Positions 1 through 32,000 of a DNA stretch of 32,000 bases are shown one piece after another. This DNA is from Faecalibaculum rodentium. Its GTDB lineage: Bacteria; Bacillota_I; Bacilli_A; Erysipelotrichales; Erysipelotrichaceae. The DNA lies in contig NZ_CP011391.1 in the NCBI RefSeq assembly GCF_001564455.1, positions 2,100,001 to 2,132,000 on the forward strand. The letters run 5' to 3'. The stretch's first letter is position 1. The number at the start of each line of letters is the position of its first letter. The position numbers and the translations under genes are program-made. The notes under the pieces are model-generated. The model saw only the letters and a program-made list of their open reading frames with translations, was not told where the DNA came from and ran no database searches.

Positions 1-187
1 AAAAGAGAATCGAAACAAGTGAAGGAAATATCTTAAATAGAACTGACTATTCCGATAACCTTTAGAATATTTATATTTAACAATATTATCATTAATGCAC
101 TGATTAAAGTGTTATTTTATACTGTCAGACCGCTTATTTGATATAGAGCGAAATTTGCAATTTTTCAGTCTTTCACACTATCTCAGT

Positions 188-3052
188 TCACCAACTCTCC
201 ACCACCATCTCCAGCAGCTCCGCAGCTGCCACTTTATCCTTCACCCGAATCAGATGGTTCCAGGCATCCTCCGGACCTAACAGGTTGATGCCGCCATCCC
301 ACACCAGTTCCCTGTCGATCACCGCAAACGGATCAACCGGATCATCCAGCTCCCGGACGGAAAAACCTGCTTCTTTCAACCGGCGGATCGCTGCATCCTT
401 GGTCCCTTCCCAGCCATCATCGGCAGTAGTGAAAATGACAACGTCCACTTCATTCCTGCCTTCCATAGCCTGAAGCACTTTCTCTGCCCTGGAAAGAGTG
501 ATGGCAGGACTGGAAATTACGACTTCCTTTCTGGACTCCCGGAGATCCTGGAGGAAGGCATCCAGATAGTTGTCCAGGTCGAATATCGCATTGACGGTCT
601 GGGATACCGCAGGATCTGTTGTCTGCAGCTGCCAGGCCGCCTTTTTGTATGTCTTCAGACGCTTTCGATACATCCCCTGGAATACCGGAATCCGCCGGTC
701 AATGTAGTCATATACCTGCACTGTCTTCTTTCCGGGGTAGTCCCTGTTCAGCCGGCCGAGGAACTGCAGAAGCAGCCCTTCAAAGGCAATGGGTGATACA
801 AGAAACAGGGTATCGAGCCGGGGATAGCTGAATCCTTCTCCGATTTTCTGGCCTGTGGCAATGATGAGAACTGATTCGTTGTCCGGAACTCTCTTCAGCT
901 GACTCAGCTGTTCCCTGTTCTCTTTCTCAGAGTTGTCTCCATAAACCAGGAACAGATGATCTGCACTTCCTTCCAGGTGTCTGGCCAGCGTGGCTGCATG
1001 TGATTTCAGCCTTACGAATATGGCACAGGTATGACCTTCTGCAAGGGCCTGACGGACATCACCTGCAATCAGTTCGTTTCTCACAGGATCCTGTGCAATG
1101 TATTCATACAGCTCGTAGATGGCTGGCTTTTCTTCCCGCAGGCAGAGGCTGCGGGTAAACCGCGGGATAAGGAGCCTCTGCAGGTTCTGGCTCTTCGCCT
1201 TATCCATGGCACTGTAGGTGTGCCGAATATCGCCAATGAACATGGTGATAAGAGGATCCAGCTTGTCCGCCCGTTTCGGTGTGGCTGTCATGCCGTAGAG
1301 ATACGCAGGAGAAATCCGGTCCAGGATCTTTCGAAAGGTCGGAGATGCTGCATGGTGGCATTCATCCACGATGACCATTCCATAGCGGTCAGGAATGGAA
1401 TCCATGTTTCCCAGTGTCTGTGCCATGGCGATATCCACAAGGCCTGTCATGGTGTTTTTGGATCCCTTCAGGACACCGATGTGGCTTTTTCGCCTTCTGG
1501 TTTTCCCAGCCTTTGTCCGATACTCCGGAAGGGGTTCATCAAATTTCAAAAACTCCTCCAGCTCTTGCTGCCACTGTTCCAGAAGTGCGGTCTTTTCAAT
1601 GAGAATCAGCGTATTGACCTTCCTGTGCGCTATCAGGCTGGCTGCCACAACGGTTTTTCCGAAGGAAGTGGCGGCAGAGAGAATTCCATAGTCGTATTTC
1701 AGCAGTTCTTCCTGCGCTGCCTGCTGTTCCTGTCGGAGCGAACCCTGGAATTCAACGCGAAGCCATGCTCCCTTTTGCCGTTTGTCTCTGATCCGATAGT
1801 CGATGCGGCTGCTTTCCAGCCGGTGTTTCAGCGTATCCCGTATTCCACGGGGCAGCCGGATATAGCCGTCCACATCGCTGCCGATATACAGGATGCGGGG
1901 TGTGTTCCAGTTGGAATATCCAAAGCGTGTGTTCTCATACCAGGCGGGATTTGCCATGGCTGCCAGATTCCGAATCTGATTCTGCAGTCTGGGATGGAGT
2001 GTGAGGGCATCTACATAGATGCCATCGGCGAGGATGATGGTCAGAGTTCCATAGACATCTTCGGGATGGAATTCACTGTTCTGCTTCCAGGGATCCGGGC
2101 GATACTGGCTAGTCATAGCCAGTCTTCCCGTCTCAACCGCAAGTTCCTGGCCCCAGGTTTGGATATACTGCTCCATTTGTTCTCTGGTGAGCTTCTGACA
2201 CTCTTTCATGGCCTGCCACTGGTCGGGGATGGCATTCCAGTGTTCATCCACAAACGCTGTGTTGCCTTCTGTCAGCGAAGCACCGTGGAGGGGCAGTGCG
2301 ATGAGACTGCCGAGATCCTCTGTCTGGTCCTGTGCGGGAAACATCCGGTCGTAACACTGGTAGGACCTGAGAGGAACCAGCTGGCTGCCTTTGTTCAGCA
2401 GCAGCATACCAAACTGCCTGGCTGTGGAAGCTTTGACAGGTTCCTTGAAAAAGATCCAGACATGAGATCCCTTTCCGGAACGGGATCTTTCCACAAGGCA
2501 GTTGATTCCCAGCTGGGTGCAGATCATCCGCAGGGTTTCAGCTTCCTTCCTCGTCTGGGCTGGATCAGAGGCTTCGCTGTGAGCGTCAAAGTCAAAAACC
2601 AGAAACCGGCAGGTCCCATCAGGATGCAGTGGATAGATTCCAACAGGATTTGAGGACCCCAGCAGATGCCGGAGCAGGATTTTAGGGTTGATTGCCTCCC
2701 AGCCCCTGTGCAGACACTTGCTGCAGGGAGATTTTGGATTCGTGTGTTTAGGACAGACGCCGGCATTCCAGCGATACAGACACTGGGGATACCATCCTCC
2801 GTTTTTGCCTCGTTTGGCGTACACATCCATGCGGCCCCAGAACATAGAAAAGAAGAATCGGACCATGTATTCGGTGATCCATGGAAACTGGATCCGGGCT
2901 CCCTGATCCGGATCTGTATCAGGGGCTGATGGCATGGGCACTGGCAAGGATATATCATGAGACTCAAGCTGTTTTCTTAATTGTCTGTTTTCCTGTTCGA
3001 GACTTCGATATTTCTTTGCGAGTTCAATCAATGCCTGTTGAAGATATTCCAT
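188..3052 (-). CDS. AEP (archaeo-eukaryotic primase-polymerase) domain fused to an SF2 DEAD/DEAH-type helicase plus an extra C-terminal domain. Conflict-system type protein; resembles what I recall RefSeq naming TOTE conflict system AEP primase domain protein.
   Basis: Single 977-codon ORF (188..3121). Coiled coil LEQENRQLRKQLE. Cys cluster CPKHTNPKSPCSKCLH. AEP motifs FLVFDFDAH and SRSGKGSHVWIFF. Helicase motifs AATSFGKTVVAA (Walker A), VIVDECHH (II), GMTATP (III), QFLGRLNR (VI). The start is uncertain: no SD precedes TTG 3121, ATG 3082 or ATG 3052. I chose 3052 because it opens the coiled coil. Confidence 0.85.
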   Translation of the reverse strand: MEYLQQALIELAKKYRSLEQENRQLRKQLESHDISLPVPMPSAPDTDPDQGARIQFPWITEYMVRFFFSMFWGRMDVYAKRGKNGGWYPQCLYRWNAGVCPKHTNPKSPCSKCLHRGWEAINPKILLRHLLGSSNPVGIYPLHPDGTCRFLVFDFDAHSEASDPAQTRKEAETLRMICTQLGINCLVERSRSGKGSHVWIFFKEPVKASTARQFGMLLLNKGSQLVPLRSYQCYDRMFPAQDQTEDLGSLIALPLHGASLTEGNTAFVDEHWNAIPDQWQAMKECQKLTREQMEQYIQTWGQELAVETGRLAMTSQYRPDPWKQNSEFHPEDVYGTLTIILADGIYVDALTLHPRLQNQIRNLAAMANPAWYENTRFGYSNWNTPRILYIGSDVDGYIRLPRGIRDTLKHRLESSRIDYRIRDKRQKGAWLRVEFQGSLRQEQQAAQEELLKYDYGILSAATSFGKTVVAASLIAHRKVNTLILIEKTALLEQWQQELEEFLKFDEPLPEYRTKAGKTRRRKSHIGVLKGSKNTMTGLVDIAMAQTLGNMDSIPDRYGMVIVDECHHAASPTFRKILDRISPAYLYGMTATPKRADKLDPLITMFIGDIRHTYSAMDKAKSQNLQRLLIPRFTRSLCLREEKPAIYELYEYIAQDPVRNELIAGDVRQALAEGHTCAIFVRLKSHAATLARHLEGSADHLFLVYGDNSEKENREQLSQLKRVPDNESVLIIATGQKIGEGFSYPRLDTLFLVSPIAFEGLLLQFLGRLNRDYPGKKTVQVYDYIDRRIPVFQGMYRKRLKTYKKAAWQLQTTDPAVSQTVNAIFDLDNYLDAFLQDLRESRKEVVISSPAITLSRAEKVLQAMEGRNEVDVVIFTTADDGWEGTKDAAIRRLKEAGFSVRELDDPVDPFAVIDRELVWDGGINLLGPEDAWNHLIRVKDKVAAAELLEMVVESW

Positions 3053-3282
3053 GGCTTTATGATAACAAGTTTGTGTCGTCATAATGCAAGAAAGCCAAAC
3101 CCTATGCCCTGTCCGGAGCAAAATGCCGGTTCTTTCTCAGGTGTCTGAATCTCTGCTATACTCAGGAAGACTCAGGAAAAATTGCTGCAACAGTAACGTG
3201 TGGATGCCTGTCGCCTGCTTTGGATAAAGCGGGTGAATCATGGCGTATCCCTGCTTCTGTGCAGAGCAGGAAAGAACAGTCC

Positions 3283-3513
3283 ATGATTTTAGATGATTTG
3301 AACTTTGACGATATTGATCTGGATGTTTTGTTTGGGCGTGATTATGATGGCAAGGAATTTGACATGACGGAATATGTCGGTGTATGGAATGGATATGATG
3401 TGTATCTCGGGTATGCAGATGGAGAAGATCATGTCCTGCTGGTCAAGGGGAAACGGGCGTGGTATCCCAACAGTATGGACCTCGATGAGATCAAATACAT
3501 CTTTGATCTCTGA
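3283..3513 (+). CDS. Small, strongly acidic hypothetical protein (76 aa)
   Basis: ATG at 3283 is preceded by aggaaagaac. The 97-aa ORF in the track begins at a TTG with no SD. Sequence MILDDLNFDDIDLDVLFGRDYDGKEFDM... has about 19 D/E against 6 K/R. It is transcribed divergently from the AEP-helicase gene, and a hairpin terminator follows at 3600-3644. Confidence 0.5.
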   Translation: MILDDLNFDDIDLDVLFGRDYDGKEFDMTEYVGVWNGYDVYLGYADGEDHVLLVKGKRAWYPNSMDLDEIKYIFDL

Positions 3514-3593
3514 GACTGACTGATTGACTGTCACAAGACGGGCGAGGTCGGTCGTGTCTTTCCCAGGACTGGTTTTGCTATTTTTCCTACAGC

Positions 3594-3653
3594 GATTTTA
3601 AAAAGCCTGGCGCTTTCACCACCGAAGCACCAGGCTTGTTTTTATGAATCATT
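3594..3653. repeat. Hairpin repeat copy 1 (bidirectional terminator-like): A-run, stem gcctggcgcttt/gaagcaccaggc, T-run
   Basis: The sequence gattttaaaaagcctggcgctttcaccaccgaagcaccaggcttgtttttatgaatcatt is closely similar to 5396..5451. It is a 12-bp stem with one mismatch, flanked by A5 and a T-rich run, so it can terminate transcription on either strand. Confidence 0.7.
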
Positions 3654-3896
3654 CAATTCACCTGCTTAAGGAAGTTCAAAATGAGATTCTGGCGGCAACA
3701 GAGATAGCTGTTTCAATCACAGTCATCAAAGTGTCAGGTTACCAAGCCTTCCATTTCATGATAAGAAGCTGCTATAAGAAATCCAAAAGCTGGAAACTGC
3801 TCGATTTATTGTTGGCAAACGACCAGTAGTTCGGCATATGGCCGGAGTCCACCCCATTGCGAATGAGCAGATTTCATTTCAATCGTTTCAGAAGTG

Positions 3897-4313
3897 TCAG
3901 GAATCCGATTTTCGTTCGAGCACAATATCATGATCCAGATCCAGACGACTGCAGTCAATGATTGGGAGCTTCACTTCCGATATTGTGTAGGATGTAATAG
4001 TCTGGACTGCCTCACGTACGTAAGGGAATGCAACAGCCATGAATCTTTTAATATGAGAGTTGATAGCATCAATATCATCTTCTTCAAAATCCCGAATCAG
4101 TCCCTCATCCTGCAGGGAAAAAATACTGGTAAATTCCATTGGAACTTCCTTGTCATGCTTTCCGCACAGCAAAATCTGGATCCCAACCGAGAGAAGGCGG
4201 TTTTTCCTTCTGTAATCATAACCGGTCACCCCTATTACAATTTCTTCGTAAGGATGTACTTCAGAGAGTTCATATTCAAGCTTTTCAAGCTTAAAATCCA
4301 AATAAGTAAACAT
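3897..4313 (-). CDS. SecB-like chaperone (third gene of a TAC toxin-antitoxin-chaperone module)
   Basis: 138 aa. The segment AVAFPYVREAVQTITSYTISEVKLPIIDC matches, by eye, the E. coli SecB region [29 protein letters not shown] (recalled from memory). The start lies 9 nt after the antitoxin stop and is preceded by gggggg. Confidence 0.7.
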   Translation of the reverse strand: MFTYLDFKLEKLEYELSEVHPYEEIVIGVTGYDYRRKNRLLSVGIQILLCGKHDKEVPMEFTSIFSLQDEGLIRDFEEDDIDAINSHIKRFMAVAFPYVREAVQTITSYTISEVKLPIIDCSRLDLDHDIVLERKSDS

Positions 4314-4322
4314 ATTCCCCCC

Positions 4323-4793
4323 CTACGCCTGCAGAAACACAGCTTGATTCTTAGCTCTGTCCACTGTCTCGACAGGTACGTATACATCAATCGCAGATGG
4401 TCTGCTTTGCCAGCTGTTTTCTTCAGATTCCCATTTCCCGATATCATAACAGTCAAGGGCATAGGCTCGAATCTTGTGACATTCTCTCGCTTCATCTTTT
4501 CGCTTAGGTTCAGTAACGGCGCTCTTCCTGAACTGGTACAACTCGCTCACCAGCTCGGGGTGTCGATCCAGCAGGTAAAGAGTCCTGCTGGCGGCTCCTT
4601 TGATTGGGTTGGCCCCCTGTTCCCATTTTTCAATGGTTTTTTCGCTTAGCCCCAGCATCTTTGCCATCATTCTCTGTGAAAGTCCCAGTTTCTGCCGAAG
4701 GGCTTTTGCAAAACTATTGGTCGTAATCTCTTCTGTGTTTGTAAACTCATTTTTACAAACAGGCATCTTTTTCAAAGCTTCTATATCAAACAT
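4323..4793 (-). CDS. XRE/HigA-type HTH antitoxin with a ~68-aa C-terminal extension (candidate chaperone-addiction region)
   Basis: 156 aa. HTH core FAKALRQKLGLSQRMMAKMLGLSEKTIEKWEQGANPIKGAASRTLYLL. The extra tail FRKSAVTEPKRKDEARECHKIRAYALDCYDIGKWESEENSWQSRPSAIDVYVPVETV... is rich in aromatic residues. SD gaggag lies upstream. Confidence 0.75.
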   Translation of the reverse strand: MFDIEALKKMPVCKNEFTNTEEITTNSFAKALRQKLGLSQRMMAKMLGLSEKTIEKWEQGANPIKGAASRTLYLLDRHPELVSELYQFRKSAVTEPKRKDEARECHKIRAYALDCYDIGKWESEENSWQSRPSAIDVYVPVETVDRAKNQAVFLQA

Positions 4794-4811
4794 ATTCTCT
4801 CCTCTAAATAT

Positions 4812-4832
4812 CTTCAGGTCTTTGACCTGAAG
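4812..4832. promoter_or_regulatory. Perfect 9-bp-arm palindrome cttcaggtc-ttt-gacctgaag between the toxin and antitoxin genes
   Basis: Read directly from the sequence. It lies in the 92-bp toxin-antitoxin gap, about 19 nt upstream of the antitoxin ATG and just 5' of its SD. It could be an RNA hairpin or a candidate HTH operator. Confidence 0.45.
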
Positions 4833-4885
4833 CAGTCAATCCACATCTTTCACGCCAGGGTTCCACTATTTTTTTCCGAAATCGG

Positions 4886-5311
4886 TCATTCTTTTTCACT
4901 GGCTTCCCGGACTTTCTCCAGGTTGCTGACCAATTTACGAAGCTGATTCTTCTCGTTGGATGTCAAATCAGTCTTCGGCTTCTTTCCTGCATGTTTATGA
5001 TAAATATGACAGATAAATGAAGTCTCGCAAAGAGCTGCAACCAGAATGATCCTGTATCCTCCACGTTTGCCACTATTGCGCTTTGGATCTTTGCAGCGCA
5101 TTTTATAAACAGCCAGATCCGAATATTTCTCTGACTGAATCAATCTGCTTCCAGAACGATCATTCTCGAGATCATCCGCTACATCCTGAAGTATCTGATT
5201 GTATCCTGACTGCCCAAGTCCCGTTCTCTTCAGATCTTTCTCCAGGTCAAACCCATAATCCTTCAGTTCCCGCAGGAGATCAGGACTGTCAAAAGTATCA
5301 GTCAGATTCAT
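4886..5311 (-). CDS. RelE/ParE-superfamily (HigB-like) toxin
   Basis: 141 aa. The motif VYKMRCKDPKRNSGKRGGYRIILVA...FICHIYHKHAGKKPKTDLTSNEKNQLRKLV is typical of RelE/HigB-type addiction-module toxins. It is the first gene of the toxin-antitoxin-chaperone order. Confidence 0.7.
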   Translation of the reverse strand: MNLTDTFDSPDLLRELKDYGFDLEKDLKRTGLGQSGYNQILQDVADDLENDRSGSRLIQSEKYSDLAVYKMRCKDPKRNSGKRGGYRIILVAALCETSFICHIYHKHAGKKPKTDLTSNEKNQLRKLVSNLEKVREASEKE

Positions 5312-5327
5312 AATCCATCCCCAATCG

Positions 5328-5358
5328 CCCTATTTAGTAGGGTATTCAAATCATACCA
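5328..5358 (-). promoter_or_regulatory. Candidate promoter of the TAC operon (extended -10 TGgTATGAT) followed by the small palindrome CCCTA-N5-TAGGG
   Basis: The minus strand reads tggtatgat at 5358..5350. The palindrome ccctatttagtaggg at 5328..5342 lies between the -10 and the toxin RBS. Confidence 0.4.
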
Positions 5359-5395
5359 TATTCTGCCTTTGAAAAAGATATATATTACCGTTATG

Positions 5396-5451
5396 GATTC
5401 AAAAAGCCTAGCGCTTTACTCCTGAAGCACCAGGCTCATTTTCTGTTCATT
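5396..5451. repeat. Hairpin repeat copy 2 (terminator of the FMN reductase gene)
   Basis: The sequence gattcaaaaagcctagcgctttactcctgaagcaccaggctcattttctgttcatt is a near-copy of 3594..3653, offset by 1801 bp. On the minus strand the hairpin is followed by ttttt directly after the stop of the 5451..6002 gene. Confidence 0.7.
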
Positions 5452-6002
5452 TATCCCAGTAGTGTATCGATCTGCCCTTCGAGCATTTCCTTCACACCCG
5501 GTGTCTTCATGACATCATCGCTGCCCCAGCTTTCCGGAGACAGGGCAATGCCTTCAGAACTGATCACCGTCATGCCCATGAACTTGCAAAGCAGAGACAG
5601 GTTTTTCCTTACGCCAAAGCCTGCAGCCCTGCCACCGGCGGTTGTCAGCAGCACTTTTCGGCCATAGACCGCTGTATCCGATTTATCCGCCCCGGGCTTC
5701 AGCCCCCGGGACAGCCAGTCCAGCAGGTTCTTTTCTCCGCCGGGAATCTGCCCGTTATATTCCGGGGAAAAGATCCAGATCACATTGCAGCCCATGACCT
5801 CATCCCGGACTTTCTGCACAGCTTCCGGTGTCGGGAACTCGTCATCCTGACTGAAAAACGGCACATCGAGCCACTCGATCATTTCCACCTTCTGCCCCTT
5901 TTCCTCCAGCATGGTTCTCGCAAGACTGGCCAGCTGTCTGTTGAAGCTGTTCTTTCTCCTGCTGCCCACCAGCAGCCCGATTGTATCGGTTTCATTGTTC
6001 AT
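5451..6002 (-). CDS. NAD(P)H-dependent FMN reductase family oxidoreductase
   Basis: ATG at 6002 has SD aggagg 8 nt upstream. The N-terminus LVGSRRKNSFNRQLASLA plus IWIFSPEYNGQIPGGEKNLLDWLSR are typical of this family. The longer track ORF (to 6131) lacks an SD. Confidence 0.8.
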   Translation of the reverse strand: MNNETDTIGLLVGSRRKNSFNRQLASLARTMLEEKGQKVEMIEWLDVPFFSQDDEFPTPEAVQKVRDEVMGCNVIWIFSPEYNGQIPGGEKNLLDWLSRGLKPGADKSDTAVYGRKVLLTTAGGRAAGFGVRKNLSLLCKFMGMTVISSEGIALSPESWGSDDVMKTPGVKEMLEGQIDTLLG

Positions 6003-6227
6003 TGATTGTTCCTCCTGAATGATATGGGATAAACCAGTGATTCCCGGCTTTCTCCCTCTCTCTTCAGTATAAAGGGTCAAGTGGAACGGGCTCTGTCTGG
6101 TGCCCCTGCGGTATATAGAAAAGTGTTCCACTGATTCCGGTTGTATTTGCGGTCATGACAACGGTCCTGACAACATCGTCACTCTTCCACCATCGGCACT
6201 CCCCGTCTCCACCATCCCCATCACAAA

Positions 6228-6271
6228 AAGCAGCGGCTGCCCCCTGCCCGGGAGAAACCACTGCTTTTGTT
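6228..6271 (-). terminator. Rho-independent terminator of the GRE-activase-aldolase operon
   Basis: The minus strand reads aagcagtgg-loop-ccgctgctt followed by tttt, about 25 nt after the aldolase stop. Confidence 0.55.
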
Positions 6272-6294
6272 CGTCATTCTGTTTGAAATCTGCT

Positions 6295-6999
6295 TTATTC
6301 CTCTGTCAGCTTGTCTTCGATGTCTTCACTTTCATCGAACAGAGTATCCCGCATATAGGCGCGGTTCCAGTTCACACAGAACTCACCTACGGCAATGCGC
6401 GTGGCCGGGTGGTTGATCATTTCATAGACCACATCCGCAGGCACTGTCACGGCTCCAATGCCGTTTTCAATCAGCTCGCTGACCTGGCCCACGTTTTTGA
6501 AGCTCGCCGCAATCACCTTGGAATCCAGACCGTTTTCCTTGATCATCCGGTTCAGCTTCAGGACCTCGGCAACGCCGTCACCATAGTTGCACATCCGGTT
6601 GGTATAGGGAGCCAGGTAGTTGGCACCGTTCTGCGCTGCCAGGAATCCCTGTGCAGGGGTGTAAATGGCTGTGGCCAGAGTCTTGATGCCTTCCTTGCGG
6701 CACTGTTTCAGAGCCTTGAGACCGTCACGAGAAACCGGGATCTTCACATACATGTTTTCCGGGCGCATGGCGCTGATCTTCCGGGCTTCGTCCATGATGC
6801 CTTCATAGTCTGTCTTGACGACCTGCACGAAGAGCTTCTGCTCCGGGGACAGGATGGAAATGATTTCCGGCAGCACATCCTCGGGCATCCGCCCGCTTTT
6901 TGTCAGGATCGTGGGGTTGGTGGTGACACCGGCGACTGTGATCAGTTCATTGAGATCGCGAATGCGTGCAACATCGGCTGTATCCAGCATGAATTCCAT
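6295..6999 (-). CDS. Transaldolase-family protein of the fructose-6-phosphate aldolase (Fsa/TalC) type
   Basis: 234 aa. The N-terminus MEFMLDTADVARIRDLNELITVAGVTTNPTIL and the short length are typical of the small Fsa/TalC subgroup. SD aaggagg lies upstream. Confidence 0.8.
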   Translation of the reverse strand: MEFMLDTADVARIRDLNELITVAGVTTNPTILTKSGRMPEDVLPEIISILSPEQKLFVQVVKTDYEGIMDEARKISAMRPENMYVKIPVSRDGLKALKQCRKEGIKTLATAIYTPAQGFLAAQNGANYLAPYTNRMCNYGDGVAEVLKLNRMIKENGLDSKVIAASFKNVGQVSELIENGIGAVTVPADVVYEMINHPATRIAVGEFCVNWNRAYMRDTLFDESEDIEDKLTEE

Positions 7000-7060
7000 A
7001 AGAAGTTCCTCCTTGTACCTTGTCTGTTCTATGTGATTTATCGTATCTGCCAGATCCGGG

Positions 7061-8047
7061 TCACTCCTCGATGAGGTTCATGACACCGTTGTCACTGGCA
7101 GTTTGTCTGAATGCGTTCATTTCATCCCCAGTGAACATGGGATGAGGCGGCAGGCTGTAGTCCTGTCCCGTCATTTCGTATTTCGCCGACGCAAGCGGGT
7201 TGTAGTTGAGCAGCTCATACTTGACGCCGGGGTAATGGCCCGAGATCCACCGGGCGATGCCGCCGATGTTTTCCTTCGTGGCAGTATATCCCGGAATCAG
7301 CGGGGTGCGGATGATGACCTTGTCCCTGTGCTCCGGGGAATCCAGGAGCCAGGCAATGTTTTCCAGGATCTGGGTGTTGTCCCGCCCTGTGGCGTGTCTG
7401 TGCCCTGCCGGATCCAGGATCTTGATGTCGGCGAAGATCCGGTCAAGGTAGGGGGCACAGGCCTTCACCAGGGTCGGGTCGGCGAAGAAACTCGATTCAA
7501 TCGCGGTGTGAAATCCCTCGGCTTTGCATCGCTTCAGGATATCCTCCAGGAAGTGTCCTTGGAGAAAAGGCTCGCCACCGGAGAACGTCACGCCGCCGCC
7601 GCTCTTAAAGAATACCGCATCTTCCCGGATCTTTTCCATCAGGGTGTCCAGGTCATAGGGCGTGCTGTCGTAGCGGATCGCCGCCGCAGGACAGGCATAG
7701 ACGACTTCATCGAAATGCCCGGGGTACTGATGGTTCAGCACCGGTGCCCCGTCTTTCCATTCCAGCTGACCTGGTCTGGCAGCGGCTTTGCAGCGGCCGC
7801 AGTGAATGCACTGGTTTTTCAGATACACCGGCTGTCTGGCAGCCCTGAGCCCTTCGGGGTTCTGGCACCATTTGCAGCGAAGGGGACAGCCTTTGAAGAA
7901 CACCGTCGTGCGGATCCCGTCTCCGTCATGCACGGCAAACCGCTTGATGTCAAACACCAGAGCCTTCCAGTGAGGCTGCAGGTGATGCCTTTCAGCTTCT
8001 CCCTGAATCTCGCAGGTGTCTGTCATCTGCCTTTCAGTTGTATTCAT
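7061..8047 (-). CDS. Glycyl-radical enzyme activating enzyme (radical SAM)
   Basis: DGDGIRTTVFFKGCPLRCKWCQNPE carries the CX3CX2C motif. A ferredoxin-like Cys cluster CIHCGRC...YACPAAAI is also present. ATG 8047 has SD ggaggg. Confidence 0.9.
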   Translation of the reverse strand: MNTTERQMTDTCEIQGEAERHHLQPHWKALVFDIKRFAVHDGDGIRTTVFFKGCPLRCKWCQNPEGLRAARQPVYLKNQCIHCGRCKAAARPGQLEWKDGAPVLNHQYPGHFDEVVYACPAAAIRYDSTPYDLDTLMEKIREDAVFFKSGGGVTFSGGEPFLQGHFLEDILKRCKAEGFHTAIESSFFADPTLVKACAPYLDRIFADIKILDPAGHRHATGRDNTQILENIAWLLDSPEHRDKVIIRTPLIPGYTATKENIGGIARWISGHYPGVKYELLNYNPLASAKYEMTGQDYSLPPHPMFTGDEMNAFRQTASDNGVMNLIEE

Positions 8048-8134
8048 GAAAGGTTCCCTCCTCTCTGCCTCCGGCCTCACCCCATCTGACAGCGGTCCGG
8101 CTGCCCGGACTTCCGGCCAGCCGGTAAGGCCATA

Positions 8135-10483
8135 CTAGATATCCGCGTAGCTGGTCCGCTCGATGATTTCGTCCTGGAGCTTGCCGGCCAGTTCCGTAAA
8201 GTACGCAGTATAACCTGCAACCCGCACCGTCAGGGACTGGTGCCGCTCCGGATGGATCTGGGCATCGATCAGGTCCTCCCGGTTCACAACATTGAACTGA
8301 ATATGGGGAATCTCCAGGTCCACGAACGCCCGCAGGAAGTGCTCGAACTTGTCCCGCCCTGTCTGAGTCCGGAAGAACTCCGGCAGGAATTTCATGTTCA
8401 GCAGTCCGCCATTGGTTGTGAAGGAATCATCCATCCGGGAAACGGATTTCAGCACCGCCGTCGGTCCGGTCATGTCCCGGCCATATACCGGCGACATCCC
8501 GCCATCCGCCAGAGGCTCTTTCGCTTTCCGCCCATCGGCAGAGGCGCCGACATTTTCCCCCATCGGAACGTGAGCGCTGACGGTGTACATTCCCGTGTGG
8601 TACGGGCCGCCGCGGTAGTTGGTGTAGTCCTTCATCCGCTCCCGGAAGTAGCCAGCCCACTTGGCCCCCAGGTCATCCACCCATTGGATGTCGTTGCCGT
8701 ACTTCGGTGCCCGCTTCAGCAGCATCGTCTGCGTAATTTCATGACCCTCGAAGTTCTCCGCCAGAGCCTGCTTCAGCTCCTCGCGGGAAATCCGCTTCTC
8801 ATCGTAAACCAGTTCCTTGATCGCCGCCAGGGAATCCGCCAGGTTGGCCACCTGAATCATCTGGATCCCCGAGAGGTTGTACTTTGCGCCGCCCGCCGTG
8901 ACATCCAGGCCCTTGTCCAGGCAGTCGTCAATGACCGCCGACAGGAAAGCCGTCGGCAGACAGTCCTGATGCGCCTTTTCCACCACCACTTCGGCTTTCA
9001 TCATTTCATCAATGAAATGGTCGATGGTCTTCCGGAAGGCCTCCTCGAGTTCTTCAAAGGTTTCGAATTCCTCGATCCCCCCGAAATCCGGGCCAATCTG
9101 TTCGCCCGTCAGCAGGCACTTGCCGTGGTTCATCGCCAGCTCCAGGGCTTTGTTCAGATTGAACATCGCCGCATCGCTCCACCCCAGGTTGTTGCCGTGG
9201 GTTGTGAGCTCCACGCAGCCCACAATGGCGTAGTCCCGCGCATCTTTTTCCTCGATGCCCAGGTCCTGGACCATGGTGTGAATGATTGCCTCGTCATTGA
9301 AGAACTGCGGCATGCCGGAGCCCTTCGCCACGACCTGGATCGCATCCTGCAACAGTTCCCGGCTCGTGTTGCGGTTCAGCCGCACAGAGAGATTGGGCTG
9401 CGGCAGCCCCAGGTCGTACTGCGCCTTGAGGAGCAGCAGCGACAGGTCATTGTAGGTGTCGTTGCCCTCTTCGTCCACGCCGCCAATCGCGATATTGAAC
9501 CCGATGGGGAACCCCGCGAAGTACTTCGCCGAGTGCTGGTTGCGCAGATAGACGATCTGGTTGAATTTCAGCCACAGCGCCTCGAGGATCTCCAGAGCTT
9601 TCTGTTCCGTGAGCCTGCCCTCCCGGATGTCTTTTTCATAATACGGCCAGAGGTACTGGTCCATGCGCCCGGGCGAGAAAGAAGAAGCGTTGGATTCCAT
9701 GTGGAGGATCGTGAACAGGAACCAAAGAGACTGCACCGCTTCGTGGAAGGTCTGTGCCCCGCGGTCCGCAAGTGCCTCGCAGATATCCGCCAGATCCAGC
9801 AGATCATCCCGATAAGCTTCGTTCTCCGCCGCTGTTTTCTCCAGCAGCCGGGCATATCGCCGCATGAAGGTCCGGGCGCCTTCCATCACGAGAATCACCG
9901 CATCGTAGAACTCCGGGTTATCCGGGTGCTGTTCCTTCGCCTGCCGCGCTTTTTCCGCCAGCCCTGCTGGTCCAAGTTCCAGCCACAGCTTCGTATCCGG
10001 ACAGATGTGTCCCTGTGCATGGTCCTTCTGGTTGATCTTCACGACCTTCGCCATAGCCGAAATTTCCGGACCATAGTTCTGTGAAATCACATCTTCCATG
10101 GACCGCCCGTGCCAATATGGATAGATTTCTTCCCGGAACTCCCGGATGTCTTCCTCACGCACCTGGAACTTGTCCTGGGGCCTGGTGGGCAGTGTCTCGA
10201 ATTCCTCGTTGATCCATTTCAGACCCGATTCCGGGAACACCACACCCGCGCGGACGCCTTTGGTCCGGTTGCCGACGATGAGTTCCTCGGGCTGCACTGC
10301 AATTTCGAGTTCCTCCAGCGCGGCTTTCAGGGAAAGGGCACGCTTGAGTACCGTGGACTTGTCTTCGTTTTCCTTATAGACCCGGGTGATGATTCGTGCC
10401 TGTTCAATGGAGGCATACCGGGGCTCCGCGAGCATTTTGTCTTTCAGAATGTCAATGCGTTCTGTTTTCTTCAAATCTTTCAT
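8135..10483 (-). CDS. Glycyl radical enzyme, PflD/YbiW-like clade (dehydratase-type GRE, not a true pyruvate formate-lyase)
   Basis: 782 aa. Glycyl motif VRVAGYTAYF and Cys loop IVGCVELT. Long by-eye matches to E. coli PflD as I recall it: LPTRPQDKFQVREED, YPYWHGRSMED, MESNASSFSPGRMDQY, YFAGFPIGF, LPQPNLSVR, GMPQFFNDE. The stop codon is TAG. Confidence 0.9.
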   Translation of the reverse strand: MKDLKKTERIDILKDKMLAEPRYASIEQARIITRVYKENEDKSTVLKRALSLKAALEELEIAVQPEELIVGNRTKGVRAGVVFPESGLKWINEEFETLPTRPQDKFQVREEDIREFREEIYPYWHGRSMEDVISQNYGPEISAMAKVVKINQKDHAQGHICPDTKLWLELGPAGLAEKARQAKEQHPDNPEFYDAVILVMEGARTFMRRYARLLEKTAAENEAYRDDLLDLADICEALADRGAQTFHEAVQSLWFLFTILHMESNASSFSPGRMDQYLWPYYEKDIREGRLTEQKALEILEALWLKFNQIVYLRNQHSAKYFAGFPIGFNIAIGGVDEEGNDTYNDLSLLLLKAQYDLGLPQPNLSVRLNRNTSRELLQDAIQVVAKGSGMPQFFNDEAIIHTMVQDLGIEEKDARDYAIVGCVELTTHGNNLGWSDAAMFNLNKALELAMNHGKCLLTGEQIGPDFGGIEEFETFEELEEAFRKTIDHFIDEMMKAEVVVEKAHQDCLPTAFLSAVIDDCLDKGLDVTAGGAKYNLSGIQMIQVANLADSLAAIKELVYDEKRISREELKQALAENFEGHEITQTMLLKRAPKYGNDIQWVDDLGAKWAGYFRERMKDYTNYRGGPYHTGMYTVSAHVPMGENVGASADGRKAKEPLADGGMSPVYGRDMTGPTAVLKSVSRMDDSFTTNGGLLNMKFLPEFFRTQTGRDKFEHFLRAFVDLEIPHIQFNVVNREDLIDAQIHPERHQSLTVRVAGYTAYFTELAGKLQDEIIERTSYADI

Positions 10484-10513
10484 TGCGTGCTCCTTGTCTT
10501 GTTTACACTTACC

Positions 10514-10541
10514 AGTATACCGAAATAACTCTTGTTTTCAA
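10514..10541 (-). promoter_or_regulatory. Candidate sigma-70 promoter of the GRE operon: TTGAAA-16-TATACT
   Basis: The minus strand reads ttgaaaacaagagttatttcggtatact, about 30 nt upstream of ATG 10483, which has SD aaggag. Confidence 0.55.
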
Positions 10542-10734
10542 TTGTTTTATATTGTTTTTGCGAATAAACGAGACAGAACAGTCTTTCCTGCCGATGATGA
10601 CAGGCAGCTGAAGGCGCGGCTGCAGCCGGGCATTCAGCACGCCGCCCTGGATGTGTGTTCCTGTTAATCTGGAAAATCCTGGGGATAGCGGTGCTCTGAA
10701 GATCGGTTGAAATAAAAAGGCAGCCAATAATCTG

Positions 10735-10857
10735 GATTTGCGTGAGAAACGGTCTGTTATGGAGAGAGTTCAGGCTTTTCGTGAGAAAATTGCGTGTTTT
10801 CGTGAGATTTATCGTGAGAAATCTCACGAAAATCTCAGGATTCACAGGAAAACCGGC
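10735..10857. repeat. CGTGAGA heptamer array, unit 1 (4 direct copies plus 1 inverted copy forming the palindrome CGTGAGA-AA-TCTCACG at 10813..10828)
   Basis: cgtgaga occurs at 10741, 10780, 10801 and 10813, and tctcacg at 10822. About 75 bp (10780-10857) is ~85-90 percent identical by eye to unit 2. Confidence 0.8.
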
Positions 10858-10951
10858 TGTTTTGGGAAGAAAAAGAGGAGGATTCTCTGCTCAGAAGGTA
10901 ATCATTAGTTGATATAGCAGAGAATAATATAAAATGAGTAATCCAGCAGTG

Positions 10952-11055
10952 AATTTGCGTGAGATTTTTTCCTTTTCATGAGAAAAATGTCCGTTTTCGT
11001 GAGAATTATCGTGAGAAATCTCACGAAACTCTCAGGATTTCACACGATTTCCGGA
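10952..11055. repeat. CGTGAGA heptamer array, unit 2 (palindrome CGTGAGA-AA-TCTCACG at 11010..11025)
   Basis: cgtgaga occurs at 10958, 10998 and 11010, a degenerate catgaga at 10977, and tctcacg at 11019. The last three heptamers are offset exactly 197 bp from their unit 1 counterparts. Confidence 0.8.
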
Positions 11056-11076
11056 TTTCTCCATAGCCTCCTATCC

Positions 11077-11128
11077 AAAAAACTGCCGGTGAAGCCCTGT
11101 GTATTCCACAGCCTTCATCGGCAGTTTT
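11077..11128 (-). terminator. Rho-independent (bidirectional) terminator after deoR
   Basis: A6, a 12-bp stem ctgccggtgaag/cttcatcggcag (one G-U pair), then T4. On the minus strand the hairpin is followed by tttttt, 11 nt after the regulator stop. Confidence 0.7.
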
Positions 11129-11138
11129 ATCATGGTTC

Positions 11139-11891
11139 TTACAATACCTCGGTGAGCTCCGCTGCAGCCTGCCGCTGGGTGGAACTGTCGCCGGTGATCA
11201 GGACATCGAAGTCCGAGACATGAGCGAAAATGAATGCACCGTCCTGGTTGAACTTGCTGCTTTCCGCAAACAGCACCGTCCGGCGGCTGGACTCCATGAC
11301 GGCTTTTTTCGTGAGTCCATCCTCGACGTTGTAGGTCATGACCGCATCCTTGTCGAGATTCACCCCCACGGCCCCCATGAAGGAGACCGCAAAATTGAAT
11401 TCCCGGATCTGGCGCTGGGCGAGTCCCCCGACAAATCCGTCCCGTCCTTTGTTCAGCTGGCCGCCAATGAACAGCACCTGCCGGTTTTCATCTGCGGCGA
11501 AAAGATCCAGGATCTGTGTCATATTCGTGACCACCGTGACATCGATGTTTTCCTGGATCATGAGCCGCGCCAGCTGCAGCGTGGTGCTCGATATCCCCAG
11601 AAACACCAGGGATCCCGGCTCCATGAGCGACAGCGCTTTGCGGGCCATGGCAGTTTTTTCCTCCACGTTCTCAATCACCCGGTCCCGGGCCTTCATGATG
11701 TGGAAATTGCTGCGGACGCTCACAGCTCCGCCGTGGATGCGCCTGAGCTGTCCCTGTTTCTCCAGCGCTGTCAGGTCCTTGCGGATGCAGTCTTCTGTCA
11801 CTTCGAATTCCCGTGCCAGGTCCTTCACCAGCACCTGCCGGGTGATGGCCAGCCGCCGCAGGATCTGCTCGTGGCGTTCGTTCTGCGTCAT
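11139..11891 (-). CDS. DeoR/GlpR-family transcriptional regulator
   Basis: 250 aa. N-terminal HTH RHEQILRRLAITRQVLVKDLAREFEVTEDCIRKDLTALE with a C-terminal DeoR-type sugar-phosphate sensor region. Its ATG overlaps the proC stop (ATGA). Confidence 0.9.
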   Translation of the reverse strand: MTQNERHEQILRRLAITRQVLVKDLAREFEVTEDCIRKDLTALEKQGQLRRIHGGAVSVRSNFHIMKARDRVIENVEEKTAMARKALSLMEPGSLVFLGISSTTLQLARLMIQENIDVTVVTNMTQILDLFAADENRQVLFIGGQLNKGRDGFVGGLAQRQIREFNFAVSFMGAVGVNLDKDAVMTYNVEDGLTKKAVMESSRRTVLFAESSKFNQDGAFIFAHVSDFDVLITGDSSTQRQAAAELTEVL

Positions 11892-12670
11892 TGCCGGTTC
11901 ATCACCGCATCCACCGCATCAATGATGTCACCCCGGAATCCGTCTTTTTCCAGCTGCGACACCCCGCGGATCGTGGTGCCCCCGGGACTGCAGACAGAAT
12001 CTTTCATCACTCCGGGGTGATTGTGGTCAGCCATGAACAGCGCACCGGTGCCTTCCAGGACCCGGGCCGCCATTTCCAGTGCCTGCGCCCGCTGCAGGCC
12101 ATATTTTACGCCTGCATCCGAGAGAGCCTCGATGAACATCGCCGCAAATGCCGGGGAGCATCCGGCTATGGTCCCTGCGATGCCCATGTGCTCGCTGTCC
12201 ACCGGTGCAATCAGCGCGATGGGCCCGAACAGCTCCGCCAGTTTTGCCTCCATATCTGCACTGAGAGTGGACCCGGTTTCCCACACCAGGATCCCCTGCC
12301 CCACGCGGATGGGTGTATTGGGCATCACACAGAGGCTTTCGCAGTCATCCGGCAGCAGCGGCCGGAGTTTCCTGTCGGTAAATCCCGCCGCAATGCAGAC
12401 GACGGTTTTGTTCACCAGTGCACTGCGGATCTCCTGTGTCACGGTCTCCATCATATAGGGTTTGACAGCCAGGATCACCACATCTCCGGCTGCCGCAGCC
12501 TCCAGATTTGTCTGACAGGCATGAATGCCGAGCGTGGCGGCTTTTTTCTCCAGTTTGTCGAAATGCGCTGCACTGGCGTAGATGTTCTGCGCCGGCAGGC
12601 AGTCAAATTCGATCAGTCCCTGAGCCATGGCCCCTGCCATGTTCCCGAATCCAATAAATGAAAGCTTCAT
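11888..12670 (-). CDS. proC: Pyrroline-5-carboxylate reductase
   Basis: 260 aa. The N-terminus MKLSFIGFGNMAGAMAQGL is a Rossmann motif, and ...MPNTP...GTIAGCSPAF...VCSPGGTTI... are typical ProC motifs. Confidence 0.9.
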   Translation of the reverse strand: MKLSFIGFGNMAGAMAQGLIEFDCLPAQNIYASAAHFDKLEKKAATLGIHACQTNLEAAAAGDVVILAVKPYMMETVTQEIRSALVNKTVVCIAAGFTDRKLRPLLPDDCESLCVMPNTPIRVGQGILVWETGSTLSADMEAKLAELFGPIALIAPVDSEHMGIAGTIAGCSPAFAAMFIEALSDAGVKYGLQRAQALEMAARVLEGTGALFMADHNHPGVMKDSVCSPGGTTIRGVSQLEKDGFRGDIIDAVDAVMNRQ

Positions 12671-12698
12671 GGTGTCTCCTTCTGTTCCTTCTGTACCT

Positions 12699-12744
12699 TA
12701 TTATTTGTATCTTCTGTTTTCTATTACTTGTATCCTCTGTTTTC
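12699..12744. repeat. Two tandem 23-bp direct repeats in the proC upstream region
   Basis: tattatttgtatcttctgttttc (12699-12721) is followed directly by tattacttgtatcctctgttttc (12722-12744), with 2 mismatches. They lie 29-74 nt upstream of the proC ATG. Confidence 0.8.
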
Positions 12745-12843
12745 TGCTGTCAGGCAGCATCCCCCCAAGCCTCTGGACCGGGCAGCCATCTTCCGATGTC
12801 CCTGTCTGCCGGCATTGGCAGGCGGTCCCTGCGTACAGGCTGA

Positions 12844-13755
12844 CTACTGCTTCCGGAAAATCTTCCAGTTGCGGATTACCAGGATCTCCGCCAGTGTCAG
12901 GATCACGCAGAACACGATCACCGACGTATAGCCCCAGGGCTCCTTGAGCAGGTGCATGTTCACGAAATTCATTCCGAACCAGCCGGTGATCAGCGTCAGA
13001 GGGGTAAAAATCGATGTCACGATCGTCAACAGATTCACCAGGTCATTCTGACGCTCCGAGAGCTTTGCCTGCTTCATGTCCAGCACCTGTGTCAGGGATT
13101 CCTTCAGCGTGTGTGTCATCTGCGCGAGGTGCTGCACACGCTGGATGTACAGGGACAGCAGCGTCTGGGCGGTTTCATCCCCGGACTGCACCACGACCTG
13201 TTCCATGGTCTGGGCCATGTTCGAGAGCTGCTCGTAGTAGGTGTACAGGGCATTGAGCTGACTGCGCATGTACATGAAATCCTTGCCGGTGTCCGCAACT
13301 GTGCCGGCATTCATGCGCTCGGCGAGCTGGGAGAGCGTCTTTTCGTATCCCTGCAGGACGTAGAGATCCTCCCGGATCAGGTATTCCATGAAGTCCAAAA
13401 GAAACACCAGCGGTGTCCGGATCTCATCGTCGTATTCTTCCTCCATGGCCCTGACTTTCTTGCGCACCTTGGAGCCTTCGTCAATGAAATACAGCTTGTC
13501 GGGAGTCAGGCAGAAGGCAAAGATGTTGTGCGAAATCTGGAGGTTTTTCTTGGACGGGATCACAAAGGTCCCGTACACCAGTCCCCGGAAGTTCGAGGCC
13601 TTGCAGAATTCCGGCTTGCTGATGACTTTGTCAATGTGCCTGATGCTGCAGATCCCCGGCTCTTTCTTGCGGAATTCCTCCAGCCCCAGGATCTCCACCT
13701 GGTCGGCGTCTGACTGCACCGTCGTGTTTTCGGTTTCCACGGTTTCCATGTTCAT
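12844..13755 (-). CDS. corA: CorA-family magnesium/cobalt transporter
   Basis: 303 aa. The C-terminus carries two hydrophobic helices and the signature ITGWFGMNFVNM (GMN motif). Confidence 0.85.
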   Translation of the reverse strand: MNMETVETENTTVQSDADQVEILGLEEFRKKEPGICSIRHIDKVISKPEFCKASNFRGLVYGTFVIPSKKNLQISHNIFAFCLTPDKLYFIDEGSKVRKKVRAMEEEYDDEIRTPLVFLLDFMEYLIREDLYVLQGYEKTLSQLAERMNAGTVADTGKDFMYMRSQLNALYTYYEQLSNMAQTMEQVVVQSGDETAQTLLSLYIQRVQHLAQMTHTLKESLTQVLDMKQAKLSERQNDLVNLLTIVTSIFTPLTLITGWFGMNFVNMHLLKEPWGYTSVIVFCVILTLAEILVIRNWKIFRKQ

Positions 13756-14429
13756 GCCTCCTGGTGTCCTGTTACGGCTGATGCCGGTTCTGCTGCGGAT
13801 GCCCGACTGGCTGCCGGATTGCTCCGTCCGCCTTCGGTTTTTCCATCATCGGCCTCCGGGTCTGCAGAAGCGCTGTCCTTCAGGCGGTAGAAATGGGCGC
13901 GGGAAATGCCATAGACTTTCTCCCGGAACTTTTCCAGGTTCCCGTACTCCGAAGCCATGTCCTTTTCCTTCCGGGTGCGGATCACGAGCACGCCATCGTC
14001 CTCCAGCAGACGGGTCTGGCCCATGCGCTGCATAACAGGTTCGAAGATCTCGTCCACGGTGTAGGGAGGATCGAGATAAATGATGTCAAAGGTCTCCCCT
14101 TTTTTGTCGAGACGGCTGACGGCGTCGAACACATCTTCCTGGAGCACCACGGCGTGTTTCATGAGTCCCAGATTCTGCAGGTTGCGGCGGATGACATCGG
14201 CGGCATCTTTCCGTTTTTCCACCATGACGGCGCGCTCTGCCCCGCGGGAGAGGGCTTCGATGCCCATGGATCCCGATCCGGAGAAGAGATCGAGAAAGCG
14301 GCAGCCCGGAATGTCGAACTGCCAGATATTGAAAAGAGACTGCCGGATTTTGTCCGTCACGGGGCGGGTATCCAGCCCGGCGGGTGCTTCGATGGCACGG
14401 CCTCTTGCGGTTCCTGAAATCACTCGCAT
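13752..14429 (-). CDS. rsmD: 16S rRNA (guanine966-N2)-methyltransferase RsmD with a low-complexity C-terminal tail
   Basis: MRVISGTARGRAIEAPAGLDTRPVTDKIRQSLFNIW...FLDLFSGSGSMGIEALSRGA...IYLDPPY. It overlaps the corA start by 4 bp. Confidence 0.85.
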   Translation of the reverse strand: MRVISGTARGRAIEAPAGLDTRPVTDKIRQSLFNIWQFDIPGCRFLDLFSGSGSMGIEALSRGAERAVMVEKRKDAADVIRRNLQNLGLMKHAVVLQEDVFDAVSRLDKKGETFDIIYLDPPYTVDEIFEPVMQRMGQTRLLEDDGVLVIRTRKEKDMASEYGNLEKFREKVYGISRAHFYRLKDSASADPEADDGKTEGGRSNPAASRASAAEPASAVTGHQEA

Positions 14430-14520
14430 GCGATCACCTCGTTACAAGGATAGCACGGCAGCTGCCGCGACGGGCAACAGGAAGCAGAAGCGGGGTCCAG
14501 GGAGCTGATATACTGGGGCC

Positions 14521-15234
14521 ATGAAACGGAAAGAAATCAGAGAGAGCCTGTGTCGCGGACAGCCGGGTTCAGTGGCAGCCGGGCTGCAGGATCTGGCGGA
14601 TCCCGTATATCAGGCGTTTTTTGCCCGTCTGGTCCCGGAGGGCGAAGTGCTGGGGGTGAAGATGCCGGCGCTGCGGACCTGGGCGAAGGGGCTGTCCGAA
14701 GAGGAAAGGCAGTCTTTTATGACACACCTTCCCCATCGGTATGTGGAGGAGAACCAGGCGCATGTGCTCATGATCAACGAGATACGGGAGTTTGGGGCAG
14801 CGGCAGATGCCCTGCGAAGATTTGCACCCTTTGCGGACAACTGGGCTGTGACGGATGCCCTCAATCCCCGGGCGTTCCGGTGCGATCCGGATACGGAGTC
14901 CCTGGCCTGTGAGCTGCTGAGGGATGACAATCCCTATGCGGTGCGGATGGGCATGCTGATCCTGATGCGGCGGTTTCTGAAGACCGATCCACACCTGCCG
15001 CAGATCCTGGCCGTCAGGCGCAGCCATGACACGCTGGCGATGATGACCGCCTGGTTTCTGGCAGAGCTGGCCATCCACGATCCGGAAGCGGTTCTGGATG
15101 TCATCGATACGCTGGACTGGGCAACAGCAAAGCGCCTCGGTCAGAAAGTGCGGGATTCCAGGCGGATCGGGCAGAATGTCAAGGACCGGATTTCCGAAGC
15201 TTGCCGAAGACGCAGACCGATGCCGGTGCACTGA
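14521..15234 (+). CDS. DNA alkylation repair protein (AlkD-like HEAT-repeat glycosylase family)
   Basis: 237 aa. LADPVYQAFFARLVPEGEVLGVKMPALRTWAKGL...FAPFADNWAVTDAL resembles the AlkD/AlkC-type family. There is no clear SD, and TATACT lies about 12 nt before the ATG. Confidence 0.7.
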   Translation: MKRKEIRESLCRGQPGSVAAGLQDLADPVYQAFFARLVPEGEVLGVKMPALRTWAKGLSEEERQSFMTHLPHRYVEENQAHVLMINEIREFGAAADALRRFAPFADNWAVTDALNPRAFRCDPDTESLACELLRDDNPYAVRMGMLILMRRFLKTDPHLPQILAVRRSHDTLAMMTAWFLAELAIHDPEAVLDVIDTLDWATAKRLGQKVRDSRRIGQNVKDRISEACRRRRPMPVH

Positions 15235-15269
15235 GGCAGAAGCCGGAGCGCATAGGATCGTCCCGGGTG

Positions 15270-15941
15270 TCAGGCAGCAGCCATTTTCTGCAGGATGTTC
15301 CCGACCAGTTCCCTGCTGCAGCCTGAGGCCTGCGCAATGGTTTCCGGATCGCGGATGCCCTGACGCAGCATGGCCAGGACCTGGTCCAGGGTGCGGTTTT
15401 CTCCGGGGACAACCGTCTGTGCTTCCTGGGGGTCTGCCGGCTCGACTGACGGCATCTCTCTTGTCCTGCGGCTGGCGGCAGTCTGCTCCAGCTGATCCGG
15501 CTCTTCTTTCGAAATGGTGGCCAGGTCCTTCAGCTGGACGGGATAGAGCCGGTCGATCCGGTATCCCTCTTCCTTCAGGACCTTCGCCTTGAACTGCATC
15601 TGCTGGCTGCACATCACCGTAGCCAGGGCCGGCGGCATAGGCGGATCCAGCCGGATCCCGAAAAGACTGTGACGGTCTGTCAGGATCACAAGATCCATGT
15701 CTTCCCTGGTTTCTTCCCGGAGGTCCGGGACTTCGGCAGGGAACACATGCAGGACTGTCTCCGGTTTCTGCAGAAGGTCCTGCACCACCCAGCTCGCGCA
15801 GGCAAACCGGTCGGCATCGTCGAGGGCCGGATCCTGGAAAAAGGACCGGAATGCCATGGGGTCATCGGAGAACAGAAGTTTCCGGAATGTTGTCAGGATC
15901 TGTGTGCGGGTGGGTTTTGTATCGTTCATTTTGTGTTTCAT
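15270..15941 (-). CDS. Hypothetical protein (223 aa) with a possible C-terminal HTH
   Basis: ATG 15941 has SD ggagga 8 nt upstream. The track ORF extends to 16031 without an SD. The C-terminus TLDQVLAMLRQGIRDPETIAQASGCSRELVGNILQKM looks HTH-like. I recognise no family. Confidence 0.6.
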   Translation of the reverse strand: MKHKMNDTKPTRTQILTTFRKLLFSDDPMAFRSFFQDPALDDADRFACASWVVQDLLQKPETVLHVFPAEVPDLREETREDMDLVILTDRHSLFGIRLDPPMPPALATVMCSQQMQFKAKVLKEEGYRIDRLYPVQLKDLATISKEEPDQLEQTAASRRTREMPSVEPADPQEAQTVVPGENRTLDQVLAMLRQGIRDPETIAQASGCSRELVGNILQKMAAA

Positions 15942-16101
15942 ACTTTGTATCCTCCACTTTGTATATTCGCCAGATGCCCCTGTTTTTGCGGAAATCCGTT
16001 CCTGCACTGTACAAAAAAGGCTGGAAATCACCGCTTCCAGCCTTTTTTGTACACTGTTGATGGAATACTTTGCAGGTGACTTGTCATGTCCGAAGACTGC
16101 C
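15925..16101. repeat. 177-bp direct repeat, copy A (contains a terminator hairpin, an SD and the first ~5 codons of gene 15270..15941)
   Basis: Aligns by eye at ~85 percent identity with 17027..17202 (offset 1101-1102 bp). It includes the identical 36-nt hairpin aaaaaaggctggaaatcaccgcttccagcctttttt and gtatcctccactttgtat. Confidence 0.85.
16013..16048. terminator. Bidirectional rho-independent terminator (within repeat copy A)
   Basis: A6, stem ggctggaa, loop atcaccgc, stem ttccagcc, T6. It lies downstream of the 16136..16942 gene. Confidence 0.8.
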
Positions 16102-16135
16102 TCGTATCACACATTGACAACATCGGTTTTGCAGT

Positions 16136-16942
16136 CTATCTGAAGAGAAATATGAGAAGAATTCCAGCCAGAAGAGCTGCAGCCACCAGAAAAATCCACC
16201 AGTACTTTTTGGACTGCTCTCTGCGGCTGCCGACGCTTCCCACAACCAGCATGACCAGGGCCATAAACAGCAGAAGAAGCAGTCCCAGGCTACAGTTGAC
16301 CAGGACCAGGTTCCGGATACTGATGTTCTGGCTGATGACGGTAAAATCTATGGTCAGGATTGAAAATATCGAAACGAAAATGCCCATCAGCGTCAGAATA
16401 TTGGCATAAATTTTTCCTTCCTGATTTCTCAGTCCTTCTGTGGCTTCTTCCAGTTTCCCGATTTTTTCCGTATAGACGCTGTCATATTTTCCATACCCCC
16501 GATACGCTGTTTCATCCGCAAATGAGCTGACAGGACGTGACTGATAATCCTGTTCCGGCAGTTCATCCAGTGTATGGAAAAACAGCTGCGCTATTTTCAT
16601 TCCGGTATCGAGGACGATGGGGGTCCCAGAGGCGTTCAATACCCTCAGATAGGCCCGTGAGTGATGGCCGGGGAAATAGACAGGACCATCCACAATCAGT
16701 CCAGTGCGCATCAGCGAGTTTTTTTCGCCGACAGTGAGCGCCAGATCACGGGGAACGGTAAATTCTTCTCTGGATTCGATCATGACAAAATCTCCAGGCT
16801 GCAGTTCCAGCCTGTCTTCATGATGTTTCGCCAGAATCTTCCCTATCGTCAGATCATAGGAAATACACCCAATATTCTCCTCTTCATATCCGGACGGAAA
16901 GATTTCGGGGGCCCGTTGTTTGATTTGTTTATCTACCAGCAT
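16136..16942 (-). CDS. dCTP deaminase/dUTPase-fold domain fused to a coiled coil and three C-terminal transmembrane helices
   Basis: By-eye alignment to E. coli Dcd motifs: ISYDLTIG, LQPGDF, EKNSLMRTGL, FPGHHSRAYLRVLNASG, GMKIAQLFF. The C-terminus has the hydrophobic segments IYANILTLMGIFVSIFSILTIDF, LVLVNCSLGLLLLLFMALVMLVV and YWWIFLVAAALLAGILLIFLF. ATG 16942 is preceded by aaaggtga. GTG 16951 is an alternative start. Confidence 0.75.
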   Translation of the reverse strand: MLVDKQIKQRAPEIFPSGYEEENIGCISYDLTIGKILAKHHEDRLELQPGDFVMIESREEFTVPRDLALTVGEKNSLMRTGLIVDGPVYFPGHHSRAYLRVLNASGTPIVLDTGMKIAQLFFHTLDELPEQDYQSRPVSSFADETAYRGYGKYDSVYTEKIGKLEEATEGLRNQEGKIYANILTLMGIFVSIFSILTIDFTVISQNISIRNLVLVNCSLGLLLLLFMALVMLVVGSVGSRREQSKKYWWIFLVAAALLAGILLIFLFR

Positions 16943-16956
16943 CTCAATCACCTTTG

Positions 16957-17043
16957 TTAGATTATAGTCCCTTGACTGATTTCATAAAAGCAAAAGCGAT
17001 TGACACCAGCCATGGGTAAAGCTGGATTCATTGTGTCTTTCAT
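16957..17043 (-). CDS. 28-codon upstream ORF (MKDTMNPALPMAGVNRFCFYEISQGTII), probably the truncated duplicate of the 5' end of gene 15270..15941
   Basis: It has the same SD (ggaggatacaa) and a similar opening (MKDTMN versus MKHKMN) as the gene below repeat copy A. Its stop lies 5-14 nt before the Dcd-like gene start. Translation is not demonstrated. Confidence 0.3.
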   Translation of the reverse strand: MKDTMNPALPMAGVNRFCFYEISQGTII

Positions 17044-17202
17044 GCGTTGTATCCTCCACTTTGTATCTTCGCCGGATGCGGCCGTTTTTGAGAAAACTTC
17101 TCTTTGAACTGGATAAAAAAGGCTGGAAATCACCGCTTCCAGCCTTTTTTGTCCAGGTTGATGGAATATTTGGCATGTGACATGTCATGTCCGAAGACTG
17201 CC
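17027..17202. repeat. 177-bp direct repeat, copy B
   Basis: See copy A (15925..16101). Confidence 0.85.
17115..17150. terminator. Bidirectional rho-independent terminator (within repeat copy B)
   Basis: The hairpin is identical to 16013..16048. It lies downstream of glpK and the DUF1667-like remnant. Confidence 0.8.
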
Positions 17203-17204
17203 CG

Positions 17205-17531
17205 TCAGACAGTCTCCACCATGCGGGTTGCAATCACATTCACCCCGGTTTCTGCCGCATCCGCCAGGACCACATCTCCGATCTGCACCGGCGCCTGCAT
17301 CCGGACTGACCGCAGGGCGCGGCCCCCATCCGGCAGAAGCAGATCAGTTCTTTTTCTTTTCTATCGTCCGGCCTCATCCGGACACAGGCAAGCCCTGCCG
17401 CCGGATTCAGTGACAGATTTTCTGAATGTGTCTTGCCCTCACAAGCAGTGGCATTCCGTTGCACGACGGGATATCACAGATCCGGGCAGACCATCCCGGA
17501 TGATCCCGGAAGCTGCCGGCATCCGCCGCTT
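17205..17531 (-). pseudogene. Probable remnant of a DUF1667-type gene (small Cys-rich protein of clostridial glycerol-3-phosphate dehydrogenase clusters)
   Basis: Minus-strand translation of 17360..17208 gives KRKRTDLLLPDGGRALRSVRMQAPVQIGDVVLADAAETGVNVIATRMVETV, followed by a stop at 17207..17205. This matches my memory of the DUF1667 C-terminus (APV.(I/V)GDV(I/V)...TG(V/I)(N/D)V(I/V)ATR). Upstream of it the same frame has TAG at 17363..17361, and no frame gives an intact ~115-aa ORF from the glpK stop. Confidence 0.4.
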
Positions 17532-19037
17532 TTACCGGACCATGGCCGGCTTGAAGGCCTGACAGGCGTTGACCGCCTGCTGCCAGTCCTGATAGCGGCT
17601 GTCCATTTCCTCCTTCGACCGTCCGGGTATGAACCGCCGCCGGACTTCGATGTCCAGGTCCTCCCGCTTCCAGAACCCGATTGCCAGACCCGCCAGGAAG
17701 GCAGCACCCAGCGCCGTGAGCTCATTGACCTTGAACCGGTCCACCTCCAGCTGGCAGAGATCGGACTGAAACTGCAGCAGGAAGTCATTGGCCGCCGCAC
17801 CACCGTCCACTTTCAGGACCTGGATCGGGATCCCGGCATCCGCTTCCATGGCATTCAGCACGTCCCGCACCTGATACGCCATGCTTTCCAGCGCCGCACG
17901 CACCAGCTGGTCACGCCCGGTGCCCAGGGTCAGCCCCACAATGGCGGCCTTGGCCTTGTCATCCCAGTACGGAGCCCCGAGCCCCACAAACGCCGGCAGG
18001 ATATAGACCCCGGCCGTTGTTGCTGCCCGCTCGGCCATCTGTGCGGTTTCCTTCACGTCTTCAAACAGCTGGAGCTCATCCCGCATCCATTTCATGATGG
18101 ATCCCGAGACAAACACCGAGCCCTCCAGGGCATAGGTGACCTCATCCCCGATCTTCCAGGCCACGGTGGACAGCAGGCCGTTTTTTGACCGCACGATTTC
18201 GTTCCCTGTGTTCATCAGCAGGAACCCGCCCGTGCCGTAGGTGTTTTTTGCCATGCCCTTCTCCAGACACAGCTGCCCGAACAGCGCCGCCTGCTGGTCC
18301 CCCACCATGGAACAGATGGGGACCTGGGACCCGAAGAACATATAGGGAGCTGTGCTGCCATAGACCTGGGACGTGGGCACGATCTCCGGCAGGATCTGGC
18401 GGGGAATGTCAAATTTCTTCAGCAGGTCCTCATCCCATGCCAGTTTGCCAATGTCGCAAAGAAGCGTCCGGCTGGCATTGGAGACATCCGTGATGTGGCG
18501 GTCTCCTCCCGTGAGCTTCCACACCAGCCACGTGTCCATGGTCCCGAACAGCAGGTCGCCGTTTTCCGCCTGCTCCCGGACCCCCGGCACGTTTTCCAGA
18601 AGCCAGGCGATTTTGGACGCCGAGAAATAGGGGTCGATCCGCAGACCGGTTTTTTCACGCACTTCATCCTCATACCCCTGTTCCTTCCACCGGTCGCAGA
18701 TGTCACTGGTCTGCCTGGACTGCCATACGATCGCATTGTGCACCGGCAGTCCTGTCCGTCTGTCCCAGAGCACCGTGGTCTCCCGCTGGTTGGAAATGCC
18801 GATGGCGGCCACCTGGTCCGGCTGCAGGCGTGCCTTGTGGAGCACTTCTGCCATCACCGCAATGGTATCCAGCCAGATGGATTCCGCATCCTGTTCCACC
18901 CAGCCGGGTTCCGGATAAAAGACGCTTCCCTCTTTCCGGGCAATGGATACAATGTGCCGGTCGTGGTCGAAGAGAACCGCCCGGGTGGATGTGGTACCAT
19001 GATCAATGGCCAGGATGTATTTCGGATTTCTGTGCAT
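17532..19037 (-). CDS. glpK: Glycerol kinase
   Basis: YILAIDHGTTSTRAVLFD..., GLPVHNAIVWQSRQT, GDQQAALFGQ, NTYGTGGFLLMNTG and KVDGGAAANDFLLQFQSD are typical. ATG 19037 has SD aaggag. The longer track ORF has none. Confidence 0.95.
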   Translation of the reverse strand: MHRNPKYILAIDHGTTSTRAVLFDHDRHIVSIARKEGSVFYPEPGWVEQDAESIWLDTIAVMAEVLHKARLQPDQVAAIGISNQRETTVLWDRRTGLPVHNAIVWQSRQTSDICDRWKEQGYEDEVREKTGLRIDPYFSASKIAWLLENVPGVREQAENGDLLFGTMDTWLVWKLTGGDRHITDVSNASRTLLCDIGKLAWDEDLLKKFDIPRQILPEIVPTSQVYGSTAPYMFFGSQVPICSMVGDQQAALFGQLCLEKGMAKNTYGTGGFLLMNTGNEIVRSKNGLLSTVAWKIGDEVTYALEGSVFVSGSIMKWMRDELQLFEDVKETAQMAERAATTAGVYILPAFVGLGAPYWDDKAKAAIVGLTLGTGRDQLVRAALESMAYQVRDVLNAMEADAGIPIQVLKVDGGAAANDFLLQFQSDLCQLEVDRFKVNELTALGAAFLAGLAIGFWKREDLDIEVRRRFIPGRSKEEMDSRYQDWQQAVNACQAFKPAMVR

Positions 19038-19354
19038 GAAGACACTCCTTTCCGCACCGCTTTGCCTGCTCCGTGCAGGCGCTGTCATGTTTGTCGTCTG
19101 TTTCTATTGTACGCCGTCCGGATGAGCCCTGCAGTCTTCGGGAAACCGGGACAGTCCGGGCGGGGGGGATGACAGACAGCCAAAGCGGCCATGCAGGAAA
19201 CGGGAGGCAGGGGCATGGAACCCACAGGGAAGGATATCGGCCGTTGCCGAACCATCCGAGTATAAAAAAAAGACGCTCTAAAGTTTTGTGAGGTTTGGAC
19301 TCTCACATCCAATACAGTTGGATGAGGGGTCCGGACCTCATTTTCATTTACAGC

Positions 19355-20785
19355 CTATTTGCTGCTGTTCTCTCTACTGTTGACAGCTTTATCCTGTCTG
19401 TCTGGATGCCCATCTTCAGGACCCCTGGAAAGCACAAACAGGACTCTGTTCCTGAACCGTTCCCAGTTCGTATATCCATTCGCATTGTGTTTGATCATCT
19501 TGATGATCTTGTTTCTGTTCTCTATCATCGAGCTGGTCAGGCGATGTTCTTTCAGCCTTACATTCCCGGTCTTCGGATCGACCACATATTCCTGCTTGAC
19601 GATATGGAACGAATTGATGATTTCCCTGAACCAGTTGCGCAGGGTGTCAGCGAAACTCTGCAGTTCCTCCACACCTGTACTGTCTAGATCTCTAATCAGA
19701 GATCTGAGCTCCTCCTCTGCAGTACTCAGGTTTTCTTTTCTGTAATACTCCGACAGCCGGTTCCGGAAGTGATACGCCTTCCTCAGGTCCGGGCTCGTAT
19801 CCAGCAGTGCCTCACGCAGTTCATATCTGTTCATCTGCCTCTTCAGTCCGCTGACATAAGATCTGGGTGCTGCCGGATCAAATATCATCATCTTCTTTCC
19901 TGTCCTGTCCCTGTACCAGGCATCAGGCCTGATCCCCAGAAGTTCACTCTGATGCTTGAGCAGATAGTATTCCGGAGACCCTTTTCGAGTTCCTTTCATC
20001 ACACGGATCCTCACTCTGTTCAGGCTCTTCGTATATTCCTGGACCACATGGAACCTGTCCACGGCGAATATCGCTTTGGGAAAGAAAGTCGCAGCTATCT
20101 CCCTGTAGGGCCTGTACATATCGGACGAGATGTACTCCACTCTGTCTCTCTCGCTTCTGGGAAACTTTCGGAAATAAGCTGCCAGATACTCCTTTTTCCT
20201 GGAAGGGAGCACATCCACCGGGGACTGGGCATCGTAGTCCAGGAGCATGCATACATATTTTGAATCATCAGATTTGAAGGAATATGTTTCGTCGATCTGC
20301 ATCACCCTGCATAGTTTCACCGGCACAGGGTAACTTACACACATGTCGAATATCTTCATCACTGTCGTAGCTGAAACGTGATGACGCTCTCCTACAGAAG
20401 CAAAAGTTTCATTTGGAGACCTGAGATCTTCGATGATCGCTTTTCCTGTCAATATGGAGATCCGCTGTCTTTTCATGGCGAAGGGATTGTCTTCTCCATA
20501 GGTGCGGTGGCAGTCTTTGCATTTGTAACGCCTGGCGTTGTAGATGAGAGTGCATTTGCGGTCTGTAAGGACATCATGGTTTATCACACGGGGAGTGTAG
20601 TTGAAAACGACGATGTTATGACCACCGCATCGGGGGCATTCAGGAAACGCAGGAACCAAAGTGACCTCCACAAGCATCTGATCGATGCCAGGGGAGGTCG
20701 ATATGTTCTGGACCCTGGAAGCATCAAGACCGAACAGTTCAAGAGCTGTATTTTCCAGGGAATTTTTGACTTTTACAGCCATCAT
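19355..20785 (-). CDS. ISL3-family transposase
   Basis: 476 aa. N-terminal zinc finger CPRCGGHN...YKCKDCHRTY, then HTH and DDE regions (MQIDETYSFK..., AVDRFHVVQ..., SSMIENRNKIIKMIKHNANGYTNWERFRNR). Confidence 0.9.
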   Translation of the reverse strand: MMAVKVKNSLENTALELFGLDASRVQNISTSPGIDQMLVEVTLVPAFPECPRCGGHNIVVFNYTPRVINHDVLTDRKCTLIYNARRYKCKDCHRTYGEDNPFAMKRQRISILTGKAIIEDLRSPNETFASVGERHHVSATTVMKIFDMCVSYPVPVKLCRVMQIDETYSFKSDDSKYVCMLLDYDAQSPVDVLPSRKKEYLAAYFRKFPRSERDRVEYISSDMYRPYREIAATFFPKAIFAVDRFHVVQEYTKSLNRVRIRVMKGTRKGSPEYYLLKHQSELLGIRPDAWYRDRTGKKMMIFDPAAPRSYVSGLKRQMNRYELREALLDTSPDLRKAYHFRNRLSEYYRKENLSTAEEELRSLIRDLDSTGVEELQSFADTLRNWFREIINSFHIVKQEYVVDPKTGNVRLKEHRLTSSMIENRNKIIKMIKHNANGYTNWERFRNRVLFVLSRGPEDGHPDRQDKAVNSRENSSK

Positions 20786-20788
20786 TCA

Positions 20789-21400
20789 TCACCTCGATGA
20801 CAGTATGGCGGAAGGCGGAACAGGTTCCGATGAGAGGAAGGTTGGAAAGACCATGGTCTTTCCCCACTGGACCCCATTGGATACAGATGTATCAGAACTA
20901 CCATTGGTTTCGTACTGCAATCGCTGAATGAACTTTGGAACAAGAGAAAAGAAGCTCCTGAAACCGGACGATGGGAATTCCGGGAACCGACGACGAAAAT
21001 CCTGTACGAATCGGTACAGGGATGAGGATTCAGTATCTGGAGAGAAATCCGCCAGGCGCAGCGGCTCCCCTGCAGCAGACTTTTTCAGGGCCATGGAGGC
21101 ATCTTCGCTGGAAAACAGATAATAGGGTATGAAAATGTCGGGAAGGACCCGGTGGACGTGGCGGCAGTGTGGGCAACGGACGCGTCTTATTGAGATGGTG
21201 AAAGTACCACAAGGCAGCTTAATGGTGCGGGGGACACTACCGTGACAGTGAAGATCATGACCGCAAAAAGGGCAGACGAAGAGCTTTTCACTGGAGCAGA
21301 AGGCCTGGAAAAGCAGGTCATAGATCCTCTGCAGCATCTCCTGACTTGAGATATCGGAAAGTGATCGTATGTGATTCAGGCGTTTGTCTTTCGGGGACAC
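20789..21400 (-). CDS. DUF6431-like zinc-ribbon protein (IS passenger)
   Basis: CPFCGHDLHCHGSVPRTIKLPCGTFTISIRRVRCPHCRHVHRVLPDIFIPY matches my memory of DUF6431. The start (GTG 21400 or a later ATG) is uncertain, with no clear SD. Confidence 0.6.
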   Translation of the reverse strand: MSPKDKRLNHIRSLSDISSQEMLQRIYDLLFQAFCSSEKLFVCPFCGHDLHCHGSVPRTIKLPCGTFTISIRRVRCPHCRHVHRVLPDIFIPYYLFSSEDASMALKKSAAGEPLRLADFSPDTESSSLYRFVQDFRRRFPEFPSSGFRSFFSLVPKFIQRLQYETNGSSDTSVSNGVQWGKTMVFPTFLSSEPVPPSAILSSR

Positions 21401-21658
21401 AAACTTCTTGAAAACCCATGTGATTATCTGTAACGTAAAGGTTGCCTAACGGTGGGACAGAGCAAAGTAGGGTCGAAACTAGATTGCACTGTCTCTTTTT
21501 CTTTCTATACAGTGTATTGTGACCGAAAAGACCTCAAGATAAAAGGAGTTGTTCTGACCTTCCACCTCACAGGCTAGATAGGACAGGAACAACTCCTTTT
21601 CAGTTTTACTGATTAAATTTGGAGGCTTGATTCGACCTCACAAATCTTTGGATATTCT

Positions 21659-21691
21659 AAAAAAACCAGATGGCTTCCCCAAACCATCTGG
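21659..21691 (-). terminator. Rho-independent terminator whose T-tract is the IS insertion site
   Basis: The minus strand reads ccagatgg-tttggggaag-ccatctgg followed by ttttttt, which directly abuts the right end of the IS. Confidence 0.7.
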
Positions 21692-22014
21692 TGTGTACGA
21701 CCTGCCTGTCTTGCCTTGTCTGTAAATCAGGATAAGCTCACTGATCAATTCCCTTCAGACATTTTCCAGGATGAAGCAGCCGGAGAACAGCGCTTGCTGG
21801 CAATGGCAGGTAACCCGTACGGACTTGACTGTCTCCTTATGTATATTATGAACGATGTTCATTCCTGGCGTGCCGTTCTCAGGGAAATTCCCGTGTCGAC
21901 CGGCAACATTGACAGTATAACGTTATGTCAAATATGGGGCAATTTATCTTTAACGCATGGTGACAGGAACGAGAAGTTTGTTCACTTCCAGACCGCTTTC
22001 CGGCATGTCCCGGT

Positions 22015-22323
22015 TCAGGGAATGAGCAGGGCGAGCAGGCCGGCAGCGGCAGCCGCCAGAGAAACGGCCAGCAGTCCCTTTCCATGCCAGGCCAAAAGAA
22101 CAGCGGCAGCGCACCCGGTAATGGCGCTGGCCAGATGCGGAGTGGCTGTGAACACCCCGGGAACCGTCATCGCAGCCAGGACGGCATAGGGTACATAATA
22201 CAGAAACGAGCGGATCCTGGGACTGGTGATGGTGCGGGTAAAGAGTGCCAGCGGCAGGGCCCGGATCAGGTACGTGACCAGTGCCATGGTCAGGATCCCG
22301 GGCAGCACCTCTGTCCAGGTCAT
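22015..22323 (-). CDS. azlD: Branched-chain amino acid transport protein AzlD
   Basis: 102 aa, hydrophobic. MTWTEVLPGILTMALVTYLIRALPLALF... The ATG overlaps the azlC stop (ATGA). Confidence 0.85.
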   Translation of the reverse strand: MTWTEVLPGILTMALVTYLIRALPLALFTRTITSPRIRSFLYYVPYAVLAAMTVPGVFTATPHLASAITGCAAAVLLAWHGKGLLAVSLAAAAAGLLALLIP

Positions 22324-23072
22324 GCGTTTTCCTCCTGTCCTGTGGTCCGGGATGCAGCGTCTTCCGCCTCCATCCCGGCCCCCGGGTGCAGCCACGCCAT
22401 GATCCCGGCGGTGATCACCGTGACGAGAATCACCGCCCATCCCGAGGACAGCTGCAGCAGGCTGCAGGCCAGGCTGAGGGTGGCAGCCAGGGCAACGCAG
22501 ACAGCCACTGAGTGGTCCTGCCGGGCTTTGGGGATGAGGATCGCAATGAACATCCCGTACATGGCCACGCCGCAGGCTCCGGCCACATCCGGAGACAGCA
22601 GGCTGCTGGCAGCAGCCCCTGTCCAGGTTCCGGCTGTCCATCCGATGACCGGCAGTGTAATGAGACCCATCATAAAGGAAAAGGAGAGCTTTCCCGATTC
22701 GCCAATGGCTGCCGCGAAAATCTCGTCGGTGATGCCGTAGGCCATGACCAGTCTCTGCAGCAGACTGGTCTTTTCCAGTTTCTGGGACAGGGACAGTGCC
22801 ATGAGAAAATACCGCGCGTTGATCACCAGCGTGGTCAGCACCAGTTCCGCCAGCTGGCCATGCTGCGCAATGATCTGCGTTCCGGCAAACTGACCGGCAC
22901 TGGTGAGATTGCTGATGGAAATCAGCGCTGCCTGCAGCGGGCGGAATCCCAGCACCACGGCAGAGAGACCATAGGCCATGGACACGGAAAAGTAGCCCAG
23001 GGCAATCGGAATCCCCAGTCTCAGTCCCGCTGCATAGCTTTGGCTGTTCCCTGCCCTGTCAACAGCTCTCAC
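22320..23072 (-). CDS. azlC: AzlC-family branched-chain amino acid transporter permease
   Basis: LRLGIPIALGYFSVSMAYGL...NLTSAGQFAG...VINARYFLMALSL is typical of AzlC. I chose the GTG start at 23072 because it overlaps the upstream TGA (GTGA). The longer track ORF overlaps the AIM24 gene. Confidence 0.8.
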   Translation of the reverse strand: MRAVDRAGNSQSYAAGLRLGIPIALGYFSVSMAYGLSAVVLGFRPLQAALISISNLTSAGQFAGTQIIAQHGQLAELVLTTLVINARYFLMALSLSQKLEKTSLLQRLVMAYGITDEIFAAAIGESGKLSFSFMMGLITLPVIGWTAGTWTGAAASSLLSPDVAGACGVAMYGMFIAILIPKARQDHSVAVCVALAATLSLACSLLQLSSGWAVILVTVITAGIMAWLHPGAGMEAEDAASRTTGQEENA

Positions 23073-23869
23073 TGTCCGGCAGCCGGCTGTACAGGCATGG
23101 CCCCGGCTTCCTGCTGGAAGGGACACAGCAGCACTTTGCCTGTGCCACGGTAAACATTGACCAGTCCTTCTCCCGAGAGGGCCGATCCCATCAGTGAACT
23201 CGTGGCTTTTTCCACTGTGAACTGCAGCCCGGCACTCCATGCCACGGCCATGTTCCCGTCAATGCGCAGGACATCGTTGTCCAGCTCCACTTCCACCAGC
23301 TCCTCCTGGGGACAGGGAACCTTGACGACCGCCGCGCCGTTTCCCCGCAGGCACAGGCTGAAGAGCCCCTCGTTGCCCAGAGTGGCGGCAGACAGAGAAC
23401 GCCGCATGCTCACTTCCTGCCGGAGGCTGGCTTCGGCCGCCACAAACATGCCGTCATCCAGCACGATCCCGGCTCCCCATTGGGATACATCGATGGCTGC
23501 CAGATAGGAATAGGTGGGTTCCAGCACCAGCGTCCCGGTTCCCTGGTATTCGGGTTTCACCGCCGGGTCCCCGGTCATTTTCGACCGGATCGTCTTGCCG
23601 ATGAAATCCCCGACGCCTTTGAGGCCCGACGTGCCGTGCACATCCCCTGCCATCCACTGCATGGCACCTGGCTGCACCACGACCGCTCCTTTGGAGAGAT
23701 CGCAGACCACCTGCCGCCGGCGGATGTTCATGGCATTGCAGTACCAGGCAAACTGTGCCTGCTGCGGCGCAACGGAGAATTCCCGCTCATACTGGACAAT
23801 GGTGAAGGGGCCGATGGCACTCAGGGTGCGGATGTCGTCGTTGGTCGTGAAGTTGGTGATTTTGTACAT
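23069..23869 (-). CDS. AIM24-family (DUF124) protein
   Basis: 266 aa from ATG 23869 (SD ggaaggaaagg). Typical pattern ...VVQPGAMQWMAGDV...GTGTLVLEPT...GIVLDDGMFVAAE...GEGLVNVYRGTGKVLL. Confidence 0.75.
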   Translation of the reverse strand: MYKITNFTTNDDIRTLSAIGPFTIVQYEREFSVAPQQAQFAWYCNAMNIRRRQVVCDLSKGAVVVQPGAMQWMAGDVHGTSGLKGVGDFIGKTIRSKMTGDPAVKPEYQGTGTLVLEPTYSYLAAIDVSQWGAGIVLDDGMFVAAEASLRQEVSMRRSLSAATLGNEGLFSLCLRGNGAAVVKVPCPQEELVEVELDNDVLRIDGNMAVAWSAGLQFTVEKATSSLMGSALSGEGLVNVYRGTGKVLLCPFQQEAGAMPVQPAAGQ

Positions 23870-23952
23870 GGAAGATCCTTCCTTTCCTTCCAGGGCCGCC
23901 AGGCGGCGTCTGTATGGTTCAGTGTAGCATTTTGCGGCCGCCTGCCAAGCCG

Positions 23953-24012
23953 AAACAGAAAAGAACCGGCCGGTCATCCCTTCCGCCTGGCAGAATCCGG
24001 ATACCGGCCGGT
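23953..24012 (-). terminator. Candidate terminator after the HD-domain gene
   Basis: Two copies of the self-complementary accggccggt (24003-24012 and 23965-23974) can pair. On the minus strand they are followed by ttcttttctgttt. Confidence 0.45.
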
Positions 24013-24013
24013 G

Positions 24014-24541
24014 TTATCGGCTGTTCCCTTTTTTCCTGACCCGACTGTCCAGCTGCCCGAGTTTTCCCGGCCGCAGCTTCCGTCTCCACCAGGCACTGAG
24101 TTCCTGGAAGGTGCTCAGTTTGTCGGCGGCGGTGACCAGCCATCCCTCGCGGTGCCGCGGCGGTTTTGTCAGGGGAAACATGTGGCTGACAATCGCATCC
24201 TGTTCCCGCGGATGGAGTTCATAGTGACGGTGCGCCGCCTCCATGGCCACTTTCGGATGGTGGAATCCATGCGGGCGTGGATGGTCATGGCTCTTGTCAT
24301 GCCAGTCATACAGAAAGTAATCATGCAGCAGGGCGCTGCGGATCACCCGGTCCCGGTCGGCCTTCAGGTTCAGCTTCCGGTTGAGCCACAGGGCGATCCG
24401 GGCGACGTGATGGACATGGGTGTACACCGTGGTGTGACCATGCTGGATGAAGTCCCGGGTCCGGGCCAGCTCTCCGGTCCGGCACAGGTGACGGGAGACA
24501 TCCACAATATGCTTCTGGTCTTCCTCGCTGATTCTGAACAT
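24014..24541 (-). CDS. HD-domain phosphohydrolase
   Basis: FIQHGHTTVYTHVHHVARIALWL...ALLHDYFLYDWH... carries the H...HD motif. ATG 24541 gives an MFRISEED start. The SD is weak, so the start is uncertain. Confidence 0.75.
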   Translation of the reverse strand: MFRISEEDQKHIVDVSRHLCRTGELARTRDFIQHGHTTVYTHVHHVARIALWLNRKLNLKADRDRVIRSALLHDYFLYDWHDKSHDHPRPHGFHHPKVAMEAAHRHYELHPREQDAIVSHMFPLTKPPRHREGWLVTAADKLSTFQELSAWWRRKLRPGKLGQLDSRVRKKGNSR

Positions 24542-24564
24542 ACAGAAAAAGGCCCTGCGACCTC

Positions 24565-24771
24565 TTACATTCCCTGACCGGACTGGTTCTGTTCCCGGAA
24601 GGCCTGTGCCCATTCCGGCTCAAAACCGGCTGTCGTGGTTTCCGGATTCAGGACCTGTGCATGCTCAAGGTTTTCAAAAATCAGGAAAAGCATATAGTCC
24701 GCAAAGGAAAGGCCCAGACTCTGCGCCTTCTGCTGCAGGAACTCAATGTGAAACTGTTCTTCTGTTTTCAT
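24565..24771 (-). CDS. Small hypothetical protein (68 aa)
   Basis: Strong SD aggagg 10 nt upstream of ATG 24771. I recognise no family. Confidence 0.55.
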   Translation of the reverse strand: MKTEEQFHIEFLQQKAQSLGLSFADYMLFLIFENLEHAQVLNPETTTAGFEPEWAQAFREQNQSGQGM

Positions 24772-24806
24772 GACGGATGCACCTCCTACAAGGAGAATAG
24801 CATCCT

Positions 24807-25361
24807 TCAGGCATCGGAACCTTCGGTTTGCCCCGCTCCCGCTGCCTGCACCAGACCTGCCGGCTGGCCGTCCCGGTCAAAGATCAGCTGCATGTCATGC
24901 CAGGTCGTGCCTCCATGCTGCGAGTCTGACTGTCCCATGTCCTGGAACCCGAACCGGGAATAATAATGAACCAGGTGATCCTTGCACGTGAGGCCCACCC
25001 CCTTCTGTCCACGCTTCCGCGCCAGGGAAATGTAGCTGCGCAGCAGCGTGCCTGCAAGTCCGTGCTCCCTTGCATTCGGGTGCACCCCCAGACCGAACAC
25101 CAGCAGATAGTCTCCTGCCGAATCATGCAGGGAGGCATCGTGATACATCCGGTCTTCGATCTTCGGCGTGGCCGCGCTGCATCCGTTGATATAGCCGCGG
25201 ATGACGCCGTCGCTTTCCGCCACCAGGAAATTATCCGGGAATGTTTCATACCGTGCCCGCATCACATCTGAAGGAGCGGCTTCCGCTTTCGGAAAGCATA
25301 CATGTTCCAGAGCCGCCAGGGTCTTGACTTCCGAGTCCCTCGGTTTTCTGATTACCAGCAT
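24807..25361 (-). CDS. GNAT-family N-acetyltransferase
   Basis: 184 aa. LVFGLGVHPNAREHGLAGTLLRSYISLARKRG...YYSRFGF is the acetyl-CoA binding motif region. SD aaggagg. Confidence 0.85.
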   Translation of the reverse strand: MLVIRKPRDSEVKTLAALEHVCFPKAEAAPSDVMRARYETFPDNFLVAESDGVIRGYINGCSAATPKIEDRMYHDASLHDSAGDYLLVFGLGVHPNAREHGLAGTLLRSYISLARKRGQKGVGLTCKDHLVHYYSRFGFQDMGQSDSQHGGTTWHDMQLIFDRDGQPAGLVQAAGAGQTEGSDA

Positions 25362-25409
25362 TTCCGTTCCTCCTTTCTTTCATCCCACAGATTATAAAGG
25401 AAGTGTCTC

Positions 25410-25649
25410 TCAGCCGCAAACAGGCCGCTGACTCTCGACAAACCACCGGTCCCTTTCCCAGTACAAAAGACGCAGCTGTCCCCGGATCCGGCAGGTGTAG
25501 CAGATCCCGCACCCGCCATCGGGGCTGAACCGCCGATGGACGGACAGCACCTGTTCGATCGGGTACTTTCCCTGCTCCAGGCAGATTTCCAGGGGACGGA
25601 GCCGGCCATCCGCGCTGATGTAGGTCACCACGTCCACATAGGTCTTCAC
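25410..25649 (-). CDS. Small hypothetical protein (79 aa) immediately downstream of dinB
   Basis: GTG start 25649 is preceded by ggtgaggaaat, 30 nt after the dinB stop. The sequence ...RPLEICLEQGKYPIEQVLSVHRRFSPDGGCGICYTCRIRGQLRLLYWERDRWFVE resembles small proteins I recall seeing next to Y-family polymerases, but I cannot assign a family. Confidence 0.5.
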   Translation of the reverse strand: MKTYVDVVTYISADGRLRPLEICLEQGKYPIEQVLSVHRRFSPDGGCGICYTCRIRGQLRLLYWERDRWFVESQRPVCG

Positions 25650-25679
25650 ATTTCCTCACCCTTTTCTCCCATCCGGCTC

Positions 25680-26942
25680 TCAGTTCACAGGACCGCGAAG
25701 AAACCCCACCGGATGCACCTGGTGCAGGTGCCCCAGGGGATCGAAGTCCGTGAGGTCCACATCCACCCGCATGGAGGCCATGCGGCACTTGTCATAGCCG
25801 TAGCGGACCCGGATCTCGTTGACGGCATCCTCCAGGCTTCGCTGCCGGCTGCGGCTGTCGGGGCGGGAAAACAGATCCGGCTGGTCAAACCCCGGTCCGC
25901 AGACCAGGTCCGAGACCTGGATCCCCACACTCCGCAGGGAAAGAGACGAAAGATGCTGCCGGTCGATCAGGCCGTACACCGCGGCTGTCAGGTCACTGGC
26001 CAGATCCGTGGGCTGCAGCAGCCGGACCTGATGCGACCCTTTCCAGCGCAGGTCCGTGCCCCGCAGGGCCAGGGAGACGACCCACCCCCGCAGGCCTGCG
26101 GCCCGCAGCCGGGCGGCGGCCGATTCGCACAGCACGCGGCACACCTGCCGCAGCTGCCGGAGCGTGGTCACGTCATGGACCAGGGTCTTGGAGCTTCCCA
26201 CGGATTTCGCCTGTTCCTGATGACCGCTGCAAAGCACGGGGGACATGTCGAATCCCCGGGCACAGCGCCAGAGCAGGCCGCCGATTTTTCCCAGGCGCCT
26301 GGTGACGGCCATGCCGTCGGTCTGCGCCAGATCGCCAATGGTGAACAGTCCCATGGCATTGAGCTTGAGCTGGGTGCGGCGGCCGATCATGATCAGCTCC
26401 TCCACCGGCAACGGCCATACCAGCTCCCGATAGTTTTCCGGGGTGATCACCGTAAACCCCATTTGCTTGTCCAGGTCCGAGCCGAGCTTGGCAAACACCC
26501 GGTTCCAGGACACCCCCATGGAAACCCGGATGCCGAAACACTGATAGACTTCCTGCTGGATGCGCCTGGCCAGTTCCAGGGGATCGCCGTACAGCCGTTT
26601 TGTCCCGGTGAGATCGAACCAGGCTTCATCCAGCCCGAAGGACTCCACCCGGTCCGTGTACTGCCGGTAAATGTCCTTGATCTGTTCCGTGCAGTACATG
26701 TAGGCCTCGTAGTCCGGGTGCAGGATCACAAGATCGGGGCACTTGCGCCTGGCTTCATGGAGGGATTCAGCCGTCAAGACACCCGCGGCTTTGGCCAGGT
26801 CGTTCTTGGCCAGGATGATCCCATGCCGCTTTTCGGCACTGCCGCCCACGGCCATGGGGACATGGCGCAGGGCAGGATTCCGCATTTCTTCCAGCTGTGC
26901 ATAGCAGTGGTTGATGTCACTGTGAACAATAACGCGATTCAT
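25680..26942 (-). CDS. dinB: DNA polymerase IV (Y-family)
   Basis: MNRVIVHSDINHCYAQLE...SFGLDEAWFDLTG...GVSWNRVFAKLGSD are typical. The ATG at 26942 lies 6 nt after a TATGAT -10, so the mRNA is predicted to be leaderless. The 651-aa track ORF is an antisense extension across the repressor gene. Confidence 0.9.
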   Translation of the reverse strand: MNRVIVHSDINHCYAQLEEMRNPALRHVPMAVGGSAEKRHGIILAKNDLAKAAGVLTAESLHEARRKCPDLVILHPDYEAYMYCTEQIKDIYRQYTDRVESFGLDEAWFDLTGTKRLYGDPLELARRIQQEVYQCFGIRVSMGVSWNRVFAKLGSDLDKQMGFTVITPENYRELVWPLPVEELIMIGRRTQLKLNAMGLFTIGDLAQTDGMAVTRRLGKIGGLLWRCARGFDMSPVLCSGHQEQAKSVGSSKTLVHDVTTLRQLRQVCRVLCESAAARLRAAGLRGWVVSLALRGTDLRWKGSHQVRLLQPTDLASDLTAAVYGLIDRQHLSSLSLRSVGIQVSDLVCGPGFDQPDLFSRPDSRSRQRSLEDAVNEIRVRYGYDKCRMASMRVDVDLTDFDPLGHLHQVHPVGFLRGPVN

Positions 26943-26948
26943 GGCCCC

Positions 26949-27020
26949 ATCATAAACCATTCGTTGACCATGCGCAATAATAGCGCAACAAGTTTTTGTC
27001 CGCCCGTTCTGTGGTATACT
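26949..27020. promoter_or_regulatory. Divergent promoter/operator region between dinB and the XRE-S24 repressor
   Basis: Minus strand: TTGCGC (26977..26972), 17 nt, TATGAT (26954..26949), 6 nt, then the dinB ATG. Plus strand: extended -10 TGgTATACT (27012-27020), 6 nt, then the repressor ATG. The inverted repeat TGCGC-aataata-GCGCA (26971-26987) overlaps the dinB -35. Confidence 0.55.
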
Positions 27021-27026
27021 TTTCGT

Positions 27027-27623
27027 ATGAAGATACAAGAGATACTGTCCGAGTTCAAGCGGCAGAACAATGCAACGAATCTGTACATTGCCGAGAAGAT
27101 CGGCGTGACGCCTTCCACCGTTTCCCGCTGGTGCCGGGGGCAGATCAAGCACATTGCACCGGCCACCATGGAGCGGCTCTCCGACCTGCTGGGCACGGAT
27201 GTGCGCGCCCTGACACAGGCCATTGACTTCCAGCTGGAAAAACCTGTCCTGGGCACCGTGAAGGCCGGGTACGGCCTTCTGGCAGAGGAAAACCTGGACG
27301 GCTACATGTCGGTGTCCCAGGAAGACTTCGACCGGGGCGACTACTTCCTGCGGGTGACCGGAGACTCCATGAACGGGGCCCATATCCTGGACGGCGACCT
27401 TCTGTATGTGAAATCCTGCAATGACGTGCCCTCCGGTGCCATTGCCATCATCCTGATCGGCGGCGAGGAAGCCACGGTGAAAAAACTGATCAAGAAAAAG
27501 GGCTACTGGATCCTGCAGGCGGCTAATCCCGATGTGGAGCCCATGGTCTTCACGGAAAAGGAAATCGGGGAGCTGCCGGTCCAGATCATCGGCCGGGCCC
27601 TGTACGCCCGCACCGATCTGTAA
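27027..27623 (+). CDS. XRE-family HTH + S24 peptidase repressor (LexA/CI-like, self-cleaving type)
   Basis: 198 aa. HTH LYIAEKIGVTPSTVSRWCRGQ. S24 domain with GDSMNG (Ser nucleophile) and ATVKKL (Lys). The first 497 codons of track ORF 25536..27623 are antisense to dinB and are rejected. Confidence 0.85.
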   Translation: MKIQEILSEFKRQNNATNLYIAEKIGVTPSTVSRWCRGQIKHIAPATMERLSDLLGTDVRALTQAIDFQLEKPVLGTVKAGYGLLAEENLDGYMSVSQEDFDRGDYFLRVTGDSMNGAHILDGDLLYVKSCNDVPSGAIAIILIGGEEATVKKLIKKKGYWILQAANPDVEPMVFTEKEIGELPVQIIGRALYARTDL

Positions 27624-27714
27624 CCTCCGGCACATCCGCAGAACAGGTTTTCCACCCGGGTCCCTTACCTAAAGGGCCTGCAGGGGAATTCGGGTTTTTG
27701 TCAGGATTTCAAGA

Positions 27715-27743
27715 TTGAATACGGATTTGTTTTACGCGATAAT
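27715..27743 (+). promoter_or_regulatory. Candidate nrdD promoter TTGAAT-17-GATAAT
   Basis: ttgaat at 27715-27720, a 17-nt spacer, and gataat at 27738-27743. The predicted TSS is near 27750. Confidence 0.5.
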
Positions 27744-27752
27744 GACGTGGCC

Positions 27753-27790
27753 GGAGGAGAAATGGTTGAACCTTCAACCATTTCTCCTCC
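27753..27790 (+). promoter_or_regulatory. Perfect 18-bp-stem hairpin / 38-bp palindrome at the predicted 5' end of the nrdD mRNA
   Basis: ggaggagaaatggttgaa-cc-ttcaaccatttctcctcc. The arms are exactly complementary. The left arm contains GGAGGA plus an ATG (27762) in frame with nrdD. No T-run follows. Confidence 0.8.
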
Positions 27791-27821
27791 ATACATACGA
27801 AAGCAGGAGGAATTTCAGACC

Positions 27822-29996
27822 ATGAACGTCATCAAACGCAGCGGCGAAGAAGTCCAGTTCGATATAGACAAAATTGTAAACGCTATCCGCAAGGCCAACG
27901 CAGCCACGCCTCAGGAACAGATGAGCGACCAGGAGATCCTTGCCATTTCCCGGGCAGTCGAAGAAACCTGTGTTTCGCTGAAACGGGCCAGCAGCGTGGA
28001 GGAAATCCAGGACCTGGTGGAAAGGGAAATCATGTCCCACGGGTATTTTTCTGTTGCGAAAAACTACATCACCTACCGGTATGAGCGGGCGCTGGTGCGC
28101 AAGGCCAACTCCACGGACCAGCAGATCATGAGCCTGCTGGAGCGCAACAACGAGGAAGTGAAGCAGGAAAACTCCAACAAGAATCCCCTGGTCAACAGCG
28201 TGCAGCGTGACTATATGGCCGGCGAGGTGTCCAAGGACATCACCCGCCGCTTCCTGCTTCCCCAGGATGTCATGGAAGCCCACGAACAGGGCATCATCCA
28301 CTTTCACGATTCCGACTATTTTGCCCAGCACATGCACAACTGCTGCCTGGTGGATCTGGAAGACATGCTGCAGAACGGCACTGTCATTTCCGAGACCATG
28401 ATTGAGAAACCCCACAGCTTCTCCACTGCCTGCAACGTGGCCACGCAGATCATTGCCCAGGTGGCCAGCTCCCAGTACGGCGGCCAGTCCATCACCCTGT
28501 CCCACCTGGCACCCTTCGTGCAGGTGAGCCGGGACAAGGCCCGCCGGGAAGTCCGCGAGGAACTGGAAAACTCCGGCATGTCCTTCACCGAAGAACAGGT
28601 CAATGACATGGCCGAAATGCGGGTGCGCCGCGAAATCGAAAAGGGCGTGCAGACCATTCAGTATCAGGTCATCACGCTCATGACCACCAACGGCCAGGCT
28701 CCCTTTGTCACGGTGTTCATGTACCTGAATGAAGTCGAGGACCCCCGGACCCGCAAAGACCTGGCGATGATCATCGAAGAAATGCTGAAGCAGCGCATCC
28801 AGGGCGTGAAAAACGAAAAGGGCGTATACATTACGCCGGCATTCCCCAAGCTGATCTATGTGCTGCAGCCCGACAACATCACCCCGGGATCCGAATACTA
28901 CTACCTGACGGAGCTGGCAGCCCGCTGCACAGCCCACCGCATGGTGCCGGACTACATCTCGGAAAAGAGCATGCTGAACCTGAAGATCGACAAAAACGGT
29001 GACGGCCACTGCTATCCCTGCATGGGCTGCCGTTCCTTCCTGACTCCCTATGTCACACCCTCCGGCAAACCGAAGTACTACGGCCGGTTCAACCAGGGTG
29101 TGGTGACCATCAACCTGGTGGATGCTGCCTGCTCCTCCAATGGCGACATGGAGGCATTCTGGAACATCCTCGACGAACGGCTGGAGCTGTGCTACAAGGC
29201 ACTGATGATCCGGCACAACCGGCTGAAGGGGACCCCGAGCGACGTGGCTCCCATTCTGTGGCAGGACGGCGCGCTGGCGCGGCTGAAGAAGGGGGAGACC
29301 ATCGACAAGCTGCTGTATGGCGGGTATTCCACCATTTCCCTGGGCTACGCCGGTCTGTGCGAATGTGTGCGCCGGATGACCGGTGTGGATCACACAAAGC
29401 CTGAAGGCACGAAGTTCGGCCTGGAGGTCATGCAGCACCTCAACGATGCCTGTGCAAAGTGGCGCGCTGAAACCAACATCGACTTCTCCCTGTACGGCAC
29501 GCCCATGGAGTCCACGACGTACAAGTTTGCCAAAAAGCTGCAGGAACGCTTCGGCATCATCCCGGGCGTCACGGATGCCAGCTACATCACAAACAGCTAT
29601 CACGTGAATGTGAAGGAAGAAATCAACGCCTTCGACAAGCTGACCTTCGAATCGCAGTTCCAGCGGCTGTCTCCGGGTGGTGCGATTTCCTATGTGGAAG
29701 TGCCCAACATGGAGAACAACATTCCTGCTGTCATGGCCCTGCTCACTCACATTTATGACTCCATCATGTATGCGGAGCTGAACACCAAGAGCGACTATTG
29801 TCAGGAGTGCGGCTATACCGGCGAAATCCAGATCGTGGAGGATGAAAACCACAAGCTGATCTGGGAATGTCCGAACTGCCACAACCACAACCAGGAGACC
29901 ATGAATGTGGCCCGGCGCACCTGTGGCTACATAGGCACGCAGTTCTGGAATCAGGGGCGCACCCAGGAGATCAAGGACCGCGTCCTGCACCTGTAG
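27822..29996 (+). CDS. nrdD: Anaerobic ribonucleoside-triphosphate reductase
   Basis: 724 aa from ATG 27822 (SD aggagg). ATP-cone start MNVIKRSGEEVQFDIDKIVNAI. C-terminal zinc ribbon CQECGYTG...CPNCHN. Glycyl radical motif RRTCGYIG. Confidence 0.95.
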   Translation: MNVIKRSGEEVQFDIDKIVNAIRKANAATPQEQMSDQEILAISRAVEETCVSLKRASSVEEIQDLVEREIMSHGYFSVAKNYITYRYERALVRKANSTDQQIMSLLERNNEEVKQENSNKNPLVNSVQRDYMAGEVSKDITRRFLLPQDVMEAHEQGIIHFHDSDYFAQHMHNCCLVDLEDMLQNGTVISETMIEKPHSFSTACNVATQIIAQVASSQYGGQSITLSHLAPFVQVSRDKARREVREELENSGMSFTEEQVNDMAEMRVRREIEKGVQTIQYQVITLMTTNGQAPFVTVFMYLNEVEDPRTRKDLAMIIEEMLKQRIQGVKNEKGVYITPAFPKLIYVLQPDNITPGSEYYYLTELAARCTAHRMVPDYISEKSMLNLKIDKNGDGHCYPCMGCRSFLTPYVTPSGKPKYYGRFNQGVVTINLVDAACSSNGDMEAFWNILDERLELCYKALMIRHNRLKGTPSDVAPILWQDGALARLKKGETIDKLLYGGYSTISLGYAGLCECVRRMTGVDHTKPEGTKFGLEVMQHLNDACAKWRAETNIDFSLYGTPMESTTYKFAKKLQERFGIIPGVTDASYITNSYHVNVKEEINAFDKLTFESQFQRLSPGGAISYVEVPNMENNIPAVMALLTHIYDSIMYAELNTKSDYCQECGYTGEIQIVEDENHKLIWECPNCHNHNQETMNVARRTCGYIGTQFWNQGRTQEIKDRVLHL

Positions 29997-30026
29997 GCCG
30001 GAGAACAGATACAGATATATGGAAAA

Positions 30027-30056
30027 GCACCGGATGCAGGCAGACCGGTGCTTTTT
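30027..30056 (+). terminator. Rho-independent terminator after nrdD
   Basis: gcaccgg-atgcaggcaga-ccggtgc followed by ttttt, 30 nt after the nrdD stop. Confidence 0.8.
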
Positions 30057-30164
30057 GATTCTGGCAGCCGTCGAAAAGGCGAATAGTGAACAGGACAGGA
30101 AATATACCCGGAGTGATATAAAACCGAGCAAATCAATGAGTCAAAACTCTATTTATACCCGATA

Positions 30165-30173
30165 TGTTATAAT
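30165..30173 (+). promoter_or_regulatory. Extended -10 (TGtTATAAT) 6 nt upstream of the hipB-like ATG (leaderless mRNA predicted)
   Basis: tgttataat at 30165-30173, then cagaat, then ATG 30180. No SD is present. Confidence 0.5.
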
Positions 30174-30179
30174 CAGAAT

Positions 30180-30419
30180 ATGAATTACGATAACCCTATC
30201 GGACAGTGGCTGAAAAAGGAAAGACGCGCTGCGGGTCTCACACAGGAGCAGTTTGCGCTGTACTCAGGTCTGGGACTGCGGTTTGTCCGTGATCTTGAAC
30301 AAGGCAAACCGACAGTGCGACTGGATAAAGTGAACCAGGCTCTGGCCATGTTCAACAAACAGGCCGTTGTGGGTGATCTGCAGGAGGAACGACATGGCAA
30401 CCATACTCAGGAGTGGTGA
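30180..30419 (+). CDS. XRE-family HTH protein, HipB-like
   Basis: 79 aa. IGQWLKKERRAAGLTQEQFALYSGLGLRFVRDLEQGKPTVRLDKVNQAL. It is the first gene of a three-gene Hip module. Confidence 0.8.
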   Translation: MNYDNPIGQWLKKERRAAGLTQEQFALYSGLGLRFVRDLEQGKPTVRLDKVNQALAMFNKQAVVGDLQEERHGNHTQEW

Positions 30420-30722
30420 TGTATAGATCCAAAACAGGAAAGGCGGAAAAATTCTGGAAACGGATGAAGGGTACCAGTTTCAGTACCTCCCTGAATATCT
30501 GAACAATCACCCGGTTCCCGCCAGTTTGACTCTTCCTTTGCAGTCCGGACCTTACCAGTCACAGACACTCTTCCCTTTTTCGATGGACTCATTCCCGAAG
30601 GCTGGCTGCTGGATATCGCAATGAAAAACCGGAAACTCAACCATGAAGACAGATTCGGGCTTCTGCTGACTGTCTGCAAAGACAGCATTGGTGATGTAAG
30701 GATAGAAAGAAGCTCTGTATGA
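30394..30722 (+). pseudogene. HipA N-terminal-domain (HipS-like) gene disrupted by an in-frame TAG and a -1 frameshift
   Basis: ATG 30394 has a strong SD (caggaggaacgac). Translation: MATILRSGDV, TAG (30424-30426), IQNRKGGKILETDEGYQFQYLPEYLNNHPVPASLTLPLQSGPYQSQTLFPF. The frame then shifts at or just before the T5 run 30576-30580, and the reading continues (F)DGLIPEGWLLDIAMKNRKLNHEDRFGLLLTVCKDSIGDVRIERSSV to TGA 30720-30722, which overlaps the kinase ATG. It is absent from the ORF track because neither piece starts with a start codon. Confidence 0.7.
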
Positions 30723-31678
30723 ACTGCCTGTACTGCGGAAAGCCTCTGAATCATGAGATTCCGGAAGAGTTTCAGCAGCGATGGCATACAAAATGTATTC
30801 GGTCGTTCTTTGGAACAGATACATTACCTGTACTGGACATCAGCAACAGGACTCTGGAGGATCTGGCAATGCACGCAGTCAATGGTGGAGCAGCTGTCCC
30901 AGGTGTGCAGAAAAAGCTCTCTCTGCATCTGAGCAAAGAGTCTGTTCCGAAGCTGACTATTGTAAATCATCCCAATGACTACATTCTGAAACCATCCGAA
31001 TCCAGGTATCCGTACATAACAGAGCTGGAACACCTGACAATGTCCATGGCCCAGGCTGTCGGCATCCAGACAGTAAAGCATGGGTTGATTCCGTTGAACA
31101 ACGGCCTTGCCTGCATTACACGCCGTGAGGATCGTGAATTGGATGAGAAGGATTCTTTCCGGCTCCGGGCTATGGAAGACTTTGCACAATTATCAAACAG
31201 AATCTCGGCAGATAAATACAAAGGATCGTATGAGCAGGCTGCCAAAGTTATTGAGAAATTCTCACATTTCCCTGTACTGGATAAGAGCAGGTTCTTCCAG
31301 CTCCTCGTTTTCTGCTTCATAACCGGAAATTCAGATATGCACCTGAAGAATTTTTCTCTGATAGAGAATCGGCCCGGAAGCCGCCTCTATTCCCTGGCCC
31401 CCGCGTACGATCTTCTTCCAGTAAATCTGGTTTTGCCAGAAGATACCGAAATGACGGCCCTGACACTGCATGGAAAGAAAAAGAATCAAAGAAAAAACGA
31501 TTTTCTCTATTTGGCAGACAACATGGGATTACCCCGTCCCACTGCTTTGAGAATCATTCAGAATCTGTGTCGGCAGGAACATCGGTTTTTTTCTCTGATC
31601 GATCAGTCTGAGCTGCCTGAGACATGGCAGCAAAAGTTCAAGCACTTGATTCACGACAGAATCAACAGACTGTCATGA
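30719..31678 (+). CDS. HipA-family serine/threonine kinase toxin lacking the N-terminal subdomain (HipT-like)
   Basis: 319 aa. N-terminal Cys motif CLYCGKPL...WHTKC. Gly-rich loop AAVPGVQKKLSL. Catalytic motif ITGNSDMHLKNFS. Mg-binding-like LAPAYDLLP. There are no internal stops. Confidence 0.85.
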   Translation: MNCLYCGKPLNHEIPEEFQQRWHTKCIRSFFGTDTLPVLDISNRTLEDLAMHAVNGGAAVPGVQKKLSLHLSKESVPKLTIVNHPNDYILKPSESRYPYITELEHLTMSMAQAVGIQTVKHGLIPLNNGLACITRREDRELDEKDSFRLRAMEDFAQLSNRISADKYKGSYEQAAKVIEKFSHFPVLDKSRFFQLLVFCFITGNSDMHLKNFSLIENRPGSRLYSLAPAYDLLPVNLVLPEDTEMTALTLHGKKKNQRKNDFLYLADNMGLPRPTALRIIQNLCRQEHRFFSLIDQSELPETWQQKFKHLIHDRINRLS

Positions 31679-31948
31679 GTATCACTGCTGTACTCCAGCG
31701 TATTTAATGGTCACAGGCAAAGACTCCACAATTCACAGGAATTACGTCTCCCTTGCATCCTTCCTTAACTCATGATATAGCTCTGTCAACGAAGGGGGGG
31801 ACCAGGTTCCCAAACTGGCAAATCATGTTTCATGGTTTGCCTTTTGTTTTCCCCTATTCTGTCATCCGCTCTAAAATAGATACAAACCACAGCCTTTTCT
31901 GTATGCTCCTGTTTTTCCTTCCCCCACCCCACAGAAAGGAGCCTCCTT

Positions 31949-32000
31949 ATGCCATTTGAAATCATTCAGGGCGACATCACCCGCATCCAGACCGATGCCA
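31949..32000 (+). CDS. Macro-domain protein (O-acetyl-ADP-ribose deacetylase-like), 5' partial at the window edge
   Basis: SD aaaggag, then MPFEIIQGDITRIQTDA, the typical macro-domain opening. Only 17 codons are visible. Confidence 0.6.
   Translation, partial: MPFEIIQGDITRIQTDA

Follow-up and report, generated by a model that had tools for sequence, protein, structure and literature searches.

Is a gene that joins a primase-polymerase to a helicase, as one does in the mouse-gut bacterium Faecalibaculum rodentium, an enzyme of conflict with invading DNA, a DNA-synthesis module of a mobile element, or a repair enzyme of its host? We examined this gene within a stretch of 32,000 nucleotides (the window), in which an uninterrupted open reading frame spans positions 188..3121. 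The frame is real, and all the motifs quoted for it in a first-pass annotation were found and their coordinates checked; its strand and start are corrected here. It reads on the minus strand, and the 977-codon version described earlier begins at a TTG. Because the 23 codons 5' of Met24 contain stop codons in three other same-species alleles, and because a 93% identical homologue (P0001) has 954 aa, the ATG at 3052 (MEYLQQ...) is most likely the start, giving a protein of 954 aa rather than 977. The whole gene would then occupy 188..3052 (minus strand, as do all features within it; stop codon 188-190) and encode an AEP primase-polymerase, an XPB-like SF2 helicase and a pseudo-PLD tail. NCBI names the protein "TOTE ... 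primase domain-containing protein", and the gene is an ordinary member of the AEP-TOTE family, a family already named in databases.

Domains of the protein

The N-terminal 31 residues (MEYLQQALIELAKKYRSLEQENRQLRKQLES; 2960..3052) are modelled as a single, lone helix over residues 2-31, in keeping with the coiled coil first proposed there. This helix has a weak leucine-zipper (TSC22) match, its L, R, EN and L positions are conserved among homologues, and it probably serves as a coiled coil for oligomerisation. An AEP (Prim-Pol) domain follows at residues 63-295 (2168..2866), recognised by Pfam, PADLOC, alignment to CAPP, Foldseek and invariant motifs. Pfam PF22548 (AEP-TOTE) matches it at 251.9 bits (E = 7.5e-75) over profile positions 2-229 of 230, well above the gathering threshold of 27 bits that defines membership, and the PADLOC model for cas-associated PrimPol matches at 7.5e-53. 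The catalytic residues D154 and D156 of the FDFD motif (nt 2585-2593), H197 within the motif SRSGKGSHVWIFF (nt 2462-2464) and D235 (nt 2348-2350) are invariant in 121 sequences. The DxD and His align exactly with those of the CAPP Prim-Pol structures 7nqd/7nqf, the third acidic residue falls within one position of its CAPP counterpart in a sequence-only alignment, and Foldseek comparison with CAPP gave target-normalised TM scores of 0.73-0.81. With motifs I-III present on an AEP fold, the domain is assigned to the Prim-Pol type of the AEP superfamily. Inserted in it is a four-cysteine knuckle (C91, C100, C110 and C113; 2714..2782), a probable zinc site, in which all four cysteines are invariant across the 121 homologues. 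Both the FDFD-bearing AEP fold and the Cys-rich knuckle of the earlier description are therefore upheld.

A beta-rich linker domain at residues 319-440 (1733..2098) forms the joint between primase and helicase; its model has strands and helices over 337-435 (pLDDT 79-92), the motifs RLQNQIR, GYSN and PRG are conserved, and it is assigned to no family. The SF2 helicase core covers residues 441-810 (623..1732) and carries GKT (nt 1652-1660), DECH (1355-1366), TATP (1277-1288) and QxxGRxxR (as QFLGRLNR; 743-766), so that the core is as complete as had been claimed, and it is XPB-like. These SF2 motifs are invariant in the 121 sequences. Pfam ResIII matches the core at 2.6e-22, XPBII is its top sequence match among solved structures (4.9e-13), and the best Foldseek matches are XPB/Ssl2/XPBII, UvsW, SauUSI and RadD. 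The Foldseek alignments to XPB span 500-750 columns, which suggests that the modelled protein shares elements with XPB beyond the SF2 core.

The C-terminal tail contains a PLD/Nuc-fold domain at residues 826-950 (203..577), supported by a domain model (pLDDT 87.6, pTM 0.84), by Foldseek and by a degenerate motif. The fold search that we ran returned Nuc (1byr, TM 0.80/0.75), NucT, Zucchini and PLD3, as well as the non-catalytic PLD-like domains of TrmBL2 and FAM83, and relatives have precomputed PF13091 matches. The tail motif quoted earlier, PFAVIDRELVWDGGINLLG, begins at nt 331, and a degenerate 16-residue core, PFAVIDRELVWDGGIN (284-331, coordinates checked), replaces HxK(x)4D..GSxN. The site reads P908-F-A910-V-I-D913...G-G-I-N923, and the catalytic HxK(x)4D...G(S/T)xN of Nuc-type PLD nucleases is absent from the tail. 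Position 908, Pro here, is His in 108 of the 121 homologues and Pro or Asn within the gene's own clade, while the PLD Lys position is Ala in 119/121 sequences. This family-wide loss of Lys, together with the loss of His in the clade, brings the tail nearer in kind to the PLD-like domains of TrmBL2 and FAM83. On the model, we are confident of a PLD/Nuc fold that is predicted to be catalytically dead, which agrees with the earlier reading of a PLD/Nuc-type fold lacking the HxK dyad. Since the tail lacks His and Lys and is nonetheless under purifying selection (pN/pS = 0.12), it appears to serve as a non-catalytic module.

The locus and its partner genes

The TOTE-AEP label given to this architecture at first pass agrees with Pfam PF22548 and with the NCBI protein name. 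TOTE conflict systems are named for TPR, OB, TBP and Effector (Aravind, Iyer and Burroughs 2022, as quoted in bioRxiv 10.1101/2025.09.15.676423), and one could suppose, with Pfam and NCBI both naming the primase domain after TOTE, that the gene supplies the effector to a canonical TOTE system of several genes, with the TPR-OB and TBP partners immediately outside the window. We consider this highly improbable. Contigs identical to window positions 1-187 run into sulfatase and acyltransferase genes, which contradicts this reading at the locus and shows that no partner gene is cut off at the left edge. A TPR-OB (S1/cold-shock) partner was not found among the window ORFs up to 6.1 kb, and in same-species contigs the precomputed Pfam matches of all genes called in the 10 kb to either side include no TPR, S1/CSD or TBP. 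Among relatives, 1,117 ORFs lying within 10 kb yielded no cold-shock domain, and the genes directly flanking 64-67 related loci included neither a TPR-OB nor a TBP partner. TBP was likewise missing from the precomputed Pfam matches of neighbours and from the list of the 25 commonest families in the 131 immediate neighbours that were scanned. Membership of a TOTE system as defined is thus not borne out, given that neither the TPR-OB nor the TBP partner was seen at this locus or at about 100 related ones, and the database name "TOTE conflict system" is no evidence for the presence of such a system.

The gene had also been described as standing alone and as heading an accessory island. The first description holds: neither the window nor same-species contigs within 10 kb contained an integrase, replication or capsid gene, and no recombinase or transposase was found within 10 kb at the locus or in same-species variants. 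The second does not, as the gene occupies the same locus in 6/6 strain configurations sampled and is intact in every allele; only the neighbouring TAC module comes and goes, as an independent 1.8-kb insertion between duplicated terminators. Gene order and sizes in this module agree with TAC (HigB/RelE-like toxin, HTH antitoxin, SecB-like chaperone). Its antitoxin gene is well supported (MqsA, 1.8e-08; HTH_3, 2.1e-08; TIGR03830, 4.6e-13), while the toxin has a weak RelE match under the Pfam cut-off (1.1e-04), the chaperone a weak PADLOC PD-T4-9_C match (1.9e-04), and neither a sequence match in the PDB, so that the earlier TAC assignment is firm for the antitoxin and tentative for the other two. 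The tiny acidic ORF noted beside it exists at 3220-3513(+), where it has no family match and is disrupted in the closest strain without the TAC module. Between this divergent ORF and the gene lies a non-coding stretch (3053..3219), read from the sequence and presumed to be the promoter region; no minus-strand sigma-70-like site in it reached the scan threshold.

Between alleles, dN/dS is 0.07-0.15 at dS up to 0.40, which indicates long-term maintenance without a mobile-element context. GC content of the gene region is 0.49-0.53 compared with about 0.57-0.60 in the surrounding housekeeping genes, suggesting acquisition.

Relatives and their neighbourhoods

The family is large: >4,334 homologues were found, clusters at 50% identity with E<=1e-30 number at least 1,310, and a scan that took one genome for each species confirmed relatives in at least 515 stretches. 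Members are common among gut Bacillota and on plasmids of Alphaproteobacteria. All longer relatives scanned (8/8) have AEP-TOTE followed by a ResIII helicase, and some relatives carry N-terminal PNP_UDP_1 or GNAT fusions, domains that are frequent effector modules of conflict systems. Neither a full-length homologue in 50,697 phage records nor a full-length PHROG family was found, so we do not regard it as a gene for phage replication. Our literature search returned no experimental study of the family, as the earlier statement that no mechanism or defence phenotype had been demonstrated would lead one to expect.

Defence-type genes make up about 20% of immediate neighbours across the family. 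In 64-67 related loci, these neighbours included AbiD/Abi_2 (5), AbiEii (at least 3), AlbA_2/HATPase_c_4 (~7), PDC-S01/02/04/05/22, SoFic (2), GajB-like (2), pAgo (2), McrBC and a STAND-TPR NTPase. The close relatives P0002 and P0003 are likewise lone genes flanked by housekeeping genes. Separately, we observed that the pAgo gene directly adjoins the AEP-helicase in its two loci, and that the sole TPR protein seen is a STAND NTPase, found in some elements with a serine recombinase.

From these observations, our tentative preference, held at a little under an even chance, is that the gene encodes an AEP-TOTE conflict enzyme of the defence type which works as a single, self-contained protein and has become fixed in the F. 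rodentium chromosome. We count toward this the domains with their intact catalytic motifs, the dead yet selected tail, the absence of a partner or mobility gene, the long-term purifying selection, the lone close relatives, the defence-type neighbours, the fusions, the cassette behaviour described below, the absence of a full-length phage homologue and the precedents for Prim-Pols in defence. The conflict label for the family is itself a computational prediction, and PADLOC has no dedicated model for the architecture; its matches are to a cas-associated PrimPol model and to generic helicases.

Another reading places the gene in the service of its host. By analogy with nucleotide-excision repair, an XPB-like motor might open DNA for a Prim-Pol that re-primes, performs translesion synthesis or joins ends at stalled forks or breaks, making the protein a damage-tolerance or repair enzyme of the host. 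Repair helicases of the XPB/Rad25 and RadD kinds are the closest to this helicase, F. rodentium keeps the gene stably in its chromosome under purifying selection, and AgaPP sets a precedent for Prim-Pols of mobile-element origin that are capable of translesion synthesis and microhomology-mediated end joining and improve survival after damage (PMC11724360). Relatives, however, sit in variable contexts such as islands and plasmids, beside Abi, toxin-antitoxin and recombinase genes rather than in repair operons, and the low GC content points to acquisition. We therefore regard this role as quite unlikely.

The main rival to the conflict reading comes from the relatives that are coupled to recombinases. 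Of 64 Lachnospiraceae-type loci, 15 have a large serine recombinase that begins 32-74 bp past the AEP-helicase stop on the same strand, and the resulting ~4.7-kb block is 92-97% identical in DNA among Blautia, Dorea, Maccoyibacter and one Clostridiaceae isolate and about 85% identical to Muricoprocola, while flanks and upstream cargo vary. A Gemmobacter plasmid carries perfect inverted repeats of 176 bp that enclose exactly the AEP-helicase and three tyrosine recombinases; the same convergent arrangement occurs on Sulfitobacter, Paracoccus and Rhizobium plasmids, and in Paracoccus the unit is inverted relative to its flanks. Sphingobium has a hyp-TniB-TniQ-AEP operon in which the AEP gene and tniQ share 4 nt, and Tni genes also adjoin the AEP-helicase in Bradyrhizobium and Sinorhizobium. 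Altogether, a recombinase-trio or Tni-type module adjoins the AEP-helicase at 9/12 sampled plasmid loci. Such coupling, in one Firmicutes subclade and most sampled plasmid relatives, fits a role in an element's own DNA transactions, and mobile elements classically replicate by means of a primase-polymerase with a helicase (PMC5862659; SCCmec, PMC7581432). The family could accordingly supply DNA synthesis for an element's excised circle or transposition intermediate, or prime the complementary strand on establishment in a new host, and the F. rodentium copy would then be an orphan, retained or co-opted after losing its recombinase.

We judge this explanation somewhat unlikely. The F. rodentium locus and its same-species variants are free of recombinases and transposases over the distance given above, and a stranded replicase should decay, yet the gene is intact with dN/dS of about 0.1. 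Moreover, the helicase is a monomeric-type XPB-like SF2 enzyme rather than a ring-forming SF3, SF4 or MCM, the host plasmids range from 80 kb to 1 Mb, most of them with listed replicon types, and the serine-recombinase link is limited to one subclade of the tree. A serine recombinase also occurs without the AEP gene: locus L039 holds a second copy with the same leader sequence, indicative of cassette behaviour. The original preference for a conflict role over a plasmid or phage replicase is supported by the absence of a replication context at the locus, but the kind of context named at first pass as refuting it occurs elsewhere in the family, in relatives tightly coupled to recombinases or TniB/TniQ; defence-rich neighbourhoods would also be expected of a mobile-element backbone gene. 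These recombinase-coupled relatives need to be weighed before the family is called a defence gene.

A bolder proposal, which we think unlikely, is that AEP-XPB-(pseudo)PLD proteins are the DNA-synthesis engine of unrecognised, compact, self-replicating integrative elements. The same primase-motor would be combined with an interchangeable large serine recombinase, tyrosine-recombinase trio or TniABQ, and lone copies would be domesticated descendants or single-gene cassettes moving by an undescribed mechanism. If true, bacteria would have in such elements a counterpart to pipolins and casposons.

Proposed mechanism and comparison with known systems

Returning to the conflict reading, we infer the target, all enzymatic activities, the dimerisation and the protective phenotype of the protein along the following lines. 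The XPB-like SF2 motor would use ATP to track along or pry apart the duplex of invader DNA or of an aberrant replication intermediate, and the fused Prim-Pol domain with its zinc knuckle would start and extend strands on the single strand so exposed. These unscheduled primers and strands would block or derail replication of the invader. The N-terminal coiled coil and PLD-fold tail might hold a dimer together and grip DNA phosphates or ends. Because its catalytic His and Lys are missing, the tail would not cut, and the protein would act by DNA opening and priming, not cleavage. The effector step is conjectural, as the clade lacks a nuclease or any other module with an obvious killing function.

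Joined to a primase-polymerase, an XPB-type duplex-opening motor could let DNA synthesis begin on a double-stranded template with no separate initiator. Such an activity would be new, in immunity and in the propagation of mobile elements alike. With a single gene, no partners, natural allelic variants and a tail predicted to be non-catalytic, the F. rodentium locus is a clean test case.

Among known systems, the protein resembles the TOTE systems in its full-length, high-scoring match to the Pfam AEP-TOTE primase domain, but the TPR-cold-shock fusion and TATA-binding-protein-like protein of those systems are absent at the F. rodentium locus. The closest solved primase is CAPP (Marinitoga sp. 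1137; PDB 7nqd/7nqe/7nqf/7p9j), with which the N-terminal F..F.GR.DV, DxD and G.H.WIFF motifs align. Unlike CAPP, the F. rodentium gene has no CRISPR-Cas context and encodes a four-Cys insertion, a fused XPB-like helicase and a PLD-fold tail, and the protein scores 87 bits against the NCBIfam CAPP model, whose cut-off is 200. The helicase core finds its best sequence and fold matches in XPB/Rad25/Ssl2 and the archaeal XPBII translocases and shares all their SF2 motifs, but XPB acts within TFIIH or with the Bax1 nuclease and without a primase, which here is fused. The tail has the fold of the PLD nucleases Nuc, NucT, Zucchini and PLD3 but lacks their catalytic His/Lys. The helicase-PLD defence enzymes SauUSI and Mokosh MkoC likewise carry both an SF2 helicase and a domain of PLD fold in a single chain, and a weak PADLOC MkoC match covers the tail.

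Primase-polymerase and helicase also occur together in pRN1-type Prim-Pol-helicase fusions, PrimPol-PV1 and SCCmec Cch/CCPol, and the one AEP-helicase subclade in an operon with a large serine recombinase recalls the Ccr serine recombinases of SCCmec. These mobile-element modules differ in using ring-forming SF3, MCM or DUF927-type helicases and another AEP clade, whereas the F. rodentium protein has an XPB-like SF2 helicase and no recombinase. DRT7, described as having a primase-polymerase domain, is a precedent for Prim-Pol in defence. Compared by description, the Thermus thermophilus ICETh2 Ppol-Hel and AgaPP with its helicase are separate genes of other AEP and helicase families, which similarly pair a Prim-Pol with a mobile-element-derived helicase. 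Their reported roles lie outside element replication: repair for AgaPP and, for the Thermus Ppol with its helicase, restriction of incoming environmental DNA (PMC7693054), a further precedent for Prim-Pol in defence.

Gene model and domain architecture

The first-pass annotation had described a 977-codon open frame and implied that it lay on the plus strand. The frame is indeed uninterrupted (window 188..3121), but it lies on the minus strand and the count of 977 begins at a TTG. Because stop codons occur upstream of Met24 in three other same-species alleles, and because P0001, a 93% identical homologue, is 954 aa long, we placed the start at 3052. The primase-helicase gene thus occupies 188..3052 (minus strand) and encodes a 954-aa protein that begins MEYLQQ. 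Residues are numbered on this protein; raw Pfam and PADLOC match coordinates are 23 higher. All motifs quoted in the first-pass annotation were present, and their coordinates were verified by translation. An identical-sequence look-up of the window protein found no record, and one version of its NCBI name is "DEAD/DEAH box helicase family protein". Gene callers reported products of 739, 892, 954 and 964 aa across strains. Since every allele was open from Met24 to the stop on direct translation, these length differences are calling artefacts, and pseudogenisation could be ruled out.

The profile search for an archaeo-eukaryotic primase (AEP) proposed at that stage returned a strong match to the Pfam family AEP-TOTE (7.5e-75, covering 229 of 230 profile positions). 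The PADLOC model for cas-associated PrimPol also matched (7.5e-53), and the NCBIfam model for CRISPR-associated Prim-Pol (CAPP) scored 87 bits, under its 200-bit cut-off. The closest solved primase is the Marinitoga CRISPR-associated Prim-Pol, with which the N-terminal F..F.GR.DV, DxD and His motifs all align, and comparison of the full-length model with that structure gave a target-normalised TM of 0.73-0.81. Among 121 homologues, D154, D156, H197 and D235 were invariant, as were C91, C100, C110 and C113 within an insertion in the primase that, judging from these four cysteines, is probably a zinc knuckle.

Between primase and helicase lies a beta-rich region (residues 337-435) that was confidently modelled and matched no family. 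The helicase core matched Pfam ResIII (2.6e-22), with a weak match to Helicase_C, and its GKT, DECH, (T/S)AT and Q..GR..R motifs were invariant in the same 121 homologues. Its best solved relatives are XPBII, Rad25/XPB and UvsW, and Foldseek ranked XPB/Ssl2/XPBII first, followed by UvsW, SauUSI and RadD.

For the C-terminal tail, a PLD-type fold lacking the HxK dyad had been suggested, and the structural comparison bears this out. Precomputed PLDc_2 matches are found in many relatives, and a separate model of residues 815-954 (pLDDT 87.6, pTM 0.84) matched Nuc (TM 0.80), NucT, Zucchini and PLD3, as well as the PLD-like domains of TrmBL2 and FAM83, which are non-catalytic. The tail motif reads P908-F-A910-V-I-D913...W918-x-G-G-x-N923. 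The position of the catalytic Lys is Ala in 119 of the 121 sequences; that of the catalytic His is retained in 108, and is Pro in the window protein and P0001 and Asn in the homologues P0002 and P0003. By the canonical criterion the tail of the window clade is thus predicted to be catalytically dead. It is nonetheless under purifying selection (pN/pS 0.12).

Maintenance and surroundings in Faecalibaculum rodentium

Same-species contigs, which extend the window leftwards, were retrieved through the exact neighbouring transaldolase (TAL) and FMN-reductase proteins. The gene was found in every distinct strain configuration returned (6/6), with pairwise dN/dS of 0.07-0.15 at dS up to 0.40 and pN/pS between 0.03 and 0.21 for every domain. 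It is a maintained, functional gene and not a decaying remnant. Relative to the nearest same-species contig (L106), 159 of 161 mismatches over 8 kb lay within the 2.3 kb at the gene's 3' end (window 179-2500). In other strains the alleles are mosaic, 81-100% identical per 300-nt segment, a sequence pattern that indicates intragenic recombination between divergent alleles. This pattern may not be special to the window gene, because the flanking genes are diverse between other strains too (83-100% identical). Diversifying selection was considered and dropped; given the variation of the flanks and a dN/dS of ~0.1, we make no claim of unusual diversification.

Any left-hand partner gene had been supposed to be cut off at the edge of the window. 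Contigs identical to window 1-187 run on into sulfatase and acyltransferase genes instead, and other strains diverge at window 121, 66 bp past the stop codon, which marks a strain-variable junction. Beyond it, those other strains have a gene for a DUF2335 membrane protein and small ORFs, including one of 80 aa, as well as an FRG-domain gene. The earlier remark that integrase, replication and capsid genes are absent survived leftward extension: no integrase, transposase, replication, partition or capsid gene, and no TPR, OB or TBP gene, was found within 10 kb on either side in same-species contigs. Neither Rfam nor tRNA scanning detected RNA genes in the window, and no convincing flanking repeats surround the primase-helicase gene.

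A TAC-like (toxin-antitoxin-chaperone) three-gene cassette (3897-5311, minus strand) lies within a 1.8-kb insertion, and the corresponding segment (3642-5396) is missing from strains L001, L104 and L110. On either side of the insertion lies one copy of an imperfect 46-bp direct repeat (3597-3642 and 5398-5442) that corresponds to the FMN-reductase terminator hairpin. The antitoxin assignment is well supported, while those of toxin and chaperone come from weak matches. The TAC module is not a partner of the primase-helicase. In strains with the TAC module, gene calls include a small acidic ORF (3220-3513, plus strand; 76 aa from an internal ATG); indels disrupt this ORF in L001, which lacks the module. 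It had no match in Pfam, NCBIfam, PADLOC or PHROGs. From about 5450 to 12000 the minus strand holds a conserved, ordinary F. rodentium housekeeping block, with genes for FMN reductase, transaldolase/FSA, a glycyl-radical-enzyme activase, a PFL-like glycyl radical enzyme and a DeoR regulator.

The family and its neighbourhoods

The family is large, with more than 4,334 matches in a 90%-clustered database and at least 1,310 clusters (50% identity) at E<=1e-30, the top 150 of which are all primase-plus-helicase proteins. A scan of one genome per species found at least 515 stretches encoding a relative, and the best 80 of these are mostly from Lachnospiraceae. Since Pfam and NCBI have already named the family, of which the window protein is an ordinary member, the finding would not surprise a specialist. 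In the tree, the window protein groups with P0001, P0002 and P0003 in a clade that is sister to the remaining tail-bearing Bacillota sequences, and the genes for P0002 and P0003 also stand alone between housekeeping genes. Family forms of ~800 aa lack the tail. Two further relatives carry an extra domain N-terminal to the primase, a PNP_UDP_1 phosphorylase-like domain in P0219 and a GNAT acetyltransferase domain in P0179; beside P0219, a 90-aa ORF of its own encodes the PLD-like part (locus L114, 5525-5797).

The first-pass annotation had also applied the label TOTE, which according to the definition given in one preprint stands for TPR, OB, TBP, Effector, with a TPR-cold-shock fusion and TATA-binding-protein-like proteins as the shared genes (bioRxiv 10.1101/2025.09.15.676423); a literature search on TOTE primases and AEP conflict systems found nothing beyond it. 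The label holds for the domain family, as the AEP-TOTE match attests. Membership of a TOTE system fails, because the TPR-OB and TBP partner genes are absent from the window locus and from around the relatives examined: no TPR-cold-shock or TBP partner occurred in 64-67 immediate-neighbour sets, no TOTE partner in precomputed Pfam matches of ~30 further loci, and no cold-shock domain in 1,117 neighbouring ORFs. We therefore regard a canonical TOTE system as highly improbable.

Defence or candidate-defence genes made up about one fifth of the immediate neighbours of relatives. These included AbiD/Abi_2 (5), AbiEii (at least 3), AlbA_2/HATPase_c_4 (~7) and AAA_14, as well as PDC-S01/02/04/05/22, SoFic, GajB-like, pAgo (2), McrBC and a STAND-TPR NTPase. 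The PADLOC pAgo models (1.2e-25) matched two of 64 immediately downstream genes (alignment A3, relatives L011-L090), which is reminiscent of the pAgo-Prim-Pol association already described in the literature.

Relatives are also physically coupled to mobility genes; defence-type and mobility-coupling signals coexist in the family. In 15 of 64 loci, all in one subclade of the tree, the gene is followed after 32-74 bp by a large serine recombinase in the same orientation. Blautia, Dorea, Maccoyibacter and a Clostridiaceae isolate share this AEP-recombinase operon (about 9835-14590 in L046, L039 and L062) at 92-97% DNA identity, with ~85% identity to Muricoprocola; its flanks and upstream cargo vary from genome to genome. 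The right end of the block is fixed ~80 bp before the recombinase stop codon, and variable defence-type cargo (STAND-TPR, Abi_2, AbiE) lies upstream. We rejected the idea that AEP gene and recombinase form a complete 4.7-kb element, as comparison with another reference showed that in some genomes homology reaches as much as 8 kb farther to the left, which leaves the left end undefined. Terminal repeats or target duplications around lone copies were likewise rejected: across 63 loci no motif was shared beyond the ribosome-binding region. A search of limited sensitivity found just two tyrosine integrases within 10 kb of Lachnospiraceae loci.

Plasmids yielded 40 near-full-length matches, mostly from Alphaproteobacteria. 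Among 12 sampled plasmid loci, the gene is convergent with a tyrosine-recombinase trio at 41-71 bp in four, has the trio or a remnant of it within 1 kb in two, and adjoins TniQ, TniB or TniA in three. On Gemmobacter fulvus plasmid p4 (NZ_CP076365.1; L091, 3622-9961), perfect 176-bp inverted repeats surround a 6.3-kb unit consisting of exactly one AEP-helicase gene and three tyrosine-recombinase genes, and on Paracoccus aminophilus pAMI8 (L100) the homologous unit has the opposite orientation with respect to the flanking DNA that the two have in common. On Sphingobium yanoikuyae pTB1 (L097, 673-8265) the AEP-helicase is last in a hypothetical-TniB-TniQ operon and shares 4 nt with tniQ; plasmids of Bradyrhizobium (L094) and Sinorhizobium (L101) likewise have Tni genes beside the homologue. 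Of the leads from the analysis, this repeated association with three unrelated kinds of mobility machinery is the most interesting.

The physical coupling to serine recombinase, tyrosine-recombinase trio or Tni genes would fit a DNA-synthesis module of mobile elements, of which the window copy would be an orphaned or co-opted member. An obligatory backbone role is countered by a second recombinase copy in L039 (21600-21924), which has the same leader (GTTGGGACA repeats) and no AEP gene, by the unfixed left end of the serine-recombinase element, and by the finding of no full-length homologue in 50,697 phage records. We consider such a module a rather doubtful explanation of the window gene.

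Function and comparison with known systems

Long purifying selection, the lack of a recombinase and the non-ring SF2 motor suggest that the window copy is useful without an element to replicate. On these grounds, and in view of the defence genes around relatives and the effector-type domains fused to some of them, we ranked a single-gene conflict or defence role first, as a tentative preference. In such a role the XPB-type motor would open or track duplex DNA, the Prim-Pol would prime and extend on the strand so exposed, and dimerisation and a grip on DNA, without cutting, might fall to the coiled coil and pseudo-PLD tail; this scheme is modelled on what XPB, CAPP and Nuc-family dimers are known to do. 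Published precedents for Prim-Pol and helicase acting together in defence or repair, and not in element replication, are Thermus Ppol (PMC7693054) and AgaPP (PMC11724360). We judge a role of the window protein in damage tolerance or repair unlikely.

Follow-up and report, generated by a model that had tools for sequence, protein, structure and literature searches.

The locus lies in a stretch of 32,000 nucleotides of Faecalibaculum rodentium DNA, the whole of which is called the window below. It consists of three co-oriented and tightly spaced open reading frames of 141, 156 and 138 aa, which we read as a toxin, an antitoxin and a chaperone, that is, as a toxin-antitoxin-chaperone (TAC) module. 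The same genes, order and common orientation had been claimed in an earlier, sequence-only reading of this DNA, and the frames are found on the minus strand exactly where it placed them. The gap of 9 nt between the antitoxin stop codon and the ATG of the third gene also agrees with that reading, while the spacer between toxin and antitoxin is 92 nt. In the public records, the three proteins are named either 'hypothetical' or as generic HTH proteins. The assignment of the host to a Clostridia-like lineage had to be dropped, as the organism is F. rodentium, of the class Erysipelotrichia. This is a mouse-gut bacterium, and the window copy of the module adjoins an AEP-TOTE primase-helicase, which is a defence or mobile context. 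A search of the window against Rfam returned no RNA families. The coordinates of all features are collected in Table 1.

Table 1. Features of the module and its surroundings, in window coordinates.
Feature	Position	Strand	Description
TAC module, 3 genes	3897-5311	-	ORFs, Faecalibaculum rodentium
Toxin gene, 141 aa	4886..5311	-	Distant HigB2/Gp49-like RelE-fold protein, putative ribosome-dependent mRNA endonuclease
Antitoxin gene, 156 aa	4323-4793	-	HigA-2-like HTH + tail
Antitoxin residues ~1-28	4710..4793	-	Segment before HTH, putative toxin-neutralising part
Antitoxin residues ~29-88	4530..4709	-	Xre/MqsA-C-terminal-type HTH DNA-binding domain
Antitoxin residues 89-156	4323..4529	-	68-aa fast-evolving tail, candidate chaperone-addiction (ChAD) segment, ends FLQA
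SecB-like chaperone gene, 138 aa	3897..4313	-	Public annotation 'hypothetical protein', NCBI WP_067559083.1
Candidate extended -10 promoter element TGgTATGAT	5350..5358	-	Putative, read from sequence
15-bp palindrome CCCTAC-TAA-ATAGGG	5328..5342	.	Between -10 element and ribosome-binding site; candidate operator for antitoxin HTH
Terminator-like hairpin + T-run	5401..5436	-	Ends upstream FMN-reductase gene
Terminator-like hairpin	3597..3642	-	~255 nt downstream of chaperone stop; second copy of 46-nt repeat

When the window is compared with the related locus L002, all three genes are found to be under purifying selection. The dN/dS values are 0.17 for the toxin, 0.02 for residues 1-88 of the antitoxin, 0.34 for its tail and 0.13 for the chaperone (range for the latter 0.08-0.13). 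These values, together with the recurrence of the triad at ten other loci, show that we are dealing with real genes and not with chance open reading frames.

The toxin frame, which includes GKRGGYRIILVA, scores 22.8 bits (E 1.1e-4) against the Pfam RelE model PF06296, under the cut-off of 27, and the same model is matched weakly by five of the seven members of the toxin family. The protein is a distant relative of the PF06296 family and not a curated member of it, and the PADLOC models gave no matches to it. The family profile, on the other hand, matches the V. cholerae HigB-2 structures with an E-value of 4e-4. The AF2 model of the toxin is of moderate confidence (pLDDT 78) and displays the architecture of the RelE (BECR) fold, namely N-terminal helices (H10-18, H23-30, H33-49), a four-stranded antiparallel sheet (E55-59, E67-74, E86-94, E97-106) and a long C-terminal helix (H118-140). 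The best Foldseek match of this model is HigB2 (8a0x_C, probability 0.99), followed by Cami1 and, at rank 3, by M. tuberculosis HigB1 (7nbu), which is also placed in the HigB2/Gp49-like group (PMC9098466); the match of the folds is modest (TM 0.45-0.56, E 5.5e-3). With HigB-2 found by the profile and HigB2 at the top of the structural matches, the RelE/ParE-type toxin proposed from the sequence can be specified as one of HigB2/Gp49-like RelE fold.

A number of residues in the strand/loop region are invariant across the toxin family, namely K70, R72, R78, R87 and Y104, plus H105, K110 and K113. Such conserved basic and aromatic residues are compatible with ribosome-dependent mRNA cleavage. They also bear on the possibility that the module is inactive or domesticated, with a toxin devoid of RNase activity and genes that persist as a transcriptional regulator and its passengers. 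The divergence of the toxin, under the Pfam threshold, would be in line with such a scenario, as would the existence of a decayed copy in a related species, and there are precedents, as loss of RNase activity has been reported for M. tuberculosis HigB2 and HigB3 and as non-toxic HigB paralogues exist (PMC9098466). However, the family-wide invariance of the basic and aromatic residues, the low dN/dS of both toxin and chaperone, and the identity of the toxins of the window and the related locus L001 at 141 of 141 residues all argue against it, and we consider it quite unlikely.

In the antitoxin, the HTH match begins at residue 29-30 and ends at residue 85. Pfam HTH_3 scores 34.5 bits here, and MqsA_antitoxin (PF15731) 35 bits with a cut-off of 30, the latter over profile positions 65-130 of 131 only, which is the HTH half; TIGR03830 stays under its cut-off. 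Membership in the MqsRA systems was considered and rejected, as only the HTH half is matched, the zinc ribbon and CxxC pairs are missing, and the toxin is not MqsR-like. The best solved relative of the HTH is V. cholerae HigA-2 (5jaa, E 3.7e-7, residues 30-85). Since HigA-2 is the cognate partner of HigB-2, the two partners independently indicate the same characterised TA family. An XRE/HigA-type antitoxin with ca 68 additional residues after the HTH is indeed what had been described, and both the HigA-2-like domain and the 68-aa tail are found.

The segment preceding the HTH sits where HigA antitoxins have their toxin-binding N-terminal region and, by this analogy, would be the part that neutralises the toxin. 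It has been co-inherited with the toxin across a recombination breakpoint at 4737-4703. Namely, a comparison of three haplotypes shows that L001 consists of a window-type toxin joined to the HTH, tail and chaperone of L002 type, with the breakpoint at antitoxin codons ~19-30.

The tail contains the YDIGKWESEENSWQSRPSAIDVYVPV string, and it had been characterised as rich in aromatics. It holds six of them (9%), which is high for a disordered tail; this is, however, merely average for proteins generally, and the description is therefore mildly overstated. The tail is probably disordered, as judged from its poor conservation and length variation only. Seven of its 68 positions are invariant among four relatives, including W121, Y138 and the terminal Ala. 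Tails of 49-69 aa, with 4-10 aromatics each, are present in all 11 chaperone-linked antitoxins (11/11), and seven of these end in hydrophobic-x-Ala or Y-F/L-Ala (FLQA, CLLA, YFA, YLA), the other four being without an Ala motif. The C-terminal Ala is not a universal feature even among known TACs, and degradation through a C-terminal degron in the unprotected state has been described for M. tuberculosis HigA1 and for CmdA, but not for E. coli HigA. Antitoxin homologues of 92-104 aa, which stop at the HTH, lack the tail, and a tail-less homologue of 95 aa (84% identical) has no chaperone gene nearby. The decayed copy in L020-22, which belongs to a related species, has lost its tail and chaperone along with most of the toxin, which is consistent with a neutralisation that needs both antitoxin and chaperone.

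The 138-aa protein has no matches in Pfam, NCBIfam or PHROGs. The HMM search against PF02556 (SecB) that had been suggested as a check thus left the window protein unmatched, and the eight of its 24 family members that do match this model do so weakly (best E 0.002, under the Pfam threshold). Searches with phmmer against the PDB sequences, using either the protein or the profile of its 24-member family, gave nothing relevant. The relationship is revealed only by comparison of folds and by the PADLOC model PD-T4-9_C (CmdC), which is matched marginally by the window chaperone (E 1.9e-4) and by 19 of the 24 family members (best E 6.5e-10). The AF2 model (pLDDT 85, pTM 0.80) has a beta4-alpha topology, and its best PDB matches in Foldseek are E. 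coli SecB (1qyn), M. tuberculosis Rv1957 (5mtw) and H. influenzae SecB (1fx3). These are full-length matches with a probability of 1.0 and TM values of 0.52-0.59, and they are the only strong ones in the PDB; in BFVD, the best matches are phage 'SecB' proteins. A structural comparison with SecB had also been called for in the sequence-only reading, and the top matches are all SecB or SecB-like TAC chaperones. The segment said to mirror SecB was likewise recovered: in hhalign, the profile-profile alignment with E. coli SecB covers exactly FPYVREAVQTITSY-TISEVKLPIIDC (P 2.5e-4, probability 43%), with FPYxRE...LP as the aligned motif. We assign the third protein to the SecB fold, as a relative of the TAC chaperone CmdC.

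The chaperone family is small, a set of 1.84 billion proteins containing ~22 cluster representatives of it. Searches of phage and plasmid collections by tblastn with the chaperone gave no matches. One can ask whether the 138-aa protein is instead a general export or holding chaperone of SecB type that lies beside the TA pair by chance. It does have the fold, and sporadic SecB-like genes are found in Firmicutes (PMC3581621; PMC4257090). But the family, tiny as it is, always occurs beside a TA pair, it is distributed patchily and located in variable or prophage regions, its closest relative by sequence is the model of a TAC chaperone, PF02556 does not match the window protein and the host is a monoderm. 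A chance neighbour of this kind is therefore highly improbable.

The triad occurs in the same order at all of the other related loci examined for which toxin-side sequence is available (10/10; an eleventh related locus ends inside the antitoxin gene and is left out of this count), and the linkage holds across chaperones down to ~20% identity. The taxonomy of these loci was taken from their source names. In L025, the triad is located within a prophage, between RusA and terminase. At the site where the window copy adjoins the primase-helicase, L001 carries different cargo. As read from the sequences, the conserved gene order and the joint occurrence of tail and chaperone support a functional coupling of the genes.

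This coupling has to be weighed against the scenario of an ordinary two-component pair of HigB2/HigA2 type, in which the SecB-fold gene is an accessory that the antitoxin does not need. The SecB-fold protein would then serve other clients or a separate sensing function, and the tail would have a regulatory or oligomerising role. The strict linkage of the triad at all ten other loci would be difficult to reconcile with this, and so would the presence of a tail in every chaperone-linked antitoxin and its absence where the chaperone is absent, the gap of merely 9 nt between the two genes, and the homology of the chaperone family to CmdC, which is an antitoxin stabiliser (PMC11618068). The scenario draws some support from the resemblance of the TA unit to V. 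cholerae HigBA2, which is functional with two genes (PMC5105189), and from the low number of invariant tail positions, but on balance we find it unlikely.

As regards regulation, a consensus promoter scan did not rise above shuffle expectation, and the conserved extended -10 element was not called by it. Four loci share the candidate promoter block GAATATGnTAyGAT; among them is L004, where the rest of the upstream DNA is unrelated. The palindrome next to the block is kept as CCCTAT-N3-ATAGGG in L001, L002 and L004. The hairpin at 5401..5436 is kept in L001 and L002 and is one copy of a 46-nt direct repeat. Since it appears to end the upstream FMN-reductase gene, the module would be its own transcription unit, and the hairpin downstream of the chaperone is the likely operon terminator. 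Between toxin and antitoxin, at 4812-4832, a 9-bp hairpin was also considered as a regulatory element, but since neither L002 nor L004 has retained it, it was given no role.

The TAC organisation known from M. tuberculosis, as claimed at the outset, is thus found here in the gene order, the SecB fold, the RelE-fold toxin and the HTH antitoxin with its tail. We consider it probable, with good confidence, that the module is a tripartite TAC operon that works in the way proposed from the characterised TACs, which are M. tuberculosis HigBA1-SecB^TA, E. coli HigBAC and CmdTAC (PMC5105189, PMC6377645, 10.1101/2024.02.24.581848, PMC11618068). By analogy with these systems, chaperone addiction is its most likely mode of action, and a role in phage defence is possible.

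The proposed mechanism is as follows. The operon would be transcribed from its own extended -10 promoter, and the antitoxin HTH would probably autoregulate it at the conserved palindrome. The N-terminal ~28 residues of the antitoxin would neutralise the toxin, while the tail would make the antitoxin prone to aggregation or proteolysis unless a SecB-like tetramer binds its aromatic anchors, for which W121, W128 and Y138 are the candidates. The hydrophobic-x-Ala C-terminus (FLQA) may serve as a ClpXP-type degron. If the chaperone were drawn off, e.g. by a newly synthesised structural protein of a phage or by some other unfolded client, the antitoxin would be lost, and the freed toxin would cleave mRNA on the ribosome, resulting in a growth stop or an aborted infection.

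One can take this a step further and speculate that in this monoderm gut commensal the module senses phages and brings about abortive infection, with an exchangeable 'sensor' made up of the tail and the CmdC-like chaperone and a 'warhead' made up of the toxin and the antitoxin N-terminus. We put this forward as a tentative proposal, possible although short of probable. One natural swap exactly at the boundary between the two parts is found, in the L001 haplotype. If the proposal is true, this swap would be a natural counterpart to the hybrid TAC that Mets et al. engineered, and Bacillota would be added to the bacteria with chaperone-mediated phage sensing, through a family overlooked by Pfam-based surveys.

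TACs are an established class. Work on M. tuberculosis has dissected the chaperone addiction, and work on E. coli has shown that the chaperone senses phages. The present module is a new and previously unannotated example that reveals no new mechanism. The novelty that had been attached to an example outside diderms and actinobacteria was overstated, because Firmicutes, with Caldicellulosiruptor, were already among the seven phyla for which a genome survey from 2012 listed TAC/AC systems (PMC3581621). What the locus adds is an unannotated, very divergent TAC clade in gut Erysipelotrichaceae and their prophages, in which a TA unit of HigB2/HigA2 type is paired with a CmdC-like chaperone of a kind that curated SecB models miss. 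The locus would also lend itself well to testing whether monoderm Bacillota make use of chaperone addiction and of phage sensing through a chaperone.

It is instructive to compare the module with the known systems. It shares with the M. tuberculosis TAC (HigB1-HigA1-SecB^TA, Rv1955-1957) the order toxin-antitoxin-chaperone, a RelE-fold toxin of Gp49/HigB2-like type with a long C-terminal helix (PMC9098466), an HTH antitoxin whose C-terminal extension contains aromatics and terminates in an aliphatic residue and Ala, and a chaperone of SecB fold, 5mtw being among the best matches. However, the chaperone has no significant sequence similarity to Rv1957 (15-18% identity when aligned by structure), the tail, with 68 aa in F. 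rodentium against ~45, is longer and unrelated in sequence, and the host is a monoderm gut bacterium.

With E. coli CmdTAC (PD-T4-9, anti-phage), the module has in common a three-gene operon, a chaperone family that is sequence-homologous to CmdC, an antitoxin with a long variable tail, and relatives in mobile or prophage contexts. The toxin of CmdTAC is, in contrast, an mRNA ADP-ribosyltransferase and its antitoxin is a non-HTH protein, whereas a RelE-fold toxin and a HigA-2-like antitoxin are found here. As the toxin and antitoxin types differ, the module is not a CmdTAC; the toxin is not the ADP-ribosyltransferase CmdT, and the chaperone alone is in common. The HigBAC system of E. coli NT1F31, a prophage-borne defence that senses phage lambda gpV, also combines a TA unit of HigBA type with a SecB-like chaperone, and aromatic anchors in a long disordered ChAD are a recognised feature of it. 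Compared by description, its ChAD is 96 aa with four regularly spaced aromatics, while the tail here has 68 aa, with W121 and Y138 as the only ones that close relatives retain.

The chaperone shares with canonical SecB (PF02556) its fold and, where the long helix begins, the FPYxRE...LxP motif. The present chaperone differs in that it falls under the Pfam threshold and is encoded by a non-core gene that is always TA-linked, in a monoderm host. An assignment as housekeeping SecB was therefore set aside, the window protein having no PF02556 match and the gene being TA-linked and located in variable regions.

Finally, among solved structures, both the toxin and the antitoxin HTH have their closest relatives in the two-gene V. 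cholerae HigB-2/HigA-2 system. There, too, the toxin gene comes first, and the antitoxin has an N-terminal segment followed by the HTH, but HigA-2 stops just past the HTH (103-104 aa) and a chaperone gene is lacking. When a ChAD was grafted onto HigA2, the antitoxin became chaperone-dependent (Bordes et al. 2016, PMC5105189), and the module of F. rodentium looks like a natural version of this HigA2-ChAD construct.

By its architecture and homology, the minus-strand module is most likely a toxin-antitoxin-chaperone (TAC) system. This had been proposed in the sequence-only reading, all of whose cited peptide strings were found in the three ORFs. The module consists of a HigB2-like toxin, an HTH antitoxin with a 68-aa tail and a SecB-fold protein, in a triad order common to other loci. 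The spacers are 92 nt between toxin and antitoxin and 9 nt between antitoxin and third gene. F. rodentium entries labelled 'hypothetical protein' match the toxin and the third protein at full identity (UniRef calls the toxin 'Addiction module toxin RelE'); for the antitoxin, there is a 'helix-turn-helix domain-containing protein' at 99% identity. The lineage had been called 'Clostridia-like', which is wrong at the class level, since the host is Faecalibaculum rodentium (Bacillota, Erysipelotrichia).

Features of the module, its surroundings and related loci (L numbers); positions refer to the window unless a locus is named
Feature	Position	Strand	Remarks
Toxin ORF	4886-5311	minus	141 aa
Antitoxin ORF	4323-4793	minus	156 aa
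SecB-like third-protein ORF	3897-4313	minus	138 aa
Terminator-like hairpin	5401-5436		ends upstream FMN-reductase gene
Candidate extended -10 element, in block GAATATGnTAyGAT	5350-5358		block downstream of hairpin
Palindrome CCCTAy-N3-ATAGGG	5328-5342		15 bp, downstream of hairpin
Stem CTTCAGGTC/GACCTGAAG	4812-4832		perfect, 9 bp, 3-nt loop
Inverted repeat TGTTTGTAAA-N6-TTTACAAACA	4736-4761		perfect, 10 bp
Recombination breakpoint of L001	4703-4737		antitoxin codons about 19-30
Hairpin-like direct repeats	3597-3642; 5398-5442		~46 nt, 1800 nt apart
AEP-TOTE primase-helicase	188-3121	minus	977 aa
ORF convergent with cassette	3220-3513	plus	97 aa
Tail-less antitoxin homologue	L017 4001-4288; L018 2522-2809; L019 2759-3046		95 aa
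Decayed module copy	L020-L022 3885-4342		Erysipelotrichaceae bacterium 51-3
Prophage triad	L025 2174-3441

The third protein has no Pfam, NCBIfam or PHROGs match, and none was found by sequence in the PDB. Only six relatives were retrieved by a word-indexed search, and a profile scan through all 1.84 billion representatives gave 22, the family thus being small. In the AlphaFold model (pLDDT 85, pTM 0.80), a long helix comes after four strands. Strong Foldseek matches in the PDB are limited to E. coli SecB (1qyn), Rv1957, the TAC chaperone of M. tuberculosis, with a bound chaperone-addiction (ChAD) peptide (5mtw), and H. influenzae SecB (1fx3), all at probability 1.0 and with a TM of 0.52-0.59 over some 135 aligned columns. 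In BFVD, the best matches are phage proteins named SecB. The PADLOC PD-T4-9_C models, which represent CmdC, the SecB-like chaperone of CmdTAC, are matched by the window protein with E 1.9e-4 and by 19 of the 24 family members (best E 6.5e-10), and Pfam SecB is weakly matched by 8 of the 24. When the family is compared by hhalign with E. coli SecB (annotated K-12 record), the FPYxRE...LP segment is aligned with P 2.5e-4, which is exactly the segment noted earlier from the sequence. The third protein thus does show similarity to the SecB fold.

For the toxin, the sole Pfam match is sub-threshold, with residues 68-136 scoring 22.8 bits (cut-off 27) against PF06296 ('RelE'), to which HigB2 belongs. 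In a seven-member alignment, with relatives taken from beside homologous chaperones, PF06296 is matched by five members and Gp49 weakly by four, and the resulting profile matches V. cholerae HigB-2 structures with E about 4e-4. In the AlphaFold model (pLDDT 78, pTM 0.71), three helices at the N-terminus precede four strands, and a long helix closes the chain. When this model is compared with the PDB by Foldseek, HigB2 ranks first (8a0x_C, probability 0.99), ahead of Cami1, a RelE-like protein bound to the ribosome, and of M. tuberculosis HigB1. A long C-terminal helix is reported to characterise the Gp49-like group, whose members include M. tuberculosis HigB-TAC, S. pneumoniae HigB and V. cholerae HigB2 (PMC9098466). 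The alignment shows no variation at K70, R72, R78, R87, Y104, H105, K110 and K113, which is compatible with a putative active RNase.

Among solved structures, V. cholerae HigA-2 comes nearest to the antitoxin (E 3.7e-7, residues 30-85 vs 45-100). Since HigB-2 and HigA-2 form a cognate pair, the toxin and antitoxin of the module independently indicate one characterised TA family. Residues 19-85 also match HTH_3 and, with 35 bits, PF15731 (MqsA), the latter only at profile positions 65-130, that is, the HTH half. The module is without the zinc ribbon and without MqsR, which rules out an MqsRA system.

Whereas HigA-2 stops at the HTH, as do antitoxin homologues of 92-104 aa, the antitoxin here runs 68 residues further. 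Among four related sequences, 60 of the 88 positions in the N-terminal and HTH part are invariant, and only 7 of 68 in the tail, including W121, Y138 and the terminal Ala. Each of the 11 chaperone-linked antitoxins, the window's own included, carries a tail of 49-69 aa in which 4-10 residues are aromatic. In seven cases the tail finishes with the pattern hydrophobic-x-Ala (FLQA three times, CLLA, SYFA, NYFA and QYLA), reminiscent of the ClpXP degrons of M. tuberculosis HigA1 and CmdA, which have been described as Val-Ala and Ala-Ala at the C-terminus.

The linkage was surveyed in loci encoding chaperone relatives, with identities from 89% down to about 20%. In all ten with toxin-side sequence (L001, L002, L004, L007, L009, L012, L014, L024, L025 and L026), an HTH gene of 139-157 aa lies immediately upstream of the chaperone, preceded by a toxin gene of 129-162 aa wherever the contig reaches that far. 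The 115-aa antitoxin call in L004 is due to a mis-called start (full ORF 156 aa), and in an eleventh locus, L003, the contig ends inside the antitoxin gene. F. rodentium prophages contain a tail-less antitoxin homologue that is 84% identical, N-terminal segment included. Its gene lies downstream of a 374-aa AcrVA2-like gene and overlaps the stop of the latter; no RelE-like toxin, SecB-like gene or remnant is detectable beside it. It may be an Aca-like regulator or belong to a different TA pairing. The decayed copy lacks the chaperone and has kept just the last 24 toxin codons and an antitoxin that breaks off at residue 113. Both cases fit as the converse of the tail-chaperone pattern.

Comparison of the window, L001 and L002 cassettes revealed a clean recombination breakpoint. 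L001 is window-type from the toxin ATG to 4737 (98 informative sites vs 3) and L002-type from 4703 to the chaperone stop (122 vs 1), indicating that the toxin travels together with the antitoxin N-terminus, and the HTH together with the tail and the chaperone. A modular picture of TACs, with 'warhead' and 'sensor', agrees with this, but the evidence is weak, as there is only one such event and the segments it joins are physical neighbours. An inverted repeat within the antitoxin gene, at its 5' end, directly abuts the breakpoint; it is missing from L004. The dN/dS values between the window and L002 are 0.17 for the toxin, 0.02 for antitoxin residues 1-88, 0.34 for the tail and 0.13 for the chaperone, which argues that all parts are expressed and constrained, the tail least.

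Upstream of the toxin, the block with the extended -10 element and the palindrome are conserved in four loci, among them L004, although its upstream DNA is otherwise unrelated. From these motifs, the block would be the promoter and the palindrome a candidate antitoxin operator. The toxin-antitoxin spacer holds a stem just upstream of the antitoxin ribosome-binding site, present in L001 and not in L002 or L004. A terminator-like hairpin occurs twice as a direct repeat (79-90% identical) bracketing the whole cassette; L001 and L002 have the upstream copy only. The repeats could be insertion boundaries of the module or a reused terminator element.

On the chaperone side, the module is flanked by a protein in which an AEP-TOTE primase domain (PF22548, E 7.5e-75) is fused to an SF2 helicase (ResIII/DEAD), and which also matches CRISPR-associated PrimPol models. 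At the corresponding chromosomal site of L001, DUF2513, an HTH gene and an AAA_11/30 helicase are found in its place, so that the module borders a variable island, which is probably defence-related. The convergent ORF has no Pfam, NCBIfam, PADLOC or PHROGs match. The most divergent triad examined, that of L025, is prophage-borne, with a RusA gene on one side and terminase/portal genes on the other, a position typical of a 'moron'.

The mechanism that we propose is modelled on the TACs of M. tuberculosis and E. coli (PMC5105189, PMC6377645, 10.1101/2024.02.24.581848, PMC11618068). By analogy, the toxin would be a HigB2-like ribosome-dependent RNase neutralised by the N-terminal segment of the antitoxin, whose tail would create dependence on a tetramer of the SecB-like protein; titration of the chaperone would then free the toxin. 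More tentatively, the module may serve in defence by sensing phages, with sensor and warhead as exchangeable units; we give this somewhat less than even chances.

Among known systems, CmdTAC is ruled out, as the toxin is not an ADP-ribosyltransferase, and so is a housekeeping SecB for the third protein. The module looks like a naturally occurring counterpart of the HigA2-ChAD graft made by Bordes et al. TAC/AC systems have been catalogued in seven phyla, one firmicute among them (PMC3581621), and an anti-phage role of TACs is known (PMC9519451). What is new here is thus a divergent, unannotated addition to an established TAC class that was already known, Firmicutes included.

Follow-up and report, generated by a model that had tools for sequence, protein, structure and literature searches.

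In the transmembrane (TM) effectors of Pycsar systems and in CBASS effectors of the Cap15/Cap14 type, a small cytoplasmic nucleotide-binding domain is joined to a membrane-damaging module of two to four TM segments. The signal that these effectors recognise is made by a neighbouring cyclase, and the folds with which they bind it are other than the one considered here. The trimeric dUTPases of staphylococcal phages are a second example of control by nucleotides, as they act as nucleotide-controlled switches in the derepression of SaPI through the ordering of motif V. The enzymes closest in fold to the protein described below are Dcd and Dcd-Dut (E. coli, PDB entry 1XS1; M. tuberculosis, 2QXX and 4A6A; profiles TIGR02274 and PF22769) and the archaeal Dcd-like dUTPases (Thermococcus P45, 9LN0; T. 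pacificus, 8Y1W). The archaeal enzymes are soluble proteins of 155 aa, which keep the RSS loop and the Asp of the DPG motif for hydrolysis, and which are without the deaminase Glu. Pyrimidine dNTPs are also central to the phage defence provided by dCTP deaminases (Tal et al. 2022; AvcD, Hsueh et al. 2022; 'dCTPase' in PADLOC), which are soluble enzymes joined to further domains and have the Zn-dependent cytidine-deaminase fold of PF00383 (PMC12184417).

The gene studied here lies in a stretch of 32,000 nucleotides from Faecalibaculum rodentium (contig NZ_CP011391.1, positions 2,100,001 to 2,132,000; hereafter the window), and we refer to it and to its product as DCD-TM. The head of the protein has the beta-barrel of Dcd and Dcd-Dut in common with these enzymes, together with the Arg of the SS..R loop, the PG turn, the IAQ/IGQ strand and the C-terminal lid. 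However, its identity to them is only 21-24%, the catalytic Glu and Ser are replaced by Arg and Asn, the Asp before PG is missing, and 120 extra residues form a helix and three TM segments. The archaeal enzymes resemble the head in the absence of the deaminase Glu, but differ from DCD-TM in the motifs that they keep and in being soluble. With the Pycsar and CBASS effectors DCD-TM shares its domain logic, i.e. a candidate ligand-binding domain in the cytoplasm fused to a conserved multi-TM module, but it has no conserved adjacent cyclase or synthase, and because of the absence of a conserved neighbour any ligand must derive from general or phage metabolism. The staphylococcal phage dUTPases are soluble, catalytically active and directed at a repressor, whereas the target that we propose for DCD-TM would be the membrane. 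The defensive dCTP deaminases, which a preliminary description of this locus had offered as a precedent, share with our reading the theme of phage defence centred on pyrimidine dNTPs and with the head a name; their Zn-dependent fold is unrelated and the proteins are not homologous, and no defence model of the PADLOC library matched DCD-TM. The same description had noted no characterised example of a Dcd fold with a membrane tail, in agreement with our own searches of the literature for a Dcd or dUTPase fold combined with TM domains in defence proteins, which gave nothing relevant.

Fold and active-site residues of the head domain

The head (aa 4-130; positions 16562..16942, minus strand; residue numbers count from the GTG codon at 16951, i.e. 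in 271-aa numbering) is a cytoplasmic beta-barrel of the Dcd/dUTPase fold, with the motifs ISYDL, GEKNSLMRTGL, YFPGHH, LRVLN and KIAQ. The assignment had been made earlier by matching short strings to the E. coli enzyme by eye, and it is now confirmed by three kinds of search. The protein matched the Pfam DCD profile PF22769 (E=2.7e-18, 66.9 bits, cut-off 27); phmmer against the PDB returned M. tuberculosis Dcd-Dut at 1.6e-8; and Foldseek, using an AF2 model of the monomer (pLDDT 88.2), retrieved Dcd, Dcd-Dut and archaeal dUTPase from the PDB at E values of about 1e-11 (1.5e-11) with target TM-scores of up to 0.84. The best structural superpositions on the model were those of the archaeal dUTPases (target TM-score 0.81-0.84, rmsd 1.8-2.3 Å), and equivalent alignments to the archaeal and M. 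tuberculosis enzymes support the E. coli string matches. The more specific profiles remained below their cut-offs, with 58.1 bits for the TIGR02274 equivalog (cut-off 92.8) and 13.8 bits for the dUTPase model PF00692 (cut-off 22), and no equivalog in NCBIfam was matched.

The residues on which the known reactions depend are replaced. The place of the catalytic Glu (Glu129 in M. tuberculosis, which we take to be Glu138 in E. coli numbering) is occupied by R103, which is invariant in all 36 family members compared, so that the Arg first noticed at this position in the window protein (LRV) is kept in all of them. The catalytic Ser102 of M. tuberculosis, the first Ser of the 'SS' loop, aligns with N78, an invariant or nearly invariant Asn. 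The loop Ser and Arg had been described as retained, and this is correct for the second Ser (S79) and for the Arg (R82), but not for the catalytic first Ser. The motif-III Asp of dUTPases (Asp119 in M. tuberculosis), which acts as general base in hydrolysis, is also missing; the window protein has F at its position before PGH, whereas relatives show Q, H, Y or N there or have lost the position in a two-residue deletion. Across the family R103, N106 and A121 are invariant, and N78, S79, R82, H96 and Q122 are nearly so. With Glu replaced by Arg, Ser by Asn and the motif-III Asp by other residues, neither dCTP deamination nor dUTP hydrolysis appears plausible, judging from the sequence, and the doubt expressed previously about classical deamination is supported.

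The nearest relatives of the head, which are approximately 50% identical to it, form a soluble clade of 165-aa proteins from Clostridia (about 70 clusters, the P0065 group) with the signature 'EKNS / QPGH / (L/F)RV.N'. In these proteins all three catalytic positions are changed as in DCD-TM and the lid is the same, but, unlike the DCD-TM proteins, they have neither the helix nor the TM tail. They are likewise uncharacterised.

The lid, the connecting helix and the membrane tail

The barrel is followed by a conserved lid or arm (aa 131-157; 16481..16561, minus strand) with the pattern PE.DY...SF.DE..YRGYGKY, in which E147 and Y156 are invariant and F144, Y150, G152 and G154 are nearly so. By eye this segment looks like motif V of dUTPases (RG..GFG), and the Pfam dUTPase profile spans the arm in three relatives (P0065, P0078 and P0081), reaching positions 126-128 of its 129. 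Next comes an amphipathic connecting helix (aa 158-180; 16412..16480, minus strand), which is poorly conserved (30% pairwise identity). This is the segment that had been called a short coiled coil; in the AF2 model, however, it is the N-terminal part of a continuous helix that enters the membrane, the helices of the tail being 154-206, 212-239 and 244-270, with the first running unbroken into TM1.

The three hydrophobic TM helices of the preliminary description are found both in the AF2 model and by Kyte-Doolittle analysis, which places them at residues 183-206, 215-240 and 250-270. TM1 (aa 181-206, IYANILTLMGIFVSIFSILTIDF; 16334..16411, minus strand) is the most conserved segment of the whole protein, with a mean pairwise identity of 62% as against 51% for the barrel; four of its residues, polar ones among them, do not vary (Y182, N184, M189 and F196), and conservation reaches 97% at T187 and G190. 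TM2 (aa 215-240; 16232..16309, minus strand) has conserved N219, S221 and L222, and TM3 (aa 250-270; 16142..16204, minus strand) is little conserved. In metagenome contigs of the same species the protein is identical over aa 1-249 and divergent beyond. A search with the tail only returned 125 clusters, nearly all of them carrying the same head. The strong conservation of TM1, with its invariant Y, N, M and F, and the retrieval of the same head by the tail indicate that the tail is a functional module and not a passive anchor. A basic loop, SRREQSKK, precedes TM3 and is predicted to lie on the cytoplasmic side; two relatives have a C-terminal extension, one of which bears a weak peptidoglycan-binding signature. 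Both features are consistent with an inner-membrane topology in which the N terminus is inside and the C terminus outside.

The gene and its flanking sequences

The open reading frame first described (16136-16951, minus strand, 271 aa) is present, but the GTG codon with which it opens, and which adds three residues, is probably not the true start. Translation likely begins at the ATG at 16942, since the database cluster of identical sequence (P0001) has 268 aa, all homologues open with M(I)LVDK, and a Shine-Dalgarno sequence, AAGGTGA (16948-16954), lies 5 nt upstream of this codon; the coding sequence would then be 16136..16942 (minus strand), 268 aa and a stop codon. No promoter consensus was found upstream of the gene. 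The surroundings in the window are of a housekeeping nature (glpK, DNA-alkylation repair, rsmD, corA), and the gene stands apart from them in composition, with a GC3 of 0.54 compared with 0.67-0.82 in the neighbours and similar to that of a nearby IS. The same tendency is seen across the family, as the GC content of the gene is below that of its own locus in nearly all of 46 loci. The view of DCD-TM as a single-gene accessory unit is therefore borne out, its composition being foreign by GC3. The composition and the patchy spread described below show that the gene is horizontally mobile, and in the explanation that we prefer it was acquired as a self-contained unit.

Direct repeats of approximately 177 nt, 83-91% identical where no match would be expected by chance (0 expected), flank the gene. 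The upstream copy (copy 2, 17027..17202) includes a terminator hairpin, the Shine-Dalgarno sequence GGAGG and the codons ATG AAA .., whereas the downstream copy (copy 1, 15925..16101) contains the same hairpin and leader followed by the true start of a 225-aa gene (15270-15947, minus strand). The upstream hairpin (GGCTGGAA-N8-TTCCAGCC; 17109..17156, inverted repeat I4) resembles a bidirectional intrinsic terminator, with arms that are 95% complementary and A6 and T6 at its flanks; it would insulate DCD-TM from glpK, although a simple terminator scan did not list it. The identical hairpin directly 3' of the DCD-TM stop codon (16005..16056, inverted repeat I1) has an exact 24-mer in common with it. 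The repeats had been described as bracketing a cassette; they are real, but a duplicated intergenic segment, made up of the terminator, the leader and the first codons of the next gene, appears to explain them better than a cassette or a regulatory device. The same applies to the 28-codon upstream frame (MKDTMNPALPMAGVNRFCFYEISQGTII; 16957..17043, minus strand), which is present and ends 2 nt before the DCD-TM Shine-Dalgarno sequence. Its own Shine-Dalgarno sequence and first seven codons copy the start of the downstream 225-aa gene, so that it is best read as a duplicated, frame-drifted gene start and gives no evidence of a dedicated leader peptide.

Rfam returned no match over the whole window, so that no known RNA element accounts for the repeats or the leader. 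A multicopy mobile repeat was considered and rejected, with two copies in the window and the metagenome scan finding the repeat at this locus only. A degraded glpP in the spacer 17203-17531 was likewise rejected, as tblastn with neighbour proteins, including a G3P antiterminator, gave nothing. An exact-protein look-up of the 225-aa gene, made in search of an empty site, gave no match, and no homologue of this gene was found at any other DCD-TM locus; the only related metagenome contigs (L074 and L075) already have DCD-TM and both repeats.

Distribution of the family and proposed role

At 50% identity the DCD-TM family forms at least 125 clusters, which come mostly from gut Clostridia, and a pattern-limited scan of 185,579 species representatives found 50 loci with a patchy spread. 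No recurrent partner (antitoxin, cyclase or immunity gene) was seen among the 115 neighbours of 36 loci, which fell into 121 Pfam families. The homologues occur at accessory positions in prophages and beside defence genes, in keeping with the preliminary description. At least seven prophages, with hosts such as Clostridium moniliforme and Eubacterium pyruvativorans, carry the gene in this way. In four phages it lies, co-oriented, where the replication module meets the packaging module; in three of these the next gene downstream is terS, and in the fourth HNH and portal genes follow. Such a placement may mean that the gene is expressed during lytic growth and not in the lysogen. Two prophages have the gene after the lysis cassette and one other has it beside the integrase. 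As for defence genes, one homologue (locus L076) is immediately preceded by an NsnA-like gene and a dCTP deaminase gene (PADLOC dCTPase model, 2.5e-126), a retron RT-Toprim lies 3.3 kb from a homologue, DruE-like and PifA-like proteins are among the neighbours, and there are further PADLOC matches within two genes on either side of family members. In raw counts, strong PADLOC neighbours occur at at least four loci and prophages at at least seven, and many loci are housekeeping. Against an immune reading count, besides the placement in the four phages, the housekeeping loci of the window and of several homologues, the lack of a PADLOC match for the protein, and the position in or next to surface-polysaccharide clusters of two homologues that are abundant and of a few loci from GTDB.

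We propose that DCD-TM is a pyrimidine-nucleotide-sensing membrane effector, acting as a single-gene system of abortive infection or superinfection exclusion. Carriage by prophages and the proximity to defence genes make this candidate role the most likely one, and we hold it tentatively, at a little under even probability. The head, a member of a distinct clade of the Dcd/dUTPase superfamily, keeps the scaffold of the nucleotide pocket (ISYDL, K-N-S..R, PGH, KIAQ and an RGFG-like lid) and most likely serves to bind a pyrimidine (deoxy)nucleotide but not to turn it over, a pyrimidine being proposed because the genes of soluble relatives lie in pyr operons of two lineages. It is probably trimeric, as are all Dcd and dUTPase enzymes; in trimeric dUTPases the C-terminal arm closes over a neighbouring active site. 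As the lid runs straight into the helix that becomes TM1, closing of the lid over the pocket could be transmitted along this one long helix, and nucleotide occupancy would be relayed to the sequence-specific three-TM module (nine TM segments per trimer), which may then alter the integrity or permeability of the membrane. In this way the effector would read the pyrimidine dNTP state of the infected cell. If so, the Dcd/dUTPase barrel would count among the few folds which bacteria and phages have put to repeated use as sensors coupled to membrane effectors, with an ordinary metabolic nucleotide as the signal and not a dedicated second messenger. A stand-alone effector of immunity or lysis control, in which the pockets of a homotrimeric pseudo-dUTPase read pyrimidine dNTPs and the lid gates a nine-helix pore, is in our estimate unlikely. 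Were it true, a metabolic nucleotide, for example dUTP or a phage-modified dNTP, would bring about permeabilisation without a dedicated signal synthase, and the gene order at L076, where the homologue follows a dUTP-producing defensive dCTP deaminase, would reflect a functional relay.

The prophage contexts also suggest a protein of the phage lytic cycle, expressed at the early-to-late transition as a membrane-anchored sensor of the nucleotide pool, a timer resembling a holin or antiholin, or a tether of replication or packaging to the membrane, with the chromosomal copies, that of the window included, as remnants or domesticated copies. The conserved, co-oriented boundary position in four different phages argues for it, as do the holin and endolysin genes that adjoin DCD-TM in two prophages, the frequency of dUTPase and Dcd genes in phages, and a weak match of the tail to the phage family phrog_5763. 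The only other match in PHROGs was to the generic phage 'dCTP deaminase'. Nevertheless, most of the 36 full-length species-representative loci are without phage genes within two genes on either side, and homologues of the tested phage genes were detectable at only two of them. Cultured phages in GenBank gave, by tblastn, head-only matches to true Dcd/Dut and no full-length member; some copies are stably placed within a species outside prophages; and one prophage has the gene convergent with its lysis cassette, an arrangement typical of morons. As for a holin, DCD-TM adjoins a lysis cassette in two prophages, but these cassettes have holins of their own, and DCD-TM matched no PHROG holin. We consider a lytic-cycle role improbable.

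The relatives within biosynthetic loci bear on a non-immune alternative, for which room is left by the pyr operons that encode soluble relatives and by the occurrence of certain TM forms in polysaccharide clusters. DCD-TM would here be a housekeeping or regulatory membrane protein that couples the status of pyrimidine nucleotides or nucleotide sugars to envelope or polysaccharide synthesis, with no part in phage conflict. The soluble relatives lie beside pyrK and pyrD in two lineages or in other housekeeping contexts, and one is in a CMP-sugar/NeuB cluster. The pyr operons suggest that a housekeeping biochemical activity may belong to the head clade itself, one that could be catalytic through other residues. 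Of the TM forms, P0044 is co-oriented inside a glycosyltransferase/NDP-sugar cluster, P0058 abuts one and P0060 adjoins a nucleoside phosphorylase, and NDP-sugar epimerases are the commonest neighbour family (4 of 115). The very patchy occurrence across species, the foreign composition, the carriage by prophages with defence genes alongside and the lack of a conserved partner speak against such a role, and acquired genes tend to collect in polysaccharide loci; we regard it as quite improbable.

That DCD-TM is an active membrane-anchored dCTP deaminase or dUTPase, which depletes or sanitises dNTPs as public annotation implies, agrees with the fold, with the Pfam DCD match, with the name 'deoxycytidine triphosphate deaminase' given to relatives in public records and with the conservation of the head clade in pyr operons, but is highly improbable in view of the invariant Arg in place of the catalytic Glu, the Asn in place of the Ser, the absent motif-III Asp and the scores of TIGR02274 and PF00692, both below cut-off. 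Since the residues for that reaction are lost, the public label 'dCTP deaminase' is very likely wrong for this family of at least 125 clusters. The soluble clade within pyrimidine-biosynthesis operons is, as an uncharacterised protein, of interest in its own right.

The gene and its head domain

The open reading frame at 16136-16951 on the minus strand, the starting point of the preliminary description, is real. As every homologue begins with M(I)LVDK, the database cluster with the identical sequence has 268 aa and an AAGGTGA Shine-Dalgarno sequence lies 5 nt upstream of the ATG at 16942, the gene (here the DCD-TM gene, for its Dcd/dUTPase-fold head and three transmembrane helices) is best drawn at 16136-16942 (minus strand); residue numbers are counted from the GTG at 16951. 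The fold proposed for the head is borne out by profile, model and structural comparison. It matches PF22769, the Pfam dCTP-deaminase-like domain, above the cut-off (E=2.7e-18), and falls below the cut-offs of the strict Dcd equivalog TIGR02274 (58 bits versus 92.8) and of the Pfam dUTPase model (13.8 versus 22). Its best solved relatives by sequence are Mycobacterium tuberculosis Dcd-Dut (1.6e-8) and archaeal Dcd-like dUTPases, matches that a family profile raises to ~1e-14. The AlphaFold model, built on an alignment of 36 family members, has a pLDDT of 88 overall and of 94-98 over the barrel, and its top Foldseek matches are Dcd, Dcd-Dut and archaeal dUTPases (E ~1e-11, target TM-score up to 0.84, rmsd 1.8-2.3 A). 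Homology places the protein in the Dcd/dUTPase superfamily, as a divergent member outside the Dcd and Dut enzyme families; public records label its relatives ‘dCTP deaminase’ or ‘hypothetical’.

For the active site, the protein was aligned with the M. tuberculosis enzyme; that enzyme's numbering is readable from the output and agrees with A115 falling where the A115V variant (4A6A) requires; residue roles are those of the published Dcd and Dcd-Dut mechanisms. As initially suspected, the catalytic Glu129 is replaced, by R103, which is invariant in 36 of 36 family members. The nucleotide-binding loop had been described as keeping its Ser and Arg, which holds for the second Ser (Ser103, S79) and the loop Arg (Arg106, R82); the first Ser of KSS..R (Ser102) is N78, nearly invariant. 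Asp119, the Asp of I-D-P-G, is F in the window protein, and in relatives is Q, H, Y or N or falls, depending on the alignment, inside a 2-residue deletion. Archaeal dUTPases also lack the deaminase Glu but, unlike the DCD-TM protein, keep the Asp and the RSS loop. With the Glu, first Ser and Asp positions all replaced, neither known chemistry of the superfamily, deamination or dUTP hydrolysis, appears plausible for the head. These replacements are fixed within the family and specific to it, and the pocket is otherwise conserved (ISYDL, PGH, N106, (K)IAQ), as is the lid (SF.NE..YRGFG.Y, with E147 and Y156 invariant). Such a pattern of conservation indicates that the pocket is under selection for a non-catalytic function, the simplest candidate being the binding of a ligand; a novel reaction is conceivable.

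The membrane tail

The three hydrophobic helices are seen both by hydropathy (183-206, 215-240 and 250-270) and in the AlphaFold model, where a single unbroken helix (154-206) is followed by helices 212-239 and 244-270. The ‘coiled coil’ proposed between head and membrane is helical; as helix 154-206 is uninterrupted, it is the cytoplasmic portion of the TM1 helix and not a separate element. An N-in, C-out topology fits the basic TM2-TM3 loop (SRREQSKK) and the C-terminal extensions found in two relatives (P0078 and P0081), one of which, P0078, has a weak peptidoglycan-binding signature below cut-off (E=0.0018). TM1 is the best-conserved segment of the whole protein (mean pairwise identity 62%; barrel 51%, lid 47%, TM2 41%, connecting helix 30%, TM3 24%), which argues that the tail is more than a mere anchor. 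In the family alignment Y182, N184, M189 and F196 are invariant and T187, G190, N219, S221 and L222 are conserved. Searched alone against 1.84 billion representatives, the tail (aa 140-271) matched 125 clusters, nearly all of ~265 aa and bearing the same head. Rare variants carry an additional N-terminal HTH (P0124) or are extended extracellularly at the C-terminus; in a single variant (P0179) a Crp-like winged-helix head substitutes for the barrel.

A soluble sister clade

The head has soluble relatives of 165 aa, in some 70 clusters, which are ~50% identical to it and have the same three replacements (Asn, Gln, Arg) and lid. Their genes lie inside pyrimidine-biosynthesis operons, beside pyrK and pyrD, in two unrelated Clostridia lineages, and another sits between CMP-sugar genes; these positions point to a pyrimidine nucleotide as the pocket ligand. 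They also caution that the head may itself be active in metabolism or regulation. The operon order (L015, 5493-5990; L064, 353-853) is pyrC-pyrF-...-[gene]-pyrK-pyrD, with the sister gene in the bracketed slot.

Genomic contexts and candidate roles

One search returned 74 clusters of the full-length family at 90% identity, and a pattern-limited scan of 185,579 species-representative genomes returned 50 loci, mostly in Lachnospiraceae, Eubacterium, Clostridium and Erysipelotrichaceae, with a few in Treponema. In nearly all of 46 loci the gene has a lower GC content than its surroundings. No recurrent partner was found among the 115 neighbours (121 Pfam families) within two genes of 36 full-length loci, in agreement with the single-gene unit first proposed.

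Association of the family with defence genes is suggestive. In Clostridium sp. YIM B02500 (L076, 2854-7891), an NsnA/PD-T4-2-like gene and one for a genuine defensive Zn-dependent dCTP deaminase (800 aa, PADLOC dCTPase match 2.5e-126) lie immediately upstream of the homologue, and this dUTP-producing enzyme could be functionally linked to the pseudo-dUTPase membrane protein. Other copies adjoin genes for a DruE-like helicase and a PifA-like protein, a retron RT-Toprim lies 3.3 kb from one homologue, and several more PADLOC matches occur among immediate neighbours. The membrane effector originally suggested is plausible and partly backed by these contexts; it has live rivals, and a defence role is the leading but tentative reading.

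Prophage positions likewise recur, in independent elements. Three phages have the homologue immediately upstream of the small terminase, and in a fourth it precedes HNH and portal and follows a replication module. In two prophages it comes after holin and endolysin, at the end of the element, and in one it adjoins an integrase. Four different phages or prophages (L006, 8001-9802; L013, 1455-3054; L028, 231-2206; L079, 7001-9853) have a shared slot, co-oriented, at the junction of replication and packaging genes (terS, or HNH and portal). A role in the phage lytic cycle is considered less likely than defence. Less probable again is an envelope or nucleotide housekeeping role, to which the mobility of the gene is ill suited; two abundant gut variants do lie in or beside surface-polysaccharide clusters, and several loci, the window's included, are plainly housekeeping, which counts against a purely immune picture. 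That the protein is a real enzyme is very improbable in view of its active site.

Proposed mechanism

The mechanism builds on observed features: a cytoplasmic Dcd-fold head that lacks the catalytic residues and whose conserved lid runs straight into the TM1 helix, a sequence-specific three-TM module, mobility as a single gene, and positions in prophages and beside defence genes. Dcd and dUTPase enzymes are obligate homotrimers, in which the C-terminal arm orders over the neighbouring pocket upon nucleotide binding. From this behaviour we infer that the DCD-TM protein would trimerise, that its three pockets would bind a pyrimidine (d)NTP, and that ordering or disordering of the lid would be relayed by a stalk of three helices to a membrane bundle of nine, whose lining would be conserved Asn, Ser and Thr residues. 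As output, the membrane would lose its integrity, in the manner of abortive infection or exclusion; lysis timed by the phage is the alternative. Pycsar and CBASS have nucleotide-activated TM effectors of similar logic, whose signal synthase the DCD-TM protein lacks; on this reading it would be a single-gene effector combining sensor and TM module. Our literature search found no protein of Dcd or dUTPase fold described as bearing a TM effector. Defensive dCTP deaminases, previously invoked as precedent, are Zn-dependent cytidine-deaminase-fold enzymes (PMC12184417), recognised by the PADLOC dCTPase match, and are unrelated in fold to the DCD-TM head.

The locus in Faecalibaculum rodentium

The gene was acquired horizontally, since its GC3 (0.54, versus 0.67-0.82 in neighbouring genes) is foreign and equals that of the nearby ISL3 transposase. 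The direct repeats reported around it are present as two 177-nt copies, 83-91% identical, each combining a strong, bidirectional terminator hairpin with a GGAGG leader and the seven initial codons of a 225-aa gene. This gene lies downstream (15270-15947, minus strand); it matched nothing in Pfam or PHROG, and none of the other DCD-TM loci has a homologue of it. No further copy of the repeat lies in the window, and in metagenomes it is confined to this locus. The simplest reading is a duplicated segment of the intergenic region between glpK and the 225-aa gene, arising with the insertion, rather than the repeat-bracketed cassette with a uORF leader envisaged before. A cassette recombination site was set aside on this reading. 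The 28-codon ‘uORF’ is the truncated start in the upstream copy, and a dedicated regulatory peptide was likewise set aside; as it stops 2 nt before the Shine-Dalgarno sequence of the DCD-TM gene, translational coupling is possible. No empty insertion site was found, two same-species metagenome contigs (L074 and L075) having the same arrangement. Between the glpK stop and the upstream repeat lies a 330-nt, high-GC spacer (17203-17531) with no convincing ORF, Rfam match or glpP remnant.

Window positions 14600-17325, which include the DCD-TM gene, are 96.6% identical to L074/L075, versus 99% in the flanks. The protein is identical over aa 1-249 and diverges across TM3, a pattern suggesting that the 3' end of the gene lies in a recombination tract or has undergone allelic replacement. 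Between 17263 and 17312, L075 has ~185 nt where the window has ~49 nt. The low-GC ISL3-family transposase (19355-20785, minus strand) and DUF6431 gene (20789-21400, minus strand) lie in a segment (19271-21657) missing from the otherwise 99%-identical L075, whose alignment skips from 19270 to 21658. The pattern resembles a recent IS insertion that varies between strains.

Follow-up and report, generated by a model that had tools for sequence, protein, structure and literature searches.

How can an apparently active kinase toxin persist beside an antitoxin gene that is broken? The question is raised by a locus of the mouse-gut bacterium Faecalibaculum rodentium (assembly GCF_001564455.1, NZ_CP011391.1 positions 2,100,001-2,132,000, forward strand; this whole stretch of 32,000 nt is called the window, and all coordinates below are window coordinates). 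Positions 30180-31678 hold hipB, which codes for a helix-turn-helix (HTH) protein of 79 aa, then a disrupted hipS-like gene, then a gene for a HipT-like kinase of 319 aa. The preliminary description found a dead antitoxin next to a live-looking kinase paradoxical. We argue that little of the paradox remains once the locus is seen as a stage of toxin-antitoxin (TA) erosion that is uncommon but already known. The best explanation, to which we give a probability of roughly 0.6, is an eroding HipBST module in which hipS has been lost, the kinase has been weakened and the intact HipB continues to repress it.

Judged from its sequence, the module is a HipBST-type toxin-antitoxin operon with hipB as the putative repressor, hipS as the antitoxin and hipT as the kinase toxin, because all three genes have profile and PDB matches and the same HTH-hipS-hipT order, that of HipBST operons, recurs in 79 of 79 related family loci. 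A three-gene assignment had been proposed from the letters alone; profile matches, homologues with solved structures and the intact sister alleles all bear it out. The intact hipB (30180-30419, + strand) carries an HTH_3 domain (Pfam, 2.1e-6) and scores 70.6 bits against TIGR03070 couple_hipB, just under the cutoff of 71.65; it differs from other F. rodentium alleles by synonymous changes only, and a homologue lies 5′ of hipS in the family loci. When its two frame-breaking lesions are mended, hipS encodes 109 aa that align essentially full length with Couple_hipA (PF13657, E=3.4e-23, profile positions 2-98 of 99) and also match TIGR03071 (1.5e-23), Haemophilus influenzae HI_0666 (5.6e-17, residues 2-106), HipS of Legionella pneumophila (5.3e-16), HipS of Escherichia coli O127 (5e-10) and the N-terminus of HipA. 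The kinase gene (30719-31678, + strand) is an intact 319-aa open reading frame matching HipA_C (PF07804, 6.3e-43), the HipT(Lp) structures 8EZR and 7VKB (6e-43) and HipT of E. coli O127 (7AB3, 4e-18), and the alignments to HipT(Lp) and HipT(Ec) concur that it is a HipA_C core kinase without N-subdomain 1. The genes are tightly packed: hipB and hipS overlap by 26 nt, hipS (30394-30722, + strand) and hipT by 4 nt.

The edges of the operon can be drawn from the sequence with some qualification. Upstream, the nrdD reading frame ends at 29996 and is followed by a hairpin with a T-run (30027-30057, + strand; AGCACCGG...CCGGTGCT then TTTTT, read directly from the sequence), a probable terminator that would mark the start of the module; a terminator scan passed over it, its loop being larger than that scan allows. 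Downstream, the same kind of scan places a terminator-like hairpin and T tract at 31817-31851 (+ strand), 3′ of the kinase. An extended -10-like element, TGTTATAAT (30165-30173, + strand), lies 6 nt 5′ of the hipB ATG and is a candidate promoter by virtue of that -10 element, a two-hexamer promoter scan of the region having found nothing; if used, it would give a leaderless or near-leaderless hipB mRNA, and no Shine-Dalgarno sequence precedes the hipB ATG. A search for a HipB operator palindrome found none, and neither Rfam nor tRNA searches gave a match in the window. A scan of genome contigs returned relatives of F. rodentium at about 50% identity, not F. rodentium itself.

Three characterized systems frame the comparison. 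In L. pneumophila (Lpg2368-2370; PDB 7VKB, 8EZR), HipS serves as antitoxin and occludes the ATP site of HipT. The window shares its gene order, a HipS match of about 5e-16 and a kinase alignment over residues 39-318 (E=6e-43) with the VQKKLS P-loop, DMHLKN and the AYD Mg site in common. It differs in that hipS is a pseudogene, in three kinase positions (Ser54 is Ala59 in the window, Phe132 is Glu137 and Tyr127 is Cys132) and in an N-terminal mini-domain with a CxxC...WHxxC motif. Enteropathogenic E. coli O127:H6 (PDB 7AB3-5) has the same split-HipA architecture; there HipS acts as antitoxin through Trp65 in a PEGW motif that the window hipS sequence also encodes, and HipB is a transcriptional repressor. 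Its kinase, whose target is TrpS, is more distant (E=4e-18), its S57-I-S59 double-serine loop is replaced by A-V-P in the window, and its antitoxin gene, unlike that of the window, is not broken. HI_0666 of the H. influenzae HipBST (PDB 7CZO) is the best solved-structure match to repaired HipS, and is a sequence and structure neighbour only.

The hipS of this allele is a genuine pseudogene. It begins well: an AGGAGG Shine-Dalgarno sequence (30383-30388) precedes an ATG at 30394, and its TGA (30720-30722) overlaps the kinase ATG at 30719 as ATGA, just as had been read by hand. Codon 11 (30424-30426, + strand) is TAG, where near-identical F. rodentium alleles (L091, L100 and others) read TAC (Tyr), so the conjectured TAY-to-TAG change is what the sister alleles show; of the 79 HipS proteins of the family, 70% have Tyr here. 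At 30576-30580 (+ strand) a run of five T residues replaces the six of the same sister alleles, a 1-nt deletion that puts distal hipS in the -1 frame (upstream ...QTLFPF; downstream, one base back, FDGLIPEGW...RIERSSV). Both lesions of the gene described as broken twice are thus real, and a third change had been missed: codon 80 (30630-30632, + strand) is CGG (Arg), where intact alleles keep TGG (Trp80) and 99% of the family column is Trp. This third hit does not remove the counterpart of the E. coli antitoxin Trp65, which aligns with Trp71 of PEGW and is still encoded, 3′ of the frameshift. We regard the lesions as real mutations rather than assembly noise because at least four other assemblies (L081, L082, L096/L110 at 2515x coverage, and L098/L112), from different samples, match the window at every one of 1551 nt. 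An intact, translatable hipS is absent from the window and present in sister alleles, where the 109-aa gene is uninterrupted (L091, L092, L100-L104, L113-L126). Nor is a functional split product likely: the distal frame has no ATG, GTG or TTG before Met77, and starting there would leave a 33-aa tail without the invariant FFDGLIPEGW motif, which includes Trp71. For annotation, then, the hole of about 300 bp between the HTH gene and the kinase is a hipS pseudogene.

The kinase presents a more equivocal picture. Its N-terminal CxxC...WHxxC mini-domain is followed by the Gly-rich loop PGVQKKLS, Lys91, DMHLKN (31334-31351) and the Mg-binding Asp231 of AYD. The earlier claim that its motifs are intact stands, in that GVQKKLS, DMHLKN and AYDLL are retained and their columns are invariant in the family. 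The catalytic and ATP-binding residues tested in the literature (K66, K91, H208, N211, D231) are all present; together with the intact reading frame they are a counterpoint to reading the kinase as attenuated. Lys91 corresponds to Lys85 of HipT(Lp) and Lys86 of E. coli HipT, mutation of which abolishes toxicity. The autophosphorylated Ser (Ser54 in L. pneumophila, Ser57/59 in E. coli) is not present: all F. rodentium alleles have Ala59 and 92% of the family has Thr, and the literature is split on whether HipT toxicity needs this Ser. Kinase entries of 269 aa in the databases (P0135, P0137) are not truncated kinases: at the DNA level they run colinear with the 319-aa frame, the start having been called at Met51, and the start-codon call is the sole difference between the two lengths.

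Two substitutions set the window kinase apart. Codon 87 (30977-30979, + strand) is GAC (Asp), where 118 of 118 homologues have Gly, as do F. rodentium alleles P0002, P0126 and P0135; the position is four residues before Lys91. The invariance does not extend beyond the closer family, a counterpoint to reading G87D as damaging: Gly is not conserved in HipT(Lp), which has Gln here, or in E. coli HipT, which has Asn. Codon 132 (31112-31114, + strand) is TGC (Cys), where 118 of 118 homologues have Tyr; it corresponds to Tyr127 of HipT(Lp) (three residues before hinge Lys130) and to Phe in E. coli O127 HipT, in the strand that runs up to the adenine-binding hinge. These are the two non-synonymous changes that separate the window-haplotype kinase from its B-haplotype and C-haplotype counterparts alike, and with 50 of 319 columns invariant in the family the chance of both falling on such columns is about 0.025 (118 homologues). 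Allele P0143 combines G87 with C132. On the window lineage hipT has accumulated two non-synonymous and four synonymous changes, a ratio that gives no clear sign of relaxed selection. A third position is shared by the whole species: codon 137 (31127-31129, + strand) encodes Glu in all F. rodentium alleles. Its counterpart in HipT(Lp) is Phe132, which stacks on adenine, and its family column is otherwise Ile, Val or another uncharged residue and never acidic.

Comparison of the locus across strains and relatives, which the preliminary description had suggested, places these changes in context. Many F. rodentium alleles exist, and P0135, the commonest (471 index blocks), is fully intact. In other strains (L083-L090, L097/L111, L099), an IS110-family element sits in the hipS T-run, the same run as the T5 of the window. 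It is an independent event, because the 5′ part of the interrupted hipS still has Tyr11; an IS end was sought in the window and is absent. One further allele (L093, one metagenome contig only) has a 1-nt deletion in hipS at 30473 beside a G87/Y132 kinase and, if real, is a counterpoint showing that hipS loss is tolerated without the D87/C132 substitutions. Other alleles have lost the toxin instead: L105-L109 have an antisense group II intron in the Gly-loop of hipT with hipS intact, and hipT is frameshifted in P0122, P0128, P0130, P0138, P0139 and P0142. The locus is therefore eroding across the species, through independent hipS or hipT knock-outs in different strains beside intact alleles. 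None of 79 related genomes has a broken hipS; the gene is uninterrupted in all of them.

The D87/C132 kinase is not confined to broken hipS, since it also occurs beside intact hipS (P0121, P0123 and P0147 loci), and a strict story of compensation is unsupported. Because such combinations exist, the kinase changes preceded the loss of hipS, in line with the toxin-first sequence usual in TA decay. In many strains an intact hipS is retained with this kinase, and there the kinase could still be dangerous. A survey of Photorhabdus (PMC13617665) describes patchy type II TA loci with independent pseudogenisation within a lineage, usually with the toxin impaired first and the antitoxin then lost, and a few cases are on record of a defective antitoxin with an apparently intact toxin. 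The F. rodentium locus shares the patchiness and the independent pseudogenisation. It differs in that the erosion shows up among the alleles of a single species, IS110-family and group II intron hits included, and in that impairment of the toxin would here come from two missense changes only.

What would keep such a cell safe is probably the loss or reduction of both kinase activity and kinase expression. First, G87D and Y132C, near the ATP-binding Lys and the adenine hinge, may cripple or attenuate the window-haplotype kinase, and their effect would add to that of the species-wide Glu at the adenine-stacking position. Second, intact HipB would keep the operon repressed. Third, the early stop in hipS would remove the translational coupling by which the ATGA overlap feeds ribosomes to hipT, although hipT may not be silenced in this way because it has a partial Shine-Dalgarno sequence of its own (AGAAAGAAG, 6 nt 5′ of its ATG). 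Of the explanations offered in the preliminary description, a kinase inactivated by subtler changes is the best supported, with both substitutions at invariant columns. Neutralisation by HipB, also offered there, fares badly: in both published HipBST systems HipB represses transcription, and neutralises HipT in neither.

Possible but unlikely is that the kinase is still active and that HipT is limited in some other way: by HipB repression or direct HipB-HipT binding, by weak uncoupled translation, by a trans-acting paralogue of HipS or by a target that is insensitive in this host. In E. coli, HipB by itself represses the promoter, and HipT(Lp) does not need HipS in order to bind HipB; these findings, with an intact hipB, would suit a kinase whose motifs and frame survive; against them stands the failure of HipB to neutralise HipT where this has been studied. 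As for a trans-acting HipS, none of the top 120 homologues of HipS is labelled as an F. rodentium paralogue, though most of these entries are nameless. The retention of the same kinase allele with intact hipS in many strains, and the broken hipS beside an unmutated-type kinase in L093, also speak for activity, but L093 is a single metagenome contig, and both of the substitutions specific to the haplotype lie close to the ATP site in invariant columns.

The attenuated, HipB-repressed kinase can also be set against an explanation by selection. Loss of hipS on an attenuated kinase might itself be adaptive, either because low constitutive HipT raises stress or antibiotic tolerance, as with a high-persister allele of the hipA7 kind, or because the module is costly. 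We consider this improbable. It would account for repeated independent disruption of hipS in one species (by nonsense and frameshift, IS110 and a 1-nt deletion) when none of the 79 related genomes has any, and for the two well-supported hipS knock-outs both lying on the D87/C132 background. However, that association amounts to two events, the commonest allele is fully intact, and hipT has been independently knocked out too, so that plain dispensability fits better than selection for kinase activity. More doubtful again is the specific form in which D87/C132 HipT is attenuated but live and the loss of HipS (by nonsense and frameshift or by IS110) gives mild constitutive activity, recurrently selected as a high-persister-style allele. 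If true, an attenuated but live D87/C132 HipT without HipS would be a natural 'high-persister' style HipBST allele in a gut commensal.

Recoding, in which read-through of TAG and a -1 slip yield a little full-length HipS, enough for a weakly expressed kinase, is very improbable. The T6-to-T5 change does leave a canonical X_XXY_YYZ heptamer (C_CCT_TTT) in the zero frame, as the suggestion of frameshifting needs, and a -1 slip exactly there would restore the wild-type residues. Yet two rare and inefficient events would be needed in series, the product would still carry W80R, no family member among 79 related loci has such an arrangement, and the intact alleles show both sites to be plain recent mutations rather than conserved signals. 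Hardly credible is a sequencing or assembly artefact in a gene that is really intact: one lesion does lie in a homopolymer run, a classic error site, but TAG is a substitution and not an indel, and all three changes recur in the independent assemblies described above.

An eroding module with an attenuated, HipB-repressed kinase thus remains our preferred reading. Its general importance is limited: it is a HipBST-family module in an Erysipelotrichaceae commensal caught mid-erosion, with intact and variously broken alleles coexisting. Even so, the locus supplies rare, testable cases of a broken antitoxin with an intact toxin reading frame, and its allele set is a small natural experiment for HipBST, in which G87D, Y132C and E137 are candidate loss-of-function substitutions in HipT.

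Three closely packed genes can be read on the + strand at 30180-31678, between a hairpin and T-run (30027-30057) that follows nrdD and a terminator-like hairpin (31817-31851). The first, hipB (30180-30419), encodes a 79-aa HTH protein that matches Pfam HTH_3 and scores 70.6 bits against TIGR03070 'couple_hipB', slightly below the cutoff of 71.65. The last, hipT (30719-31678), encodes a 319-aa HipA_C kinase (PF07804, E=6.3e-43) matched by the HipT proteins of Legionella (6e-43) and E. coli O127 (4e-18). Between them hipS starts at ATG 30394, with AGGAGG at 30383-30388, and reads MATILRSGDV, TAG (30424-30426), then IQNRKGGKILETDEGYQFQYLPEYLNNHPVPASLTLPLQSGPYQSQTLFPF; past a T5 run (30576-30580) sense resumes one base back (FDGLIPEGWLLDIAMKNRKLNHEDRFGLLLTVCKDSIGDVRIERSSV) and ends in a TGA overlapping the kinase ATG. 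Once codon 11 is set to Tyr and the missing T is put back, the repaired 109-aa product aligns with Couple_hipA along its whole length (E=3.4e-23), as the preliminary description had expected, and also matches solved HipS proteins (HI_0666, 5.6e-17; Legionella, 5.3e-16; E. coli O127, 5e-10). That description of a three-gene module with a TAG, a -1 frameshift and an ATGA overlap agrees in every particular with the sequence, profiles and homologues. In architecture and homology this is a HipBST module, but its hipS is not intact, and the P-loop autophosphorylation serine of HipBST kinases is replaced by Ala59 (mostly Thr in the family).

The locus is flanked by nrdD (anaerobic ribonucleotide reductase, 27747-29996) and a macro-domain protein gene (31950-32000), with a LexA-like gene (HTH and Peptidase_S24) and an ImpB/UmuC-type polymerase gene upstream of nrdD (both on 1-1255 of L110, a contig from another assembly). 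A perfect extended -10 (TGTTATAAT, region 30165-30180) stops 6 nt short of the hipB start codon, and no Shine-Dalgarno lies in that gap, a layout suggestive of leaderless hipB mRNA. Immediately 5' of this -10, substitutions specific to the haplotype occur at three positions (30150, 30152, 30161).

The hipS lesions recur elsewhere. The kinase is 100% identical to an F. rodentium-annotated protein (P0001), while its closest relatives beyond the species share only ~50% identity, and 1551 nt including both lesions are base-identical in four contigs from other samples (L081, L082, L096/L110 at 2515x coverage, and L098/L112). Alleles almost identical to this one but with an unbroken 109-aa hipS carry TAC in place of TAG, as predicted from the sequence alone, T6 in place of T5, and TGG (Trp80) in place of the window's CGG (Arg). 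Across the family, codon 11 most often encodes Tyr (70%), and Trp80 is conserved in 99%. The lesions are therefore ordinary mutations (TAC to TAG, a 1-nt deletion and W80R), neither errors nor conserved recoding signals. ORF reading found no ATG, GTG or TTG in the distal frame 5' of Met77, and the sole conceivable fragment would be a 33-aa tail without the invariant FFDGLIPEGW motif, which includes the counterpart of Trp65, the residue by which E. coli HipS blocks HipT. The frameshifted frame stops at TGA 30622-30624, overlapping the Met77 ATG (30621-30623) in a second ATGA junction (30621-30624); re-initiation there could yield that tail, ending at the kinase start.

Alleles of the locus, gathered from the kinase sequence cluster and contigs encoding its members, range from intact to variously broken. 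The commonest has all three genes intact and a G87/Y132 kinase (database entries P0002, P0126 and P0135, the last of them in 471 index blocks). Others keep hipS beside G87/C132 (P0143) or D87/C132 kinases (P0121, P0123, P0147); the window allele combines D87/C132 with the three hipS lesions. Another D87/C132 allele carries an IS110-family element in the same T-run and retains Tyr11 and Trp80, so that the insertion is independent of the window lesions. A single contig (L093) has a different 1-nt hipS deletion beside G87/Y132, one allele has an antisense group II intron in hipT with hipS intact, and several have hipT frameshifts. Database 'kinases' of 269 aa are not separate short forms: their DNA is colinear and merely called from Met51. 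Among related genomes with a family kinase, an uninterrupted hipS lies immediately 5' of that kinase in 79 of 79, preceded by hipB wherever the contig extends that far. By these comparisons hipS is normally under selection in the family, and the module is dispensable and eroding in F. rodentium.

The IS (L111, 2386-4209; transposase ORF 2703-4124) encodes a 473-aa DEDD_Tnp_IS110/Transposase_20 protein, is present in several F. rodentium assemblies and is inserted at the point corresponding to 30578-30580; many short-read contigs end at its right boundary (...GAGAGTTTCACA against TTTCGATGG). L111 resembles intact-allele haplotypes 5' of the IS and carries the window-type kinase 3' of it, at 3.8x coverage, which suggests recombination or a chimeric join; its nrdD differs from the window's by ~4%, far above the divergence of the kinase region. 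The intron-like element (L105-L109) splits the Gly-rich loop between GV and QKK after 30907, and its RT/maturase ORF with a YADD motif (L106, 1086-2018, - strand) is antisense to hipT.

The kinase motifs first described as intact are so at every toxicity-critical residue known from the literature (Lys66, Lys91, His208, Asn211, Asp231). Two non-synonymous changes, G87D and Y132C, separate this haplotype's kinase from the other two, and both fall in columns 100% invariant in a 118-member family alignment (50 of 319 columns; chance of both, ~0.025), although G87 is invariant only in the closer family, being Gln in the Legionella protein and Asn in that of E. coli. The ATP-phosphate-binding Lys91 follows G87 by four residues. 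Y132 corresponds to Tyr127 in Legionella HipT (Phe in E. coli), three positions ahead of Lys130, the hinge residue that contacts adenine through its backbone. At the position of the adenine-stacking Phe132 of Legionella HipT, every F. rodentium allele has Glu137; family members have Ile, Val or another uncharged residue, never an acidic one. Since D87/C132 kinases also occur beside intact hipS, the substitutions preceded hipS loss, an order that fits the usual toxin-first erosion of TA systems, in which antitoxin-defective, toxin-intact cases are rare but recorded (PMC13617665). The lineage's two non-synonymous against four synonymous changes do not by themselves make relaxed selection evident.

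Within the N-terminal mini-domain, residues 3-27 (30725-30799) hold a motif, C3-x2-C6 ... W22-H23-x2-C26, that is invariant in 118/118 homologues, is missing from E. coli O127 HipT and looks like a zinc knuckle. The top-scoring homologues beyond F. rodentium, P0003 (413 aa) and P0004 (411 aa), are ~90 aa longer; P0003 has no HipS domain fused to it but repeats its N-terminal segment internally (GTGWHKACVKRFFMTTKLP occurs twice).

How the allele persists without HipS, the antitoxin in both studied HipBST systems (Legionella and E. coli O127), is best explained, with a probability of about 0.6, by an eroding module whose kinase is attenuated and repressed. G87D and Y132C near the ATP site, with the species-wide Glu137, would weaken the kinase; the invariant columns favour such subtle damage, raised in the preliminary description, and the retained critical residues speak against it. 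The promoter would stay repressed because hipB is intact, differing from other alleles only synonymously; HipB represses transcription in both studied systems and does not neutralise HipT, which counts against the neutralisation also proposed there. The early hipS stop would further abolish ATGA translational coupling to hipT, although a partial Shine-Dalgarno precedes the hipT ATG itself.

It is unlikely, though worth considering, that the kinase is still active and restrained otherwise: the same D87/C132 kinase accompanies intact hipS in many strains, L093, if real, lost hipS without the two substitutions, and a HipS paralogue could act in trans, but both haplotype-defining changes hit family-invariant columns. 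Adaptive loss of hipS deserves small weight. Recoding deserves very little: the deletion leaves a C_CCT_TTT slippery heptamer at which a -1 slip would give the native protein back, but TAG read-through would be required as well. A sequencing or assembly artefact, once an option, is hardly compatible with lesions shared by four contigs of other samples.

A literature search found no paper linking F. rodentium with HipA. The eroding module is a newly found, decaying member of the known HipBST family rather than a new type of system, and its value is modest: a natural allele series for probing individual residues of HipT and how well the loss of its antitoxin is tolerated.
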